Below are positions 1-64,000 of a stretch of DNA of 64,000 nt, piece by piece. The notes beneath the pieces were generated by a model. That model ran no database searches. It was not told the origin of the DNA and worked only from the letters and a program-made list of their open reading frames with translations. Source of the stretch: an uncultured cyanobacterium. Its GTDB lineage: Bacteria > Cyanobacteriota > Vampirovibrionia > Vampirovibrionales > JAGQHJ01. Where the stretch lies: NCBI GenBank assembly GCA_937922745.1, contig CALAJO010000035.1, positions 410-64,409 on the forward strand, given 5' to 3'. The translations under genes were made by a program, and so were the position numbers. Every line of letters begins with the position of its first letter. Position 1 is the first letter of the stretch.

Positions 1-399
1 AACGGCAACGAGTTCGGCATCCACGGAACGCCTGAAGTGGCTTCGGTTGGCCAATACAGTTCCCACGGTTGCGTGCGCATGCAAATCCGCGATGCCGAGG
101 AGCTATTTGAAAAAGTGGATAATGGCACCCCGGTGGAGGTCATCTACGACCGGACCCTGATTACGAAAACCGACCAGGATCTGAAAATCCGCATCCTTAA
201 GGATCCGTTCGGCAAGGGGCTGCCCAGCGTCGGGTCGATTCGCAGCAAGATCGCCAAGCAGTTCCCCTCTGCCAAGATTGACGACAAGATGCTGGTTCAG
301 GCCGTGACCAATCCCAGCGAGACGCCGGTGACCATCGGCAAGGTGGAGGGCACCATTACGCTCCACGGCCGGGTCGATAACACCCAGTCCGACAACTAG
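1..399 (+). CDS. L,D-transpeptidase (YkuD family), 5' truncated by window edge
   Basis: Open frame from base 1 reads NGNEFGIHGT...VGQYSSHGCVRM, the YkuD HxxxxSHGC catalytic motif. Confidence 0.9.
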   Translation, partial: NGNEFGIHGTPEVASVGQYSSHGCVRMQIRDAEELFEKVDNGTPVEVIYDRTLITKTDQDLKIRILKDPFGKGLPSVGSIRSKIAKQFPSAKIDDKMLVQAVTNPSETPVTIGKVEGTITLHGRVDNTQSDN

Positions 400-465
400 C
401 GCCATTCCATTTATAAAGTGTGCTGCTGGTTCGAGGGACTGCCTCGGCCAGCTAATCCCTAAATA

Positions 466-500
466 AAAGGACAGCGAACCCGTTGGGTTCGCTGTTTTCG
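466..500. terminator. Probable bidirectional intrinsic terminator
   Basis: Stem acagcgaacc/ggttcgctgt flanked by A- and T-rich tracts between convergent genes. Confidence 0.65.
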
Positions 501-521
501 TTTGTCCACACAACAATGCTG

Positions 522-1385
522 TTACTGGTTCTGCATCCGAACTATCGGGTTATAAGACGGACGGATGGCAATCTGGAGTTTGCCGGGTTGCTGCTGTACC
601 TGGCGTACAGCCGGTTGGGCGCTCGCCACACGCGCCGGGGCGGCAGGCTTGCTAGCCACGGCACGGTACAGGTCTTCACCCTGTTTCCAGCCCACACTAT
701 AGAGATGGCGAATCGCCTGCTTGTCCCGCTCGGACAACTTGGGGACATAGTTTTTATATTCCGCAACGGACGCCCAGCCACGACCACTCTTCATAATATC
801 GCTATCGTTGTGGCTGTGTTCGGAAATTCCCAGCGCGTGCCCGATTTCGTGCATAATATTGGCTTTGAGAAAACGATCTTCAATGCCGGGCGTCTTCATC
901 TCAATATCGGCTTTCTCGATGGTGTAAACGGTTTCTCCCGCCATTTCCGGGTCGGCGAACCCGGCAACCCATCGAAAGCGAATATGCGCCTCACGGGGAT
1001 CATCCACAACGGTGTATTTTAAACGACCCTCCAATGCATCGGCCCAGGCATCCATGCTCTCTTTGACGTAATTGACGTAGCGCCCCTTGTAAAGCTTCGT
1101 ATCGGTGGCATGGGTTTCGATGTGGATGCGAATCGGTTCGTGCATTACCTGCATCAGCTGGTAAGTGCGCATAGAGCGCCAGGAATCATCATAGTCCTGA
1201 TTATAAATATCGCTGGCGGCCGAGTTGCCCGTATTATACCGGATCAGGCCATTACTCGGCTTAATTGGAGCGTTTGCCTCGATAAACTCACGGGAGGACA
1301 TCCCATTATTGATCTTCGCCGGGGTTTGAACCGGGAATAACAGCAGCCCAAATAACGCAAGCGCAATGTAACCCTTGTTTCTCAT
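522..1385 (-). CDS. Secreted matrixin-family (M10-like) zinc metalloprotease
   Basis: Signal peptide; HEIGHALGISEHS zinc motif followed by a DIM Met-turn. Confidence 0.85.
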   Translation of the reverse strand: MRNKGYIALALFGLLLFPVQTPAKINNGMSSREFIEANAPIKPSNGLIRYNTGNSAASDIYNQDYDDSWRSMRTYQLMQVMHEPIRIHIETHATDTKLYKGRYVNYVKESMDAWADALEGRLKYTVVDDPREAHIRFRWVAGFADPEMAGETVYTIEKADIEMKTPGIEDRFLKANIMHEIGHALGISEHSHNDSDIMKSGRGWASVAEYKNYVPKLSERDKQAIRHLYSVGWKQGEDLYRAVASKPAAPARVASAQPAVRQVQQQPGKLQIAIRPSYNPIVRMQNQ

Positions 1386-1899
1386 CTGAACCTCTCACTT
1401 CCAAAAAGCTTTGGATTAAATTTTATATATTTGTCATATCGATTGAATCTACAGAGACTTTAACGAATATAAGCGATTTTTAAAATAACTTAAACAACCA
1501 ATAGACCTATCACCACTTATCCAGTACGATAATCTATTTTTTGCTGCGCCTGGCATTAATCCTAACAATACGCTCCACTGCCTGGATTCTTACTGCAAAA
1601 CTCGGATAACAATGTCGTTTCTCCCTCGGAAGCCGCATTTGCCCCTTCATGTTTTAAGCCACTTAAGCACGTTAAAAATTCAGATCAGAACAATAAGACA
1701 ATTCTCCATGGATACAGTTGATCCCCGGACATGTTTGTCTTACTTCTTACAATGTATAGAGAGTGTCGTGATCAGCGCGGTTATTTGTAAATTTATTGCA
1801 AAAATCAGGCAATTTCGGCTGTTCTTAATTTTTTATTAAAACAATCAGGTCAACACTTTCATCTCTTTCGAAGGGTTAATGGTCAGAGGTATCGCACAG

Positions 1900-2709
1900 A
1901 TGTCGAACGCAACACAGATTTTTCCAAAAGCCGTCAAAATTGAAGGCATCCCGGTGATGGGCTTTAACAGCCCCGAAAGCCTTTTCGAGCGTTTGAAGCA
2001 CGAAATCCGCAAGCCCGGCCAATCCCTGGTTTATTATCTTAATGTGCATGTCGCCAATACCGCCCGCGTCAATTCCCGCCTGAAATCTATCCTGAAAAAA
2101 GGCGATGTGGTTTACTGCGATGGCGCTGGCATCGTGACCGCCTCCAAAATGCTGGGCCAGCCATTGCCCACTCGCTTAACCGCTGCGGATTGGATTATGG
2201 ACATGCTGGAAGACCTGGCAAACTCCGGCCACACCGTCTTTCTACTCGGTGGCGAACCCGGTGTTTCCGACGAAGCCATGAAAGTGATTGATGAAAAAGT
2301 CCCTAACCACAGCGTTATCGGGCATCACCATGGCTACATCATCAAGGACAAGGATCTGGAGCAGTCCGTAATTGATCGCATCAACGAGCTGAAGCCGGAT
2401 GTCCTCATCGTGGGTTTTGGCACCCCGTTACAGGAAAGCTGGATTGACGAAAATGCCCATCGCCTGAATATTCCCGTTTTGTACGCCATCGGCGCCACCA
2501 TGGATTTTATTTCCGGCCGCGTGTCCCGCTGCCCGGCCTGGATGGGCGAAAAAGGACTGGAATGGGCTTACCGTTTATACACCGAGCCCAAGCGGCTGTT
2601 TGCCCGCTATGTTATCGGCAACCCCTGGTTTTTAGGGCGCATTATGTTTAGCGCCGCCAAGCAGCAAATGGCCTACATGGTTCCCCGTCCATTCGCGCCA
2701 TTGCGCTAG
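1900..2709 (+). CDS. WecB/TagA/CpsF family glycosyltransferase
   Basis: Motifs LNVH, YCDGAG, FLLGG, VGFGTPLQE, GATMDF, GLEWAYRL..EPKRL..RY. Start set at the ATG after an AGAGG RBS. Confidence 0.92.
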   Translation: MSNATQIFPKAVKIEGIPVMGFNSPESLFERLKHEIRKPGQSLVYYLNVHVANTARVNSRLKSILKKGDVVYCDGAGIVTASKMLGQPLPTRLTAADWIMDMLEDLANSGHTVFLLGGEPGVSDEAMKVIDEKVPNHSVIGHHHGYIIKDKDLEQSVIDRINELKPDVLIVGFGTPLQESWIDENAHRLNIPVLYAIGATMDFISGRVSRCPAWMGEKGLEWAYRLYTEPKRLFARYVIGNPWFLGRIMFSAAKQQMAYMVPRPFAPLR

Positions 2710-2825
2710 TTGAGAGCAAACCTACTCTCGAGATTGCAAAATCTTTGGGCTTTTTGTACCCATACTCTCGCAAACCGTCTATTCGCCATTAAGATAGAGC
2801 TTGAGCCAGCCTGAGATTTATACAA

Positions 2826-3012
2826 TAGCCTCAATGCGGGCTTCTACCGTTGCCTCCTTGCTGTCATATCGCTTGAGCAACCGGACAATCTAATCTTCCG
2901 TCAAACAGTGATTTCTTCCAGATTGACAACAACAAGGATGAATACAAGGCTAATGGCTTTGTTTTCTCACTTTTTGCGCCGACCCACAAATGGGTTCGTT
3001 CGTCTCTTTTTT
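2826..3012 (+). ncRNA. Candidate structured non-coding RNA
   Basis: TACAAT at 2821; nested complementary blocks (tagcct/aggcta, tccttg/caagga, tgtca/tgaca); ends in a hairpin plus T-run; no convincing ORF. Confidence 0.3.
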
Positions 3013-3034
3013 TGAAACCAGGATAGCCTTACGG

Positions 3035-3601
3035 TTACAGCGGTTGTTTTAAGCCGGGCGGCAACTGATTCCCCCACTTGGTGGCTTCGCTGTACTTGAC
3101 CCCGGTGAGGATGGCCCACTCCATCTCGGCATTCTGGAAGTCCGCGCCGGAGAGGGTGGCCCCGGAGAAGTTGGCATCGTTAAGATAAGCATGCTGGAAG
3201 TTCGCGCCGCTTAAGGTCGCGTCGATAAACTGGGCCTGGGCGGCATCCGCTCCCCGAAACCGGCATTCGGTCAGGTCTGCCCCGGTGAAGTTGGCCTGGT
3301 AGAGATCGGCTTCGCTGAAGTCCGCTTCGGTGGCGTTGGCGGAGATAAACACCGTTTCCCGAAGCGAGGCCTTGAGAAACGATGTGAAAATCAGCGTGGC
3401 ATTCTCCAGAATGCAGAAGTCCAGGCGGCTGCCGTTGAGATTGGCCTGGCTCAGGTTGATGCCGGTCAGGTCCAGGGCCTCAAAGTCCACGTTGCTCAGG
3501 TCGATAAAGTCAAACTCGGTATCCCGGCGGTACTGGTTAAAGGCTTCCACCCCTTGTTGAACGAGGAGTTCCAGCAGTTGGGCTTTGGAGAGCGGATTCA
3601 T
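3035..3601 (-). CDS. Pentapeptide-repeat protein
   Basis: Tandem A(D/N)(L/F)xx repeats (ADFSE ADLYQ ANFTG ADLTE) after a GVEAFNQYR N-terminus. Confidence 0.92.
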   Translation of the reverse strand: MNPLSKAQLLELLVQQGVEAFNQYRRDTEFDFIDLSNVDFEALDLTGINLSQANLNGSRLDFCILENATLIFTSFLKASLRETVFISANATEADFSEADLYQANFTGADLTECRFRGADAAQAQFIDATLSGANFQHAYLNDANFSGATLSGADFQNAEMEWAILTGVKYSEATKWGNQLPPGLKQPL

Positions 3602-3778
3602 GGGCTTTCATTTCCTGTCTGGCCTGTTATCAAAGCCATTGTATGCCACCCGCGCCCACACTTCAAACCCTGCCGCCAGTATCCCTAAATTTTGCGGAAA
3701 ATGCCGGTTCGCATTACAATTTGATTGGCAAACCTTGTAGGAGGGGTTTAAGCCATTGACAATTGTGGCATTAGGTTA

Positions 3779-4975
3779 ATGGAGAACAAGTGTAATATTA
3801 TGGCGGCGACAATGACAATGAACGTTTCTGAAGACAAATGGGGCTTAACGGAAGAGCAGCGGATGATCCGCGACACGGTCCGTGACTTTGCCCAGAGTAC
3901 GGTAGCGCCCAAGGCGGGCCATATCGATAAAACCCAGGAGTTCCCGATTGACACCTTCCGCGAGATGGGTGAAATGGGTTTGCTGGGCATCCCAATCCCG
4001 GAGCAATATGGCGGTGCCGGGTTGGATTACCTTAGCTACGCCATTACGGTGGAAGAGATGGCCCGCGCCTGTGCGTCCACGGCTTTGTCCCTGGCGGCGC
4101 ATACTTCGCTGGTGTGCTTGCCCCTGTACATGTTCGGGAACGAAGAGCAGAAGCAGAAATATCTCACCAAGGTCGCTTCCGGCCAGGAGTTGGGTGCATA
4201 CGGCCTGACCGAACCCAACGCGGGCAGTGACGCGGCAGGAACCGAAACCCGCGCGGAGAAGCGGGGCGACAAATGGATCCTGAACGGTTCCAAGATTTTC
4301 ATCACCAACGCCAACTATGCCGGGGTGTATATCGCAACGGCCCTCACCAACAAGGAAATGGGAACAAAGGGCATCAGCGCCTTTGTGTTTGAGCGCAACA
4401 CGCCTGGGTTTTCCCTGGGCTCCAAGGATGAGAAACTGGGCATGCGCGGCTCCGATTGGGGCACACTGGTGTTTGAGGACGCCGAAATCCCGTTGGAAAA
4501 TAGGGTAGGCGAAGAGGGCCAGGGCTTTAAATATTTTATGAAAACCCTGGATTCGGGCCGTATTAGCATCGGTGCGCTGGGCGTCGGGATTGCGCAAGCG
4601 TCCCTAGATGCGGCGCTCAAGTATTCCAAGGAGCGTAAGCAGTTCGGCAAGGCCATCTCGGAGTTTCAGGCCATCCAGTTTATGCTGGCGGATATGGCCA
4701 TGGAAATTGAGGCGGCCCGGCATATGGTGTATCATGCGGCGCGTCTGCGGGATAACGGCCTGCCCTTCGGCAAGGAAGCAGCCATGGCGAAGCTCTTTGC
4801 GTCCGAAGTCGCCTCCCGTGCGGCGAACAAAGCCGTCCAGATCCACGGCGGTTACGGTTACACCAAGGACTTCCCGGTGGAGCGCTACCTGCGCGATGCC
4901 AAACTGTGCGAGATTGGCGAAGGCACATCCGAAATCCAGCGCATGGTGATTGCCCGCCATTTGCTGAACGCTTAA
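3779..4975 (+). CDS. Acyl-CoA dehydrogenase (short-chain/butyryl-CoA type)
   Basis: Signatures [46 protein letters not shown]. True start may be 3800. Confidence 0.96.
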
Positions 4976-5011
4976 GCTTACCAGCAATCCGTTTTAAAGA
5001 CAGTGCCTTGG

Positions 5012-5935
5012 CTAATGCTGGGGCGCTGTTTTTAATCGGGCATATATATCGCCGTCACAATCCCTGGGATGCTCAAACAAGCGCTCCAGCAAAATCCGGC
5101 GCATCTCTTGCCCATCCACCCAATGCGCCAACGACAGGCTCAAGGATTCACGGACACTATAATTAAACTCGTAGTCTCCCAAGGTGTTTAAATACGCCAA
5201 GCACTGCAACACGGGTGAAAGCAAGTCGGCGGTCTGGCTGTGATACTCAAATGACAGGGCTGGAAGCGGTTGTGAAAGCCCCTTCAGCACAGGTAGCTCA
5301 TAGCCTTCCACATCAATCTTGCAGAAATCCGGACGGCCATAAGCGGCAATCAACTGATCCAGCGTCGTCATCGGCACGGTTTGGGTATCAAACCAGATGG
5401 CCCCGTTATCCGTGGCTTCGTTGAAGTCCTGGTATGCCTGGCTGACGGATGCCCGCTTATGATAAGTGCATTTGCGGAGCTGAATTTCCCCTTCGGCTTC
5501 GCCCAGCACCTTGGGAACCAGTTGCACGCGGCTGTCGTTGACGTATTTTCGCCGGAGGATGTCCTGGCACATGGCCTGCGGTTCTACGGCGACGACATGG
5601 GCGCCAAGCGCCAGAAATGTTTCCACCCGGTTGCCGGTGTTGGCCCCAATGTCAAAGCAGAGGCTTCCTGGCTGGACAAATGGTTGGTAAAAATCAATCA
5701 GACGGGCTTTGTAGTCTTTCGCCTCAGGACTTCGGCTCTGCAATTGCTCCCGGGCGTAAAGATAATGCCCATAAAGCCCTAACTTATTCATCATCAGGAT
5801 GCCTTGGGCCCGAAGGCGCGGGTAACAGGGCATCCGTTTCAACAGTTTGATCATGACCGCTTTAACCGCTTGTACAGCTCTTCCATTAAACCGTACTTTC
5901 AGGCTCAAAAACTCCATCAGGTGCTTTAGTTCCAA
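5012..5935 (-). CDS. FkbM-family SAM-dependent methyltransferase
   Basis: FDIGANTG, VVAVEPQ, TTLDQL, KIDVEGYE motifs. Start uncertain. Confidence 0.9.
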   Translation of the reverse strand: MELKHLMEFLSLKVRFNGRAVQAVKAVMIKLLKRMPCYPRLRAQGILMMNKLGLYGHYLYAREQLQSRSPEAKDYKARLIDFYQPFVQPGSLCFDIGANTGNRVETFLALGAHVVAVEPQAMCQDILRRKYVNDSRVQLVPKVLGEAEGEIQLRKCTYHKRASVSQAYQDFNEATDNGAIWFDTQTVPMTTLDQLIAAYGRPDFCKIDVEGYELPVLKGLSQPLPALSFEYHSQTADLLSPVLQCLAYLNTLGDYEFNYSVRESLSLSLAHWVDGQEMRRILLERLFEHPRDCDGDIYARLKTAPQH

Positions 5936-5965
5936 AGCCGCATCCGCCCTTATAATAAAGGGACT

Positions 5966-6751
5966 ATGGCTTTTCGTTACTCAATGAGCGATATCCGGCG
6001 CAGCTATAAACGCCCCGATTCCTGGTGGGGGTTTCTCATCATGTCGCGGCTCTCCGGCAGGCTGTTGTGGCTGCTTGCCAATTTTACCCGCTTCCCGCCG
6101 GAAGTGGTGACGGTGGGCAGTTTTCTCGTCGGGTTGGGCGCAATCCCCTTTTTCCTACAGGGAACGCCGAAGGGCATCTTCATCGGCGGCCTGTTCGCCT
6201 TGCTCAGCGATATCCTGGATGGAACCAACGGCAAAATGGCGCGACTATACGGGGTTGCCAATGCCATGGGCGGCTACCTGGATACATTGTTCGATATCAT
6301 CAAGATTAGCCTCTACCTGATTGTGATCCCGATCGGGCAATATTACCAGACGGGGGATATCAGGTTTCTGGTTCTTGCAACGTTGCTGTTGCTGGTTTTC
6401 AATCTTCGGATGTCCAACGAAAACCTGTTGGGGCGTATTCGGATGGGCTTGCCGTATACGCCGAAGACTGTCCAAAATGGCTCTAAAAAGGGGAATATAA
6501 GCGGTTATAGCCGCTTTATGAAGGAGAAGGGGATTCTTCCGATGCCGGGGGGCTCGGAACTGAACGCAATGATGTTTATTATAGGCCCCTTAACCGGCCA
6601 AACCCTGCCGTTATTAATCCTGGGTGGTATTGGCTTTGTCATCCTCAGCATGGGTTATACCATCCGAACCATGCTGCAAACCCGCGGCCTGACACAGGGG
6701 ATCGAAAAGGATCACAAGCCAGCACCGGAGCCGGACGCCGCCTTATCGTGA
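5966..6751 (+). CDS. CDP-alcohol phosphatidyltransferase family membrane protein
   Basis: DILDGTNGKMAR...GGYLDTLFD matches DxxDGxxAR...GxxLDxxxD with one D>N change; hydrophobic helices. Confidence 0.85.
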   Translation: MAFRYSMSDIRRSYKRPDSWWGFLIMSRLSGRLLWLLANFTRFPPEVVTVGSFLVGLGAIPFFLQGTPKGIFIGGLFALLSDILDGTNGKMARLYGVANAMGGYLDTLFDIIKISLYLIVIPIGQYYQTGDIRFLVLATLLLLVFNLRMSNENLLGRIRMGLPYTPKTVQNGSKKGNISGYSRFMKEKGILPMPGGSELNAMMFIIGPLTGQTLPLLILGGIGFVILSMGYTIRTMLQTRGLTQGIEKDHKPAPEPDAALS

Positions 6752-6755
6752 TGGG

Positions 6756-6938
6756 TTATTTGGCCTTGCTGCCGTAAGGATCGCCGCCGCCAACCCAGCC
6801 ATGGTTCCCACCGCCCGCCTGGTCATCCTTGTTGGGCTTTGCCCCTTTTGACACATCCCCGGTGCGGGTGGCCTTGTCCGGCGTACTCAGGTTTTGATTC
6901 GGAACATCATCGTGAGGGGGAAGTTTATCTTTCGCCAT
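6756..6938 (-). CDS. Small hydrophilic hypothetical protein
   Basis: GAGGAG RBS before ATG (MAKDKLPPHDD...); 60 aa, G/D/K-rich. Confidence 0.6.
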   Translation of the reverse strand: MAKDKLPPHDDVPNQNLSTPDKATRTGDVSKGAKPNKDDQAGGGNHGWVGGGDPYGSKAK

Positions 6939-7123
6939 TGCATTTCTCCTCGGGTATTGCATACATCAGGTTTCTATCATCATACCCGGCAGTCCCGTTC
7001 TGTTCATTCGACAACCGTCTTAGCCGTTGCGCTTTAACCGGATGCGAGAGCGCCTTTTGTGGAATAGACGGGTGCGATAAACACGATAAGATGATGATGG
7101 CGACAGTTATCGGGGAAAATACA

Positions 7124-7327
7124 ATGTCAAAGCGGAGAGAATACCGGAACCAGGCTGGACAGCCTCAGCAACACAAGCCGGGCACGGAACGCCAGGCGCA
7201 TGCCACAGACGTGCATAGCCAGGAATTTATTAGCAGCAACCTGGAGAGCAAGCGTACCCGCGGCAAGCGGGTCGATCAGACAGAGGATAAGCGGCCGGCG
7301 ATGCTAGGCGACCTGGAAATGCCTTGA
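7124..7327 (+). CDS. Small hydrophilic hypothetical protein
   Basis: GGGGA RBS before MSKRREYRNQ...; 67 aa, C-terminal part of the 6839 ORF. Confidence 0.55.
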   Translation: MSKRREYRNQAGQPQQHKPGTERQAHATDVHSQEFISSNLESKRTRGKRVDQTEDKRPAMLGDLEMP

Positions 7328-7340
7328 CTGCTCATTGGTG

Positions 7341-9155
7341 TTATTTGAAGTTCAGGTTTTCCTTGCGCAGGCGGATGCTGACTGGTGTGACTTCCATCAG
7401 CTCATCCGTTGCAATGTAGTCCAACCCAAACTCCAGGGTAACTTCGATAGGCGTTGAAAGGACTTCCAACACATCCGCCGTGGCGCTGCGCATGTTAGTC
7501 AGTTTTTTGGCCTTGCAAACGTTCACTAACAGGTCGTTCTGGCGGTTGTGTTCGCCCACGATCATGCCTCGGTAAACCGTGGCACGGGGTTTAATGAAAT
7601 AGATGCCCCGATCTTCCAGGTTTTTCAAGGAGTATGCAGTGGCTTCGCCGTTTTCGTGCGCCACTAAAACGCCATTGCGGGTTGAGCCAATTTCTCCCAC
7701 CCAGGGACGAAACTCCATAAAGGCGTGGGTCATCATGCCCTGGCCACGGGTTAAGCGGATAAACTCACTGCGAAAGCCCAGCAAGCCACGCGATGGAATG
7801 TGGAATTCCAGCAGGGTTCGGCCGGCATTGTTTTCCATATGCTGCATTTCGCCCCGGCGCTGGCATAGGCGTTCAATACAGCCGCCGGCAATATCCTCGG
7901 GAACATCCAGAACCAGGGTTTCAAACGGTTCGTTCAACACGCCGTCAATTTCCTTGGTGAGAACTTCAGGCTTGCTGACCTGGAACTCGTACCCTTCGCG
8001 GCGCATGGTTTCAATCAGGATACTCAGATGCAGTTCGCCGCGACCGCTCACGACAAAACTTTCCGGGGTTTTGCCTTCCTCTACCAAAAGGCTGATATTG
8101 CTTTTGGCTTCGCGCCACAGCCGATCCTTAATCTGGCGGGAGGTGACGAATTTGCCTTCGCGGCCAGCCAATGGGCTGGTATTTACGGAGAAGGTCATTT
8201 TCAACGTGGGTTCCTCAATGGAAATGAGCGGCAGCGGCTCGGGATTCTGCGGATCCGTAATGGTTTCCCCAATCTGGACTTCCGGAATCCCTGCAACCGC
8301 CACAATATCCCCGGCAGAGGCAGTTTCGACTTCCAGCCGTTTTAAGCCTTCGAAGCCGAACAGCTTGCTTACCCGGTGCTGCGACAGGCTGCCATCCCGT
8401 TGAACCAGCGTGACCGTTTGCCCTAAACGAATGGTGCCGCGTTGGATACGGCCGATAATAATCCGGCCCAGGTAATCGTTGTAATCCAGCGTTGAAACCT
8501 GGAGCTGGAGCGAGGACTCCGTATCGCCGGGCGGCGCCGGGATATTCTGGATAATGGTCTGAAATAACGGGGTTAAATCCTTGAACTCATCCGTCGGCTC
8601 TAACGCAGACGTTCCCGCCATGCCGCAGGCATACACCACAGGGAAGTGCAATTGATCTTCGTCCGCGCCAAGCTCGATAAACAGGTCGATAACCCGATCC
8701 ACCGCGCGCGCGGGATCCGCAGCCGGACGATCCATTTTATTAACGACCACCACGATGGTAAGGCCCAGCTCAAGCGCTTTGCGCAGCACGAATCGGGTTT
8801 GGGGCATCGGGCCTTCTACCGCATCCACAACCAGCAGGGCACCGTCCACCATGGTTAATACGCGCTCTACTTCTCCGGAGAAGTCCGCGTGGCCTGGCGT
8901 ATCCAGAATGTTAATGCGGTGATCGCCATAGGGAATGGCGGTATTCTTAGCCAGGATCGTGATGCCGCGTTCTCTTTCCAGATCGTGAGAGTCCATGGCG
9001 CGTTCGGCAATTTGTTCATTCTCGCGGAAAATACCGCTTTGGCGGAACATGCTGTCCACCAGCGTGGTCTTTCCGTGGTCTACGTGGGCGATAATGGCGA
9101 TGTTTCGGATTGCGGGGTTGGTAATAGCGGGTTTTGCGGGCGAGGAAGATTGCAT
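7341..9155 (-). CDS. typA: Translational GTPase TypA/BipA
   Basis: [60 protein letters not shown]. Confidence 0.98.
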
Positions 9156-9311
9156 AAATAAGGGTCACCTGTTGATTATTGCCCTTATTCTGGCGAGGAA
9201 ACCGGCGAAAGTCAAATCAAACCGTTACGAATCTTAAGCTCTTGGCCTCAAGGCCCTTCAGCCTAAGTCATTCCTTTCATAAAAGCAAAAATGGGAGGGC
9301 AGGGGATGCTG

Positions 9312-9917
9312 TTAGTTTTCAATTGTCAGCTTCATCAGCTTATCGCCCCGTTTAATCTTGCCGGCGACATCCAGGCCCTCGATCACCCGGCCGAACACTG
9401 CATACTGCCCATCCAGAAAAGACGCTTCATCCAGCGTGATATAAAACTGGCTGCTGGCGCTATTAGGATCGCTGGTGCGGGCCATGGCCAAAACACCCGG
9501 ACCATCATGCTTAAGCTGTTCCGTTACCTCCAGGGGAATTTTTTTATCGGAGCCACCGCTTCCCGTGCCGGTCGGGTCGCCTGTTTGGATGACAAAACCC
9601 GGCTCCACGCGGTGGAAGACAAGCCCGTTATAAAAGCCGGATTGTGCGAGGCGAATAAAGTTCTGCGTTGTGACAGGGGCTGCTTTTGTATATAGCTCTA
9701 CGCGCATCATGCCTTTATTGGTTTCAATCCGGGCATTTACCGTTTCCTGCACAGGATTTTCATCTGCATTGGCAGGTTTTACAGATTCTGAAACCTCATG
9801 GACAGGCAAGGACGCCGCGATGGAATTCATATGGTTGTCCAACTGTCGGGAATTGACATATTGCATGACCAGCAGGGCAAACACAGTAATAAAAAGGAAG
9901 GATATCAACCGTTTCAT
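9312..9917 (-). CDS. Cyclophilin-type peptidyl-prolyl isomerase with N-terminal anchor
   Basis: [46 protein letters not shown]. Confidence 0.95.
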
Positions 9918-10064
9918 AACCAGACTCCCAACAAGACAGGACAGTAGTAATAATATTAGTTTAACTGATTTTACAGTGGACTGCAAAGATTGAATGATTG
10001 AAAAACTGCTTGGTGATTCCAGCTAAACCGCTTACGATTAATCCAAGATGCAAAGGATGCCAGA

Positions 10065-11345
10065 ATGTTCCCGACTGAAACCGTTACCATCGATAAGCTT
10101 GTTTACGAAGGCCATGGGCTTTCCCGGCTGGGTTCGGGGGAATTGGTGTTTGTTCCATTTACTGCCCCCGGCGATGCCGTTTCGATCCGACTGGCGGAAC
10201 GACGCAAAAAAGTTTGCTTTGGCGAAGTCGTGGAAATAGCCAACCCGGCAGCGGAGCGTGTGAAGCCGCCATGTTCGGTGTTCGGTACTTGTGGCGGTTG
10301 TCACTGGCAACATTTGTCCCAGCCTGCCCAGTTGGACTGGAAGCAGCGGATTGTGTCGGAAAGCCTTGAACGCATTGGCAAATTCAACAATGTGAAAGTG
10401 TCGCCTTGTATTGCGGCCAACACCTGGCATTACCGCAATAAGGTGGAGTGGGTTGTAGACACCCGCGTTTTACCGGCCCGCATCGGGTATCTTCGGTATC
10501 GAAGCCATGAAATGGTGCCTTTTGAGCATTGCTGGATTATCCCTGAGCGCTGGACAGCCCTGGCGCATTGGCTGGCGGAGAATTTGCCGCAAGGGCTGGC
10601 TGTACGGCATATTCAGGTTAAATCAAACCGGCAGGATAACATTCTCCTATCCTTTATGGGTGAGGAATTAGCGTCCGGTTTATCCCCTTTGATTGCAAAA
10701 TTGACAGCGGCGTTTTCTGAAATCATTGGCGTGATGATTCAGGAATCGGGACGATGGACGGCTTTATTCGGTGAAAGCAGCATGACGGAGACACTTGGTG
10801 CGCATCGGTATATCATTACTCCCGGAAGCTTTTTCCAGGTCAACCCGCCGGTTGCGGAACAACTGCTGGCATTGCTATCCGAGGTTGCTGTGCATTCTAG
10901 CTCCCTGATAGACCTCTATGCCGGAAGCGGGTTGTTCTCGATCCACCTGAACGAAGGTTATTCCCGTATCCTGGCAATTGAATCTTCAAGCGAGGCAGTT
11001 CGCAACGGCAAAGCCAATCTGGAGATGAATAACATCAGTCATATCCAGTTTCAACAAGGAGATGCCGTCAAAACACTATCCACCTTAGCGGAAACGTTTG
11101 ACTCAGCCATCCTCGACCCGCCCAGAACCGGGTGTGAAGCGGATGTGATGGACTGGTTGGCGACACATATCCAGCAACAGATTATCTATGTCAGTTGTAA
11201 CCCTACAACCTTGGCCCGGGATCTGCAAAAATTGACGGCTCAGGGTTGGAAAATTGATCGGGTGCAGCCGTTCGATATGTTTCCACAAACCTATCATGTG
11301 GAAACGGTCGTGCTACTTTCGCCTGCGGATAAAGCGCCGGGTTAA
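10065..11345 (+). CDS. rlmD: 23S rRNA (uracil-5)-methyltransferase RlmD/RumA
   Basis: TRAM domain; C-x5-CGGC Fe-S motif; SFFQVN, DPPRTG, YVSCNPTTLARD, DMFPQTYHVE. Confidence 0.93.
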   Translation: MFPTETVTIDKLVYEGHGLSRLGSGELVFVPFTAPGDAVSIRLAERRKKVCFGEVVEIANPAAERVKPPCSVFGTCGGCHWQHLSQPAQLDWKQRIVSESLERIGKFNNVKVSPCIAANTWHYRNKVEWVVDTRVLPARIGYLRYRSHEMVPFEHCWIIPERWTALAHWLAENLPQGLAVRHIQVKSNRQDNILLSFMGEELASGLSPLIAKLTAAFSEIIGVMIQESGRWTALFGESSMTETLGAHRYIITPGSFFQVNPPVAEQLLALLSEVAVHSSSLIDLYAGSGLFSIHLNEGYSRILAIESSSEAVRNGKANLEMNNISHIQFQQGDAVKTLSTLAETFDSAILDPPRTGCEADVMDWLATHIQQQIIYVSCNPTTLARDLQKLTAQGWKIDRVQPFDMFPQTYHVETVVLLSPADKAPG

Positions 11346-12490
11346 ACCGGGTTGGCTTTTGCTGGCTTGCCCAAGCTAAATTGGATTTGCCCTGAAACTT
11401 GCTTTGCCAGGATTTCAGAGAACAGAATCGCGCCCTTGGGAGTCAGGTGGCGAACATCGGCGAAAAGGCCGTCTACCTGCTCCGGGCGATAGTCATCCAG
11501 GTCGATAAGGGGAACGTGATAACGCTGGCTAATTTGTCGAAGGCCTTTGTAGTAATCCTTGCTGAGCTTGGACTTGTTGAAACGGGCTAAATACTCCGGG
11601 TGGTTCGGCCACCCAACCAGAACAACCGGAATATCCTGCTGTTTGCAATACACCAACATTGCTTCCAGCCGGTCAAAGTAAAGCTTATCCATGGAGGCGA
11701 AGTAGAAACCTTCCGCCAGGCGGGCGTTTTCCTTAACCCCCTCTGGCGTGGCCATCATGGGGCTTGCAGGCTTGGGATGCCAACCATGGGCTCTAAAGGC
11801 ACTGTTTTGGATAACCGGATCTTCCGGAGTGGCTTCGGTTGGGTTGTTATTAGCATGGGCGGCTCCAGAGAGTGACGCCGGTAAGGCTTTCTCAAACGTA
11901 CTGGTTAGTTTTTTCTGCACGCTAATAGGCGAAACCAGGAGCCGGAAGCGATAAACCGCACTAAACGAAGAGTAGAAAAGCTCCTTCTTCACGTTCATCG
12001 CAATTTCAGGGTTGGTAAAGATGAAGGGGATCAGCTGGGTGTCCATATCCAGAAGCGTCCGCATCTGCAATGCCGGCAGGTAATAATGCAGGCCGTTTTC
12101 TTCCATCAGGTTATCGGCGGCTTCCAGCATGACCATTTTAGGTTTACCGTAGTGCCGTATGTGATAATCCAACTGGGTCAACATCACATCGTAACGGCTG
12201 CCGGGGAGGCCCAGGTTAAACGATTGAACAGACTGGCCAGGCAGCGCGGACTCAAAGGCATGTGTGGCAAACCCATTATTGGTTTGGGAGGTTCCCAAAA
12301 AAAGAACGTCAAACTGCTTGGAGGGGCTTGCTTCAAGCAGTTCCAGCTTCTGCGGCAGCAGGTTGTCCGAACGCACATTGAGCTTGTCGCGCACTTTGGG
12401 CACCACTTGCACCCCGACGGTCAAAAACAGGTTAAAGGCCAGGAAGAAAACGAGGCCGAGGAGGATGGGTCTGAATAATCGGAATAGCAT
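11342..12490 (-). CDS. SGNH-like (DltD/AlgJ-like) periplasmic partner of an MBOAT acyltransferase
   Basis: N-terminal TM anchor; LFLGTS, FNLG, FADVRHL (GxS...DxxH); directly downstream of the MBOAT gene. Confidence 0.75.
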   Translation of the reverse strand: MLFRLFRPILLGLVFFLAFNLFLTVGVQVVPKVRDKLNVRSDNLLPQKLELLEASPSKQFDVLFLGTSQTNNGFATHAFESALPGQSVQSFNLGLPGSRYDVMLTQLDYHIRHYGKPKMVMLEAADNLMEENGLHYYLPALQMRTLLDMDTQLIPFIFTNPEIAMNVKKELFYSSFSAVYRFRLLVSPISVQKKLTSTFEKALPASLSGAAHANNNPTEATPEDPVIQNSAFRAHGWHPKPASPMMATPEGVKENARLAEGFYFASMDKLYFDRLEAMLVYCKQQDIPVVLVGWPNHPEYLARFNKSKLSKDYYKGLRQISQRYHVPLIDLDDYRPEQVDGLFADVRHLTPKGAILFSEILAKQVSGQIQFSLGKPAKANPV

Positions 12491-12500
12491 AACGTTGCAC

Positions 12501-13934
12501 CTAGAATTGGAAGTAAATGAACTGTTGGGTTTGCGGGCTCATCGTCAGCCCGAAATAGATGAGCGCAAAGTACCCGACGGCAATGGCGCAATCCTTCAGC
12601 AGTGGGCTGCTGATTTTATCCCGGTAGGTGCGGATGAGCCAATGCATCAGGAAGAACATAAGGATAATGAAGAGCGCGGATGTTAAATCGAGCGACTCCG
12701 TGCCGGACTCCACCGCGTTGACGATCTCATGGGCAACGGTGGCCATCTCCATCGGGTTGAGCATGGTGCCAATCATATGCAGGGCCTGCTCCAGTGTTTG
12801 TGCCCGGAAAAACACCCAACCGATGCAAACCAGGTGGAAGGTGAGCAGGACGGCAACCGGGCCGGGAATGAGGCGGTTGATTTTAAAATACATACAAAAC
12901 TTGTGCAGCGATAGCAGAAGGCCCTGGTAAAGCCCCCAGATGACAAAGTTCCAACTGGCGCCATGCCATAGGCCGCCTAAGCCCATTGTGATAAACAGGT
13001 TGAGATACGTGCGGAAGCGCGAGCATCGGGAGCCGCCCAGCGGGATATACAGGTAATCCCGGAGCCAGCGGGAAAGGGAGATGTGCCAACGTCGCCAGAA
13101 ATCCGTAATGTTTTTGGCGAAGTAGGGGGCATTAAAGTTTTCCGGCAAGGTATACCCCATTAGCAGCGCAGAACCTTGCGCCATCAACGTATATCCCAGG
13201 AAGTCGCAGAAAATTTGAATGGCAAAACCGTAAGTTGCCACCCAACTGCTGTTAAAGCCCTGCAAATCGGCATTACCGTAGATCATGTTGACGTAAACCG
13301 CAATCACATCCGCAACGAACAATTTGATAAAAAGCCCGGTGCAGAATTTGTGAATGCCTTTAACCACGTTTTCCCACTTGAAAGCAGGATTACTGTCGAA
13401 CTGGTGCAGTAATTCGCTGGCGCGAACAATCGGGCCGGCAATCAGGTGGGGGAAGAAAGCAACATACGTTGAAAACCGCACAAAGGTGTCTGGCTTCTCA
13501 GTCCCCCGATAAATATCGACCAGGTAACTGATCAGGATGAAATTGGTAAACGAAATCGCCAAGGGGAGAAAGGTATGGGTCTCAAAGTGGTAGGCCGGGA
13601 GGTTCATTGCGGTCAACATAGCTTCAATGCTTTGCGCGAAGAAGTTCGCGTACTTGAAGTAGGCCAGCAGCATCAGTTCCGTTGTGATCCCGAAGATCAG
13701 CAGGTGTTTTTTATACTTGGGCCATTTGACCATGGCGACGCTGAGAAAGTAAAAATATGCGCTATCCCCAAAAATAACGGGGGCGTAAATAAGACCGAAA
13801 GGCGGGCTCCAGCTCATATAAAACACATAGCTGGCAACCAGCAGCAATGGCACCCTAAAGCGGTGAGGGAGGTTCCAATACAGAAGAACCGTGATTAAAA
13901 GGAAAAACACATAAAGCCAACTGCTAAAAACCAT
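12501..13934 (-). CDS. MBOAT O-acyltransferase (AlgI/DltB family)
   Basis: FFPHLIAGPIVR, LPENFNAPY, FWRRWHISLSRWLRDYLYIPLGG, GLWHGASWNF, FIYFQF C-terminus. Confidence 0.96.
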   Translation of the reverse strand: MVFSSWLYVFFLLITVLLYWNLPHRFRVPLLLVASYVFYMSWSPPFGLIYAPVIFGDSAYFYFLSVAMVKWPKYKKHLLIFGITTELMLLAYFKYANFFAQSIEAMLTAMNLPAYHFETHTFLPLAISFTNFILISYLVDIYRGTEKPDTFVRFSTYVAFFPHLIAGPIVRASELLHQFDSNPAFKWENVVKGIHKFCTGLFIKLFVADVIAVYVNMIYGNADLQGFNSSWVATYGFAIQIFCDFLGYTLMAQGSALLMGYTLPENFNAPYFAKNITDFWRRWHISLSRWLRDYLYIPLGGSRCSRFRTYLNLFITMGLGGLWHGASWNFVIWGLYQGLLLSLHKFCMYFKINRLIPGPVAVLLTFHLVCIGWVFFRAQTLEQALHMIGTMLNPMEMATVAHEIVNAVESGTESLDLTSALFIILMFFLMHWLIRTYRDKISSPLLKDCAIAVGYFALIYFGLTMSPQTQQFIYFQF

Positions 13935-14252
13935 TGGTCGTCATACTTCCATCTTCGTTAGGGGTGAGGCTGGGTACACTATATCCGAAAAGAGGGCGGG
14001 GATCATCAGTTTACTAATGTAATAGTAAATGAGGTTCCAAAATCTACTTTTTTAAAACCCTGCCAACGGGTTGGATTGTCCCAATGTTTTGCATGGGGAG
14101 GATAGTTTTACAATTAATGCCTTCGTGGCATACTATAAGGGCTGTTGCACGGGTTCAGCCGCTTTACAAACGGTTGTAACAACTCGGTGTCTCTGTTTAA
14201 ACCATTCAGTTTTGTTATCAGCGCCAAAAATAGCGAAGGGAGAGTAACCAAC

Positions 14253-14462
14253 ATGGATCGATGCCCCGTATGTAGTGGCCGCCTTGTAATGAAGCCGGAA
14301 GGCAAGTTGTGCATGAAGTCCTCGTGCGAAGGCTCCAAACCCCGCGATCAGGAAGAAGGCGTGCTTTGTAAATGCGGCCAGCCGATGAATTACAAAGGCA
14401 TGGATTCCTGGGGACAGCCTAGCTATGCCTGTTCGGCTTGTGGGGCAACAACGAAACTATAA
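14253..14462 (+). CDS. Small double zinc-ribbon protein
   Basis: GGGAGAG RBS; 69 aa with CPVC...CMKSSC and CKC...CSAC. Confidence 0.75.
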   Translation: MDRCPVCSGRLVMKPEGKLCMKSSCEGSKPRDQEEGVLCKCGQPMNYKGMDSWGQPSYACSACGATTKL

Positions 14463-14475
14463 AACGGACTTGAAG

Positions 14476-16179
14476 TTAGGACGGCTGCATTTTTGCAGCA
14501 AAAGCAGGCGGCATGGGATAGAACGCCCTGTTAACGGGAACCGCCGGATTAAGCCAGGGCTGGCTTAATGGTTGCATTGGAATACGAAACACCGGCTGCG
14601 GAGTTGGCTTTGCCTCCGGTGGTGGTTGTTGGCGCTTTTTTCGTTTTACTTGCCACTCGGTCCACTTAATGGCCAGGTAGGGTTCGGCGATGCCTGTGAG
14701 GAAGAGCGATAAGGCCAGGCTTCCCGCGCTGATGAGGATAAATTTGCCAAGGGTGCCCGCATAAGTGGAAAGCGGTTTGGGCAGCAGTTTCTCAATTTCA
14801 ATACGGCGCTTCAGGATGCTGCCGCCATTGCCGCTGGGCTTCATCATATTTTTATCTACCAAGCCGGCAATAAAGCGTTTGGCCAACGGGGTCATCAGGA
14901 TCCACAGGCCCCAGCCCAGGAAGGAGTCCACCATGCGCTCGCGATACTCAATCTCGCTGCGGGCCGCAGTAAGCCGGGAGAAGATGAGAAACGCAAAACA
15001 CGACGCCATCTGTTGCGGCGTCGTGAATGGTAGGCCTTTTCCAAACTGCATCATAGAGCCCAGGCGTTTGAGGAAGTTTTTGGAGAAAGGATTGTTCAAC
15101 GCGTTGCGCCAATCCCCAAGCGAGAGCTTCACCGCATCGAATATGCCGAATGCAAACGGCAAGGGAATCAGCGCGCCCAGCAGGGGGCCGATCTTCCCTT
15201 CCTTCAACGATTGCGTGAGATAAGGGAAAAATTTCTCGGCGGCGTTTTTAGGCTTGGTTTCCGCTTCCTGCTTTTCCCTTAATCCCATTTCGCCGGGATA
15301 CATGGTTGTCCCATCCAATTTTCGGGTAATAAAGGTGTTGATATAGGGGACGGCCAGTGTCGCCGCCATGGCAAACCCTAAGCCAATCGGCAGACGCCAT
15401 TTGTTGACCTTCAAGGTTTCCGTAATGCTGTTGATGGCGCGTGTATTCCAGTTGCCGGCCTTGCCGGAACGCTTGCGCATAAACTGCACAAACCTGGTGG
15501 TATCGTCCAGCAGGTCATCCAATTGCACCGTGTGTTTCAACTGCTTGAACGAAACCACTTTGTCCAGTGTTTGCCGGTTGGGATTCAATAGTTTGGCAAT
15601 CTGTACGGCGGCATCCCCATTGCTCAGAGCGTTTTTGGCCTTCGGCGCCTGGTTCGCCAATCGGGTCATAATCTGGGCGATGGCCGGGCTGTGCTTCCTG
15701 GAAACGGTGTTGCTCAGGTTATTGATAAATGCGGCTTCATCCGGGCTTTGTTTCGCAACGGCCTTAAAAAATTCCATGGTTTCGTTACTGGTAAAGTGGT
15801 TGGCAAAGTTGGGCTTGCGGAACCGACTGAGTAGCGACGCCAGGCCGAAGGCCACTAATCCGCCGGACACATTATCCGTGAGGATCGACATCACTTCCCG
15901 AAATAAGCGCTCGCGGGCGGCGGACCAGTTGAGTTGTTTCTCCTGCACGCGGTCTTCCGGCTTGATGAAATATTGCCGGAACAGATCCATGCCAGTTCGT
16001 AGCAGCCCAAAGCCGCCCAAGTCCTCCAGAAACATCTCGCGCACCCTGTCCGCCTGGATCCATGATAATTTGCTGTCGATAGCGCCAATAGCAGCGGGTG
16101 ACATAAAGCCTTTGAACCGGGCAGCCTGCTGCACCGGCCTGTTGGGGATATTTTGTTGTACCGGGTTGAGGGTCGTCAT
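14476..16179 (-). CDS. Orphan multi-pass membrane protein with RFKG leader, downstream of a His-type attenuator
   Basis: 567 aa ORF with several hydrophobic segments, a Q/N/P-rich leader ending AARFKG and a Pro-rich tail; no family recognised. Confidence 0.85.
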   Translation of the reverse strand: MTTLNPVQQNIPNRPVQQAARFKGFMSPAAIGAIDSKLSWIQADRVREMFLEDLGGFGLLRTGMDLFRQYFIKPEDRVQEKQLNWSAARERLFREVMSILTDNVSGGLVAFGLASLLSRFRKPNFANHFTSNETMEFFKAVAKQSPDEAAFINNLSNTVSRKHSPAIAQIMTRLANQAPKAKNALSNGDAAVQIAKLLNPNRQTLDKVVSFKQLKHTVQLDDLLDDTTRFVQFMRKRSGKAGNWNTRAINSITETLKVNKWRLPIGLGFAMAATLAVPYINTFITRKLDGTTMYPGEMGLREKQEAETKPKNAAEKFFPYLTQSLKEGKIGPLLGALIPLPFAFGIFDAVKLSLGDWRNALNNPFSKNFLKRLGSMMQFGKGLPFTTPQQMASCFAFLIFSRLTAARSEIEYRERMVDSFLGWGLWILMTPLAKRFIAGLVDKNMMKPSGNGGSILKRRIEIEKLLPKPLSTYAGTLGKFILISAGSLALSLFLTGIAEPYLAIKWTEWQVKRKKRQQPPPEAKPTPQPVFRIPMQPLSQPWLNPAVPVNRAFYPMPPAFAAKMQPS

Positions 16180-16191
16180 TTTTCTCGCATC

Positions 16192-16330
16192 CTGTAAATT
16201 TACCCAATCAGAAAAGCCACCGTTTGATTCGGGAGAATGACGGTGGCTTCTGATTGGTCTTTACAGATTTTTTTAAAAAAGCAGCAACGGGCCCGTCATC
16301 TCCAACAAATGGTTGTGGTGATGATGGTGC
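16192..16330 (-). promoter_or_regulatory. Attenuator: protector, antiterminator and terminator hairpins
   Basis: Minus strand: terminator AAGCCACCGT(16249-40)/ACGGTGGCTT(16223-14) then TTCTGATT. GGAGATGACGG(16303-16293) can alternatively pair with CCGTCATTCTCC(16243-32). The His-codon segment CATCACCACAA can pair with TTGTTGGAGATG. Confidence 0.8.
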
Positions 16331-16362
16331 AGATGATTCAGGTTGTTGCGTCTGTTTTTCAT
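16273..16362 (-). CDS. Histidine-rich leader peptide MKNRRNNLNHLHHHHHNHLLEMTGPLLLF
   Basis: Hand-translated 29 aa ORF below the track cutoff; 7 His in 9 codons; no SD; ATG 6 nt after a promoter-like element (leaderless). Confidence 0.8.
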   Translation of the reverse strand: MKNRRNNLNHLHHHHHNHLLEMTGPLLLF

Positions 16363-16368
16363 ACTGTT

Positions 16369-16395
16369 ATTAAACCGGCTCAAACAAAAAGTTGC
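16369..16395 (-). promoter_or_regulatory. Copy of the recurring promoter-like motif (GCAACTT-N13-GTTTAAT)
   Basis: Same bipartite motif and spacing as upstream of about 10 other orphan genes in the window. Confidence 0.6.
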
Positions 16396-16634
16396 TACTT
16401 CAAGGCAACATTTCTTCATATATTAAAACCCAAACACCAGTACTTGAAGGACGGTCATTGCTTGAGGGCAACCCATTTCCTTCTGTGCATATTGGAATAC
16501 GAGCCATATATTTTCAATTACGAATACCGAATAGGTATATTATCCTTTTGAGCAATGATCTCTGCGGGGGCTCCAAGTAGAATGCTCTCAAATTCTCGTT
16601 GTCGTGATTCTCTACAAATGGATAGGAGCAACCA

Positions 16635-16814
16635 ATGTCAAAATGGGATGTTAAGGAATTGGCCGTGGAGGATAAACGGTCGAGCCTGAAGAAGCAAAAG
16701 ACGACAAAAAAACTGCACCGTGAAAGACAGAATTTAAGGTTGATTTCCCAGGCGTATGGGCAGCCCTTGGGCCCGCTGATAGAAGATACCCAGCTGGAGG
16801 AGCTGCTGATTTAA
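16635..16814 (+). CDS. Small hypothetical protein, 59 aa (MSKWDVKELAVEDKRSSLKKQK...LEELLI)
   Basis: AGGAG RBS, open frame, followed by a terminator; missed by the ORF track. Confidence 0.7.
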   Translation: MSKWDVKELAVEDKRSSLKKQKTTKKLHRERQNLRLISQAYGQPLGPLIEDTQLEELLI

Positions 16815-16861
16815 AATATCGGATTTATTTCACAAATCACACTCTCAATCGTACATCAGCT

Positions 16862-16896
16862 AAAAGAGGCTTACCTGCGTAAGCCTCTTTTCTTTT
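16862..16896. terminator. Bidirectional intrinsic terminator
   Basis: aaaagaggcttac-ctgc-gtaagcctcttttctttt between convergent genes. Confidence 0.85.
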
Positions 16897-16914
16897 AATT
16901 GTTGTGGTGTGGCT

Positions 16915-17460
16915 TTATAATCTCGTCCAAGCGCGAACATACGGCGGATCCCAGCCGCTGGTGCCATCAAAGGCGTCACGTGTCGCAATCCGTCTTGTCC
17001 GGTAATCCAGCCGAAGGTCAACGCCTGGCAAGTCATAAGGAGCGGGATTGGCAGCATCCGGGTCGTAATGAAACGTTGCGATGGAAGAAGCCATATTCCA
17101 ACCGCCAATCCGGATGACGCCACCATCCGGCAAGCGGTAACAGGGATTGGCATTGCTACACGGAAGACTGTTACTGCTGACCAATTTACCACTGGTTACT
17201 TTGGCAGTGTATCTCATCTCATTCGCAATTTGCTCAGGAACGGTTGAAGTGGATAAATCGGTGGATTTGCGATCCCGCTTTTCCGTTGCAACCAAAAGCT
17301 CTGCGGTTACATTTTTACATTTAAACAGGGCGTTATTACTGGCAGTGCTATAAATTACTCCCGGAATGGTCAGGACCGCGAGGACGCCGAGAAGTGAAAG
17401 GGCAAAAAGCACTTCCACCAAACTGAAACCTTGGGACGATGATCGGGGGCAAGCGGACAT
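16915..17460 (-). CDS. Type IV pilin/pseudopilin-like protein
   Basis: Prepilin cleavage motif QG|FSLVE followed by a hydrophobic helix; Cys pair in the head domain. Confidence 0.9.
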   Translation of the reverse strand: MSACPRSSSQGFSLVEVLFALSLLGVLAVLTIPGVIYSTASNNALFKCKNVTAELLVATEKRDRKSTDLSTSTVPEQIANEMRYTAKVTSGKLVSSNSLPCSNANPCYRLPDGGVIRIGGWNMASSIATFHYDPDAANPAPYDLPGVDLRLDYRTRRIATRDAFDGTSGWDPPYVRAWTRL

Positions 17461-17704
17461 ATCGACACTCCTTGACGCGTGCTATGGTTTCGGCCAAAGC
17501 CGTGAAAACTTAAAGTTTCGCTGGCTTTCGTTCGCCCTCGTGGATTTATCGATGGGTCAGTCAGTGCTGCAATATTCGGGATGGAATCCTCCAATAGCCC
17601 CGTCGCACAAAGCTAAAGAAATTCTTAAATCACTTGTTATAGCCGTAACATTCAGTTAACATCCGTCATCGGTTCAAAAAAAAGCGCTTTTATATATATA
17701 CAAA

Positions 17705-17772
17705 ACATCACTTTCTTCTCCTAACTCTCAATTCCTATCAACTCTCTACCACGATGTAGAGGGTTTTTTTTT
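17705..17772 (+). ncRNA. Candidate CU-rich small RNA
   Basis: Nearly G-free C/U-rich stretch followed by stem actctctac/gtagagggt and a T-run, oriented against both flanking genes. Confidence 0.4.
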
Positions 17773-17852
17773 GCTATATCTTACTTTTCCATTTAAAAAA
17801 CCTTGGACGTAACGTCGACAGAGAGGTTTAGGTCAGACAACGATAATGCCAG

Positions 17853-20225
17853 CTAAGATTGTTCAGGCGTTTCCTGTTCCGGTTTGGGCTCGTCTTTTGC
17901 GTCGTTCTCTTTGTCTTTCTTTGGCTTGTACTTGGGCGCAACCACTTCCGGCGGAGGAAAGTGCCTGTCCGGTTCGTAACCAGGCTGAAACAGGTTAAGC
18001 GTATTAAAGTCCATTACTATCTGCGAGGATTCCGGGTTAATCATAATACCGAAGAATGTCCGCTTTTGAATTAAATCAAACGCCAGGGAGAATTTAACGT
18101 TCTTGGAGCCGGTGGACAGGAAAACCCGGTTGTCTACCAACAGGTCATTCCGCGCGTTATCCCGGTTGAGGTTAAACCCGAGGAACGTTCCCAGCGTCAA
18201 GTACTTGCCCAGGTCAATGGAGTTGACGGTTTGAACGTAATTCCGGCCGCGGAAATAGGTATCGAAGACGAAGGGGCTCTCCCCAAACACAGTCCCGTAC
18301 AAGTAACGCGTTTGTGAATAAAACGGTCCTGCCAGCAAGGTTAAGTAGGGCCCTCCCTGGGCGATGCCGTAGAAATCGCCGGTGCCGTAGCCGGAAAGCC
18401 GGGTTTGGGCAATGGCCCCAACCGCCCCGAAATTCCCCAGGTAAAACAGGGGCTGGGGCGTAATGGCCTGCGCCTGGAATTGCACGCGTGCGGTTGTAAC
18501 CGGGGTTAAAACGTTAGGAGCAACAAAATACCGGCTTTCCCGCGTGGGGAAAAACTCATCCCGTGCAATCCCTGCCGTGGTGTAGGTTCTCACCAGCAAT
18601 TTATCGTTAAACCGCTTGCTATCCAAATGGACATACTCGGCAATAATGTTGGGACGCTCGATGTTAAAAAAGCCGTTGTTGTAAAACTGGTTGTACCCTA
18701 ACCGGATGCGGTTCTCACTTTGCCCGTTAATCCGATGCTCCATCAGGAAGATAGGCTCACGGACGGTCGAATTATAGCCAAACTCGGTCCGGTTATTCGC
18801 GGAGCGATAATTGGCGATTAAACCCATGCCGGGTTTGGGCGTAATATCCGGGTTTAGCCGAGAGCTTGAAACCCGGAGCCTTCTTCCACCACCATATGAG
18901 ACAATGGGGGAAAGTTTCAGCCAGCCGTTATGAACCCTGAAATCAAAGCCAGGGCCTGCGTATACACCGCCGTAATCCAGGTTATACCCGATACGTGGCC
19001 CCAGATAACTCATAAACCCGTCGGTTTCACTATAACCAAAGTCCAATCGAGGGGCGTAAAAAACAGGAACATCGTTATAGCGGAAGGTGGTGCCCTCCAG
19101 CTTGATTTCATCAAACCCGTCCAAGGCGCGGTAAATGTTTATTTCGTTGGAGTGCGTGTGATAAAGGTCATTGTCCGGATCAAAGTCAATTGCAGCAACA
19201 TCCTTGGGGCTAATGGGCTTGTCCACAATTTGCGCTTCAGGGCTTGTCAGCTCCTCATCCTCAAACATGTTGTAGCCCATGGCGTCCAGTAGGGTAGGGT
19301 CGATAAAAGCCAGGCGGCCGATTGCCCCGGTGGTAAAACGTCGCTGGAAGTTTGCGGAATAGGTTGCATAAACCGCGCCGTTTCCAAGCCGCACGCCCCG
19401 GCGCTGGAACCGCCGGCTGTATCGTTTCAAGGCGTTTTCATCCACCAGTAAGCGCCCATCTTCCAGGATCATATATTGATCCGTGCGCACGCCGTATTCG
19501 GACTGGATTTTAAAGTTTTCCGACATAGTGCGCGGCTTGGTAAAGTAGGAGATTTCCTTGTTAAAGTCGTAGCGGGCTTTTTTGCTGCCAATGACATTGC
19601 CGTCCCGGATGATGAAGACGTTCCCGGTGGCAACCATATCATCGGCCTTTTCGTTAAACACGACCTTGTCGGCAAGCAGCTCGGTATTCTTCTCGGGGAT
19701 AATAATGTAGACTTCGCCCGTGGCCGTATAGATACCGCTTCCCGGATCATAGCTCAGGGACTCGCTGTTGATATGGATATTCACGGTTTCACCGGAATCC
19801 GGGTCGGTAGACTGCACCTGCAACTTTCCTGCGGGCTCGGGCGCCGTGGTTTCAGTCAACGTTTCCGAAGAAGTCATCGCCGGGGTCGAAGGCGTTTCCA
19901 CCTGCGAAGATGGTGCAGAAGCATCCGCAGGCGGCGTTTGATACTGGACTGCGTTTTGGGAGGCTTCCGGCGGCTCAACCGCTTGCGCAACAAACTCGGT
20001 TGGCGTTGGGGGTAGCGGCGCTGCATTCGATATTTTTTGAGAAGGCGCTTTGGGTAAGGGGGCCGGTGAGGCGAAGGCAATTGTTTCAGTCGCTAGGGGC
20101 ATCGCGGGAAGGGGAGGGCCGGCGTTTTCAGCATAAACCCCTGTCCCGGCCTGCAAGGAAGCAATCAGGATCGTCAAACAAAAAGCAGGCGGGATACTGC
20201 GAGCGGGGAACAGGGAAAATTTCAT
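17853..20225 (-). CDS. LptD/OstA-like outer-membrane LPS-assembly protein
   Basis: Signal peptide, Pro-rich linker, OstA-like repeats (ADKVVFN...ATGNVFI), C-terminal aromatic beta-strand region. Confidence 0.7.
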   Translation of the reverse strand: MKFSLFPARSIPPAFCLTILIASLQAGTGVYAENAGPPLPAMPLATETIAFASPAPLPKAPSQKISNAAPLPPTPTEFVAQAVEPPEASQNAVQYQTPPADASAPSSQVETPSTPAMTSSETLTETTAPEPAGKLQVQSTDPDSGETVNIHINSESLSYDPGSGIYTATGEVYIIIPEKNTELLADKVVFNEKADDMVATGNVFIIRDGNVIGSKKARYDFNKEISYFTKPRTMSENFKIQSEYGVRTDQYMILEDGRLLVDENALKRYSRRFQRRGVRLGNGAVYATYSANFQRRFTTGAIGRLAFIDPTLLDAMGYNMFEDEELTSPEAQIVDKPISPKDVAAIDFDPDNDLYHTHSNEINIYRALDGFDEIKLEGTTFRYNDVPVFYAPRLDFGYSETDGFMSYLGPRIGYNLDYGGVYAGPGFDFRVHNGWLKLSPIVSYGGGRRLRVSSSRLNPDITPKPGMGLIANYRSANNRTEFGYNSTVREPIFLMEHRINGQSENRIRLGYNQFYNNGFFNIERPNIIAEYVHLDSKRFNDKLLVRTYTTAGIARDEFFPTRESRYFVAPNVLTPVTTARVQFQAQAITPQPLFYLGNFGAVGAIAQTRLSGYGTGDFYGIAQGGPYLTLLAGPFYSQTRYLYGTVFGESPFVFDTYFRGRNYVQTVNSIDLGKYLTLGTFLGFNLNRDNARNDLLVDNRVFLSTGSKNVKFSLAFDLIQKRTFFGIMINPESSQIVMDFNTLNLFQPGYEPDRHFPPPEVVAPKYKPKKDKENDAKDEPKPEQETPEQS

Positions 20226-20478
20226 TCAGCCTCTTCTTCTACCTGTAGGCGTTTTCACCAGGGGAACGATATACCAAGCTAGGGATATTTTACCAAGAGC
20301 TTCCGAATCAAGCCAGAGAATTTAAAGATAACGTTGGAAACAAACTTTACGGATTAAAGTATTCGCACTGTTTTCAAATTCTATCCAGGTACTCTGTCCT
20401 GTAAGGCTCATAGGATTTTATAGGCAATTGTCATACAATAAACCCATCTGCTTTTTGTTGTTGGGAAAAGAGAGGCCC

Positions 20479-21288
20479 ATGACCGAAACACAGGTGCAAT
20501 CAGGCACGGCATCGCTTTTTAGCTTAAAAGACAAGGTGGCCTTGATTTCTGGCGCAACCGGCAAGCTGGGTACGCAAATGAGTATTGCCCTGGCGGAAAT
20601 GGGCGCCCGTGTTGTCGCGGTTGCCCGCAACCCGGAACCATTGACGCACCTGCAGCTGGAGATTAACCGCAAGACTGACGGGGAGTGTATGGCAATGCAT
20701 GCCGATATGCAGGATGCGCAATCCATCCAGGCAATTGTTGATCAGGCGATCAGTCATTTTGGCCGGTTGGATATCCTGGTGAATAATGTTACCGGCAATA
20801 CGGCCAAACGGGTGGAGCAACTCACCCAGGGCGAATGGTCCGCAACGCTGGATCAGATTGTGACGGGGATGTTCCTGTGTTGCCAGGCTGCGGGCCAGCA
20901 CATGGTGAAACAGGGCAATGGCAGCATCATCAATATTGCATCCATTTATGGGCTTGTCGCGCCGGATCAGAACATTTATGGGGACTCCGGCTTTAACAGT
21001 TCCGTGGTGTATGGCACCGGTAAGGCCGCCGTCCTACAGATGACAAAGTACCTTGCATCCTACTGGGGGCACCAGGGTATTCGTGTCAATGCGATTACCC
21101 CCGGCGGGGTGTTGGATGAATCGAACAACCATCCGGTGTTTCGGGAGAACTACCATCGCCGTACCCCCCTGGGGCGGATGATGAACCGGGAGGAAATACG
21201 GGGCCCGTTAGTTTTCCTGGCTTCCGACGCATCAAGCTACGTAACCGGGCATAACCTGGTGGTGGATGGAGGTTTTACCATCATCTGA
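20479..21288 (+). CDS. SDR-family oxidoreductase
   Basis: SGATGKLG, GRLDILVNN, NIASIYG, YGTGK (YxxxK), IRVNAITPGG, VTGHNLVVDGG. Confidence 0.95.
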   Translation: MTETQVQSGTASLFSLKDKVALISGATGKLGTQMSIALAEMGARVVAVARNPEPLTHLQLEINRKTDGECMAMHADMQDAQSIQAIVDQAISHFGRLDILVNNVTGNTAKRVEQLTQGEWSATLDQIVTGMFLCCQAAGQHMVKQGNGSIINIASIYGLVAPDQNIYGDSGFNSSVVYGTGKAAVLQMTKYLASYWGHQGIRVNAITPGGVLDESNNHPVFRENYHRRTPLGRMMNREEIRGPLVFLASDASSYVTGHNLVVDGGFTII

Positions 21289-22235
21289 TGCAGTACAGGG
21301 CGTTAGGGAAAACCGGTTTACGCGTTTCAGAAATCAGCCTGGGGACTGTCCAGCTTGGCTTGCCGTATGGCGTCCCGGATAAGGACGGCAACCTCCCTAG
21401 CCTTACCGAGGCCCAGTCCCTTGCCATCCTGGATCGGGCTTATGCCGAAGGGGTTAACTTCCTGGATACGGCACGGAACTATGGGAATAGTGAGGCGATC
21501 ATCGGTCGTTCTCTGAAGCGACGCCAGGAGGAGGTTGTCGTTGCAACCAAGCTGGAGGCACTCTCGCCGGAGATGACGGACGATGAAATGGCGAAAGCTA
21601 TCCGGCAATCCATCGAGCAGTCTCGTCGTGCGCTGGACAGGGAAACCATCGATTTGTTACAAGTCCACAACGCAGCAGAAGCCCTGCTGGATCGCGAAGT
21701 CATCCTCGATCTGCTGGCCCAGGCGCGTCATCGGGAGTGGATTCGGTATCAAGGGGTTACGACCTATGGGGTTTCCGCACCGGAGAAGGCCATTGAGCAA
21801 GGGTATTGGGATACGGTGCAGGTGGAGTTCAACCTGTTTAACCAGCAGGTAAAGCCGATATTCGACCTGGCTGCCGAGCATCAGGCGGGTCTCATCATCC
21901 GTTCTGCCATGCTGAAAGGCGCCATGACAGCCACTGAGGAAGACACGCCGGAACCGCTGAAGGAGCTTCATCGGCGTGCGCAGCAGTTGCCGGACTTTTT
22001 CGAGCGCCGAGGCCTCCCTATTCCGCAATTGGCGCTGCTTTATGTCCTGAGCCATCCGGCCGTCAGCACCGTGCTGACAGGTGTTATTTCGATAGAACAA
22101 CTACTCCAAAACCTGGCGGTTTCTCAAATGGAGCGCCTTCAGCCGGAGCAACTGGAGGCGTCCAAAGCACTTCATATTCCCAACCCGGCGCTCACGGATC
22201 CCCGTTTGTGGCAGTTTGATAAGCTAGTGCGCTAA
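21288..22235 (+). CDS. Aldo/keto reductase
   Basis: MQYRALGKTGLRVSEISLGT, LDTARNYG, VATK, IDLLQVH; TGATG overlap with the SDR gene. Confidence 0.93.
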   Translation: MQYRALGKTGLRVSEISLGTVQLGLPYGVPDKDGNLPSLTEAQSLAILDRAYAEGVNFLDTARNYGNSEAIIGRSLKRRQEEVVVATKLEALSPEMTDDEMAKAIRQSIEQSRRALDRETIDLLQVHNAAEALLDREVILDLLAQARHREWIRYQGVTTYGVSAPEKAIEQGYWDTVQVEFNLFNQQVKPIFDLAAEHQAGLIIRSAMLKGAMTATEEDTPEPLKELHRRAQQLPDFFERRGLPIPQLALLYVLSHPAVSTVLTGVISIEQLLQNLAVSQMERLQPEQLEASKALHIPNPALTDPRLWQFDKLVR

Positions 22236-23279
22236 GGCCGGCTCTTTATCTTCGTAAGGATAATCCATAGTGCCTTTATAGTGCATTGGGGGCTCATCGG
22301 TAATGCCGAAGTTGTCCGCAACCAGGGCCTGAATTTTATCCAGCTCGTCCTGGGTCAAGTCCGGGCAATCCGGTGCGGAGCCAAACTCATGCAACTGGGC
22401 TTCATCATAAATGTTCGGCAGCGTGGCGCAGACTAAAGGATCCGCCAGGAGGAACTTAAGCGCAGCCTGGCCCAGTGTACGGTTGGGCTTTTCCAGGAAG
22501 CGAAGCTGCTCGACTTTTTTAACGCCGTTGGTCAGCCAGTGCCGTGGGCGGTGCGAGCGGTGATCCTTCGGGTCAAACTTGGTCTCCAATGTATAATGCC
22601 CCTCCAGCATACCGGAGGCATGGGGAACCCGAACCAGCATGGAGGTCACGTTTCCGTTGCGGCGGCTTTCTTCCAGGAAGGCATTACCCGGGTGCTGCTC
22701 CAGGATGTTATGGATGACTTGAAGCACCGGCACTTTGCGCTCGCGAATGGCGCGCACGCCTTCGGCCAGCCAACCAATCGCCGGGCCGAGAGCCACACCG
22801 TAATGCCGTATCTTGCCTTCGCTTTTCAATGCTTCCAGGGTTTCGTAGATGGCATCATCATCAATATGCTCCATCTTGGCGTTGTGAATCTGGTAGATAT
22901 CGATGCTATCCGTGCCCATACGCTTCAGGCTTTGCTCGCAGGCAAAGCGGATGAACTCGGGCCGCAAGTCCTGGGGCAGTTCGCGCTGTCCGGCCCTGGA
23001 GGTATCGTTGTTGTAAAAGTCATAACCAAATTTCGTGGCATAGACCACTTTATCCCGCATATGGCCAAACGCCTTATTCAATAATTCCTCGCTGCGGCCT
23101 GCGCCGTAGGTGTCAGCCGCGTCGAACAGGGTAATGCCGTAATCCTCGTAGGCTTTGCGCATCATGGCAATGGCCTGCTCATCGGTGACATCTCCCCACC
23201 ACCCGGTAGAAAGCGTCCAGAGGCCCAAGCCGACTTCGGACACGGAAATATTGGTATTGGCAACGTTGCGGTATTTCAT
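22224..23279 (-). CDS. Aldo/keto reductase
   Basis: VSEVGLG, FDAADTYG, YATKFG, SLKRMGTDSIDIYQIH. Confidence 0.93.
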   Translation of the reverse strand: MKYRNVANTNISVSEVGLGLWTLSTGWWGDVTDEQAIAMMRKAYEDYGITLFDAADTYGAGRSEELLNKAFGHMRDKVVYATKFGYDFYNNDTSRAGQRELPQDLRPEFIRFACEQSLKRMGTDSIDIYQIHNAKMEHIDDDAIYETLEALKSEGKIRHYGVALGPAIGWLAEGVRAIRERKVPVLQVIHNILEQHPGNAFLEESRRNGNVTSMLVRVPHASGMLEGHYTLETKFDPKDHRSHRPRHWLTNGVKKVEQLRFLEKPNRTLGQAALKFLLADPLVCATLPNIYDEAQLHEFGSAPDCPDLTQDELDKIQALVADNFGITDEPPMHYKGTMDYPYEDKEPALAH

Positions 23280-23448
23280 TTTCAACTCTCCTTTATGCAG
23301 GAAATGCGTATCAATCTTTTTTTACTATACCCAAAAACCGCTCCTGTTTCCCCGTTTTTAACTGAGATTTCTCAGGTCTTAAGGCGGCACACCGAATCTT
23401 AATGTTTGGCGCGGTTAACGTAAAAGTGATGGTTTTCAAAAATGAACG

Positions 23449-23487
23449 AACGAACCCAATTGTAACTGTGCGAAACGAACCCAATTG
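23449..23487. repeat. 14-nt direct repeat AACGAACCCAATTG x2
   Basis: Exact copies at 23449-23462 and 23474-23487 in the dnaB-AKR intergenic region. Confidence 0.8.
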
Positions 23488-23562
23488 GTTGAAAGATAAA
23501 TATAGTAAGAATAAAGTGCTGTAAAGCACACTTCAGAAAATAAGAGACTGCGGCGCAATGCC

Positions 23563-24948
23563 TTAGAAAATCTGGGTGTGGGCGCCAGCCGGGTTGAGGA
23601 ACTTGGTGATGTTGTTGCGGAAGAGCAGGTCAAATTCCCCGACGGGGCCGTTACGCTGTTTGGCGATAATGACGGTGGCCGTGCCGGGTTTTTCGGACAT
23701 ATCCTTGGTGTAGTATTCGTCGCGGAAGAGGAACATAACCAGGTCGGCATCCTGCTCGATGGAGCCGGATTCCCGGAGGTCGCTGAGCATGGGTTTCTTG
23801 TCTTCCCGGCTTTCCACGGCGCGGGAGAGCTGCGAGAGAGCGATAACCGGGGCTTTAATCTCCCGCGCAATCCCTTTCAGGCCGCGGGAGATGGCGGAGA
23901 TCTCCTGCACGCGGTTTTCCCCCTTGCCTTTGCTGCCCAAACCCGCCTCCATCAACTGCAAGTAGTCGATGATGATCAGGCCCATATCCCCCAACTCCAT
24001 TTTGAGTTTACGGGCCTTTGCGCGCAGCTCCATCAGGGAAACGCCGGGCGTATCATCAATATACATCGGGGCATCCCCAAGGCGGCCCATGGCGCTGGAG
24101 AGCTTGGCAAAATCCTGCTGGTGAATTTCCCCGGTGCGGATGCGCTGGGCGTCCACTTCGGCCTCGGAGCAGAGCATCCTGGAAACCAGTTGCTCCTTGG
24201 ACATCTCCAGGCTGAAGATTAACACCGGGCGACGTTCGTGCAGGGCGACATGCGTGGCGATGTTCAAACAAAAAGCCGTCTTCCCCATGGAAGGACGGGC
24301 TGCGACGATGATGAGGTCGGATTGCTGGAAGCCGCTGGTCATCGTATCCAGGTCGTAGAACCCGCTGGCCACACCCATGAGTGTGCCCTTGTTGTTGAAG
24401 CGATCCTCGATTTGGTCGTAGCTGATCGGCAGGATGTCCTTAATCGCCACTAAATCTTGAGTTGATGCTTGCTGAGAAATATTGAAAACCAGCTGCTCGG
24501 CCTTATCAATGGCGGCCTCGGCGTCCGTTTCCTCGTAGGCGGTGTAAACAATATCCGTCCCGGCGCTGATGAGCGACCGCAACTTGGCTTTTGCCTTGAT
24601 GATGTAAGCGTAATGCTCCACGTTCTCGCTGGTAGCGATTGCCAGGGCCAAGTCGTTAATGTAGGAGCGGCCACCGACTTCATCCAGTTTGTCTTTATCC
24701 TTCAGCCGCTCTGAAACCGTGACAATATCGACCGGTTCGCTTTTATCGAAGAGTTCCAGGATGGTTTCGAAAATCAGCGCATGGTGGCTGCGATAAAAAT
24801 CGACGGGTTTGATAATCTCCACAATCTTGAGCAGGGCATCCGGATCAACCAGGATGCTGCCCAATGTTGCTTGTTCCGCTTCTGTGCTTTGTGGCGGAAT
24901 CCGTTCAAAAGGATTTTCCGCTACATCTCGTACGGCATGCAAAGCCAT
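23563..24948 (-). CDS. dnaB: Replicative DNA helicase DnaB
   Basis: PPQSTEAEQ, AARPSMGKT, FSLEMS, IIDYLQL, LSQLSRAVE, SDLRESGSIEQDAD, AKQRNGP; no intein. Confidence 0.98.
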   Translation of the reverse strand: MALHAVRDVAENPFERIPPQSTEAEQATLGSILVDPDALLKIVEIIKPVDFYRSHHALIFETILELFDKSEPVDIVTVSERLKDKDKLDEVGGRSYINDLALAIATSENVEHYAYIIKAKAKLRSLISAGTDIVYTAYEETDAEAAIDKAEQLVFNISQQASTQDLVAIKDILPISYDQIEDRFNNKGTLMGVASGFYDLDTMTSGFQQSDLIIVAARPSMGKTAFCLNIATHVALHERRPVLIFSLEMSKEQLVSRMLCSEAEVDAQRIRTGEIHQQDFAKLSSAMGRLGDAPMYIDDTPGVSLMELRAKARKLKMELGDMGLIIIDYLQLMEAGLGSKGKGENRVQEISAISRGLKGIAREIKAPVIALSQLSRAVESREDKKPMLSDLRESGSIEQDADLVMFLFRDEYYTKDMSEKPGTATVIIAKQRNGPVGEFDLLFRNNITKFLNPAGAHTQIF

Positions 24949-25242
24949 TCGGCCTAACTCATTCCTTCCTGAGGCTTGTTTAAACCTCTATAACCTCTTT
25001 ATCCACGAACACAAAAACAACTATCTGACAGCTAATCTCATGATATCGGAAAACTTTAAATTGAAAGATTTTGAGTTGTAGATTTTACGTAATGCAGCAA
25101 GTCTGTAACAAATTTAGTTTCAAATAAATTTTTCAACCGTTTTGCCGAAAGCCCCATTAAGGGGTGAACGATAGTGCCATTTCCCCTTAAGGCCTTGCTG
25201 GGCTAAATGGAATAAGTTAGGTGTATAGAAGGGAATCCCAAG

Positions 25243-26553
25243 ATGCTAAGTTACCCGGAAGAAACGATGGTTCAGGAAACCGCTCCCCAACCGCAACACG
25301 CGTTCGCCTATTTCCCGGCAATGCCGCAAACGTTGGAGGAAACCGGGATTTCCCCTGTCCTGGTGGAGGAATTGATTTTTAAGGCGTTGCTTGCAAAAGG
25401 CGTGCTGGCCGGACGGGAAATTGCAGATGAGATTTCCATGCCGTTCAAAGTGGTCAATCCCATTCTGGCCGATCTCAAGGCCCGGATGTTCGTGGCACAC
25501 CGCACCACCGCAGCGTTCGGCGATTTTTATTATGCCCTGACGGATGCGGGTAAGCAAAGCGCCATGATTGCCAAGGAGTACTGCGCCTATATGGGCGCAA
25601 CACCGGTTCGCTACGAGGAATACATCCAAAGCGTCTACGCACAGAGCATTCGGCGGGAAGCGCCCAAAGTGGCCGACCTGAAACGGGCTTACTCGGATAT
25701 TATTGTGAGCGATGATGTTTTAAACACCATTGGCCCGGCGATTAACTCCGGCCGGGGTATCTTTCTTTTCGGCGAGCCGGGGAACGGGAAGACAACCATT
25801 GCCGAGCGCATCTGCAATTGCTTCCAGGAGGATATTTTTATCCCCAAGACTTTGTGGATCGAAGGGGAAATCGTGCAACTCTACGACCCGCAGAACCACG
25901 AGGCCGTGCCGGTGGATGATAACCTGAAGTACGACACCCGCTGGATTCGGATTAAGCGCCCCACGGTAATCGTGGGTGGCGAACTGACGATGGAAGCGCT
26001 CGATATCAAATACAACCCAACGCTTAAAATCTCCGAAGCCCCGTTACAGATGAAGGCCAATTGCGGCACCTTTCTGATTGACGACTTCGGCCGCCAGCGG
26101 ATTGACCCGAAAGACCTGCTGAACCGTTGGATTGTGCCGCTGGAAAAACATTACGACTTTCTGCTCCTGCCGAACGGGAAAAAGATCCAGGTTCCGTTTG
26201 ATGAGTTAATCATCTTTTCCACCAACCTGAACCCCCAGGAACTGGTGGATGACGCCTTCCTGCGCCGGATTCCCTACAAGATTGAAATTACCAATCCCAC
26301 GGAAGCCGAATTCCGCCATGTCTTCAAGTTCCAGTGCGATAAGTACGGCATTCCGCACGATGAGGCCATGGTTTCCTACCTGGTAACCAACCATTACAAC
26401 GGCAAGCGGGGGTTCCGGGTCTGCCATCCGCGCGATATCCTGGATCAGATTCGCAATACGGCCGCCTTCCTGGGAACCGAACCCAGAATGACGCCCCAAC
26501 TGCTGGATATTGCATGCAAAAACTACTTTGCGGCGATGGAATGCATTACATAA
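25243..26553 (+). CDS. AAA+ ATPase with N-terminal winged-helix-like region
   Basis: Walker A GEPGNGKT, Walker B FLIDDFGRQ, STNL, AFLRRIPYKI. Confidence 0.88.
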   Translation: MLSYPEETMVQETAPQPQHAFAYFPAMPQTLEETGISPVLVEELIFKALLAKGVLAGREIADEISMPFKVVNPILADLKARMFVAHRTTAAFGDFYYALTDAGKQSAMIAKEYCAYMGATPVRYEEYIQSVYAQSIRREAPKVADLKRAYSDIIVSDDVLNTIGPAINSGRGIFLFGEPGNGKTTIAERICNCFQEDIFIPKTLWIEGEIVQLYDPQNHEAVPVDDNLKYDTRWIRIKRPTVIVGGELTMEALDIKYNPTLKISEAPLQMKANCGTFLIDDFGRQRIDPKDLLNRWIVPLEKHYDFLLLPNGKKIQVPFDELIIFSTNLNPQELVDDAFLRRIPYKIEITNPTEAEFRHVFKFQCDKYGIPHDEAMVSYLVTNHYNGKRGFRVCHPRDILDQIRNTAAFLGTEPRMTPQLLDIACKNYFAAMECIT

Positions 26554-26563
26554 TTCAGGTAGG

Positions 26564-26590
26564 GCAATTTTAGTTAGGCTTCTGTTTTAC
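26564..26590 (+). promoter_or_regulatory. Copy of the recurring promoter-like motif (GCAATTT-N13-GTTTTAC)
   Basis: 35 nt upstream of the orphan ATG at 26626. Confidence 0.55.
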
Positions 26591-26625
26591 TTCTGCTAGT
26601 TTTAAGAAACAGCGGAGGTTAAAAA

Positions 26626-26991
26626 ATGCTGACTTGCCGAGTGAATAATTTTAGAGCTACATCGACAAATAAGGATATTAAGCAACAAAGATATTCTCAA
26701 CGTTTGCGCCAAGTTGCTCCTTTATTAAACTCAGGCCAGATTGAATTACCAAGGGGCAGCAAAAATCCTAGCTTTGAATATGCAATTTATCCATTATCGT
26801 CTCCAGGTTCTAAGCAAGATACTTGGGACACAGTTAGTTTAAAGTTTACAGATCCAGCAGGAAATGATTGGAAACTTTCATGTGAACAAACTAGCTCAAC
26901 GCTTCCTGGCCAAACTGTGCAGCAATTCTGGAGTAATGCCTATGGGGGTATGTCCGCACTCGTTTCTCATCTAAGACAATCTTTCCAATAA
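26626..26991 (+). CDS. Orphan protein, AT-rich gene, NFRA leader
   Basis: GGAGG RBS, 121 aa ORF, terminator-like hairpin at about 27025-27052. Confidence 0.75.
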   Translation: MLTCRVNNFRATSTNKDIKQQRYSQRLRQVAPLLNSGQIELPRGSKNPSFEYAIYPLSSPGSKQDTWDTVSLKFTDPAGNDWKLSCEQTSSTLPGQTVQQFWSNAYGGMSALVSHLRQSFQ

Positions 26992-27318
26992 GTCTCTATT
27001 CTTTGCATTGGAAAATCTTTTTTACAGGGTAGCAGAAATGCTATCCTGTTTTGCGATAGGCGATGCTTGAAGATTACCAGATTCAACCTTTTACAAACAA
27101 AACAAACACGATGGTTACATCCATTAAAGTTCACCTTCCATTTATAATGGAAAAATAGAGAGCAGCGTCGCTGTTACTGGCGTATTCGAGAAGAAGTCGA
27201 GAATGCAGCTTGCCGTTATTCCAACCAGGCTGTTTACGGTTGCCGCCAACCTGGAGCCCGGCTCGCCAGAAGCCATTTTAACAAATAACGGCCTCAGTAG
27301 GGTAGTCAAACATCCAGG

Positions 27319-28056
27319 TTACTTCCCAAAGATTTTAATTAACCCGACACTGACCCCATACAACCCGAAGAGACATCCGGCCATCAGCAATTGCGAGAAA
27401 GGATCAGGTGATGGGGTAACGATTGCGCCAAGTAAAAAGCACGCCACCACAGCCCACTTCCATTGGGCAAGCAACGCGGAGGAAGAGGTAAATCCTATAA
27501 GAGAGGCAAACAGCAAAAACAGCGGCACTTGGAACGTAAGGCCGGATGCGAATATAAACCCGCCGCAAAAATCCAGGAAACTGGCAAAACTTAACTGGTT
27601 TTGGGCAAACTCGCTGCCATAATCCAGCAAAAAATGCAGCATGGCGGGCAATATCACGCCGTACCCAAACGCAATACCAGCCATAAAAAGAGCAAAGCCT
27701 AACGCCACAAGCGGAATAACCAGGCGTCTTTCCTTTCCTTCCAGGCCGGGGCTGATAAACCGGATGACCTGGTAAAGGATGACCGGCAGAGACAGCCCTA
27801 TACCAGCCATCACGGAAAATTTGAACGTTGATAAAAAGACCTCTCCCGGTGTTAGCTGGACAAATAACGTCCCTTCCGGCGTCAGTTTTTGCAGGGCTTG
27901 AATTAAAGGCTTGGCAAAATAAAAGGACAATCCCGTTGAAAGCATAACCGTGGCCAGACAAACCAGCAGTCTGCGCCTCAGCTCGGCAAGGTGTGCCGTA
28001 AACGGCATATTGTGAGGTGTGACAGGTTTGCCCGGAGTTGCGGTTACAGGACTCAT
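27319..28056 (-). CDS. tatC: Twin-arginine translocase subunit TatC
   Basis: HLAELRRRL, PVILYQVIRFISPGL...ERR, FQVP, AIVTPSPDPFSQ. Confidence 0.96.
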   Translation of the reverse strand: MSPVTATPGKPVTPHNMPFTAHLAELRRRLLVCLATVMLSTGLSFYFAKPLIQALQKLTPEGTLFVQLTPGEVFLSTFKFSVMAGIGLSLPVILYQVIRFISPGLEGKERRLVIPLVALGFALFMAGIAFGYGVILPAMLHFLLDYGSEFAQNQLSFASFLDFCGGFIFASGLTFQVPLFLLFASLIGFTSSSALLAQWKWAVVACFLLGAIVTPSPDPFSQLLMAGCLFGLYGVSVGLIKIFGK

Positions 28057-28277
28057 GATGAACTTAAAGCACTTGTATTGCGCCTTAAGCGTAACATAAT
28101 TGTTTCAACTTTCAAGCAAAGGCTTTACAATTTGCACCTCCTATTGGATAGTAGTAGATGCGGTTTTAAATTATTCATTATTTTCAAAATAGGGTATATT
28201 CGTTATTCATTCACTTGTACTTAAGGAGGAATAAGGCGTGAACCGCGACGCCTAAATAATAATATGGGGTGTATAGT

Positions 28278-30248
28278 ATGATTGCAGCATTGTCATTGGG
28301 CAATACATTGTCTTTTAGACCGTCTGGCTACATTCGGCCCTGGTCGCCGGAGCAGCGGCCAAATAACCTTCAAATCAACCAATCGGATAACATCCAGGTC
28401 ATCCGATTCTCCAGGAGGGCCGCCCAGCGCGCCGGTAAAAACCTTCTTTTCCTAACGGTCGAGCGCCCTTACCGGGTTGGCGGCGGTGGATTGGGAACGG
28501 CATCCGTCCTGATCCCAAAAGGGATTAACGAAAACCGATCGAAACTCAATGGCGCAAAACAGGACTGCCGGGTCTTGATGCCTATGTTGAAAGGGCTTGA
28601 GGGTTTTGAGTACACTGGTAAGTTTAAGCTGTTGCCCACTCAAGACGGCATTGAAAAATTCGAACTCTACAGCAAGTACGAAAAAGAAAACGACACCTGG
28701 GTTTACGCCATTAAGAACGAAAAGTACTTTGATCACCAGGTTCTTTACTTTGGCCCCCGCACGGATGAAGATGGCAGACGCCTACCAGAGGATCGGCCTG
28801 AGAACCCATGGCCCAACGACCGGATTTTCAAGTCCATCATGATGTTTTGCCGGGCTGCCGCGGCATTTACTCCGGATTTGGAAGGCAGTTCCGATCAGTC
28901 CGGTAATCGCTGCGATCAAAAGCAATTTAACGGCAAAATTGATGCGGTAATTGCCAATGACTGGCATACCGGCCCCTACTTCAGCGAACTGCCTGATGCC
29001 GACAGAATGGGCAAAATATTTATGCTGCATAACCCTTACGATGAAGCCAGGCCTACTGCCATTGCCCGCATGAACAAGTTGCTGCCTCCTGATTTTGCAA
29101 TGACAACCTTCTCTCCGTTAGCAATTGGCATTAAGCTTGCAAATACAATTATTGGCGACCCGAACTACATACGGAAACTTACTGCTAATGTGACGGAGAA
29201 TTCTGCCCAGTGGGCGCGGTTCCTCCAGGAAAAAGTACAGCAGGGCCGCGTATATGGTGTACACCATAATACCGATGCCAGGTTCGATCCTTACAAGACG
29301 CCTGTTGTGCAGTTAAAAGACGGAACCACGGTTGAGCCCCTGAGCAAGGCGCGTATGAAAGCCGATCCGGCTGGGGAGTGGAACCGCTACAAGTCCCAGT
29401 ACAAGCAATATATCCAGGAGCAGTTCGGCCTGAAAGTCGATCCAAATGCAAACCTGGTCGTATTCCTTAACCGGTTGGAACCGTGGCAGAAGGGTATTTT
29501 TATTGCTTTCGACGCCATGGACAAAATTATGTCCAAACACAAAAATACCCAATTCCTCATTGTGGGCGGACGAATTGATATTCCCCACGTGAATGCCGCC
29601 ATTGATGCCAGAATGGAAAAATTAAACCAGAAATTTGCAAAGGCCGGCAATACGCGTTTCCTGTATGTTGGCGCACAGCCGCCGGAAATGGTTTCTAAGA
29701 TTTTCGCCGCGGCGACATTAGGGCTTAACCCGATGATTTATGAGCCTTACGGCATGGTGCATCTGGAAGAAATGAAGAAATTCGTGCCTTCTGCCGCATT
29801 TGATACGTCAGGACTTTCGTCCACCATTTATGACCCACAATATATTCAAAGCGATCAGGCGGCAGAACGGGTTCGCCCTTCAAAGGGGTATGGCCAAACC
29901 GGGTTCCTTGGCCCTGAGGTTAACGGAGCTGCTTATTATCCTGCGCTCAACAGGCTACTAAATAAGTTTAACCCCGCTTCGCCCGTGAAGCGTCTCAGTG
30001 CCGGCCAACCTCAAACCCTCGCACAAACTGCCGACAGCATGGTACAAGTTATCGAGCGCGCCTTAACGTTAAAGCAGGAGCATCCGGAAGCGTTTAGAGC
30101 CATTGCCATGAATGCAAATCGTTATGCCAGTAACGAACACAGTTGGAAGAAGCTGGTCGATCGGTATATGGCGCCTGTCTTAGAGGCATTAAAGATTCGG
30201 GATGCCCAGCAAACTGAAAAAAAGCCATCTAACTTGCAAGTCGCATAA
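28278..30248 (+). CDS. Divergent glycogen/starch synthase-like glycosyltransferase (GT5) with N-terminal leader
   Basis: NDWHTG, RLEPWQKG, YEPYG, TSGLSSTI; KxGGL replaced by RVGGGGL; about 50 aa extra N-terminal leader. Confidence 0.8.
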   Translation: MIAALSLGNTLSFRPSGYIRPWSPEQRPNNLQINQSDNIQVIRFSRRAAQRAGKNLLFLTVERPYRVGGGGLGTASVLIPKGINENRSKLNGAKQDCRVLMPMLKGLEGFEYTGKFKLLPTQDGIEKFELYSKYEKENDTWVYAIKNEKYFDHQVLYFGPRTDEDGRRLPEDRPENPWPNDRIFKSIMMFCRAAAAFTPDLEGSSDQSGNRCDQKQFNGKIDAVIANDWHTGPYFSELPDADRMGKIFMLHNPYDEARPTAIARMNKLLPPDFAMTTFSPLAIGIKLANTIIGDPNYIRKLTANVTENSAQWARFLQEKVQQGRVYGVHHNTDARFDPYKTPVVQLKDGTTVEPLSKARMKADPAGEWNRYKSQYKQYIQEQFGLKVDPNANLVVFLNRLEPWQKGIFIAFDAMDKIMSKHKNTQFLIVGGRIDIPHVNAAIDARMEKLNQKFAKAGNTRFLYVGAQPPEMVSKIFAAATLGLNPMIYEPYGMVHLEEMKKFVPSAAFDTSGLSSTIYDPQYIQSDQAAERVRPSKGYGQTGFLGPEVNGAAYYPALNRLLNKFNPASPVKRLSAGQPQTLAQTADSMVQVIERALTLKQEHPEAFRAIAMNANRYASNEHSWKKLVDRYMAPVLEALKIRDAQQTEKKPSNLQVA

Positions 30249-30258
30249 TAACCAAACG

Positions 30259-30292
30259 AAAAGCCGCCTCCTGAAACAGGAAGCGGCTTTTT
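30259..30292. terminator. Bidirectional intrinsic terminator
   Basis: aaaagccgcctcctg-aaa-caggaagcggcttttt between convergent genes. Confidence 0.85.
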
Positions 30293-30302
30293 AACGTTTA
30301 AA

Positions 30303-31340
30303 CTAGTGGAATTTAACCGGGCCACGACGCTCGCTGGACATATGGATGGTATCGACAAACCGGATAATCCCGGATTTATAAGCCATCACAATGCTGTGGG
30401 TGCGAGAGCCGGTACCAAAGTACCGTACACCCGTTAGCGTATCGCCTGTGGTAACGCCGGTTGCGGCAAATACAATCTCTTCACCCGGTACAAGATCGTT
30501 GGTTTCATACACCAGTTCTTCACTGGGATCGATGCCCATGGCTTCCCCACGGGCCCGCTCCTCCGGGCTGCGCCAGCGAATCTGCGCCTGGATTTCGCCA
30601 CCCAGGCATTTCACCGCGGCGGCCGCCAAAACGCCTTCCGGTGCGCCACCAATCCCCATAACGGCGTGGATACCGGAACCGCTTAGCGCAGTTGTAATGG
30701 CCGGCATCACGTCACCATCGGAAATCAGCTTAATCCGGGCGCCGCATTGCCTCACATCGTTAATCAGTTCGCTATGGCGTGGCCGATCCAGGATGACCAC
30801 CGTAATGTCTTCAATGTTTCTCTCCAGACTCATAGCGATGACGCTGAGGTTGTATTTGACGGGGGCATTGATATCCACCTTGCCCTTGGCGGATGGCCCA
30901 ACAATCAACTTGCGCATGTAGGTATCCGGCGCCTGGAACAAGCCGCCTTTAAGGGAAATGGCCAGCGTCGCGATTGAGTTGGGCAAACCATTAGCCACCA
31001 GGTTGGTGCCTTCAATCGGGTCGACGGCCAGATCCATCTCCGGCAACTCCGGGTTGTTTTGTCCCACCTTCTCGCCGATATAGAGCATCGGGGCCTCGTC
31101 GCGCTCGCCTTCGCCAATGACAATCGTCCCATTCATCGGGATTCGATTGAGGTTCTCCCGCATGGCCGCAACCGCCGCCGCGTCCACCGCGTTCCGATCG
31201 CCTGTGCCCATAAACCGGCCGGCGGCAATGGAGGCTGACTCAACCACACCCAGGATCTCCCTGGAGAGAAACCGTTCTACTGTAACGCCATCCGGTATTG
31301 CTGTGGGCATTTTATACTCTCGCTCAAGTACTTCTAACAT
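30303..31340 (-). CDS. glpX: Class II fructose-1,6-bisphosphatase / sedoheptulose-bisphosphatase
   Basis: [56 protein letters not shown]. Confidence 0.97.
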
Positions 31341-31559
31341 ATACTATACACCCCTATTGTTAACTCACTAACCTAAAAGTTTGAATGGAATTTATCAAAA
31401 ACACGCCTCAATGTCACGGAGGAGAAAATATGCCGGAGGTTGCTTTGGGCCATCATTACAGGATTACGGGGCCCAAATTGGATGGATAATTTCCCAAGAC
31501 ATGATTCCGGGACTGTTCATCCGTTACAATCAATTTAAAGGAGAATGCAGGAAGTTGAT

Positions 31560-31832
31560 ATGCCCAAGGCGCGATTTGAACCCTCTGGCCTGGAGATTGA
31601 AATAGACGAAACCTCCACTTTGCGAGAAGCCGCGCATGTACTAGGCGTGAATGTGCATGACCGCTGTGGCGGAAACGGGGCCTGTTGCAATTGCATAGTC
31701 ACCGTGCTGGAAGGAATGGACAACATTTGCCCCAAAAGTGTGGTGGAAGACGCCGTTTTTTACCTCGGCCCCAACGACCGCCTCTCCTGCCAGTGCATCA
31801 TCCACGGCGATGTGGTGGTTCAGGTGGATTAA
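31560..31832 (+). CDS. 2Fe-2S ferredoxin
   Basis: CGGNGACCNC ... RLSCQC. Confidence 0.93.
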   Translation: MPKARFEPSGLEIEIDETSTLREAAHVLGVNVHDRCGGNGACCNCIVTVLEGMDNICPKSVVEDAVFYLGPNDRLSCQCIIHGDVVVQVD

Positions 31833-31859
31833 GCAATTTTTGTTTCAGCCCGGTTTTTA
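31833..31859 (+). promoter_or_regulatory. Copy of the recurring promoter-like motif (GCAATTT-N13-GTTTTTA)
   Basis: About 30 nt upstream of ATG 31889. Confidence 0.55.
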
Positions 31860-31888
31860 ATTGCCAGAACGTAGATCGGAATGAGGAA

Positions 31889-32313
31889 ATGATCATGCAA
31901 ATCCGTTTTACGCCTTTGGGAGAGCACAAAACCAGAAAGAACAGGTTGCTCGATTTTTGGAGCGTACGAAGGAACTAGACATTCCTGCTTTACACTTTTG
32001 GGTGACTGGCAAAAATGGAAACCATCTCATCGCCAGAGAACCACAAGGTGATGAAGTGGTACAACTTACTGATTACGCTATGAATAAGCTAGCTTCCGAC
32101 ACGTACGTGAATCGTGAACAACATTACATCGCTACGACTGAACAAGATGTCTCAACAATTCGTTTCTTAATCTCATTTTGCAAGAGTATGTACGTAAAGG
32201 GAGAGGGTAATGAAAAAGCAGGTGACTTGCTTAGCCATACAGCTCAAAAAGTAGTCAATTCTTTGGTTTCTTATATTGAAACAAGGGTAAAATTTGGTAT
32301 TGTTAACATTTAA
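31889..32313 (+). pseudogene. Orphan gene with an apparent 1-nt frameshift near the 5' end
   Basis: AGGA RBS and ATG (MIMQIRF) are out of frame with the long ORF; one extra T in the run at 31906-09 would give MIMQIRFYAFGRAQNQKEQVARFLERTKELD... Confidence 0.55.
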
Positions 32314-32351
32314 GACATAATTCTCTTAAGTTAGTAACACCCAAAATTTTA

Positions 32352-32391
32352 AATAAAAAAGAGGACCTCTACACACGAGCAAAGAGGTCCT
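32352..32391 (-). terminator. Intrinsic terminator downstream of the clpP-like gene
   Basis: Stem aggacctct/agaggtcct with an adjacent A-run on + (U-tract on -). Confidence 0.75.
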
Positions 32392-32428
32392 AAATGGGAG
32401 GGCAAATCACATCAAGCCTGCTGGTTTT

Positions 32429-33415
32429 TTACGCGATAATCTCCAGTCTCGGCTGACGTGTCTCCTCTGGCCTGGCCCTGCGAGAAGGGCCAAGTAACCC
32501 TTCCCTACCCGACAGATGGAATCGGGCATAAGGCTGGCCGGAAGATATGGATGTTCGACTGCTTCCCTGCCTCTCTTCTCCGGACGGTAATGCCTCTTCG
32601 TAGTGCGGCACCCTGTCAAAGTCAATTCCCTGTTCAGGCTGCGCTTGTTGGGCCCTTGGGTTTGAAAACCGCGGGTCAATCTCAACTGTGGGCAAGTCGT
32701 CATAATCGTTTTCTTCATCACGCCGGCTGATTTCGGCATCCTTCATATGCGCCACCGCCTCACGCGAGACTGCCTGGTTGCCTTGCAGCAGCACGTAATC
32801 CACCAGGCCCAGCTTGAGCGCCTGTAGCGGATAGATATAACAATCGCTGCTGGTCATCTCCCGAACTTTGGCCATGGGCAAGCCGGTCTTCTGACTGATC
32901 AAGCGGTCTATCCGGTCGCGGGCGCGGGTAATCTCCCGGCTTTTATTGGCAATTTCCTCGGCATTGCCGCCAATTTTTTCCACCCACGGCTGATGGACCA
33001 TCAGCTTGGCATATCGGTCGATAAAGACACGGGGATCCTTGCCTGCCGTCATCAATAACGTAACCGCCATGCTGCTGGCCTGTCCCATCACGATTAAATC
33101 GAGAGGAAAAGGCATCTGGCGGAGCATGGCGCTGAGTTTGTAGCCTTGCGTAATGGAGCCGCCGGGCGAGTTGATTATCATCTTCAGGCTTCCGTTATCC
33201 TGATTAGCCCGTTTTTCCTGGGCAATTTTCAACAGCGCATTGGTGGCTGTATACACAATTTCGTCCGTAATGTCCGCTGTAAAATCCAGCACGTAGGGGT
33301 CTTCCATCATGGTTTCCCCAAACCGGACTGAAGGTTTTCCCCGGTCTTTCGGCCCTGGCAGCAATTGCATCGCCGCATGCGATGTGATCCGTTGATTCGG
33401 AAGCACACTCAGCAT
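32429..33415 (-). CDS. ClpP-family serine protease with N-terminal leader and long C-terminal extension
   Basis: IINSPGGSI, GQASSMA (Ser), MVHQP (His), SSDCYIYPLQALKLGLVD (Asp). Confidence 0.9.
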   Translation of the reverse strand: MLSVLPNQRITSHAAMQLLPGPKDRGKPSVRFGETMMEDPYVLDFTADITDEIVYTATNALLKIAQEKRANQDNGSLKMIINSPGGSITQGYKLSAMLRQMPFPLDLIVMGQASSMAVTLLMTAGKDPRVFIDRYAKLMVHQPWVEKIGGNAEEIANKSREITRARDRIDRLISQKTGLPMAKVREMTSSDCYIYPLQALKLGLVDYVLLQGNQAVSREAVAHMKDAEISRRDEENDYDDLPTVEIDPRFSNPRAQQAQPEQGIDFDRVPHYEEALPSGEERQGSSRTSISSGQPYARFHLSGREGLLGPSRRARPEETRQPRLEIIA

Positions 33416-33668
33416 TATAATTCGTCCTCGCTTGTTCCCACCTCTTTTGGTTCAGCCTGGTTAAGAGCAAGCCAAACCGTATCTCAACCGAATGGTTATT
33501 TCCCTGCCTCACTAACAGAAAAATCATACTAATGGTTAATTAAACATGCAATATATATTAAGAAATGTTTCTCCCAATTTCTTTAAACACGCTGGCATCA
33601 AATCTGGGAGCACGGTTTTTATACAAGTAGAGGGGATAACGATTTGTTGTGAAGGGGGATAAACAGAG

Positions 33669-34145
33669 ATGGGCTTATTTGGCATTCCTAGGGCTGCACG
33701 AGCATTCCAACCTTTTGATTTACCGCCTGGCGGCTTTCAGGCCGGTGTAACCACCGTACCAAATTTAACTGAACCCATTGATGTGGTTTGTATCGGTAAG
33801 CGCGATAATAATTGCACTGGAGAAGAGCCAATGCTGAGAGAAGGTCGTATTAGCGTTTCCGCAGTACCAGATGAAGGCGAGCCAGAGCAAACCCAATCAT
33901 CAGCTGTAGAACTTGAACTACGGGATGATCCTCGACTGAATCATATTTTTGGCCAGCTTGGCTTGCAAGCCCCACCATCTATTACGGTTGGGGAAAAAGA
34001 TAATGCTTTTGCAAAAAGCAAGGGTACACCAACCACAGGCTTTCGAGATTCCGAAAGAATTCCACTCGATCCCGAAAGCCAGGCAGTTGTACCGGCAGAG
34101 ATGGGAGCTCCAGGCAGGAAGCCTCGCATTGTATTGAGCGCCTAA
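33669..34145 (+). CDS. Orphan protein
   Basis: GGGGGA RBS, 158 aa; promoter-like motif at 33595-33621; ends RKPRIVLSA. Confidence 0.75.
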   Translation: MGLFGIPRAARAFQPFDLPPGGFQAGVTTVPNLTEPIDVVCIGKRDNNCTGEEPMLREGRISVSAVPDEGEPEQTQSSAVELELRDDPRLNHIFGQLGLQAPPSITVGEKDNAFAKSKGTPTTGFRDSERIPLDPESQAVVPAEMGAPGRKPRIVLSA

Positions 34146-34501
34146 ATTTTAGTCCTCCTTATCCCACGCCTGCATTCACCGGCTGATACATTGAAGCCGG
34201 TGAAATGCGCGTGTGTAAAAAATTACGGGAAATCCGCAGAAAACCATTTTCTTTCCCAAACGGATGAGGCATACTATCGGCAAGAGTGCGTTAATAAAAT
34301 GGCCCTTTTGCTGATGACGTCTTTGGTTGAATCACCCAAACGCTTGCCAGGTACGCAAAAAAAATTGGATTCCCTGAATTTGAAAAATTTGGGCCAAAAT
34401 GGCTGGAAACTATCAAAAATGCAAGTCTTCCGGTTTTTTTATGTCTGGTACAATAACAAAAGTACCGTGCAAACACCGTCCCTTGCTTTTGGAATTTGAT
34501 A

Positions 34502-35809
34502 ATGACTGTGGCAAAACACTATACCGCACCCAAGGCGAAAGCCAAAAATAACGAACCCTCTTGGTTTGTCGTCATTCTCCTCAGTGGTATTCTTAGCGGC
34601 ATGCTGCTTTTTACCATTGGCTGGTACATGTCGCTGCCGGAGACCCAACGCACCGCCGTAATCGACAAACTGGTCGCAACCAAGGATATCTTCCCCGGCA
34701 TTATGGGCCTCAACCAATCCAAGCTGTTGCTGGTCATGGGCGTCGATATGCCGCCCCTTGGGTCAACGGACGACTATCACGCTGTTCGGACGGATACAAT
34801 GATGCTGGTGAAGCTGGATAACGGCAGCAAGCGCATCAATGTCGTGTCCATTCCTCGGGATAGCAAGGTGTATATCGCCGGCAGCAACCGAGTCGATAAG
34901 ATTAACGCCGCCTTTACCTATGGCGGCCCGGAATCGACGGTTGCCACCGTGGAGTCCACGCTTGGGGTTGACATTGACAACTATATCGTGGCCAATATTC
35001 GTGGCGTGCGGGATTTCATCGATGCCCTTGGCGGGATCGACATTTATGTTGAAAAGCCGATGCACTATCGTGACCGCACCGCAGGATTAAATATTAACCT
35101 TGAACCCGGATACCAGCATCTTAACGGTGTTCAAGCGGAAGGGTTTTTAAGGTTCCGTCATGATGCACTGGGCGATATTGGCCGGATTCGTCGGCAGCAG
35201 CAGTTCATTAATGCCGTTAGCGCCAAGGTAAAAGACCCGGAAACGCTATTGAGAATCAAGCCGATTTTATCCGCCAGCAACAAGTTTGTTTTAACCGATA
35301 TGTCTACCCAGGATCTGATTCGCCTGGCCATGTTCGCCAAGGACATGGATAAATCCGGCGTCCAAACGGCCACGCTGCCCGGACGCCCCTCTTTAAACAG
35401 CGCCGTCAGCTATTGGATTATCGACCCGCAAGCGGCTGAGGCTGTTTTAAACCGCCTTATTGTGGGCGTAAACAGCAGCGAGGAACTGGGTGTAAACGAA
35501 AAACCCACGGTCGGCCTGCTGTATACCAGCAGCCATCAGGGGCAGGTGGCGGATTACCGCGCCAAACTGGAAGCCGAAGGGTTTGATGTGGTTTGCCGAT
35601 CCCAAGTGCGGCGCAGCACCACCAAAGTAATTACGCATAACGCCGCAGCAACCCAAAAAACCAGTGCCCGTCTGCTTGAAACCATGCCGGCCTTGTCTAG
35701 CGCGCAGTTGATTTTTTCGCCGCATGGCGGTACATTTGAGACGAATTCATGCGGTCGTTCCGATTACACCATCGTTCTTGGAGAAGATAGGAGTGCATCA
35801 AACCAATGA
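34502..35809 (+). CDS. LCP (LytR-CpsA-Psr) family phosphotransferase
   Basis: TM anchor; RTDTMML, VSIPRDSKV, KINAAF, FIDALGGI, FLRFRHDALGDIGRIRRQQ. Confidence 0.95.
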   Translation: MTVAKHYTAPKAKAKNNEPSWFVVILLSGILSGMLLFTIGWYMSLPETQRTAVIDKLVATKDIFPGIMGLNQSKLLLVMGVDMPPLGSTDDYHAVRTDTMMLVKLDNGSKRINVVSIPRDSKVYIAGSNRVDKINAAFTYGGPESTVATVESTLGVDIDNYIVANIRGVRDFIDALGGIDIYVEKPMHYRDRTAGLNINLEPGYQHLNGVQAEGFLRFRHDALGDIGRIRRQQQFINAVSAKVKDPETLLRIKPILSASNKFVLTDMSTQDLIRLAMFAKDMDKSGVQTATLPGRPSLNSAVSYWIIDPQAAEAVLNRLIVGVNSSEELGVNEKPTVGLLYTSSHQGQVADYRAKLEAEGFDVVCRSQVRRSTTKVITHNAAATQKTSARLLETMPALSSAQLIFSPHGGTFETNSCGRSDYTIVLGEDRSASNQ

Positions 35810-36594
35810 AGAAATGGATCGTCCCCGTATTGGCCGTTACCCTGCTGAGCAGCAGTGTCTGTACGCAAGCTCACGCATGGCCATGGGGTAAAAAAGACAA
35901 AGAAGAAACCACCCAGGTCAAAACACAGACAAAAACCCAGGTGAAGGCCAGCGCTCCCAAAACAGCGCCAAAGGTTGATGAAACCCCTGCCGCTTCCCAA
36001 GCCGAAATGATGCCGCTTGCGGATACCGCTGCCGATTCGCCCAAGGTCAAAATCCAAAGCCCCATTAGTGCCGAGATTGACGGCTTGAAAGTGGAAGACC
36101 CTATTGAAAGCACAGTGCTGCCTCCGGATAAAACGTTTGTCGCGATTGATGACCCCAGTAATCCTTTGGGAATCAGCACTTCCGCACAAAAGCTAAATGA
36201 CAGCGCATTGCTCATCAGCCAAAAGAAGTACGCCGAAGCGGAAAAAATCCTGAATCCTTTGAAAGATTGGCTGATTGATGCCACCGAAGCCCACATTACC
36301 CTGCACAAAACGTTGAAGCAGATCGGCAGCGCCCAGGTTCAGGCGGAACTGGAAAAGCAGCTTGCTTTGCAGTTTGCATTGCTCCGCGATAAGGCGTTCT
36401 TTCAGTTGGGAATGGTATCCGTGGGACGGAATGACTATAACAACGCTATCAAAAACCTGTCTCGCGTAATCCAGTCCCAACCCAGAAGCGCGATGGGCGC
36501 CCAAGCCTACGAAGTGCTTCAGAAAATTGGGTTTACCGAAAGAATCCAGCTTCGCGAAACCAAAAAAGAAGTGACGACATCCAGTAGTAACTAA
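35806..36594 (+). CDS. Exported TPR-like protein
   Basis: Signal peptide (AHA); helical TPR-like C-terminal half; ATGA overlap with the LCP gene. Confidence 0.75.
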   Translation: MKKWIVPVLAVTLLSSSVCTQAHAWPWGKKDKEETTQVKTQTKTQVKASAPKTAPKVDETPAASQAEMMPLADTAADSPKVKIQSPISAEIDGLKVEDPIESTVLPPDKTFVAIDDPSNPLGISTSAQKLNDSALLISQKKYAEAEKILNPLKDWLIDATEAHITLHKTLKQIGSAQVQAELEKQLALQFALLRDKAFFQLGMVSVGRNDYNNAIKNLSRVIQSQPRSAMGAQAYEVLQKIGFTERIQLRETKKEVTTSSSN

Positions 36595-36605
36595 CGTTAC
36601 GGTAT

Positions 36606-36869
36606 ATGACACGCCAGAGCGTTACGCTTGCCACAACCATTGCCGCTGAGGATGGCCTGCTTGCAGACTTGTTTGCAGGCCTCCGCAGTTGTGCCGTAAA
36701 CGTTCGCAAGCTTGCTTACATGGCGTGTTTTTCAGCCCAGCTTCAAGGGCACTGCTATATCCACTTAGAGTTGGAGTACGCCCAGGATAACCCGGAGCAG
36801 GTCTCCCATATCGAACAGCTCCAACTCAGGTTCCATCGGCTGGCGAGCAGTTGCAATTGCCATCAATAA
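36606..36869 (+). CDS. Small hypothetical protein, possibly ACT-like
   Basis: 87 aa ORF in an operon position, followed by a terminator. Confidence 0.55.
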   Translation: MTRQSVTLATTIAAEDGLLADLFAGLRSCAVNVRKLAYMACFSAQLQGHCYIHLELEYAQDNPEQVSHIEQLQLRFHRLASSCNCHQ

Positions 36870-36880
36870 AACAGAACAAG

Positions 36881-36915
36881 AAAAGCCCCGGTTATATCAA
36901 CAACCGGGGCTTTTT
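36881..36915. terminator. Bidirectional intrinsic terminator
   Basis: aaaagccccggtt...aaccggggcttttt. Confidence 0.85.
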
Positions 36916-37039
36916 AGTGTGTTGAGGAGAGAGCGTCAATGAACAAGAGGTTACTGTATCGTGTTATCAGGAGAAACTTCCTGTCGGTGACGGAATCCCT
37001 GATTGGAAGCGGACTGTCCGCTTCCAAAAGTTAACTGGC

Positions 37040-38119
37040 TTATTGGGTTGCCAGGTATTCCCGCAGATGCTGGATGTCCTTGTTCATCCGAAGCTTTTTC
37101 AAGGAGCGTTCCTCAATCTGCCGGATTCTTTCCTTGGAGTAACCCATCGCCTTCCCGATTTCTTCCAGGGTTTTGCGACGACCGGAGAAAATCCCGTAAC
37201 GCTCGATCAGAATGTGCCGCTCTTTGGGAGAAAGCACTTCGATGGCCTGAATCAGATCCTCGGACAGGAATTTCTTGGAGATAACGGAGGTCGGCGAGAC
37301 TTCCTCTCCCGTATCCTGTACGTAATCTTCCAGCGTCAGGTCTTCGCCAATCGGCGTATCCAAACTGCGAGACTCGGTGGCCATTGCGGTTAAAATCGCT
37401 CGTACTTTCTTCTCGGGCAATTTCAACTCCTTGGACAATTCCTTGATGTTGGGCTCGCGGCCCAGCTTTAAGGACATCTCGCGGCTGGTGGTCTTCAGCA
37501 GCCGAATTTTATCCGACATGTGAATCGGGATCCGAATGGTACGGGACGTATTGGCAATCGAGCGAATAATGGCCTGGCGGATCCACCAGGTTGCATACGT
37601 GGAAAACTTGAACCCTTTACGGTAATCGTACCGCTCAACCGCTTTAATCAAGCCCAGGCTCCCTTCCTGAACCAAGTCCATAAACAGGACGCCTTGACCG
37701 ATGTATTTGCGGGCGATACTAATCACCAAACGAAGGTTGGCTTTCACCAGTTTTTCCTTGGCGCGTTTGCCTTCCTCGCCACCCTGGCGAATCTTTTTGC
37801 CAAGTTCAATTTCTTCCTTATGTGTCAGGAGCGATGAACGGCCCACATCCTTCAGGAACATCTGGAGAATGTCATCCGCCTTGAAATTATATTTCTCCTC
37901 GGTCGACAGACTCTCGGATGCCAGAATGAGCTGTTCTTCCTTTTCAAGGTTCTCGGCATCATCCAGATCGAGCTGGGCAGGTTCTGCAACGTCGGCGAAT
38001 TCTTCATCTTCGTCCAGAAAAATCTGTTCCAGTACGCTGTTCTCATCCACTACAACGGCAGAATCATCCAATTCCAGTTCGTCTGCTTGAGCCACTGCTT
38101 TTGTCTTCTTTTTCCCCAT
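37040..38119 (-). CDS. Sigma-70 family RNA polymerase sigma factor (RpoD-like, probably group 2)
   Basis: [51 protein letters not shown]...ERIRQIE; substitutions in regions 2.4 and 4.2 relative to RpoD. Confidence 0.93.
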
Positions 38120-38541
38120 GGCCTCTTCCTATCCTTCTTTCAACTTTCTTACCGCTTCTATCTGTTTATCCAATTTCAGCCTATGTCATCAGCACTTGGA
38201 ATATTGGGCTAAATCATGTTGGCTATAGATTATGACGCATGTTAATGGATTTGTTCCTCTTTTTTAGAAAAAAATTTTTGACATTAATGATTTCTTAAGC
38301 ATTGTGGATTAATTGCGAAACATAGGTCAGAAGGGTTTTTATTGATGAGCTTGTATTTTTAAAAGTGTGATTTAATCAATTACCCTATTGTTCTATTTTA
38401 GAAATTTAAAAACGGTTTTAACACCCCTAATCGGGTAGCAAATACGTCCAGGCACACAACCGTCAATACCCCTGCCTGGTAAAATACAGGCAGCACGGGA
38501 AATTATTTGACTTTTACTTAAACTAGTCGATTAGGCTATTT

Positions 38542-39441
38542 TTATCCCAGAATGGCATCGGTTTGCAGGCGCATCTGCAACACATCCGCCAGGATGTCGG
38601 CCGTTTCCGGCGCGTGAACCAGGTAAAGGGACGGCTCAACCACTTCCAGCTCCGATACGCAAAGCCGGTTCTTGTCATCAACCACCATATCCACACGGCC
38701 GTATAATGTCTCAAACCCGGCGGCATCCAGCACGCTCTCTGCAAAGGCAATTTCTTCCGCCATGGGTTGATAACGCCGGGTTGTCCCTCCCAAATGCTCG
38801 TGGACTTTAAACTGCCCGGACTGCGGCTTCTTAACGACAGCGTGGGTAAATGCGCCATCCACAAAAACAAACGAGTATTCTCCCACCGTGGTGATGCTTT
38901 GAATAAACGGCTGAATCATCAACGAGCGCGTTTGCGCCAGCAGCGCCATCTGCGCCTGAACATCCGCCATGTTCTCAGGTGTAACCCAGTGCGTATCGTT
39001 ACCGTTGGCAGAAACCGTAGGTTTTATTACGGCCTGCTCCCACTGGTTGGATGCCATCACCGCAGCCAAGTCAAACGGCTCGCCGGCCGCAACCCAGCGT
39101 GTCGGCACAATCCGAACGCCGCGTGCTTCCAGATCCTGAAGATAAACCTTGTCCGTATTCCATCGAATGACCTCAAACGGGTTCCAAAGCTGGGTCACTT
39201 CGGCGACCTGCTGCGCCCAAGCCAGGAATTGATCCTTGCGCGGCGTGTAATCCCACGTGGAGCGAACCAGGCACATCTCCATATCGCCCCAGTCCACCGC
39301 CGGGTCATCCCAGATGAGAGGCTGTGCATCGATATTGCGCTTTTGCAAAGCATAAAGCAATAGCCTGCTGTCGTCATCCAACAGGGGTAAGGCTGCACTG
39401 GTTGCTAATCCGATATCCATCTCATCCACTCTTTCTGTCAT
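38542..39441 (-). CDS. RimK/glutathione-synthetase-like ATP-grasp protein
   Basis: VRSTWDY, WNTDKVYL, VIKPTVSA, IQPF, YGRVD, ELEVVEPSLYL. Confidence 0.88.
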   Translation of the reverse strand: MTERVDEMDIGLATSAALPLLDDDSRLLLYALQKRNIDAQPLIWDDPAVDWGDMEMCLVRSTWDYTPRKDQFLAWAQQVAEVTQLWNPFEVIRWNTDKVYLQDLEARGVRIVPTRWVAAGEPFDLAAVMASNQWEQAVIKPTVSANGNDTHWVTPENMADVQAQMALLAQTRSLMIQPFIQSITTVGEYSFVFVDGAFTHAVVKKPQSGQFKVHEHLGGTTRRYQPMAEEIAFAESVLDAAGFETLYGRVDMVVDDKNRLCVSELEVVEPSLYLVHAPETADILADVLQMRLQTDAILG

Positions 39442-39518
39442 CGCGAGGCAATATGCCTAAAGTGTAACACTTTAAACGCCTATGCCAAGACCAACATGAG
39501 CAGCGATACGAAACAGAC

Positions 39519-40079
39519 CTAGGCAAGGTAAGGTTTAAATTCTATCCGCTTCACTTCTACAGAATCATATGGATTTTTCGTCTTAGAGGGTGATACAGAA
39601 TGCGGTTGCAGGAAAACATCAATCTGCCGGGTTGCGCCTGAACTGATAACATCCCTTAATGTACGGGCTTTAAGTGCCTTTCTCTCTTCTTCCAGTCCTG
39701 GACAGGTCAACTCTCCTGAGCGTTCGTCAAACTCCAGCTGACTTTCATATTTGGCTTCGATCACTCCTAATTCTACTTGATACCGTTCTCTGTCTGGCCC
39801 CGTTAACCAGGCAGTAACGCGTTGCCCATTACTTATTCCAGAAAGGCATAAAATCCGCTCTCCAGATTGATAGTCCTTGTCGTGCTTTGCAAAATAGTCG
39901 TGTACTCTTTTCACTTCAGGTGCAAAAGCTTTCAAAGCCGGATCCAAAGGGTTTTTTGAAAGGTTCCAGGAGAGCGCGCCAATCGCGTTTTGCCTGCTTT
40001 TGGCACTGGGACGGCCTCCCTTGACATACTTGACGTCTCCGAAAACAAATTGAGATGAAAATCGCAGATTCGAATCCAT
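39519..40079 (-). CDS. Orphan protein with LRFS leader
   Basis: AAGGGA RBS before MDSNLRFSSQFVFG; ends FKPYLA. Confidence 0.75.
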   Translation of the reverse strand: MDSNLRFSSQFVFGDVKYVKGGRPSAKSRQNAIGALSWNLSKNPLDPALKAFAPEVKRVHDYFAKHDKDYQSGERILCLSGISNGQRVTAWLTGPDRERYQVELGVIEAKYESQLEFDERSGELTCPGLEEERKALKARTLRDVISSGATRQIDVFLQPHSVSPSKTKNPYDSVEVKRIEFKPYLA

Positions 40080-40244
40080 GTGATATTCCCTTAATGAGAC
40101 ACTGTGAATATTAACGATTATCAATAAGAAAAATTGTTATAATCGTCTTCTGTCTTAACAAAAACCAGCCTAATCAAGGGGCTCAGTATTATACAGCTGA
40201 TGTTTCGTCTAAACTAAAATCATTTCCCATAACTTGGTCTCGTC

Positions 40245-40946
40245 ATGCGTGTTTTATCTATTGCACACTCAGGTAGAAATAAAGCGTCGTTATCAAAGAG
40301 AAACTCTACAGCAGTATTTCCTGTGAGCCAGGTTAACGACCGTCTTGCATTTTCTTTCGGAAATAATGCCAGCCATAAACCAAAACAGGGAAAAAACACC
40401 GTATATATTCCTGCACCTGCTATTCTTATTCAACAAGGTTCTGTAACACACAACCCCATTTATCAGGTGCTGACAAACTGGAGCGAGGCTGCCCGGAATC
40501 ATGCAATCACCATTAAACCCTCGCCGCTGCCAGTAGAAGAAGAGCCGGACAGGGAAACCCGGTTGCTGTTTTCATTTACTGTCTATAACCAAACCTTTCA
40601 AGTCGATACCCTGCCTTCACCGGACTCGCTGGAGACTGACATCCGCGTTACAGCTCTGCCCGGACCGGGTGACACTTCAGCTCCTCCTGCCTTTAAACAG
40701 CTTACCTTTAACGATCTGGGCTATCCGGGCACGGAGTATCGACAGCTTACACTCGTGGATTCGCAAGGCCAACGTCATAACATCACCGATATGCCGGCTG
40801 AGCAGTTGGCGCCCTGGGTGGGCGATGAGGAACTCAGCAGCTTCCATGTGAGTGAGGAAACAATCGCCATGGCCAATGACTTCTTTTTCGACCTGATCCA
40901 CCAAGCCCGCAAGATGTTTGACCCATTGCGCAACTTATCGGCTTGA
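40245..40946 (+). CDS. Orphan protein with S/R/K-rich leader ending FSFGN
   Basis: 233 aa ORF; ends PLRNLSA. Confidence 0.75.
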   Translation: MRVLSIAHSGRNKASLSKRNSTAVFPVSQVNDRLAFSFGNNASHKPKQGKNTVYIPAPAILIQQGSVTHNPIYQVLTNWSEAARNHAITIKPSPLPVEEEPDRETRLLFSFTVYNQTFQVDTLPSPDSLETDIRVTALPGPGDTSAPPAFKQLTFNDLGYPGTEYRQLTLVDSQGQRHNITDMPAEQLAPWVGDEELSSFHVSEETIAMANDFFFDLIHQARKMFDPLRNLSA

Positions 40947-40991
40947 GTGTTTTTAATAGACTGAATCGAAATAATCCTTGGGAGAAGCCCT

Positions 40992-41903
40992 ATGCTCCAA
41001 TCTGTTTCCTTTCTCTCTGCACAACGCTATCATGCCGGCGCTGCCACAAAATCCGCCCAAACTCGGCCACCCGGACAAGTGAGGATGGGAAGCGCCAATA
41101 ATAACACTTGTTCCCCTGGTCGCTCCTGCGGCTCCTGCATTGGCGATTTCTTCTACAACCTGTTAATCAAGCCGTTCGAAAAAGTGTTCAATCGGCTTAG
41201 CGAAATTCTGACCAATATCATGGATCAGGCTGAAGCGGATTTGAGGGCGGAGATTGAGGCGCAGAAACAGACCGAACAGCAAACATCCCTTCAGGATCCG
41301 AACCGGCCACATGTACGCAAGTGGAGCCTGGTTTCACCCCAGCCGAAAGAGGATCTCCTGATGAGGCTTTCTTCCAATCGTCGCAGCCGGTTCCACTCCC
41401 TTTCCGATGGGTTTAAGCAGCTTGGCTATCAAAACGGCTTCAGGCCAATGCCAAAGGGAGAAGGCATTAACGGCTACAGCAAACCCATGACGGATTTGGT
41501 GGGCGTGTTGTTGGGCCTGAAACACGACCATAATGTGCCGATTGATGTTAAACGGATTGCGCGGCTTGCCAAGCAACTGAACAATGTGATGAACAAATCC
41601 GTAACGACCGAAAAACTGGACAAACTGGTGGTAGAAGGCTTCATCGAACGGCAACCCCACATTAGCCATGCCGGGGATGTGAAGGAAGATCTCGATATTT
41701 TCCGAAGCATTCGCAAATCCATGAGGGACGACATCCTACCGGCACAAAAGCGAAACACCCCCGTCCAGGACAGAAATGTTGTGGCAGCATTGGAAAAACG
41801 AAAAGCCGAAACCGAAAAAGCCCTTCAACTGGTTGATAGATTGGCGCAATTGGTTGATTCGGGCCTGGTTCTGCAATTCCCCGACATGCTGGATATTCAA
41901 TAA
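40992..41903 (+). CDS. Orphan helical protein with leader ending VRMGS
   Basis: GGGAG RBS, 303 aa; promoter-like motif at 40930-40955; terminator at about 41935-41972. Confidence 0.8.
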   Translation: MLQSVSFLSAQRYHAGAATKSAQTRPPGQVRMGSANNNTCSPGRSCGSCIGDFFYNLLIKPFEKVFNRLSEILTNIMDQAEADLRAEIEAQKQTEQQTSLQDPNRPHVRKWSLVSPQPKEDLLMRLSSNRRSRFHSLSDGFKQLGYQNGFRPMPKGEGINGYSKPMTDLVGVLLGLKHDHNVPIDVKRIARLAKQLNNVMNKSVTTEKLDKLVVEGFIERQPHISHAGDVKEDLDIFRSIRKSMRDDILPAQKRNTPVQDRNVVAALEKRKAETEKALQLVDRLAQLVDSGLVLQFPDMLDIQ

Positions 41904-42074
41904 AACGCATCAATATTTGAGGCTCAACCCAATGAAAGCCCTGTTTCATCGGATACAGGGCTTTACATTTTTTAACAAACTAGCATCAACAGATCAAATA
42001 CTTGTTTTTATAACAATATAAAGAGAGATTATTTTTTCGTGTTGTTATACATGGTGGATAGGAGTTAGAGAACA

Positions 42075-42653
42075 ATGTCCCTCAATTTTGACATGGGGAA
42101 TCCCCTGCTGCCGCAGGGCAAGCCAAAGCCCTCGCAAAAATTATCCCCAAACCTGTTGCCGTCAGCATCACTGTCTTCATCATTGCAGGCAGTACTTCAG
42201 TCTCAGGTTAGCGGCATTGTATGGAACGAGATTTACGACAGCCTGAATCCGGAAGTAAAACGGATGAAACGCGCCCGAGAACTTGGTTTATACGATTACG
42301 CCTCGCAAGCGCAAATAACGGAGGCGGAACATCAGCAATACCTCATCCAGTTTGCCCGCAAGGTAGGCCTGCCGGAAGACACCCCGATTGAAAAGGTGGA
42401 GCATCTGTACTCCGAGGTGGAGCGCCAGGAATTTGCCCGCAAATACAACCTGAATGCCGAAACCGCCACCTGGTCGAACATTCGCGAGGCCATCGACAAG
42501 CGCCAGGACCAACTCAAGGCGCTGAACCTGCAAAAGGACTTTTCGAACCAGGACGAAATCATTAAGTCCCTCCACCTGCTGGGCCTGTCGGAAGACGCCC
42601 GGTCAACTGATATCTCGGAGAAGCTAAAAACCCGCGACTCGAAGAAAGACTAG
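42075..42653 (+). CDS. Orphan protein with four short internal repeats
   Basis: AGGAG RBS; repeats ARELGLYDYASQAQI / ARKVGLPEDTPIEKV / ARKYNLNAETATWSNI / LHLLGLSEDARSTDI. Confidence 0.8.
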   Translation: MSLNFDMGNPLLPQGKPKPSQKLSPNLLPSASLSSSLQAVLQSQVSGIVWNEIYDSLNPEVKRMKRARELGLYDYASQAQITEAEHQQYLIQFARKVGLPEDTPIEKVEHLYSEVERQEFARKYNLNAETATWSNIREAIDKRQDQLKALNLQKDFSNQDEIIKSLHLLGLSEDARSTDISEKLKTRDSKKD

Positions 42654-42666
42654 GGGTTCCAGTTTT

Positions 42667-43368
42667 CTACTCTGATGGAGGCAGAGCAGGCTTTGAAGCT
42701 GCGGCACTCAGGGACTGACGGATACCCTCGGCATTAAACCGGCTAAAATCAATAAAATTCGGGACATCTTGCGCTCTCCGATCCAAAAGCAGGCTTGTCG
42801 CAAAGATGAATAGCCCACGCAACGCATCACCCTCCGCGCTTGCAGCGCGCCTTACCGCCTCGCCGTGATTATACCGGGGCGGAAAGAATACCTCGTTCCA
42901 CGCGCGTGGAGAGTACCCCAGCAAGGGATGATGGCTCAGCCCCTGGGCTAAACGGTTGGACGCCCTCCCAACCAGGCCATGGGCTTCCGAAGCACGGCAC
43001 AGGTAGTCAACAATATTCATGGATAATTGTGCGTCCGCTAATAGGTTCGCGGTAAGTTGAATTAATTCCGAATTGACGCCTCGATCCGGCGTGGTCCTGG
43101 CCATTTCCCAAAGCGGGCTGCTATGCGCTTGCGGCACTTTAAAAAAGCTAAAATGATCGATTTCAAGCTTCTGGAGCAAAGTTGAGTAGATTGCGGCATA
43201 TTCCTGTTGAATGTCAGCCAAGGGTTGTGAAGGCAACGCCGAAAACCCGGCCAGCATCTTTTCCACCTGTTGCTCAAAAGGGGTTCCCTTGGGTGACTCG
43301 GTGCTGGAGGCTCTTCTCTGCACTGCCCCAGCAAGAGGGCCTGTTATTAGATGTCTGATCAAATCCAT
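42667..43368 (-). CDS. Orphan helical protein
   Basis: GGAG RBS before MDLIRHL; promoter-like motif at 43397-43424. Confidence 0.7.
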   Translation of the reverse strand: MDLIRHLITGPLAGAVQRRASSTESPKGTPFEQQVEKMLAGFSALPSQPLADIQQEYAAIYSTLLQKLEIDHFSFFKVPQAHSSPLWEMARTTPDRGVNSELIQLTANLLADAQLSMNIVDYLCRASEAHGLVGRASNRLAQGLSHHPLLGYSPRAWNEVFFPPRYNHGEAVRRAASAEGDALRGLFIFATSLLLDRRAQDVPNFIDFSRFNAEGIRQSLSAAASKPALPPSE

Positions 43369-43507
43369 CTTTAATGCTCCCATAATTTCTGGGAGAATAA
43401 AGCACCCTCAAAATTCAAAATTGCCTAGCCTGACGCATTGACTCAGCATCAGATTCAATACAAATTTATCAGGCAGTATCTAACGGGGAAAAGGCCCGGC
43501 AAGCCGC

Positions 43508-45004
43508 CTAGTCATTCTTATACTGCTGGAAGTTGTACCCGGATCCGATGACATCGCGTGGGGCGTAAGGGGCGTTGTGGCGCACCACCAGGCTGCTGCT
43601 AACGGCCAGCCCGCCAGAAACCTTGGATGAATTGACCACGCGGCCATTGACTACCATCTGCGTGGAGCTTCCCCCATCAAAGTTCATGGCTTCAACGGCG
43701 CCCAGTTCCCGCATCAAAGTGGCCATTTCCGTCAGGGTCATCCCCACGGAGGTATCCGCCTGGCGCCCGTCAACCGTTACCATCAGCATCTTCTTGTCGG
43801 CCTTGATCCCGACCGCCGTACGCGGCGCAGGCTTGGTAAACGAGCCATCGCGGAAAGATTGCTCTTTCAGGTCGACATAAACCTGGCCATTGCGAACCAG
43901 GTAAGGCCCGCCACTAATGGCATACTGCACATCCGACCAATCGGGAATGGTGTACACTTGTGGTGATAAACTATCCCCAGGCTGCGCCATGGCCGCAAGG
44001 CCCATTCTCGGCCCAACCAGCACGTACCCATTCCCCGGAATGGACAACGGCATATCGGACACTTCCGTAATCTGGTTGTTCACAATCTGGATCTGCACGC
44101 CTTCTGGCGGGGTGTTCGGCGACATCTGCCCCCAGCGCGGCGTGTACAGGATAAACTCGGATTTGCTCAAGCGAGGCTGATTGACGTTATGCAACGGCAA
44201 ACTCTGGCCGGCGGCATCCACAACCTTGCCCCCAAGGGACAGGCGGGCCATTTTAAACTGTTTATCGGTCGTCATCCCTAGGGCAACGCGGTTATAGAGC
44301 GGGCCGGCAATCAGCTCCCGATTCATAATCATCGTGCCCAGGTTCGTGCCGCTATCCGGCTTGAAGAATGCGGCATTCACCCCGGCCAACGCCCCGGATC
44401 GGTTTACCATATCGGCAACCTTGGCCTTGCCATGCAGCCGGGTGGTCGCCAGTACCGGTTCTATCGTAATATCCGGGTTGGAAGTATCAATCTCCAGGAT
44501 GTTGATGTTCATCGGCCCGGTTGCATAAGTCTTCACAATCTGCTTGTGGGTAACGCCCGGCACCACCTGCTGGCTTTGCTCATGGTTATAATTTTCCTGG
44601 ATGCTCAAAACGAGGCGATCCGGGTTGCTTAGCGGAAAAACCCGCGTGGGCGAAGGGACTTTGCGCTTGACGAACAACTGCACCTTGCCGCCGCGTACCT
44701 CGCAATACATGGACTTTAAATTTTTATGCCCCGGAAAAGCTTGAGAACAATTTTTAATCTGCGAATCAATCCCGCCATTAAATTGCAGGGCAACCGTATT
44801 AGGGTCGTCCTGGGTCAGCACCACATCTTCGGCTGGGCCATTCAAGTCCAGCACGATTTCGGTCTTGACGCCGCCCTGCTTTATCCTCACGTTGGTCAAG
44901 TTCGCCGCATCAGCCGAGCCGGAGAGCATGCTGACTGATGATGCAACGGTTAACACCGCTAATGCCAGGGAAAAAGCCGTTTTAGGTTTAAAAAGCATAT
45001 CCAT
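43508..45004 (-). CDS. Exported phosphodiester glycosidase (NAGPA-like) with AMIN-like N-terminus
   Basis: Signal peptide; LSNPDRLVL; GVNAAFF, GGPYLV, PRTAVG, VTVDGRQ, AMNFDGGSST. Confidence 0.92.
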   Translation of the reverse strand: MDMLFKPKTAFSLALAVLTVASSVSMLSGSADAANLTNVRIKQGGVKTEIVLDLNGPAEDVVLTQDDPNTVALQFNGGIDSQIKNCSQAFPGHKNLKSMYCEVRGGKVQLFVKRKVPSPTRVFPLSNPDRLVLSIQENYNHEQSQQVVPGVTHKQIVKTYATGPMNINILEIDTSNPDITIEPVLATTRLHGKAKVADMVNRSGALAGVNAAFFKPDSGTNLGTMIMNRELIAGPLYNRVALGMTTDKQFKMARLSLGGKVVDAAGQSLPLHNVNQPRLSKSEFILYTPRWGQMSPNTPPEGVQIQIVNNQITEVSDMPLSIPGNGYVLVGPRMGLAAMAQPGDSLSPQVYTIPDWSDVQYAISGGPYLVRNGQVYVDLKEQSFRDGSFTKPAPRTAVGIKADKKMLMVTVDGRQADTSVGMTLTEMATLMRELGAVEAMNFDGGSSTQMVVNGRVVNSSKVSGGLAVSSSLVVRHNAPYAPRDVIGSGYNFQQYKND

Positions 45005-45428
45005 GCACTCTCCATTACTCTTAAGACTATCTCATTTCATGTAAACGTAAATAAAAGCCGTTACCGTCCATCATTCGGAGGAGGTTGATCATGATATCGA
45101 AGAATCTACCCGCACCTTGATAGCATATGCCTTTCTCCATCATCTCATCCGGTTTTACCGCACAAAGCGCACGGCGGGAAATAATGGGATCTCAAGCCGA
45201 CGATTGTTCAGCTTCCATTCCTAACCTTTTTGGACGCTGATCCGGCCCCAACGTTCCCACGTTTTTAATAGATTACAGCCTGAACCAAAAGAGGTCAAAA
45301 AGATCCCGGACTCCAATCAGGATTTACATCGCTTGTAAATTTTTGAACCGTCACGCAATTTCACCTTCCAAAAATTGTTTATTTAAATGTATATATTTCG
45401 ATTTGAGTGCGAGGAGAGAGAAAACGCA

Positions 45429-45809
45429 ATGGATCAGTCATTTGGTACCGGTTTTGGATGGAATCAACCGAACTATCCGGTTCAGAATTACGGCAGCGCT
45501 AAACAGTTCGAACAGGTCGCCAGGTTTGCGGATTACTTCTTCGGGGATGGCGACAGCCAGATCTCCAAGGATGAGTTGATGAGCCTGCAACCCTTTGTGC
45601 CGGACTTTGAGCCTTTAAACGTGCTAATAGAGAACTTTGAAACCTTTGCCGGGCAGGATAACGTGATTAGCCTGCAATCCTATAACTCCTACGGCGTGGA
45701 TAACAACGAGATCGAATCCCTGGCCTGGCAGGACGGCAACGCCGGAAACATTACCTCGGAGGATCTGGCCAGGCGGCAAGAAGTTCAGGCGTATAACCAG
45801 CAGCTGTAG
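45429..45809 (+). CDS. Small acidic protein with EF-hand-like loops
   Basis: GAGAGAG RBS; DGDSQISKDEL, GQDNVIS, DGNAGNITSEDL. Confidence 0.7.
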   Translation: MDQSFGTGFGWNQPNYPVQNYGSAKQFEQVARFADYFFGDGDSQISKDELMSLQPFVPDFEPLNVLIENFETFAGQDNVISLQSYNSYGVDNNEIESLAWQDGNAGNITSEDLARRQEVQAYNQQL

Positions 45810-45897
45810 GCCGTTGTAACAGATGAGCCCGTATTAAACAGTTGGGCACTGTTGCTCCCCAAGCGAGCTTGCTACAATACTCTCCATACGATTTTGG

Positions 45898-47214
45898 ATG
45901 AGGAAGCAGGCTTTGATTACGTTGGAAATTTCGCCGGAAGCGGTAAAGCCGGAACAACACCCCGCATTTGAAATGAAGACCGACGCGCCGGAAGGGGAGT
46001 GGGAAAAAACCACGGTTTACACCTCGCCCTCCGGCACGCCGTTGGGATGGGCCAAGCAGAAAAAGAACCCGACCCATCTGGTGCGGTTTTTTCAGGGCAA
46101 AGGCGGCTTCTGCGCCATTGTCTCCAACGATGACGTAATCTACTTTGGGCTTCCCGGCAGCCGCATCGAGCTGAACGACACCATTGTTGAAATTCCGGGC
46201 GAGCCCATCCAGGGTAAAACCGAAACGCTGCTGTATCCCAACTCCAACACGCCGGTTCAGCAAGTTACCCCGCAAGCCATGATCTTGGGCGCGGGGCTCG
46301 CAACGCGCTTTGAGCCTATCTCTGGCGATACTACCGGCCTACCCAAACCCGGCGTTCCGCTTGCCGGGGAAGATTCCGTCATCGCCTCCATTGCCAAGCT
46401 GCTGAAGAAGCACGGCATTAAGACGATTTACATCAACACCTTTTACAAGCCGGATGCGTTAAAGCGCCAACTTGCCGGGCTGCAAGGTATTGAACTGGTT
46501 TATATCGATGAGGACGCCCCCTCCGGAACTGCCGGCGGGCTGTCTAAAGCGCTGGAACAGAAGATGCTGGATGCAAACGCACCCATCATCATCATCCAAG
46601 GCGACGCGATTACGGATGCCGATCTGTCCTTTTTGCTCAACACGCACCAGCAGCGCCATGCGGCCGTTACCATCGGCGGGCAGATTGTTTCTGACCGGGA
46701 TGTCCACAAGTTCGGCATTATCGAAACCGATGCGTCTGGTGGCGACGGGCAGTCCGGGAATATTGTTTCCTTCAAGGAAAAACCCGCTTTGGAAGAAGCC
46801 GGGCCCAGCCGTTTCGCCAACGCCGGTTTTTACATCCTGGCGCCGGAGGTTTTCCCGTTATTCCTGCAAGGGTGGAAAAACACCCAGGCCAACCAGGCCA
46901 TCTACGATTACGCCAAGGATTTCTTCCCGCTGGTTCTGGACGCCGTCCAGAACCGGCAGCTTCAGGATGCATCCGGGCAACCGATGGGTTTCTGGGCGCA
47001 AGCCGTGGGCGGTTACTGGAGCGATATCGGGATGCCGGAACAATATATCGAAGCCGTACACGATGTTTACGCCGGCCGTTTATCGTTGGATATGCCTGCG
47101 AACCCTGCCGACTTTTACGAAAACGGCATTATTTACTGGCCCGGAACCAAAGCCCTGGCCCAGGCAGCGCAAGCCCAGCTCAGCGGCAATGTCATCGTTA
47201 GCCCAAAACCCTAA
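45898..47214 (+). CDS. Sugar-phosphate nucleotidyltransferase with about 125 aa N-terminal extension
   Basis: AMILGAGLATRF...PKP, PSGTAGG, IQGDA, FKEKP, ANAGFYI, YWSDIG. Confidence 0.9.
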   Translation: MRKQALITLEISPEAVKPEQHPAFEMKTDAPEGEWEKTTVYTSPSGTPLGWAKQKKNPTHLVRFFQGKGGFCAIVSNDDVIYFGLPGSRIELNDTIVEIPGEPIQGKTETLLYPNSNTPVQQVTPQAMILGAGLATRFEPISGDTTGLPKPGVPLAGEDSVIASIAKLLKKHGIKTIYINTFYKPDALKRQLAGLQGIELVYIDEDAPSGTAGGLSKALEQKMLDANAPIIIIQGDAITDADLSFLLNTHQQRHAAVTIGGQIVSDRDVHKFGIIETDASGGDGQSGNIVSFKEKPALEEAGPSRFANAGFYILAPEVFPLFLQGWKNTQANQAIYDYAKDFFPLVLDAVQNRQLQDASGQPMGFWAQAVGGYWSDIGMPEQYIEAVHDVYAGRLSLDMPANPADFYENGIIYWPGTKALAQAAQAQLSGNVIVSPKP

Positions 47215-47220
47215 TCCGGT

Positions 47221-47682
47221 TTAGTGTTGGGCGTAATCCATGCGCCCAATGGTGATTTCCGCATTTTTCGGGTCAAACACTATTTTAATCGCATTCAGGA
47301 GCGGCTGATAGAGCGCCCCGAGGTCTGTATTTTTAAAGGGCCCTTCCTTTTGCAGGTACAGCCAGGTATCCATGAGCTTTTCCATCGTTGGGCTAAGCTG
47401 TTCTACAGGCGGCCTGCCTTGAATTTGCGCCAGCTTTGCCGCCAAAACCCGAACCCCTATAGCAATGTCGGAAATGGTGCCATACGCGATGCGCCTGGCT
47501 ATCTCATCAATCGGCATGGCCACGATACCGCGAATAGCTCTGCGCTCCGGGGTATCTGCCGAATCGAAATGATCCAGCACGGCACCCACCTCGCTTACCT
47601 GTTGCTGGGTAGCGCCAAAGCGATTTTGGCTTGAATTTACCTTTACTGGGTGAGCGAACCCCGTTTTTCCAATCTGCATCAT
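47221..47682 (-). CDS. Orphan protein with NRFGA leader
   Basis: AGGAG RBS before MMQIGKTGFAHPVKVNSSQNRFG; promoter-like motif at 47713-47740. Confidence 0.78.
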   Translation of the reverse strand: MMQIGKTGFAHPVKVNSSQNRFGATQQQVSEVGAVLDHFDSADTPERRAIRGIVAMPIDEIARRIAYGTISDIAIGVRVLAAKLAQIQGRPPVEQLSPTMEKLMDTWLYLQKEGPFKNTDLGALYQPLLNAIKIVFDPKNAEITIGRMDYAQH

Positions 47683-47780
47683 CCAAATCTCTCCTGAAAC
47701 AAATGACCCTATTAAAAAGTTGCTCAAGCATTTGGATTGCTTTTTTGGCAAGATAATTCATGTCATCCCTTATCGCGATA

Positions 47781-48455
47781 ATGCCCACGGTGTCTATCCA
47801 AGCCAACATTGCGCAAATCCAATCGCAGTTCCCGGCAGGCCGGGAAATTTGCCTGGTTGCGGTTTCCAAATACACCACCCCGCAACAGATGATAGAGGCG
47901 TATCACTGCGGCATCCGCGATTTTGGGGAAAATAAAATCCAGGACGTGATTCGTAAAAAATCCGAGCTGCCCGCGGAAATCGAACCGAAGATTCGCTGGC
48001 ATTTTTTGGGACACCTCCAAAAAAACAAGGCCGTCAAAGCCATTGAGCTGGGTTTTTATTGCATCCATTCCGTGGACTCCCTGGCGCTGGCGCAAAAATT
48101 ATCTACGCTTGCGCTGGCCCATGGCATCAAACAACGTGTCCTGCTCCAGGTCAACCTCACGCGCGAGCCTCAGAAATCCGGCTTTCTGGAAGCGGACCTG
48201 GCGCATGTCTTTCCACAATTAATAATGCTCGAAGGGTTGCAGATTAACGGGCTGATGACCATCGGGCCCAACCCGCCGACACCGGAAGCGAGCCCCGCCG
48301 TTTTCTGCAAACTCAAATCCCTGCGGGATAACCTTTCCCATGAATCCGGGATAGCCTTGCCGGATCTTTCCATGGGAATGAGCCAGGATTTTCATCACGC
48401 TTTGAAATGTGGTGCTACAATTATTAGGGTAGGCAACCGACTATTTAACCCCTAA
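47781..48455 (+). CDS. yggS: PLP homeostasis protein YggS/PipY
   Basis: LVAVSKY, FGENKIQ, WHFLGHLQKNK, IHSVDS, GLMTIG, LSMGMSQDF, GATIIRVG. Confidence 0.96.
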   Translation: MPTVSIQANIAQIQSQFPAGREICLVAVSKYTTPQQMIEAYHCGIRDFGENKIQDVIRKKSELPAEIEPKIRWHFLGHLQKNKAVKAIELGFYCIHSVDSLALAQKLSTLALAHGIKQRVLLQVNLTREPQKSGFLEADLAHVFPQLIMLEGLQINGLMTIGPNPPTPEASPAVFCKLKSLRDNLSHESGIALPDLSMGMSQDFHHALKCGATIIRVGNRLFNP

Positions 48456-48530
48456 GTTGCCGGGGAAAATTTTTTATTGTTTAACCGTTACCAAAATACA
48501 AAGGATAGAATCGAGGAGGTCCGAAACGTT

Positions 48531-49013
48531 ATGAGTGGATTCGTCAACCGGATTAAAAGCTGGGTTACAGGCGATGATTTTGATGAAGATGTGTTCAGTG
48601 TAGACGACGAGTTTGAGCCGGAGCGCCCTATGTACAACAACCAAACCCCGCAGGAAGAAACGTTTGCTGCAACCAGCCGTCGCACCCCGCGCAGCCTTAA
48701 AGTGGTTGAGCATCCTGGTGTAAACGCCACCCAGGTTATTGTGTTGGAGCCTAAAGCATTTGAAGAGTCCCTGGAGATTGTTGAGCATCTGCGTGCCAAA
48801 AAATCCGTTATTTTAAACATGCACCTGTTGGATACGGCCCAATCCCAACGGGTTGTTGATTTCCTGTCCGGCGCAACCCACGCCATCGATGGAAACCAGC
48901 AACGCATTGGCGATGGCGTCTTTATTTTTACGCCCAACAACGTGTCTATTTCCACCGAACAAACCAAGGCAATGGATTTTACAACGCAGGCCTTCTGGCA
49001 CACCAACCGTTAG
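48531..49013 (+). CDS. sepF: Cell division protein SepF
   Basis: EPKAFEE, SVILN, QRVVDFLSGATHAIDG, IFTPNNV; yggS-sepF synteny; GAGGAGG RBS. Confidence 0.95.
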   Translation: MSGFVNRIKSWVTGDDFDEDVFSVDDEFEPERPMYNNQTPQEETFAATSRRTPRSLKVVEHPGVNATQVIVLEPKAFEESLEIVEHLRAKKSVILNMHLLDTAQSQRVVDFLSGATHAIDGNQQRIGDGVFIFTPNNVSISTEQTKAMDFTTQAFWHTNR

Positions 49014-49016
49014 AGA

Positions 49017-49409
49017 GTGGGGTTTGCCCCTGTGCTGGCTAAACTGTTCTGGCTCTGGCTTGGCGGGGGTATCGGTACAATCTGTCGATACTGGCTGGCA
49101 ACAAAACTCTATTTCCGGTTTCAAGAATCCGTTTTTCCATATGGCACCCTGGGAGTCAATCTCCTAGGGTGTTTTTTCATCGGGTTGCTGGTGGAAATAC
49201 TGGATAAACAAGGCGCACCGCCGCACATTCGGTTATTTCTCATCACCGGCCTTTTGGGCGGCTTTACCACCTTCTCCGCCTTTGGCCTGGAAACCTTGAA
49301 TTTAATCAAGCAAGGCGCGCTGCCGGCCGCGTTTATTTATATGATGGCCTCTGTCGGGCTGGGCCTTTTGGCCGTTTGGGGCGGCGTCCAACTGGCCAAA
49401 CCGGCCTAA
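49017..49409 (+). CDS. crcB: Fluoride channel CrcB/FluC
   Basis: GGGIGTICRY, PYGTLGVNLLGCF, TGLLGGFTTFSAF. Confidence 0.96.
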   Translation: MGFAPVLAKLFWLWLGGGIGTICRYWLATKLYFRFQESVFPYGTLGVNLLGCFFIGLLVEILDKQGAPPHIRLFLITGLLGGFTTFSAFGLETLNLIKQGALPAAFIYMMASVGLGLLAVWGGVQLAKPA

Positions 49410-49546
49410 GATTTTCTCAAACCTAAAGAATTGATTAGGGGCGTAACAAACTGTCACGCCCCTTTAAAACCGGGTTTTCATGCAATCAACATAGGCAATA
49501 ATTATTTGGGCAGGATAAAACGAACTTTATCTGGAGGGTTATTGAT

Positions 49547-50041
49547 ATGACATGGTGTGGGACAAACACGGCTTCGGGGTGTGGGAATAACCAAGGTTAC
49601 GCGGCTTTTCTGGGGCTAATGCAGGCTTTTAGAAATAACAACAGCAGCCAGGGCGGAGGCGTCATTAGCGGGTGCTTCAATTCGCAGCCCAACACTCCGC
49701 CAATCCAATATGGCAACTGGGGAAGTTCGCAAGGTGGCTTTTCCTGGCCGGTACAGGACGATTACGCGGTGAATCCCTACCCGCTGCCGGGATATAACAG
49801 CGTGCCGGGGCACAGCAGCGATTACTGGGAAAGCAGCGGATTCGGCGGCGGCTGGCTCTCCGACTACGGATCGCCCACGCCCTCTATTTATGATATCGAT
49901 CCCGGCATTTACTCCTTTAGCGATTTTAATGGCGACCCGGGCATTGTTTACGAATATGACTTCAGTGGCGATCCCGGTATCGTGGTGGAACCGCAGCGGC
50001 AAACACCCGCAGGAGCCGGGGATACTTCCTCCATCGGCTAA
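49547..50041 (+). CDS. Low-complexity G/S/Y/D-rich orphan protein with DPGI repeats
   Basis: GGAGG RBS; DIDPGIY / NGDPGIV / SGDPGIV. Confidence 0.7.
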   Translation: MTWCGTNTASGCGNNQGYAAFLGLMQAFRNNNSSQGGGVISGCFNSQPNTPPIQYGNWGSSQGGFSWPVQDDYAVNPYPLPGYNSVPGHSSDYWESSGFGGGWLSDYGSPTPSIYDIDPGIYSFSDFNGDPGIVYEYDFSGDPGIVVEPQRQTPAGAGDTSSIG

Positions 50042-50391
50042 GCCGGCCGAGGGTGCGGCAACAGATACTCCCGAATCAAGGTATCGACGTCCTTGACCTG
50101 CACATTACGAAAGTACAGGACAGGCGGTTGCTCCAGCTCGCCCAAGGCCTTGTTGACGATGGCAACCGTGGTGCCGTCCTGCTTGCATCCTAAAATGCAA
50201 CCGCTGTTAAACACAAATACGGAACGGCTCAAGCCGTATTCCATCACCTTGCGCTGGAAAGCCTGAAGGACGGCGACCCCCTGGGTCAGGTCGCACTGCT
50301 CGAACGAGCGGGTAACCGGGTTGGTGCAAACCCACACAAAATGGGTGTAATGATAGCCAAATGCCTGTCCGGGAATAAAGGGTTCCATCAT
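50038..50391 (-). CDS. Thioredoxin-like [2Fe-2S] ferredoxin
   Basis: VWVCTN...QC...SGCILGC...VLYFRNV...DVDTLI; AGGAG RBS. Confidence 0.85.
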   Translation of the reverse strand: MMEPFIPGQAFGYHYTHFVWVCTNPVTRSFEQCDLTQGVAVLQAFQRKVMEYGLSRSVFVFNSGCILGCKQDGTTVAIVNKALGELEQPPVLYFRNVQVKDVDTLIREYLLPHPRPA

Positions 50392-50879
50392 AACTCCTGG
50401 CGTTGTGCGCGCAGCCGGTTCTGCCGGTATGCCATGCTTACTGTATCGCAAACCCCGGCAATACAGCCCAATTTTTTCGGAATGTAACCAACAGCATCAA
50501 AACCCGCTCACATAGCCAGGTTGTAAGCTCTAAACCACCAAGTAGATCCACCGCCAAGTCAGCTATCCTCAAAAATGAGGGCTGTAATTTCCCTCCCCAC
50601 CCAACCATGCTGCAAATCAAGAAGCCCAACAAATGTCTCTCTCTATGCCAAATATTTTTATAATGCGCGAAAATGCCAGAATGGGGCTGTGGCAATCTCC
50701 TCAGGCAGAAAACGTTCCGGCCAATTTGTCCCTCCTTTTTGGGATCCCTGTCCGACGCCACAAACCGGAAAAAAACGGGGGCTTGGCTAGGGGAGCGATA
50801 GGCAGAAAAATCGATTAACGATATGATGAGAAGAAGAAGAGAAGACGCTAGCATAATGGCTTGGGATAGAGGTGTGTTA

Positions 50880-52736
50880 ATGAACAGGGTGGTTCGTGGA
50901 TTTGTATTGGCTTCCGGCCTGGCGCTAAGCCTGATGGTTGCCCCGGCTGCGATGGCGGCAACCCTTGAGGAAGCGCAACAGTTGGAGCAGCAAGGCGACT
51001 GGCAGCAGGCCAAGACGGTGTACGCAGAGCTGCACCAGCAAGACCCACAGGATGTTCAGGTACTCCTTAACCTGGCGCGCCTGACCGCTTGGAGCAAGGA
51101 TTACGACGGCGCCTACGCGCTCTATCAGCAGGCTTTAAACCACGCGCAAAACGACTTTGACAAGCTGGAAGCGGAACTGGGCAAAGGGCAGGCCTTAAGC
51201 TGGGGCGGGAAAAACCCGGCCGCCATAGGCCAATACCAGGCCACGCTAAAGGCCTACCCGGACAACCCGGAAGTGCTGTTTCGCCTGGCCCAGACCGAGG
51301 CTTGGACATCCCGCGTACCGCAGGCGCGGGCGCATTACCAGGCCGTGCTGGCGCAAAACCCGGATCATCTGGGGGCCAAGCTGGGCCTGGCAGAGCTGGA
51401 TGCATGGCAAGGGCATTACCAGAGGGCCATTAACGAATACGACGACCTGTTGACTGAATTTCCAGATAACCCGGAGGTGTGGGTGGGGCTGGGCCGGGCG
51501 CAGGGTTGGCGGGGCGACCTGCTGAAAGCCAAGGATACGCTGACAAAAGCAAGGCAACGGTTCCCGGGGAACGATGCCGTTTTAACCGCTTACTTCCAAG
51601 CCACCCAGGCCCTAGGCAAGCCGGACATGTCGGTGTTTCAATCCGGCAAGGCGGATGGATTCCAGCAGCTTGAACAAGCCCGGCAGCAACAGGCGCAGTT
51701 GCAACGGCCTGCCGTGCAAAGCGTGTACACCGGCCATACCGAAGCCGGCACGGTGGACGAGAAACTCAAATTCAACCGTGTGAGCAACCAGGTAACGCTT
51801 TATCTCAGCGCGGATACGGCACTGAACCTGACTTACGAACCTACATTCTACGAAAGCGGCGGTGACATCGAATCCGAAACCCGCAACCTGTTTGGCGCAG
51901 GCTTTACCCGCCAGTGGACGGATCGGCTCCGCACCTCGGTTTGGGCCGGTGTTGCCGATTACAGCAACGGCGGCGGGAATCCGCTGTTTACCAATATCAG
52001 CCTGGCCCTTCGCCCTAACGATGCCTGGCAGCCCACGCTGCGGTTCGATCGCTACGGGGTGGAAGAGTCCGTGCTGTCCGCTAGCGGGCTGCGTCCGGTG
52101 GTCGGCGTCTTTGCCAATCAGTTGGTCGGCCGGGTCATTCGCAACGAGTGGACGCTGCAAAACGTGTTTCGGCTGCCGCACCAATGGGTGGCGCAGCTCA
52201 ACACCGCCATCGGGTTTGATAACGGCGAGCAGATTGAGGATAACAGTTTTTACAAAGTGGAGTATCAGTTGGGCCGCAGCTTCCTCCAGCGACTGACGCC
52301 AACCGGCAGCAGCCGCTGGTACGGCAACCTGGAGGGCAAATACTGGCACTTCGAGGATGATCGTTTAAACAATGGCGGTGCCTTCCTGGTGGTTAAGCCT
52401 TTTGGCCTGCCCTTGGGCATCGATGGCGTCTCCCCCATTCCTTCCGCAACCAACCCCGGCACCGGCGGTTACTTCAGCCCGGATCATTACTGGTTTAACG
52501 CCTTGCGGCTGGGCAATCGCGGGCAAGTCTGGAACCAGCGACTGACTTACGACCTCAGCGCCTTCCTTGGCTACCAGGATATCAGCCGGTTGGGCGGCAG
52601 TTTCGCCCGAGGGGTGCAACTGCTGGGTGAGCTGCTTGTTACGCCCACTGTCAGCACCCTGTTCGGGGTTAATTACAACAACGCCCAACAGTTCGAGCAG
52701 GTGACGTTTTACCTCGGGCTACGCAAACGGATCTAG
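50880..52736 (+). CDS. TPR plus beta-barrel outer-membrane protein (BcsC/PgaA-like polysaccharide export)
   Basis: Signal peptide (AMA), TPR repeats with recurring W (LTAWS, LSWGG, EAWT, DAWQG), C-terminal amphipathic strands; adjacent to a GT2 synthase. Confidence 0.75.
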   Translation: MNRVVRGFVLASGLALSLMVAPAAMAATLEEAQQLEQQGDWQQAKTVYAELHQQDPQDVQVLLNLARLTAWSKDYDGAYALYQQALNHAQNDFDKLEAELGKGQALSWGGKNPAAIGQYQATLKAYPDNPEVLFRLAQTEAWTSRVPQARAHYQAVLAQNPDHLGAKLGLAELDAWQGHYQRAINEYDDLLTEFPDNPEVWVGLGRAQGWRGDLLKAKDTLTKARQRFPGNDAVLTAYFQATQALGKPDMSVFQSGKADGFQQLEQARQQQAQLQRPAVQSVYTGHTEAGTVDEKLKFNRVSNQVTLYLSADTALNLTYEPTFYESGGDIESETRNLFGAGFTRQWTDRLRTSVWAGVADYSNGGGNPLFTNISLALRPNDAWQPTLRFDRYGVEESVLSASGLRPVVGVFANQLVGRVIRNEWTLQNVFRLPHQWVAQLNTAIGFDNGEQIEDNSFYKVEYQLGRSFLQRLTPTGSSRWYGNLEGKYWHFEDDRLNNGGAFLVVKPFGLPLGIDGVSPIPSATNPGTGGYFSPDHYWFNALRLGNRGQVWNQRLTYDLSAFLGYQDISRLGGSFARGVQLLGELLVTPTVSTLFGVNYNNAQQFEQVTFYLGLRKRI

Positions 52737-52916
52737 AACCGGCCTGAGCGGCGTACACCAAAGGATTGGTTTTTTGGCAAAGGCCTGTTTTAAGCGGCGC
52801 TTTTCTGAAAAAAGTGCTTAAATATAAAGTAGTCCTATTTATCAGAGTGGAAACAAGTGTTACGTAAACGGCGCGGCACCCTGCACTGGGGTTTCTGCGG
52901 TGAGGTTGGCTGGTGA

Positions 52917-54518
52917 ATGTCTAGACTGGAGAGGTTGTTCATCACCTTGGTTTGTTTAATGGGGGTATTTGCCATGCTGCACTTCCTGCTCTGGTGGTTC
53001 CAGCCGCAACATGTGTCCCAGCCGGTGCTGTATGCCTTGCTAAGTTTTACATTCGTGTTTATCATGGCGCGAATTGCGGGCTATTGGTGGGTTTTCGTCC
53101 ATATCCAACCCTATCAGGCAGTTGAACCGCCACCGGGCCTTACCGTGGACGCCATGACAACCGCCGCGCCCGGCGAGCCCATTGAGATGACACAGACCAG
53201 CCTGCTGGCCTTGAAGGCCATGACCTACCCGCACGAAACCTACCTGCTAGACGATTCCAACAACCGCCTGCTGAAAGACTTCTGTGAAGCCAACGGCATC
53301 CACTACCTTACCCGCCCCGACCGGGTTGACGCCAAGTGCGGTAACGTGAATTACGGCTTACGCAACAGCGCCGGGGACTTTGTCCTTATCATCGACCCGG
53401 ACCACGTGGTGCAGCCGGATTACCTGGATCATGTGCTGGGGCACTTCAACAACCCCAAGGTGGGCTTCGTTCAGACGGCGCAGGCCTATTACAACCAGCC
53501 TCGCAGCTTTGTGGCCAAGGGCGGCGCGGAGCAGACCTACATGTTCTACGGGCCCACGATGCGGGGCTTAAACGGCCTGAACGCCAACCCGGTTATCGGT
53601 ACCAATTGCACATTCCGCCGCGCCGCATTGGATTCGATCGGCCTCTACAAGCCCGGCTTGGCAGAGGACTTGCACACCTCCATGGCGTTGCATTCCTTGG
53701 GTTGGGAATCCGCCTACGTGCCCAAAATCCTGGCGAGGGGCCTCACGCCGGAAGACCTGCCCTCCTTCTGCCATCAGCAACTCAAGTGGTCACGCGGTGT
53801 GCTGGAGTTGCTGGTTAACGCCTTCCCCAAATACCAGGCCGGTATGGGCTTGCGTCAGCGTTTGGCGTACCTGTTGTCCATGTCCTACTATTTCGAGTCC
53901 ATTGTCCTGCTGATCAACCTGGTCCTGCCGCTCATCTGCATCTGGATGGGTGTGCTGCCCGCCGATATGTCCGCGCGGGATTTCCTGTTTCATTTGGCGC
54001 CATGGCTGGCGGTTTCCGGGTTCTTCTTCGTTTACGTCCAGCGTTGGCTTTGCGCGCCGGAGGAACGCGGCAGCATGTGGCGAGGCATGGTACTTTACTT
54101 CATCACGGTGCCGTTCCACCTGCTCGGCATCCTGTATGCTATCGTCGGCCGAACCATTCCCTACCTACCCACGGCGAAGGTGTCCTCCAACTCGGTTCCG
54201 GTTTCCCTTTTGGCGCCGCAGCTCCTCATCCTGGCCCTCTCCGCAATGGGTGGGTGTTACGTGTATTTCGCCCAGCAAGATGCCATGCTCAACGGGATGG
54301 GCTTCTTCTCCTTGTGGAACGCCGCCGTGCTGCTGACCGGCATCGTGTGCTGCGTCCCGATGCATCCCCATTATTTTTCGCGCCACAAGCTCTTTGTTCG
54401 GGTTTGCAACCAGGCTGCCATTGAGGCCTTCCGCGTTTACCGGGCCATACATCACAAGCCCGCGCTGGTCAAACTCATCCTGGTTGCGGCTTACCTACGC
54501 AAGTTTACGCTGAACTAA
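52917..54518 (+). CDS. Cellulose-synthase-like processive GT2 glycosyltransferase
   Basis: LLDD, AKCGNVN, DPDH, FVQTAQ, AED, QQLKWSRG; multiple TM helices; no PilZ motif seen. Confidence 0.92.
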   Translation: MSRLERLFITLVCLMGVFAMLHFLLWWFQPQHVSQPVLYALLSFTFVFIMARIAGYWWVFVHIQPYQAVEPPPGLTVDAMTTAAPGEPIEMTQTSLLALKAMTYPHETYLLDDSNNRLLKDFCEANGIHYLTRPDRVDAKCGNVNYGLRNSAGDFVLIIDPDHVVQPDYLDHVLGHFNNPKVGFVQTAQAYYNQPRSFVAKGGAEQTYMFYGPTMRGLNGLNANPVIGTNCTFRRAALDSIGLYKPGLAEDLHTSMALHSLGWESAYVPKILARGLTPEDLPSFCHQQLKWSRGVLELLVNAFPKYQAGMGLRQRLAYLLSMSYYFESIVLLINLVLPLICIWMGVLPADMSARDFLFHLAPWLAVSGFFFVYVQRWLCAPEERGSMWRGMVLYFITVPFHLLGILYAIVGRTIPYLPTAKVSSNSVPVSLLAPQLLILALSAMGGCYVYFAQQDAMLNGMGFFSLWNAAVLLTGIVCCVPMHPHYFSRHKLFVRVCNQAAIEAFRVYRAIHHKPALVKLILVAAYLRKFTLN

Positions 54519-55072
54519 CCCTGGGCAATCGCCACGGGCCGAGGCTGGAGTAAAGCATCCACCATCTGGGCTTCCTGTACTAAATACCGGCGATATGCCT
54601 GCAAGGCTTGTTTGATAACCGGGCGCGGCCCCAGGGTATTTGTATGAACAACATCCTTTTGGAAAATCCCTTCAGGCAGCCCATCTGGGGATGATTGGGC
54701 CTTTTGAACCAACCTGGCCAGCAGGCGGCTTAATAGCAGTCCCCATTCGGTCGGCTGAAGATCCAATTGCGATGCGGTCACTCGTTCCAAGCGCTCAGGC
54801 AGTGGCTTGTGGAGTAGGAGTTGTGCCCGAGTCGCTAGTACCTGCAAAGCCTTATCAATATGCCCCATAGTCATTAACTGCTGTTGCGCCATGGCCAGTG
54901 TACCATTTGCCGCCTTAACGGTATCCACCGCTTTAGCGCTAACGCCAGCGCCATTAATAGCACGGATGTCTTGATCCACTGAATCCAGTATGTCGCTGCA
55001 TGTCGGGGGAACATCACGCGCGGGGGCCTGCGCTTTGGTTGCTGAAAAACGAACGGCTGATAAGGGCATCAT
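54515..55072 (-). CDS. Orphan paralog 3 of tandem family (intact)
   Basis: Shares ALQVLATRAQ, LARLVQKAQ, PRPVIKQALQAY with its two neighbours; VRFSA leader; alternative start at 55105. Confidence 0.8.
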   Translation of the reverse strand: MMPLSAVRFSATKAQAPARDVPPTCSDILDSVDQDIRAINGAGVSAKAVDTVKAANGTLAMAQQQLMTMGHIDKALQVLATRAQLLLHKPLPERLERVTASQLDLQPTEWGLLLSRLLARLVQKAQSSPDGLPEGIFQKDVVHTNTLGPRPVIKQALQAYRRYLVQEAQMVDALLQPRPVAIAQG

Positions 55073-55154
55073 CGAAGCGACCTCTGTTATGGTGCATGGG
55101 AACATCCCTCATTAAAAAACAAGGGGCACTCCAAAATTGCTTGATGGAAACGTA

Positions 55155-55701
55155 TTATGAAGTGCGTCCTGCCAGCGCTGCGTCCACCCTTCTGGCTTCG
55201 GACTCCAGCTGTTTCTTATATGCGCCAAGCGCCTCTGCAATAACAGGAAGGGGCCTTGGGGGTTCGTTTTGCGATTGGTGAACCAGATGCCGGGGTGGAA
55301 TGTCGTAACCTATTGGCATGGGAAACTGTTGTGCTTTTTGCACCAGTCTCAGGAGCATGCCTGCCAGGAACCAGCCTTGGGCTTTTGGTTCAAAACCTTG
55401 GGTTCTCAACTGTTGTTTGCGTGTGGCTCGCTACCATGGGCCTTTGTATCAGGTGCTGGGCACGTAGCGCCAAGACTGTCATGGCCTGGTCTGGGCGTCC
55501 TTCTCTCATAAACTCTTCTTGAACCATGGCCATGCCGGTATCGGCGTTTTGCAGGGCAGAGGGATAAGGAACTATCCCATCATTATTGATAACATTCAGA
55601 TAGGGCTGAATTCTTTCTTGGGCGGTTTGGTTATGCCGCTGGGAAGCGAAGCGGGGCAGTGAGGGCTTTGTCGTCATCAAGCGCAGGGAGGGAATGGACA
55701 T
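55155..55701 (-). pseudogene. Orphan paralog 2 of tandem family, +1 frameshift
   Basis: ORFs 55390-55701 and 55155-55409 join if one base is removed near the run at 55392-95 (ENPRF|EPKAQGWFL, compare APVFQPRNQGWFL in paralog 1). Confidence 0.8.
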
Positions 55702-55777
55702 AAAAGTAAATCCTTATAAATATGAATAGCACATGCCTTTAAAACAAAAGGCGCTTAAAAATTGCCTGATGGGCGCA

Positions 55778-56318
55778 TTATCTATATTGTCCTGCCAGCG
55801 TAGCAACCACCCTTTTAAGTTCAGTTTCCAATCCATTTCTATATGCTTCAAGGGCTTCTGCGATAATCGGCAGGGGTGTTGGAAGTTTTTCTGGCCCTTG
55901 ATGAACCAGGTACTCAGGTGGAATATTATTTGGGGTTGAGTCTCCTTGCTGGGCTATGTTAACCAGGCGCGTGAGTACGCTGGCCAGGAACCACCCCTGG
56001 TTCCTGGGTTGAAACACTGGCGCGTCTTCGGTCTGCGAGTAACGGGTACCATGTATTAATGGCTTTTCCGCCAGACACTGGGCACGTCGCGCTAAAACTT
56101 CCAGAGCCTCCTTAATTTTCCCGAGTCTCATAGTCGCTGCTTGAATCCTGGCCATTTTAGCATCGGCCTGCTGCATGGGCCTTTGGCTCAATAACTACTC
56201 TGTCATGGGTGACCTGAAACAGATAGGGCTCAATTAATTCCAAGGCGGTTTCCTGCCTGGAAGCGAAACGGGGTAGCGGTGGCTTTGTCGTCATTAAGCG
56301 AAGGGATGGAATGGGCAT
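55778..56318 (-). pseudogene. Orphan paralog 1 of tandem family, +1 frameshift
   Basis: ATG 56318 gives MPIPSLRLMTTKPPLPRFAS...IEPKA then a stop at 56157; removing one base near 56177-79 continues into MQQADAKMARIQ..., collinear with paralog 2. Confidence 0.8.
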
Positions 56319-56415
56319 AAGGGTGGATATCCTCTTGTTGAATACTACCTGCCTTAAAACAAAAGGCGCTTAAAAATTGCCTGGATACAAAACGCCCGAT
56401 TCCTGCTGATACTCG

Positions 56416-57123
56416 CTAGATATCCTGTAAAAGTGGGGAAACATCCTTTTCCAGCTTTGAATTTTCCACTGAGGTTAATGCCGGGTCCATGGTAATGACG
56501 CGGAGGAGGGTTTCCCTGTATTGTTTGCTGGGTTCATCGCAAAGCACAAAGAAATAATCGGCCAGGTTTTCCGGGGTTGCCGGCGCATAGCCTTTCTCTA
56601 TCAATTCCTGGATGACCGGATAATCTTCCATTCGGCGGGGTGAGCGGCTTTTAAATACCCACTGCCCGTGATGGAGCCAGGGTTTCTCAATATGGCCATC
56701 CGGGCGCACAAACTGCCCAACCGTCAGGTCCACCAGATAAGGTTTGCCTTCCACGGTGATTAAATTGAAATAATGGGGGATTTGTTTTGGATACGCCAGG
56801 GCTTGGGCGCCCACGGTCAGCGGCAGCTTGCTGTGGGCATCGGAGGTATGCAGAAGACGGCTGGACAGGTATCGCCTTTGTGCCAGAAGCTGGACGATAT
56901 GGCTGGATTCAATACAGGCAATCAGTCGATTCCCGGCGCTTCTCTCGGCAGGTTTGCCCTCTTGCCGAAGGTGCCTGCTGAGGGCTGTATCCGCATCCGC
57001 AACCAGCTGCACCAGCGCCGCAGGCGCAGGTACGCTCCCGAATCGGGTTTGACACGTTCTGGAGGCAGGCATTTGGCCATAGCGGGTGCGATAAGATGTG
57101 AACGGTGCGGAATTGAGTTTCAC
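56416..57123 (-). CDS. Orphan with putative Cys-His-Asp (papain/transglutaminase-like) triad and TRFGS leader
   Basis: ACIESS ... HYFNLI..EGKPYLVDLTVGQF. Confidence 0.7.
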   Translation of the reverse strand: MKLNSAPFTSYRTRYGQMPASRTCQTRFGSVPAPAALVQLVADADTALSRHLRQEGKPAERSAGNRLIACIESSHIVQLLAQRRYLSSRLLHTSDAHSKLPLTVGAQALAYPKQIPHYFNLITVEGKPYLVDLTVGQFVRPDGHIEKPWLHHGQWVFKSRSPRRMEDYPVIQELIEKGYAPATPENLADYFFVLCDEPSKQYRETLLRVITMDPALTSVENSKLEKDVSPLLQDI

Positions 57124-57220
57124 TTTTCCATACCCTGCTGCGTAGCAGGATAAAACCCAATGAATGCCGTTTGTTGACTCAAACCGGTTTTACAGCGTAG
57201 TAGGGTTTTTTCCGGAAGCG

Positions 57221-58735
57221 TTACCCTTCAATTTTATCCAGGTTTTTAACAGGTGGGCCGTCAATCACATGCCCGGTGGCATCGTAGCGACCGCCGTGGC
57301 AAGGGCAATCCCAGCTTTTTTCGGCATTGTTCCAGTTGACGTGGCAACCCATATGCGTGCAAACTGGCGACATCAGGTGGACTTTACCGGACTCGTCCTT
57401 GTAGGCGGCCACCTTCTTGCCCTCTTTCATCAGGATGCAGCCTTTGCCTGCGGGAATCTCGGCCTCGGTTTGCGCCTCGGAGGGTTTGAGCCGGTCGCCG
57501 ACAAAATGGGCAACCGTTCCCACGTTTTCCGAGATGAACCCGGCAGCCGACGCCAGCGGCTTGACGCGATCCGGCCGGTAAACAGCGGCCCAGGCATTAT
57601 CCACACCCAAGATGGCGTCCGCAATAATCTTGCCTGCATAGGTGCCCCCTGTCAGGCCTTCGCCGGTAAAGCCCGTGGCGATATACACGTTGGGCGCGGC
57701 CTGGGTAGGCCCGATATAGGGCAACCCGTCCACGGGGTCGTAAAGCTGGGCTGACCAGTGATAGTCAATCGACCGGACATCGTAATGGCGATGCGCATAT
57801 TCTTCCAGCCCCTTAAAGCAGGTGGCCGTATCTTCCTTCTCGCCGGTCTTGTGGTCTTCCCCCCCAATAATTAGGAGCGGGCCGTTTTCATCTTCTGTCA
57901 GGCGCATGTAGTGGTACGGTTCATCCATATCCCAGTACAAACCGTCCGCAATAATATCGTTCACCCGCACACCGATGATATAGGAGCGGATGGGCTCCAG
58001 ACGCGTCTGGATACTGGGCCATAACCCGATGGGCGTATGAGTCCCCAGCACCACCTTGTTTGCTGTAATGGTCCCGCTGCGTGTTTTAACCACGCATTGC
58101 TCCCCCTGGTCAATGCCTACCACATGCGTATTTTCGAAGAGAAGCTCGTCTTGTGCCGCGACCGCTTGCGCCAACCCCTGCACGTATTTCAGCGGATGAA
58201 AACGCGCCTGTTCCGGCAGCAGAATGGCTTTATGGGTATTAAACGGCAGCGGCGCATGGTCAATCAATTCGCAGGGCACATTGGCTTGCTGGGTGGCATT
58301 AAACTCCTTTTCCAGCGCCTTGACCTGGTCGGGTTGCTCTGCATAAAGGAAGCCGGGGATGCGTTTGAACTCGCAATCCATGCCATATTGCCGGATGTTG
58401 GCCTCGATCATGTTGATTGCGTCCACCTGGCATTGCCCGACCAACTGCGTCTTTTCCGTCCCAAAATCGTGGTGGATGCTGGAGTATTTCATATCCAGCA
58501 ACATGGAGGTTAAGTGCCCGCTATTAAAACCGGAAACCCCGTAACCCACATGGTTTGCTTCAACAATGGCGACTTTCAGGCCCCTGTTCATAAGATATGA
58601 CGCTGTGCTTAAGCCGGTAATCCCCGCCCCAACAATGGCAACATCCACGGTGATGTTTTCCTTGAGCTGTGGAAACGTCGTCTCTTTGGCCTTGTGTGTC
58701 CAAATCGATTCCGAGCGGTGGGTGACGACCGACAT
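57221..58735 (-). CDS. FAD-dependent oxidoreductase with C-terminal Rieske domain (YhfW-like)
   Basis: VAIVGAGITG; CTHMGC...WDCPCHG. Confidence 0.95.
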   Translation of the reverse strand: MSVVTHRSESIWTHKAKETTFPQLKENITVDVAIVGAGITGLSTASYLMNRGLKVAIVEANHVGYGVSGFNSGHLTSMLLDMKYSSIHHDFGTEKTQLVGQCQVDAINMIEANIRQYGMDCEFKRIPGFLYAEQPDQVKALEKEFNATQQANVPCELIDHAPLPFNTHKAILLPEQARFHPLKYVQGLAQAVAAQDELLFENTHVVGIDQGEQCVVKTRSGTITANKVVLGTHTPIGLWPSIQTRLEPIRSYIIGVRVNDIIADGLYWDMDEPYHYMRLTEDENGPLLIIGGEDHKTGEKEDTATCFKGLEEYAHRHYDVRSIDYHWSAQLYDPVDGLPYIGPTQAAPNVYIATGFTGEGLTGGTYAGKIIADAILGVDNAWAAVYRPDRVKPLASAAGFISENVGTVAHFVGDRLKPSEAQTEAEIPAGKGCILMKEGKKVAAYKDESGKVHLMSPVCTHMGCHVNWNNAEKSWDCPCHGGRYDATGHVIDGPPVKNLDKIEG

Positions 58736-58989
58736 CTTGAAATCCTCCTGCGCATTGATACCGTGTATATGCCACAGTAGCGGATCTCATCCGTATCCGG
58801 TACGCCAAAATGAGCAATCTTTTTAAAAGCCCTTTCTCTTTTGAGCAGAAAGATTGCTTTTGGATGGACTAACTACCACATATGTAACATTTTGTTAAAA
58901 CTTACGCACTGTCACGCATTTTTTACCCTTGAGGGTGCTTTATGTAGGAGCAAGGTGAAATACATAATGCATAAGACATTATAATCCTT

Positions 58990-59053
58990 GCATACTGCCT
59001 CTCTCTATCCGTTATCTCTTGCTACTTCCCCCCCTCAGCAAGAGATTTTTTTT
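58990..59053 (+). ncRNA. Candidate CU-rich small RNA
   Basis: TATAAT at 58980; pyrimidine-rich body; 10-bp stem atctcttgct/agcaagagat with a C7-containing loop and T-run; no + strand gene upstream. Confidence 0.45.
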
Positions 59054-59261
59054 GCGTATTTTTAGGTCCACTTATTTCAATTAATAGTGCAACTACAATT
59101 TGAGACAATTTTTATCTCTATCTTGTATAAGTTCTTGCGGCAATGCGCCTTAACAAAGGCTTGGTTTAAGGTGACTCAAGTATTATGATCACATTAGCCT
59201 GGCTGCAATACCTTCTTTCCCTTCTGATTGGCAGGCGGAAAGCGTTAGTTGGGGGGCGTAC

Positions 59262-59418
59262 AAAAAAGTACCCCCTAACACTAACGGAAAGGAGGTACCT
59301 CATGAATGGATGATAATACTTACCATTTACTGATGGTTGTGGTCATCATTCTAGCCCTACGTGGTTAACAGAGGCTAGGTGATCCGGAGAGGCGTCTGTT
59401 GCAGCAGGCGTCTTTCCA
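59262..59418 (-). ncRNA. Predicted antisense antitoxin RNA (about 155 nt)
   Basis: Minus-strand promoter at 59452-59424 and minus-strand terminator GTACCTCCT/AGGGGGTAC+T6 at 59298-59262 bracket the small ORF and its SD. Confidence 0.7.
59306..59368 (+). CDS. Predicted type I toxin, 20 aa MDDNTYHLLMVVVIILALRG
   Basis: Strong SD AAAGGAGGT (59288-96); hydrophobic core LLMVVVIILAL; anti-SD sequence upstream; downstream hairpin 59386-59417. Confidence 0.72.
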   Translation: MDDNTYHLLMVVVIILALRG

Positions 59419-59423
59419 CTTTC

Positions 59424-59452
59424 AGAATAGCGTATCGCTTGATAGTTATCAA
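59424..59452 (-). promoter_or_regulatory. Sigma-70-type promoter TTGATA-N17-TATTCT
   Basis: Near-consensus hexamers with 17-nt spacing, pointing into the small ORF from its 3' side. Confidence 0.7.
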
Positions 59453-59641
59453 TACAAATACGGTGTATTTTTAACATTTGTTGTATTGTTCGGTTCGTCC
59501 ATTCTAAAAGATACTTGAATCACCCATAAAAACCGTATTGATTGGATCTTCCACTTGGAATCCTTATGAAACTGCCAACCTGGATAAAACTAGGGCGTGC
59601 TGAAATACGGTTAAATAGGATCAACCCCAGGAGGCCATGCC

Positions 59642-59833
59642 ATGGAGAAAGACCAACAACCAAGAACGGAAACGATCTTTACGCAATCCCTGTCCCCCAG
59701 GATTGACCAGGACGCATTGACAGTGGATGGCGATAGCCCGCTTCCCCGGCCGATGACATCGGAGGAGTTGCATAACCCGAAAACGGCCAAGGAAATCCCC
59801 AAGCGGGATATGGATACCGATCTGGGCGCGTAA
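59642..59833 (+). CDS. Small acidic hypothetical protein
   Basis: AGGAGG RBS, 63 aa. Confidence 0.65.
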   Translation: MEKDQQPRTETIFTQSLSPRIDQDALTVDGDSPLPRPMTSEELHNPKTAKEIPKRDMDTDLGA

Positions 59834-59920
59834 ATGCAGCGCTCCGCTTCTTCCAGGGGACGATGTGCAACTTTTTGTAAATAATGCTCAACCGCAAGGG
59901 CGCTTGCCCGATACAGCGGT

Positions 59921-64000: not shown

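Follow-up and report, generated by a model that had tools for sequence, protein, structure and literature searches.

We analyzed a 64,000-nt stretch of DNA (hereafter the window; + and - denote its two strands) from a genome of an uncultured, predatory-type, non-photosynthetic cyanobacterial lineage, and found a compact locus (locus A) which recurs, part for part, at a second place in the same genome (locus B). Our reading, held with about even confidence, is that A and B are paralogous, self-contained modules of type I toxin-antitoxin design that belong to a lineage-restricted family. A sequence-only reading had proposed such a module at locus A; its toxin-mRNA part is supported and is strengthened by locus B, where an antisense terminator recurs as well, but the antisense promoter that it had invoked is at chance level.

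Architecture of Locus A

Locus A sits within 906 nt of gene-free, low-G+C sequence. The 20-aa hydrophobic ORF that had been described behind a strong Shine-Dalgarno sequence (SD) is present on the + strand at 59306-59368 (MDDNTYHLLMVVVIILALRG, 20 codons, stop TAA), and its SD, AAGGAGGT at 59289-59296, sits inside a longer strand, GGAAAGGAGGTA (59286-59297). An upstream anti-SD, TACCTTCTTTCC (59209-59220), pairs with that strand through 11 Watson-Crick pairs and one G-U, in agreement with the complementarity claimed earlier. Between anti-SD and SD sits an inserted hairpin (59243-59286) with an A6 loop (59262-59267), which is absent from locus B and whose 3' half and A-run encode the - strand terminator of locus A. 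The domain is closed by a helix in which a 5' arm (59187-59205) pairs with a 3' arm directly 3' of the ORF stop codon (59369-59384), with 16 pairs, one of them G-U, in the minimum-energy fold. Within this helix, the 5'-3' pairing that had been proposed for the locus takes the form of GATCACATTAGCCT (59187-59200) against AGGCTAGGTGATC (59372-59384), with 13 pairs, a one-base bulge and one G-U.

Past the SD come three ATGs, each in its own frame (59302, 59306, and 59310). The first, 6 nt past GGAGG, has the best SD spacing and opens only the mini-frame ATG-AAT-GGA-TGA (59302-59313), which reads MNG-stop just as the sequence-only reading stated and competes with the ORF, whose ATG at 59306 lies 10 nt past GGAGG; this is a caveat on translation of the ORF. 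The mini-frame overlaps the start region, which is not evidence of coupling, and the ATG at 59310 opens a 7-codon frame. The start codons are held in a hairpin within the ORF (59304-59351; 19 pairs, 3 of them G-U), in which the predicted unpaired probability of ATG 59306 is 0.19.

Beyond the closing helix, a 14-bp hairpin with 4 G-U pairs (59386-59417, +) is followed by ACTTTCAG. It is specific to the + strand (-21.4 kcal/mol on + versus -7.2 on -) and went uncalled by both terminator scans because its U-tract is weak. No convincing + strand promoter was found for locus A; the best candidate, TTGGTT-17-TATGAT, matches at 8/12 positions and would place the transcription start inside the 5' closing arm. 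A search for a promoter motif common to the flanks of A and B returned only 7-11-nt chance matches.

Three further inverted repeats involve sequence around locus A (window 59170-59190, 59304-59321, and 59495-59524). Just 5' of the closing helix lies a stretch with two possible partners, the start-codon region (13 nt, 92%) and sequence 130 nt downstream (14 nt, 93%), and the downstream stretch (the 59495-59524 repeat) can pair with the start-codon region too (10 nt). These repeats could represent alternative folds of a longer transcript, and a rough count puts them close to chance.

A Second Locus in the Same Genome

Further copies had been suggested as a check on the locus, and the search was rewarded within the genome itself, a 3.16-Mb assembly of 167 contigs that is 92% complete and from which the 3' end of the 16S rRNA is absent; it yielded none in 150 relatives. 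The octamer AAGGAGGT occurs at 64 sites in this genome, 20 of which precede ORFs of at least 60 aa. Outside long ORFs there are 22 sites, 6 preceding ORFs of at least 60 aa and 3 preceding ORFs of 10-59 aa, and two of those three short ORFs are hydrophobic and 20 codons long: locus A and locus B (G000:C155 22997-23175; L142 1498-1676). Locus B is flanked by a gene of unassigned kind and by a convergent SpoIIM-like gene.

The order of parts in locus B is the order in locus A. A 13-bp closing helix (GCTTCATTGGTTT/AGACTAATGAAGC), unrelated in sequence to that of A, has a 3' arm that spans the stop codon; the anti-SD CCTCCTTTCC is paired to GGAAAGGAGGTG (also given as CTCCCTCCTTTCC paired to GGAAAGGAGGTGAG); a start hairpin holds the ATG; and the hydrophobic ORF, MIEISILILSMTIFILVVKD, has 20 codons and a TAA stop. 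Then come one C, a 12-bp hairpin opening GGAG, and ACTTTTCT, together called as a terminator by the scan and again specific to the + strand (-21.6 kcal/mol on + versus -11.6 on -). Because B has its own terminator and a convergent gene downstream, A and B are best regarded as self-contained small genes.

The two loci have CCTYCTTTCC paired to GGAAAGGAGGT in common, and in both an ATG lies 7-10 nt past an 11-nt perfect SD; their sequences overlap just in the 11-mer GGAAAGGAGGT and in words of chance length. The descriptor CCTYCTTTCC-N25-70-GGAAAGGAGG finds only A and B in their own genome, and the reversed control finds 0. When a covariance model is built on A without B, B aligns to it along its entire length (13.8 bits, E 0.0024 in 6.2 kb), a score below significance at genome scale, where the own-genome search returns only A. 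Similarly, a model built from B alone returns only B from the genome, and aligns A through the 3' hairpin alone (14.4 bits). For a joint A and B model, the MAFFT and model alignments both left the helices out of register, and the covariation support consists of two sequences, both from one metagenome-assembled genome.

By eye, the - strand of locus B (C155, from about 23022 down to 22955) carries GGAAAGGAGG and, 9 nt further on, a frame of 15 codons, MKLLLFQSSGVALLP. The SD on this strand arises because the anti-SD of B, read on the opposite strand, makes a perfect SD; the frame, which has no counterpart in A, is probably due to chance.

Predicted Fold Strength and Sequestration of the Shine-Dalgarno Sequence

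The + strand of locus A (59187-59425) folds at -100.6 kcal/mol (z -6.79), and the fold beats all 200 shuffles (shuffle mean -67.7, 0/200 as good). On the - strand, the same span reaches -73.1 kcal/mol (z -2.42), with 5/200 shuffles as good; the fold belongs to the + strand because many of its pairs are G-U. The core alone (59187-59384) has a z of -5.29, and the helices persist when 561 nt are folded. Locus B folds at -86.3 kcal/mol (z -5.36). The other strongest folds in the window, at 16170-16260 and 36880-36920, are ordinary hairpin terminators between genes.

In both loci, SD sequestration is extreme as modelled from the fold: GGAGG has an unpaired probability of 0.001 (A) or 0.000 (B), whereas control genes with a GGAGG SD (n = 110, all that were found) have a median of 0.258, with the 5th percentile at 0.003. 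Additionally, the genome has 11 small hydrophobic ORFs that follow an SD and fall outside long ORFs; a strong fold (z -7.2 and -6.6) together with a buried SD is seen in A and B only, the remaining nine having a z no lower than -3.2 and SD unpaired probabilities of 0.04 to 0.41.

Signals on the Opposite Strand

The - strand of locus A encodes a terminator-like hairpin with a U6 tail (59262-59298) whose 5' arm is antisense to the SD: GUACCUCC (59298-59291) pairs with GGGGGUAC (59275-59268) across a loop of 13-15 nt, after which the U6 runs from 59267 to 59262. The antisense terminator claimed earlier is real in sequence (-17.9 kcal/mol on - versus -9.1 on +), and the simple terminator scan missed it because of the long loop. 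It recurs at the equivalent place in locus B, where a 12-bp stem on the - strand, with a 5' arm antisense to the start codon and SD, is followed by UUGUUUUAU (-17.6 kcal/mol on - versus -13.4 on +). In both terminators, a C-A mismatch on the + strand becomes a G-U pair on the - strand. Each is the sole such - strand site in its surroundings (58900-59700, 800 nt, for A; 540 nt for B), in a genome with 0.27 permissive terminator sites per kb per strand, and an opposite-strand terminator within -80 to +20 was found at 5 of 627 ordinary SD-bearing gene starts. Crossed, strand-specific terminators in A and B are therefore the mark expected of two overlapping convergent transcripts, and the recurrence of the - strand terminator supports, at the level of sequence, a putative overlapping antisense RNA. 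These hairpins could instead act on the + strand as weaker, local SD-sequestering hairpins (-9.1 and -13.4 kcal/mol), a reading which leaves their U-runs unexplained.

The near-consensus antisense promoter of the sequence-only reading fared less well. The string TTGATA-17-TATTCT is there, running from 59452 to 59424 on the - strand, but it matches at only 9/12 positions and is no better than chance: the window has 0.76 matches of at least 9/12 per kb per strand (by promoter rules that may not be those of the host lineage), and a simple scan gave 2 promoter-like sites versus 2.6 expected. The match has no positional counterpart in locus B, where 8/12 candidates lie at least 55 nt beyond the hairpin. 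From the promoter-like site and the terminator we infer an antisense RNA of about 155 nt in locus A (59262-59417, -) that would reach from the 3' hairpin across the ORF and its start codons to the SD, and this RNA would need its own promoter because the genes to the right lie on the + strand. In locus B, transcription coming from the convergent SpoIIM-like gene would meet the - strand terminator before any other terminator-like site, and the antisense RNA there may be the 3' untranslated region of that gene.

The opposite strand is also where the most serious alternative has to be weighed, namely that each locus encodes a stand-alone, harmless 20-residue membrane micro-protein (for example an accessory or regulatory subunit), with an mRNA that is strongly structured by chance and opposite-strand signals that are incidental or belong to the neighbours. 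A micro-protein gene would account for the ORF, SD and 20-codon length common to A and B and for an antisense promoter at chance level in A, and the - strand terminator of B may simply end the convergent SpoIIM-like mRNA. Locus A, however, has no convergent gene nearby and still has its - strand terminator. Moreover, the SD is buried more deeply in A and B (0.001 and 0.000) than at the 5th percentile of the controls (0.003), and a closing helix on top of this is unexpected for an ordinary small protein. The two loci are also missing from syntenic or neighbouring regions of family relatives, a patchiness that fits a selfish module better. We regard the micro-protein explanation as doubtful.

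The Predicted Peptides

Peptides A and B, at 20 aa each, have GRAVY values of 1.09 and 2.01 and longest uncharged runs of 11 and 15 residues, respectively, at the lower limit for a membrane span. They are identical at 4/20 positions (M1, L9, I15, and L16), and position 19 is basic in each. From its sequence, the 20-residue peptide would probably insert into a membrane, and its features correspond to the short (<60 aa) hydrophobic toxin with a membrane-spanning stretch which, in the account consulted, is given as a criterion for type I systems (PMC12390103). Neither peptide matched any Pfam or NCBIfam family, in profile searches that are weak on 20 residues, and no Rfam match fell on the element, in line with the earlier statement that the peptide could be assigned to no named family. 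A search with peptide B of its own genome (G000) and four family genomes (G001-G004) returned only itself.

The polar N-terminus and hydrophobic C-terminus of the peptides could partly be a by-product of complementary hairpin arms, and a further explanation takes this to its end: the loci would be two copies of a non-coding structured RNA, with the SD-like strand, the ATG and the frame all by-products of the helices. The peptide is indeed tiny and without a protein family match, its N-terminal acidic codons are complementary to hydrophobic codons of the same hairpin, the start in A is ambiguous among three ATGs in three frames, and AAGGAGGT alone is weak evidence of a gene start, since 20/64 of its sites precede ORFs of at least 60 aa. 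Yet at near-zero identity both loci keep the SD, the ATG, exactly 20 codons, the TAA and a hydrophobic core, and no Rfam family matches, so that a purely non-coding RNA appears quite improbable.

Genomic Context and Distribution

Locus A is flanked on one side by a divergent FAD-oxidoreductase-Rieske (DAO-Rieske) gene and on the other by a 63-aa gene and two M10-TPR peptidase genes. The DAO-Rieske neighbour was found in 0/4 family genomes and in 2/30 relatives (50% identity), and had no close match in metagenome contigs. The 63-aa protein (window 59642-59833, +) is acidic, probably disordered, preceded by a strong SD, and matches no Pfam family; a homologue in one family genome (G003; 53% identity, E 4.5e-11) ends in the same C-terminal motif, DMDTDLGA. 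The two tandem matrixin (M10) peptidase genes with TPR tails (window 59921-62108, +) have relatives in 30/30 related genomes searched, with up to 6 matches per genome. At locus B, the SpoIIM-like orthologues in two family genomes (G004 and G002) have no B-like locus downstream.

Although locus A lies 220 nt upstream of the conserved, same-strand 63-aa gene and the weak U-tract of its 3' hairpin would allow read-through, it is highly improbable that the element acts in cis on the 63-aa and two M10-TPR genes, as a leader or attenuator encoding a leader peptide. This reading was rejected because a called terminator and a convergent gene lie downstream of B and the orthologues are without the element, the 63-aa orthologue in G003 having about 100 nt of plain spacer upstream and the M10-TPR pair in three family genomes having a different gene directly upstream.

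A strongly conserved small RNA (window 58992-59054, +) lies 130 nt upstream of locus A. Its 5' part, AUACUGCCUCUCUCUAUCCG, is CU-rich and single-stranded; after it come a 9-10-bp stem whose loop is C-rich and a U8 terminator. This RNA is detected by blastn at 79-92% identity in 25/60 relatives. In a 26-sequence alignment, the stem is invariant except for one compensatory change; there is no Rfam match. Several family f3 genomes have the CU-rich small RNA about 700 nt beyond an M10-like gene. As a candidate antitoxin acting in trans it was rejected, its predicted duplexes with the starts of A and B falling at the 10th-22nd percentile of 1500 ordinary gene starts.

Beyond locus B, searches for relatives of the element returned little. 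Against Rfam, the locus region gave 4 weak matches at E up to 10, none on the element, and the whole window gave 0 at the gathering score. Searches with locus A by blastn, tblastn and blastn-short returned only the locus itself from its own genome, and blastn in 60 relatives gave one stray 32-nt match to the flank (E 0.007). The A covariance model yielded one partial match (15 bits, E 0.4) in 150 relatives of the class Vampirovibrionia, plasmids gave 0 matches, and phages gave 1 at E 0.3. The descriptor CCTYCTTTCC-N25-70-GGAAAGGAGG, which is specific to A and B in their own genome, found 0 sites in the 150 relatives, and TACCTYCTTTCC-N50-80-GGAAAGGAGGTA-N3-8-ATG, a narrow pattern that would miss B-type loci, found 0 in metagenome contigs and 0 in genome contigs. 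A looser descriptor combined with a 20-codon frame matched in 2/150 relatives, versus 3 control matches, and neither was a 20-aa hydrophobic ORF. In viral contigs, the pattern search gave 8 loci, 0 with a small hydrophobic ORF and 6 being an SD before an ORF of at least 70 aa.

A Model for Expression and Repression

Sequence features, predicted folds, strand specificity and the recurrence of the arrangement in B are the basis from which we infer both transcripts, translation from ATG 59306, toxicity and an activation step. In the toxin-antitoxin reading, the + strand would yield a roughly 230-nt mRNA that encodes a hydrophobic peptide of 20 residues. Because the anti-SD lies upstream of the SD, the SD would be captured as it emerges from transcription, and the mRNA as made would stay untranslated, with its start codons in a hairpin and a 5'-3' helix closing the whole domain. 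The - strand RNA, about 155 nt long in A, would stop at its own terminator just past the SD and, being fully complementary to the ORF and the ribosome-binding site, could block an mRNA once opened, or target it for cleavage. The peptide would then be made only if the mRNA is opened and the antisense RNA is scarce. Opening would probably proceed via loss of the 5' part: the 3' closing arm lies upstream of the stable 3' hairpin, and therefore 3' trimming is an unlikely opener and 5' loss the likelier one.

A more specific version, which we think unlikely to hold in full, is that A has a dedicated antisense gene, that the antisense RNA of B is the long 3' untranslated region of the convergent SpoIIM-like gene, and that the two represent the first type I family of the Vampirovibrionia. 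If this were true, the toxin would be among the shortest known, and release of the B toxin would be tied to expression of a housekeeping neighbour. More generally, a family in this lineage would widen the range of type I systems and would show that SD/anti-SD pairing combined with crossed terminators can find loci that sequence searches miss. Together, A and B offer a ready pair for studying the toxicity of a 20-residue peptide and the division of repression between mRNA lock and antisense RNA.

Comparison With Known Type I Systems

The descriptors of type I toxin mRNAs that are set out for T1TAdb include SD/anti-SD pairs, 3' terminator stem-loops, and long-distance 5'-3' interactions (PMC8594479), and this architecture is found in both A and B. 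According to the account in PMC12390103, type I systems have so far been described among Proteobacteria, Firmicutes, and Tenericutes, to which 2025 added a first candidate from the cyanobacteria, and the narrow range of phyla is thought to be due to homology-based searching. Comparison with Ibs/Sib and Hok/Sok, to which the sequence-only reading likened the locus, concerns mechanism only because the peptide is without relatives.

The Ibs peptides of Escherichia coli are 18-19 aa long and almost wholly hydrophobic. Ibs/Sib thus resembles A and B in having a very short hydrophobic peptide and more than one copy per genome and, as described in PMC12390103, an antisense RNA overlapping the ORF and base-pairing to the ribosome-binding site, as proposed here. 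It differs in phylum, and the anti-SD helix and the 5'-3' closing helix are extra features of A and B. No Pfam, NCBIfam or Rfam match links the loci to Ibs/Sib, by profiles that are weak on 20 residues.

Hok is about 50 aa long, its frame is overlapped by a leader frame (mok), and an antisense RNA, Sok, is directed against the leader region; Hok and AapA peptides are 30-50 residues long, and only the 5' region is covered by their antisense RNA. Hok/Sok and AapA/IsoA are like A and B in that, in the accounts cited, the full-length mRNA is locked by SD sequestration and a 5'-3' interaction (PMC8594479; PMC6733600). In hok the closing partner is the extreme 3' end, and trimming takes it away, whereas the partner in A and B lies upstream of a stable 3' hairpin. 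With a peptide of 20 aa and no Pfam or Rfam match, the loci do not group with Hok/Sok.

For DinQ/AgrB, TisB/IstR-1 and ZorO/OrzO of E. coli, translation requires that the 5' part be lost from a primary transcript that as made is inert (for DinQ, as described in PMC5066626), and similarly, removal of the anti-SD and 5' arm would open both A and B. The antitoxin RNAs of these three systems are encoded apart, divergently, and act through short complementarity, and no such direct repeat is found at locus A. Closest in phylum is MsoT1/MsoA1 of Microcystis aeruginosa, a candidate type I pair from Cyanobacteria which was also found via features, not homology (PMC12390103). It comes from a photosynthetic class and was tested in E. 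coli, and is likened to A and B by its published description only (PMC12390103). Among the literature matches listed, there was no report of a type I system in Vampirovibrio or Melainabacteria. By analogy, the nearest known system is Ibs/Sib for peptide size and the full overlap of the proposed antisense RNA, and Hok, AapA and DinQ for the logic of the mRNA.
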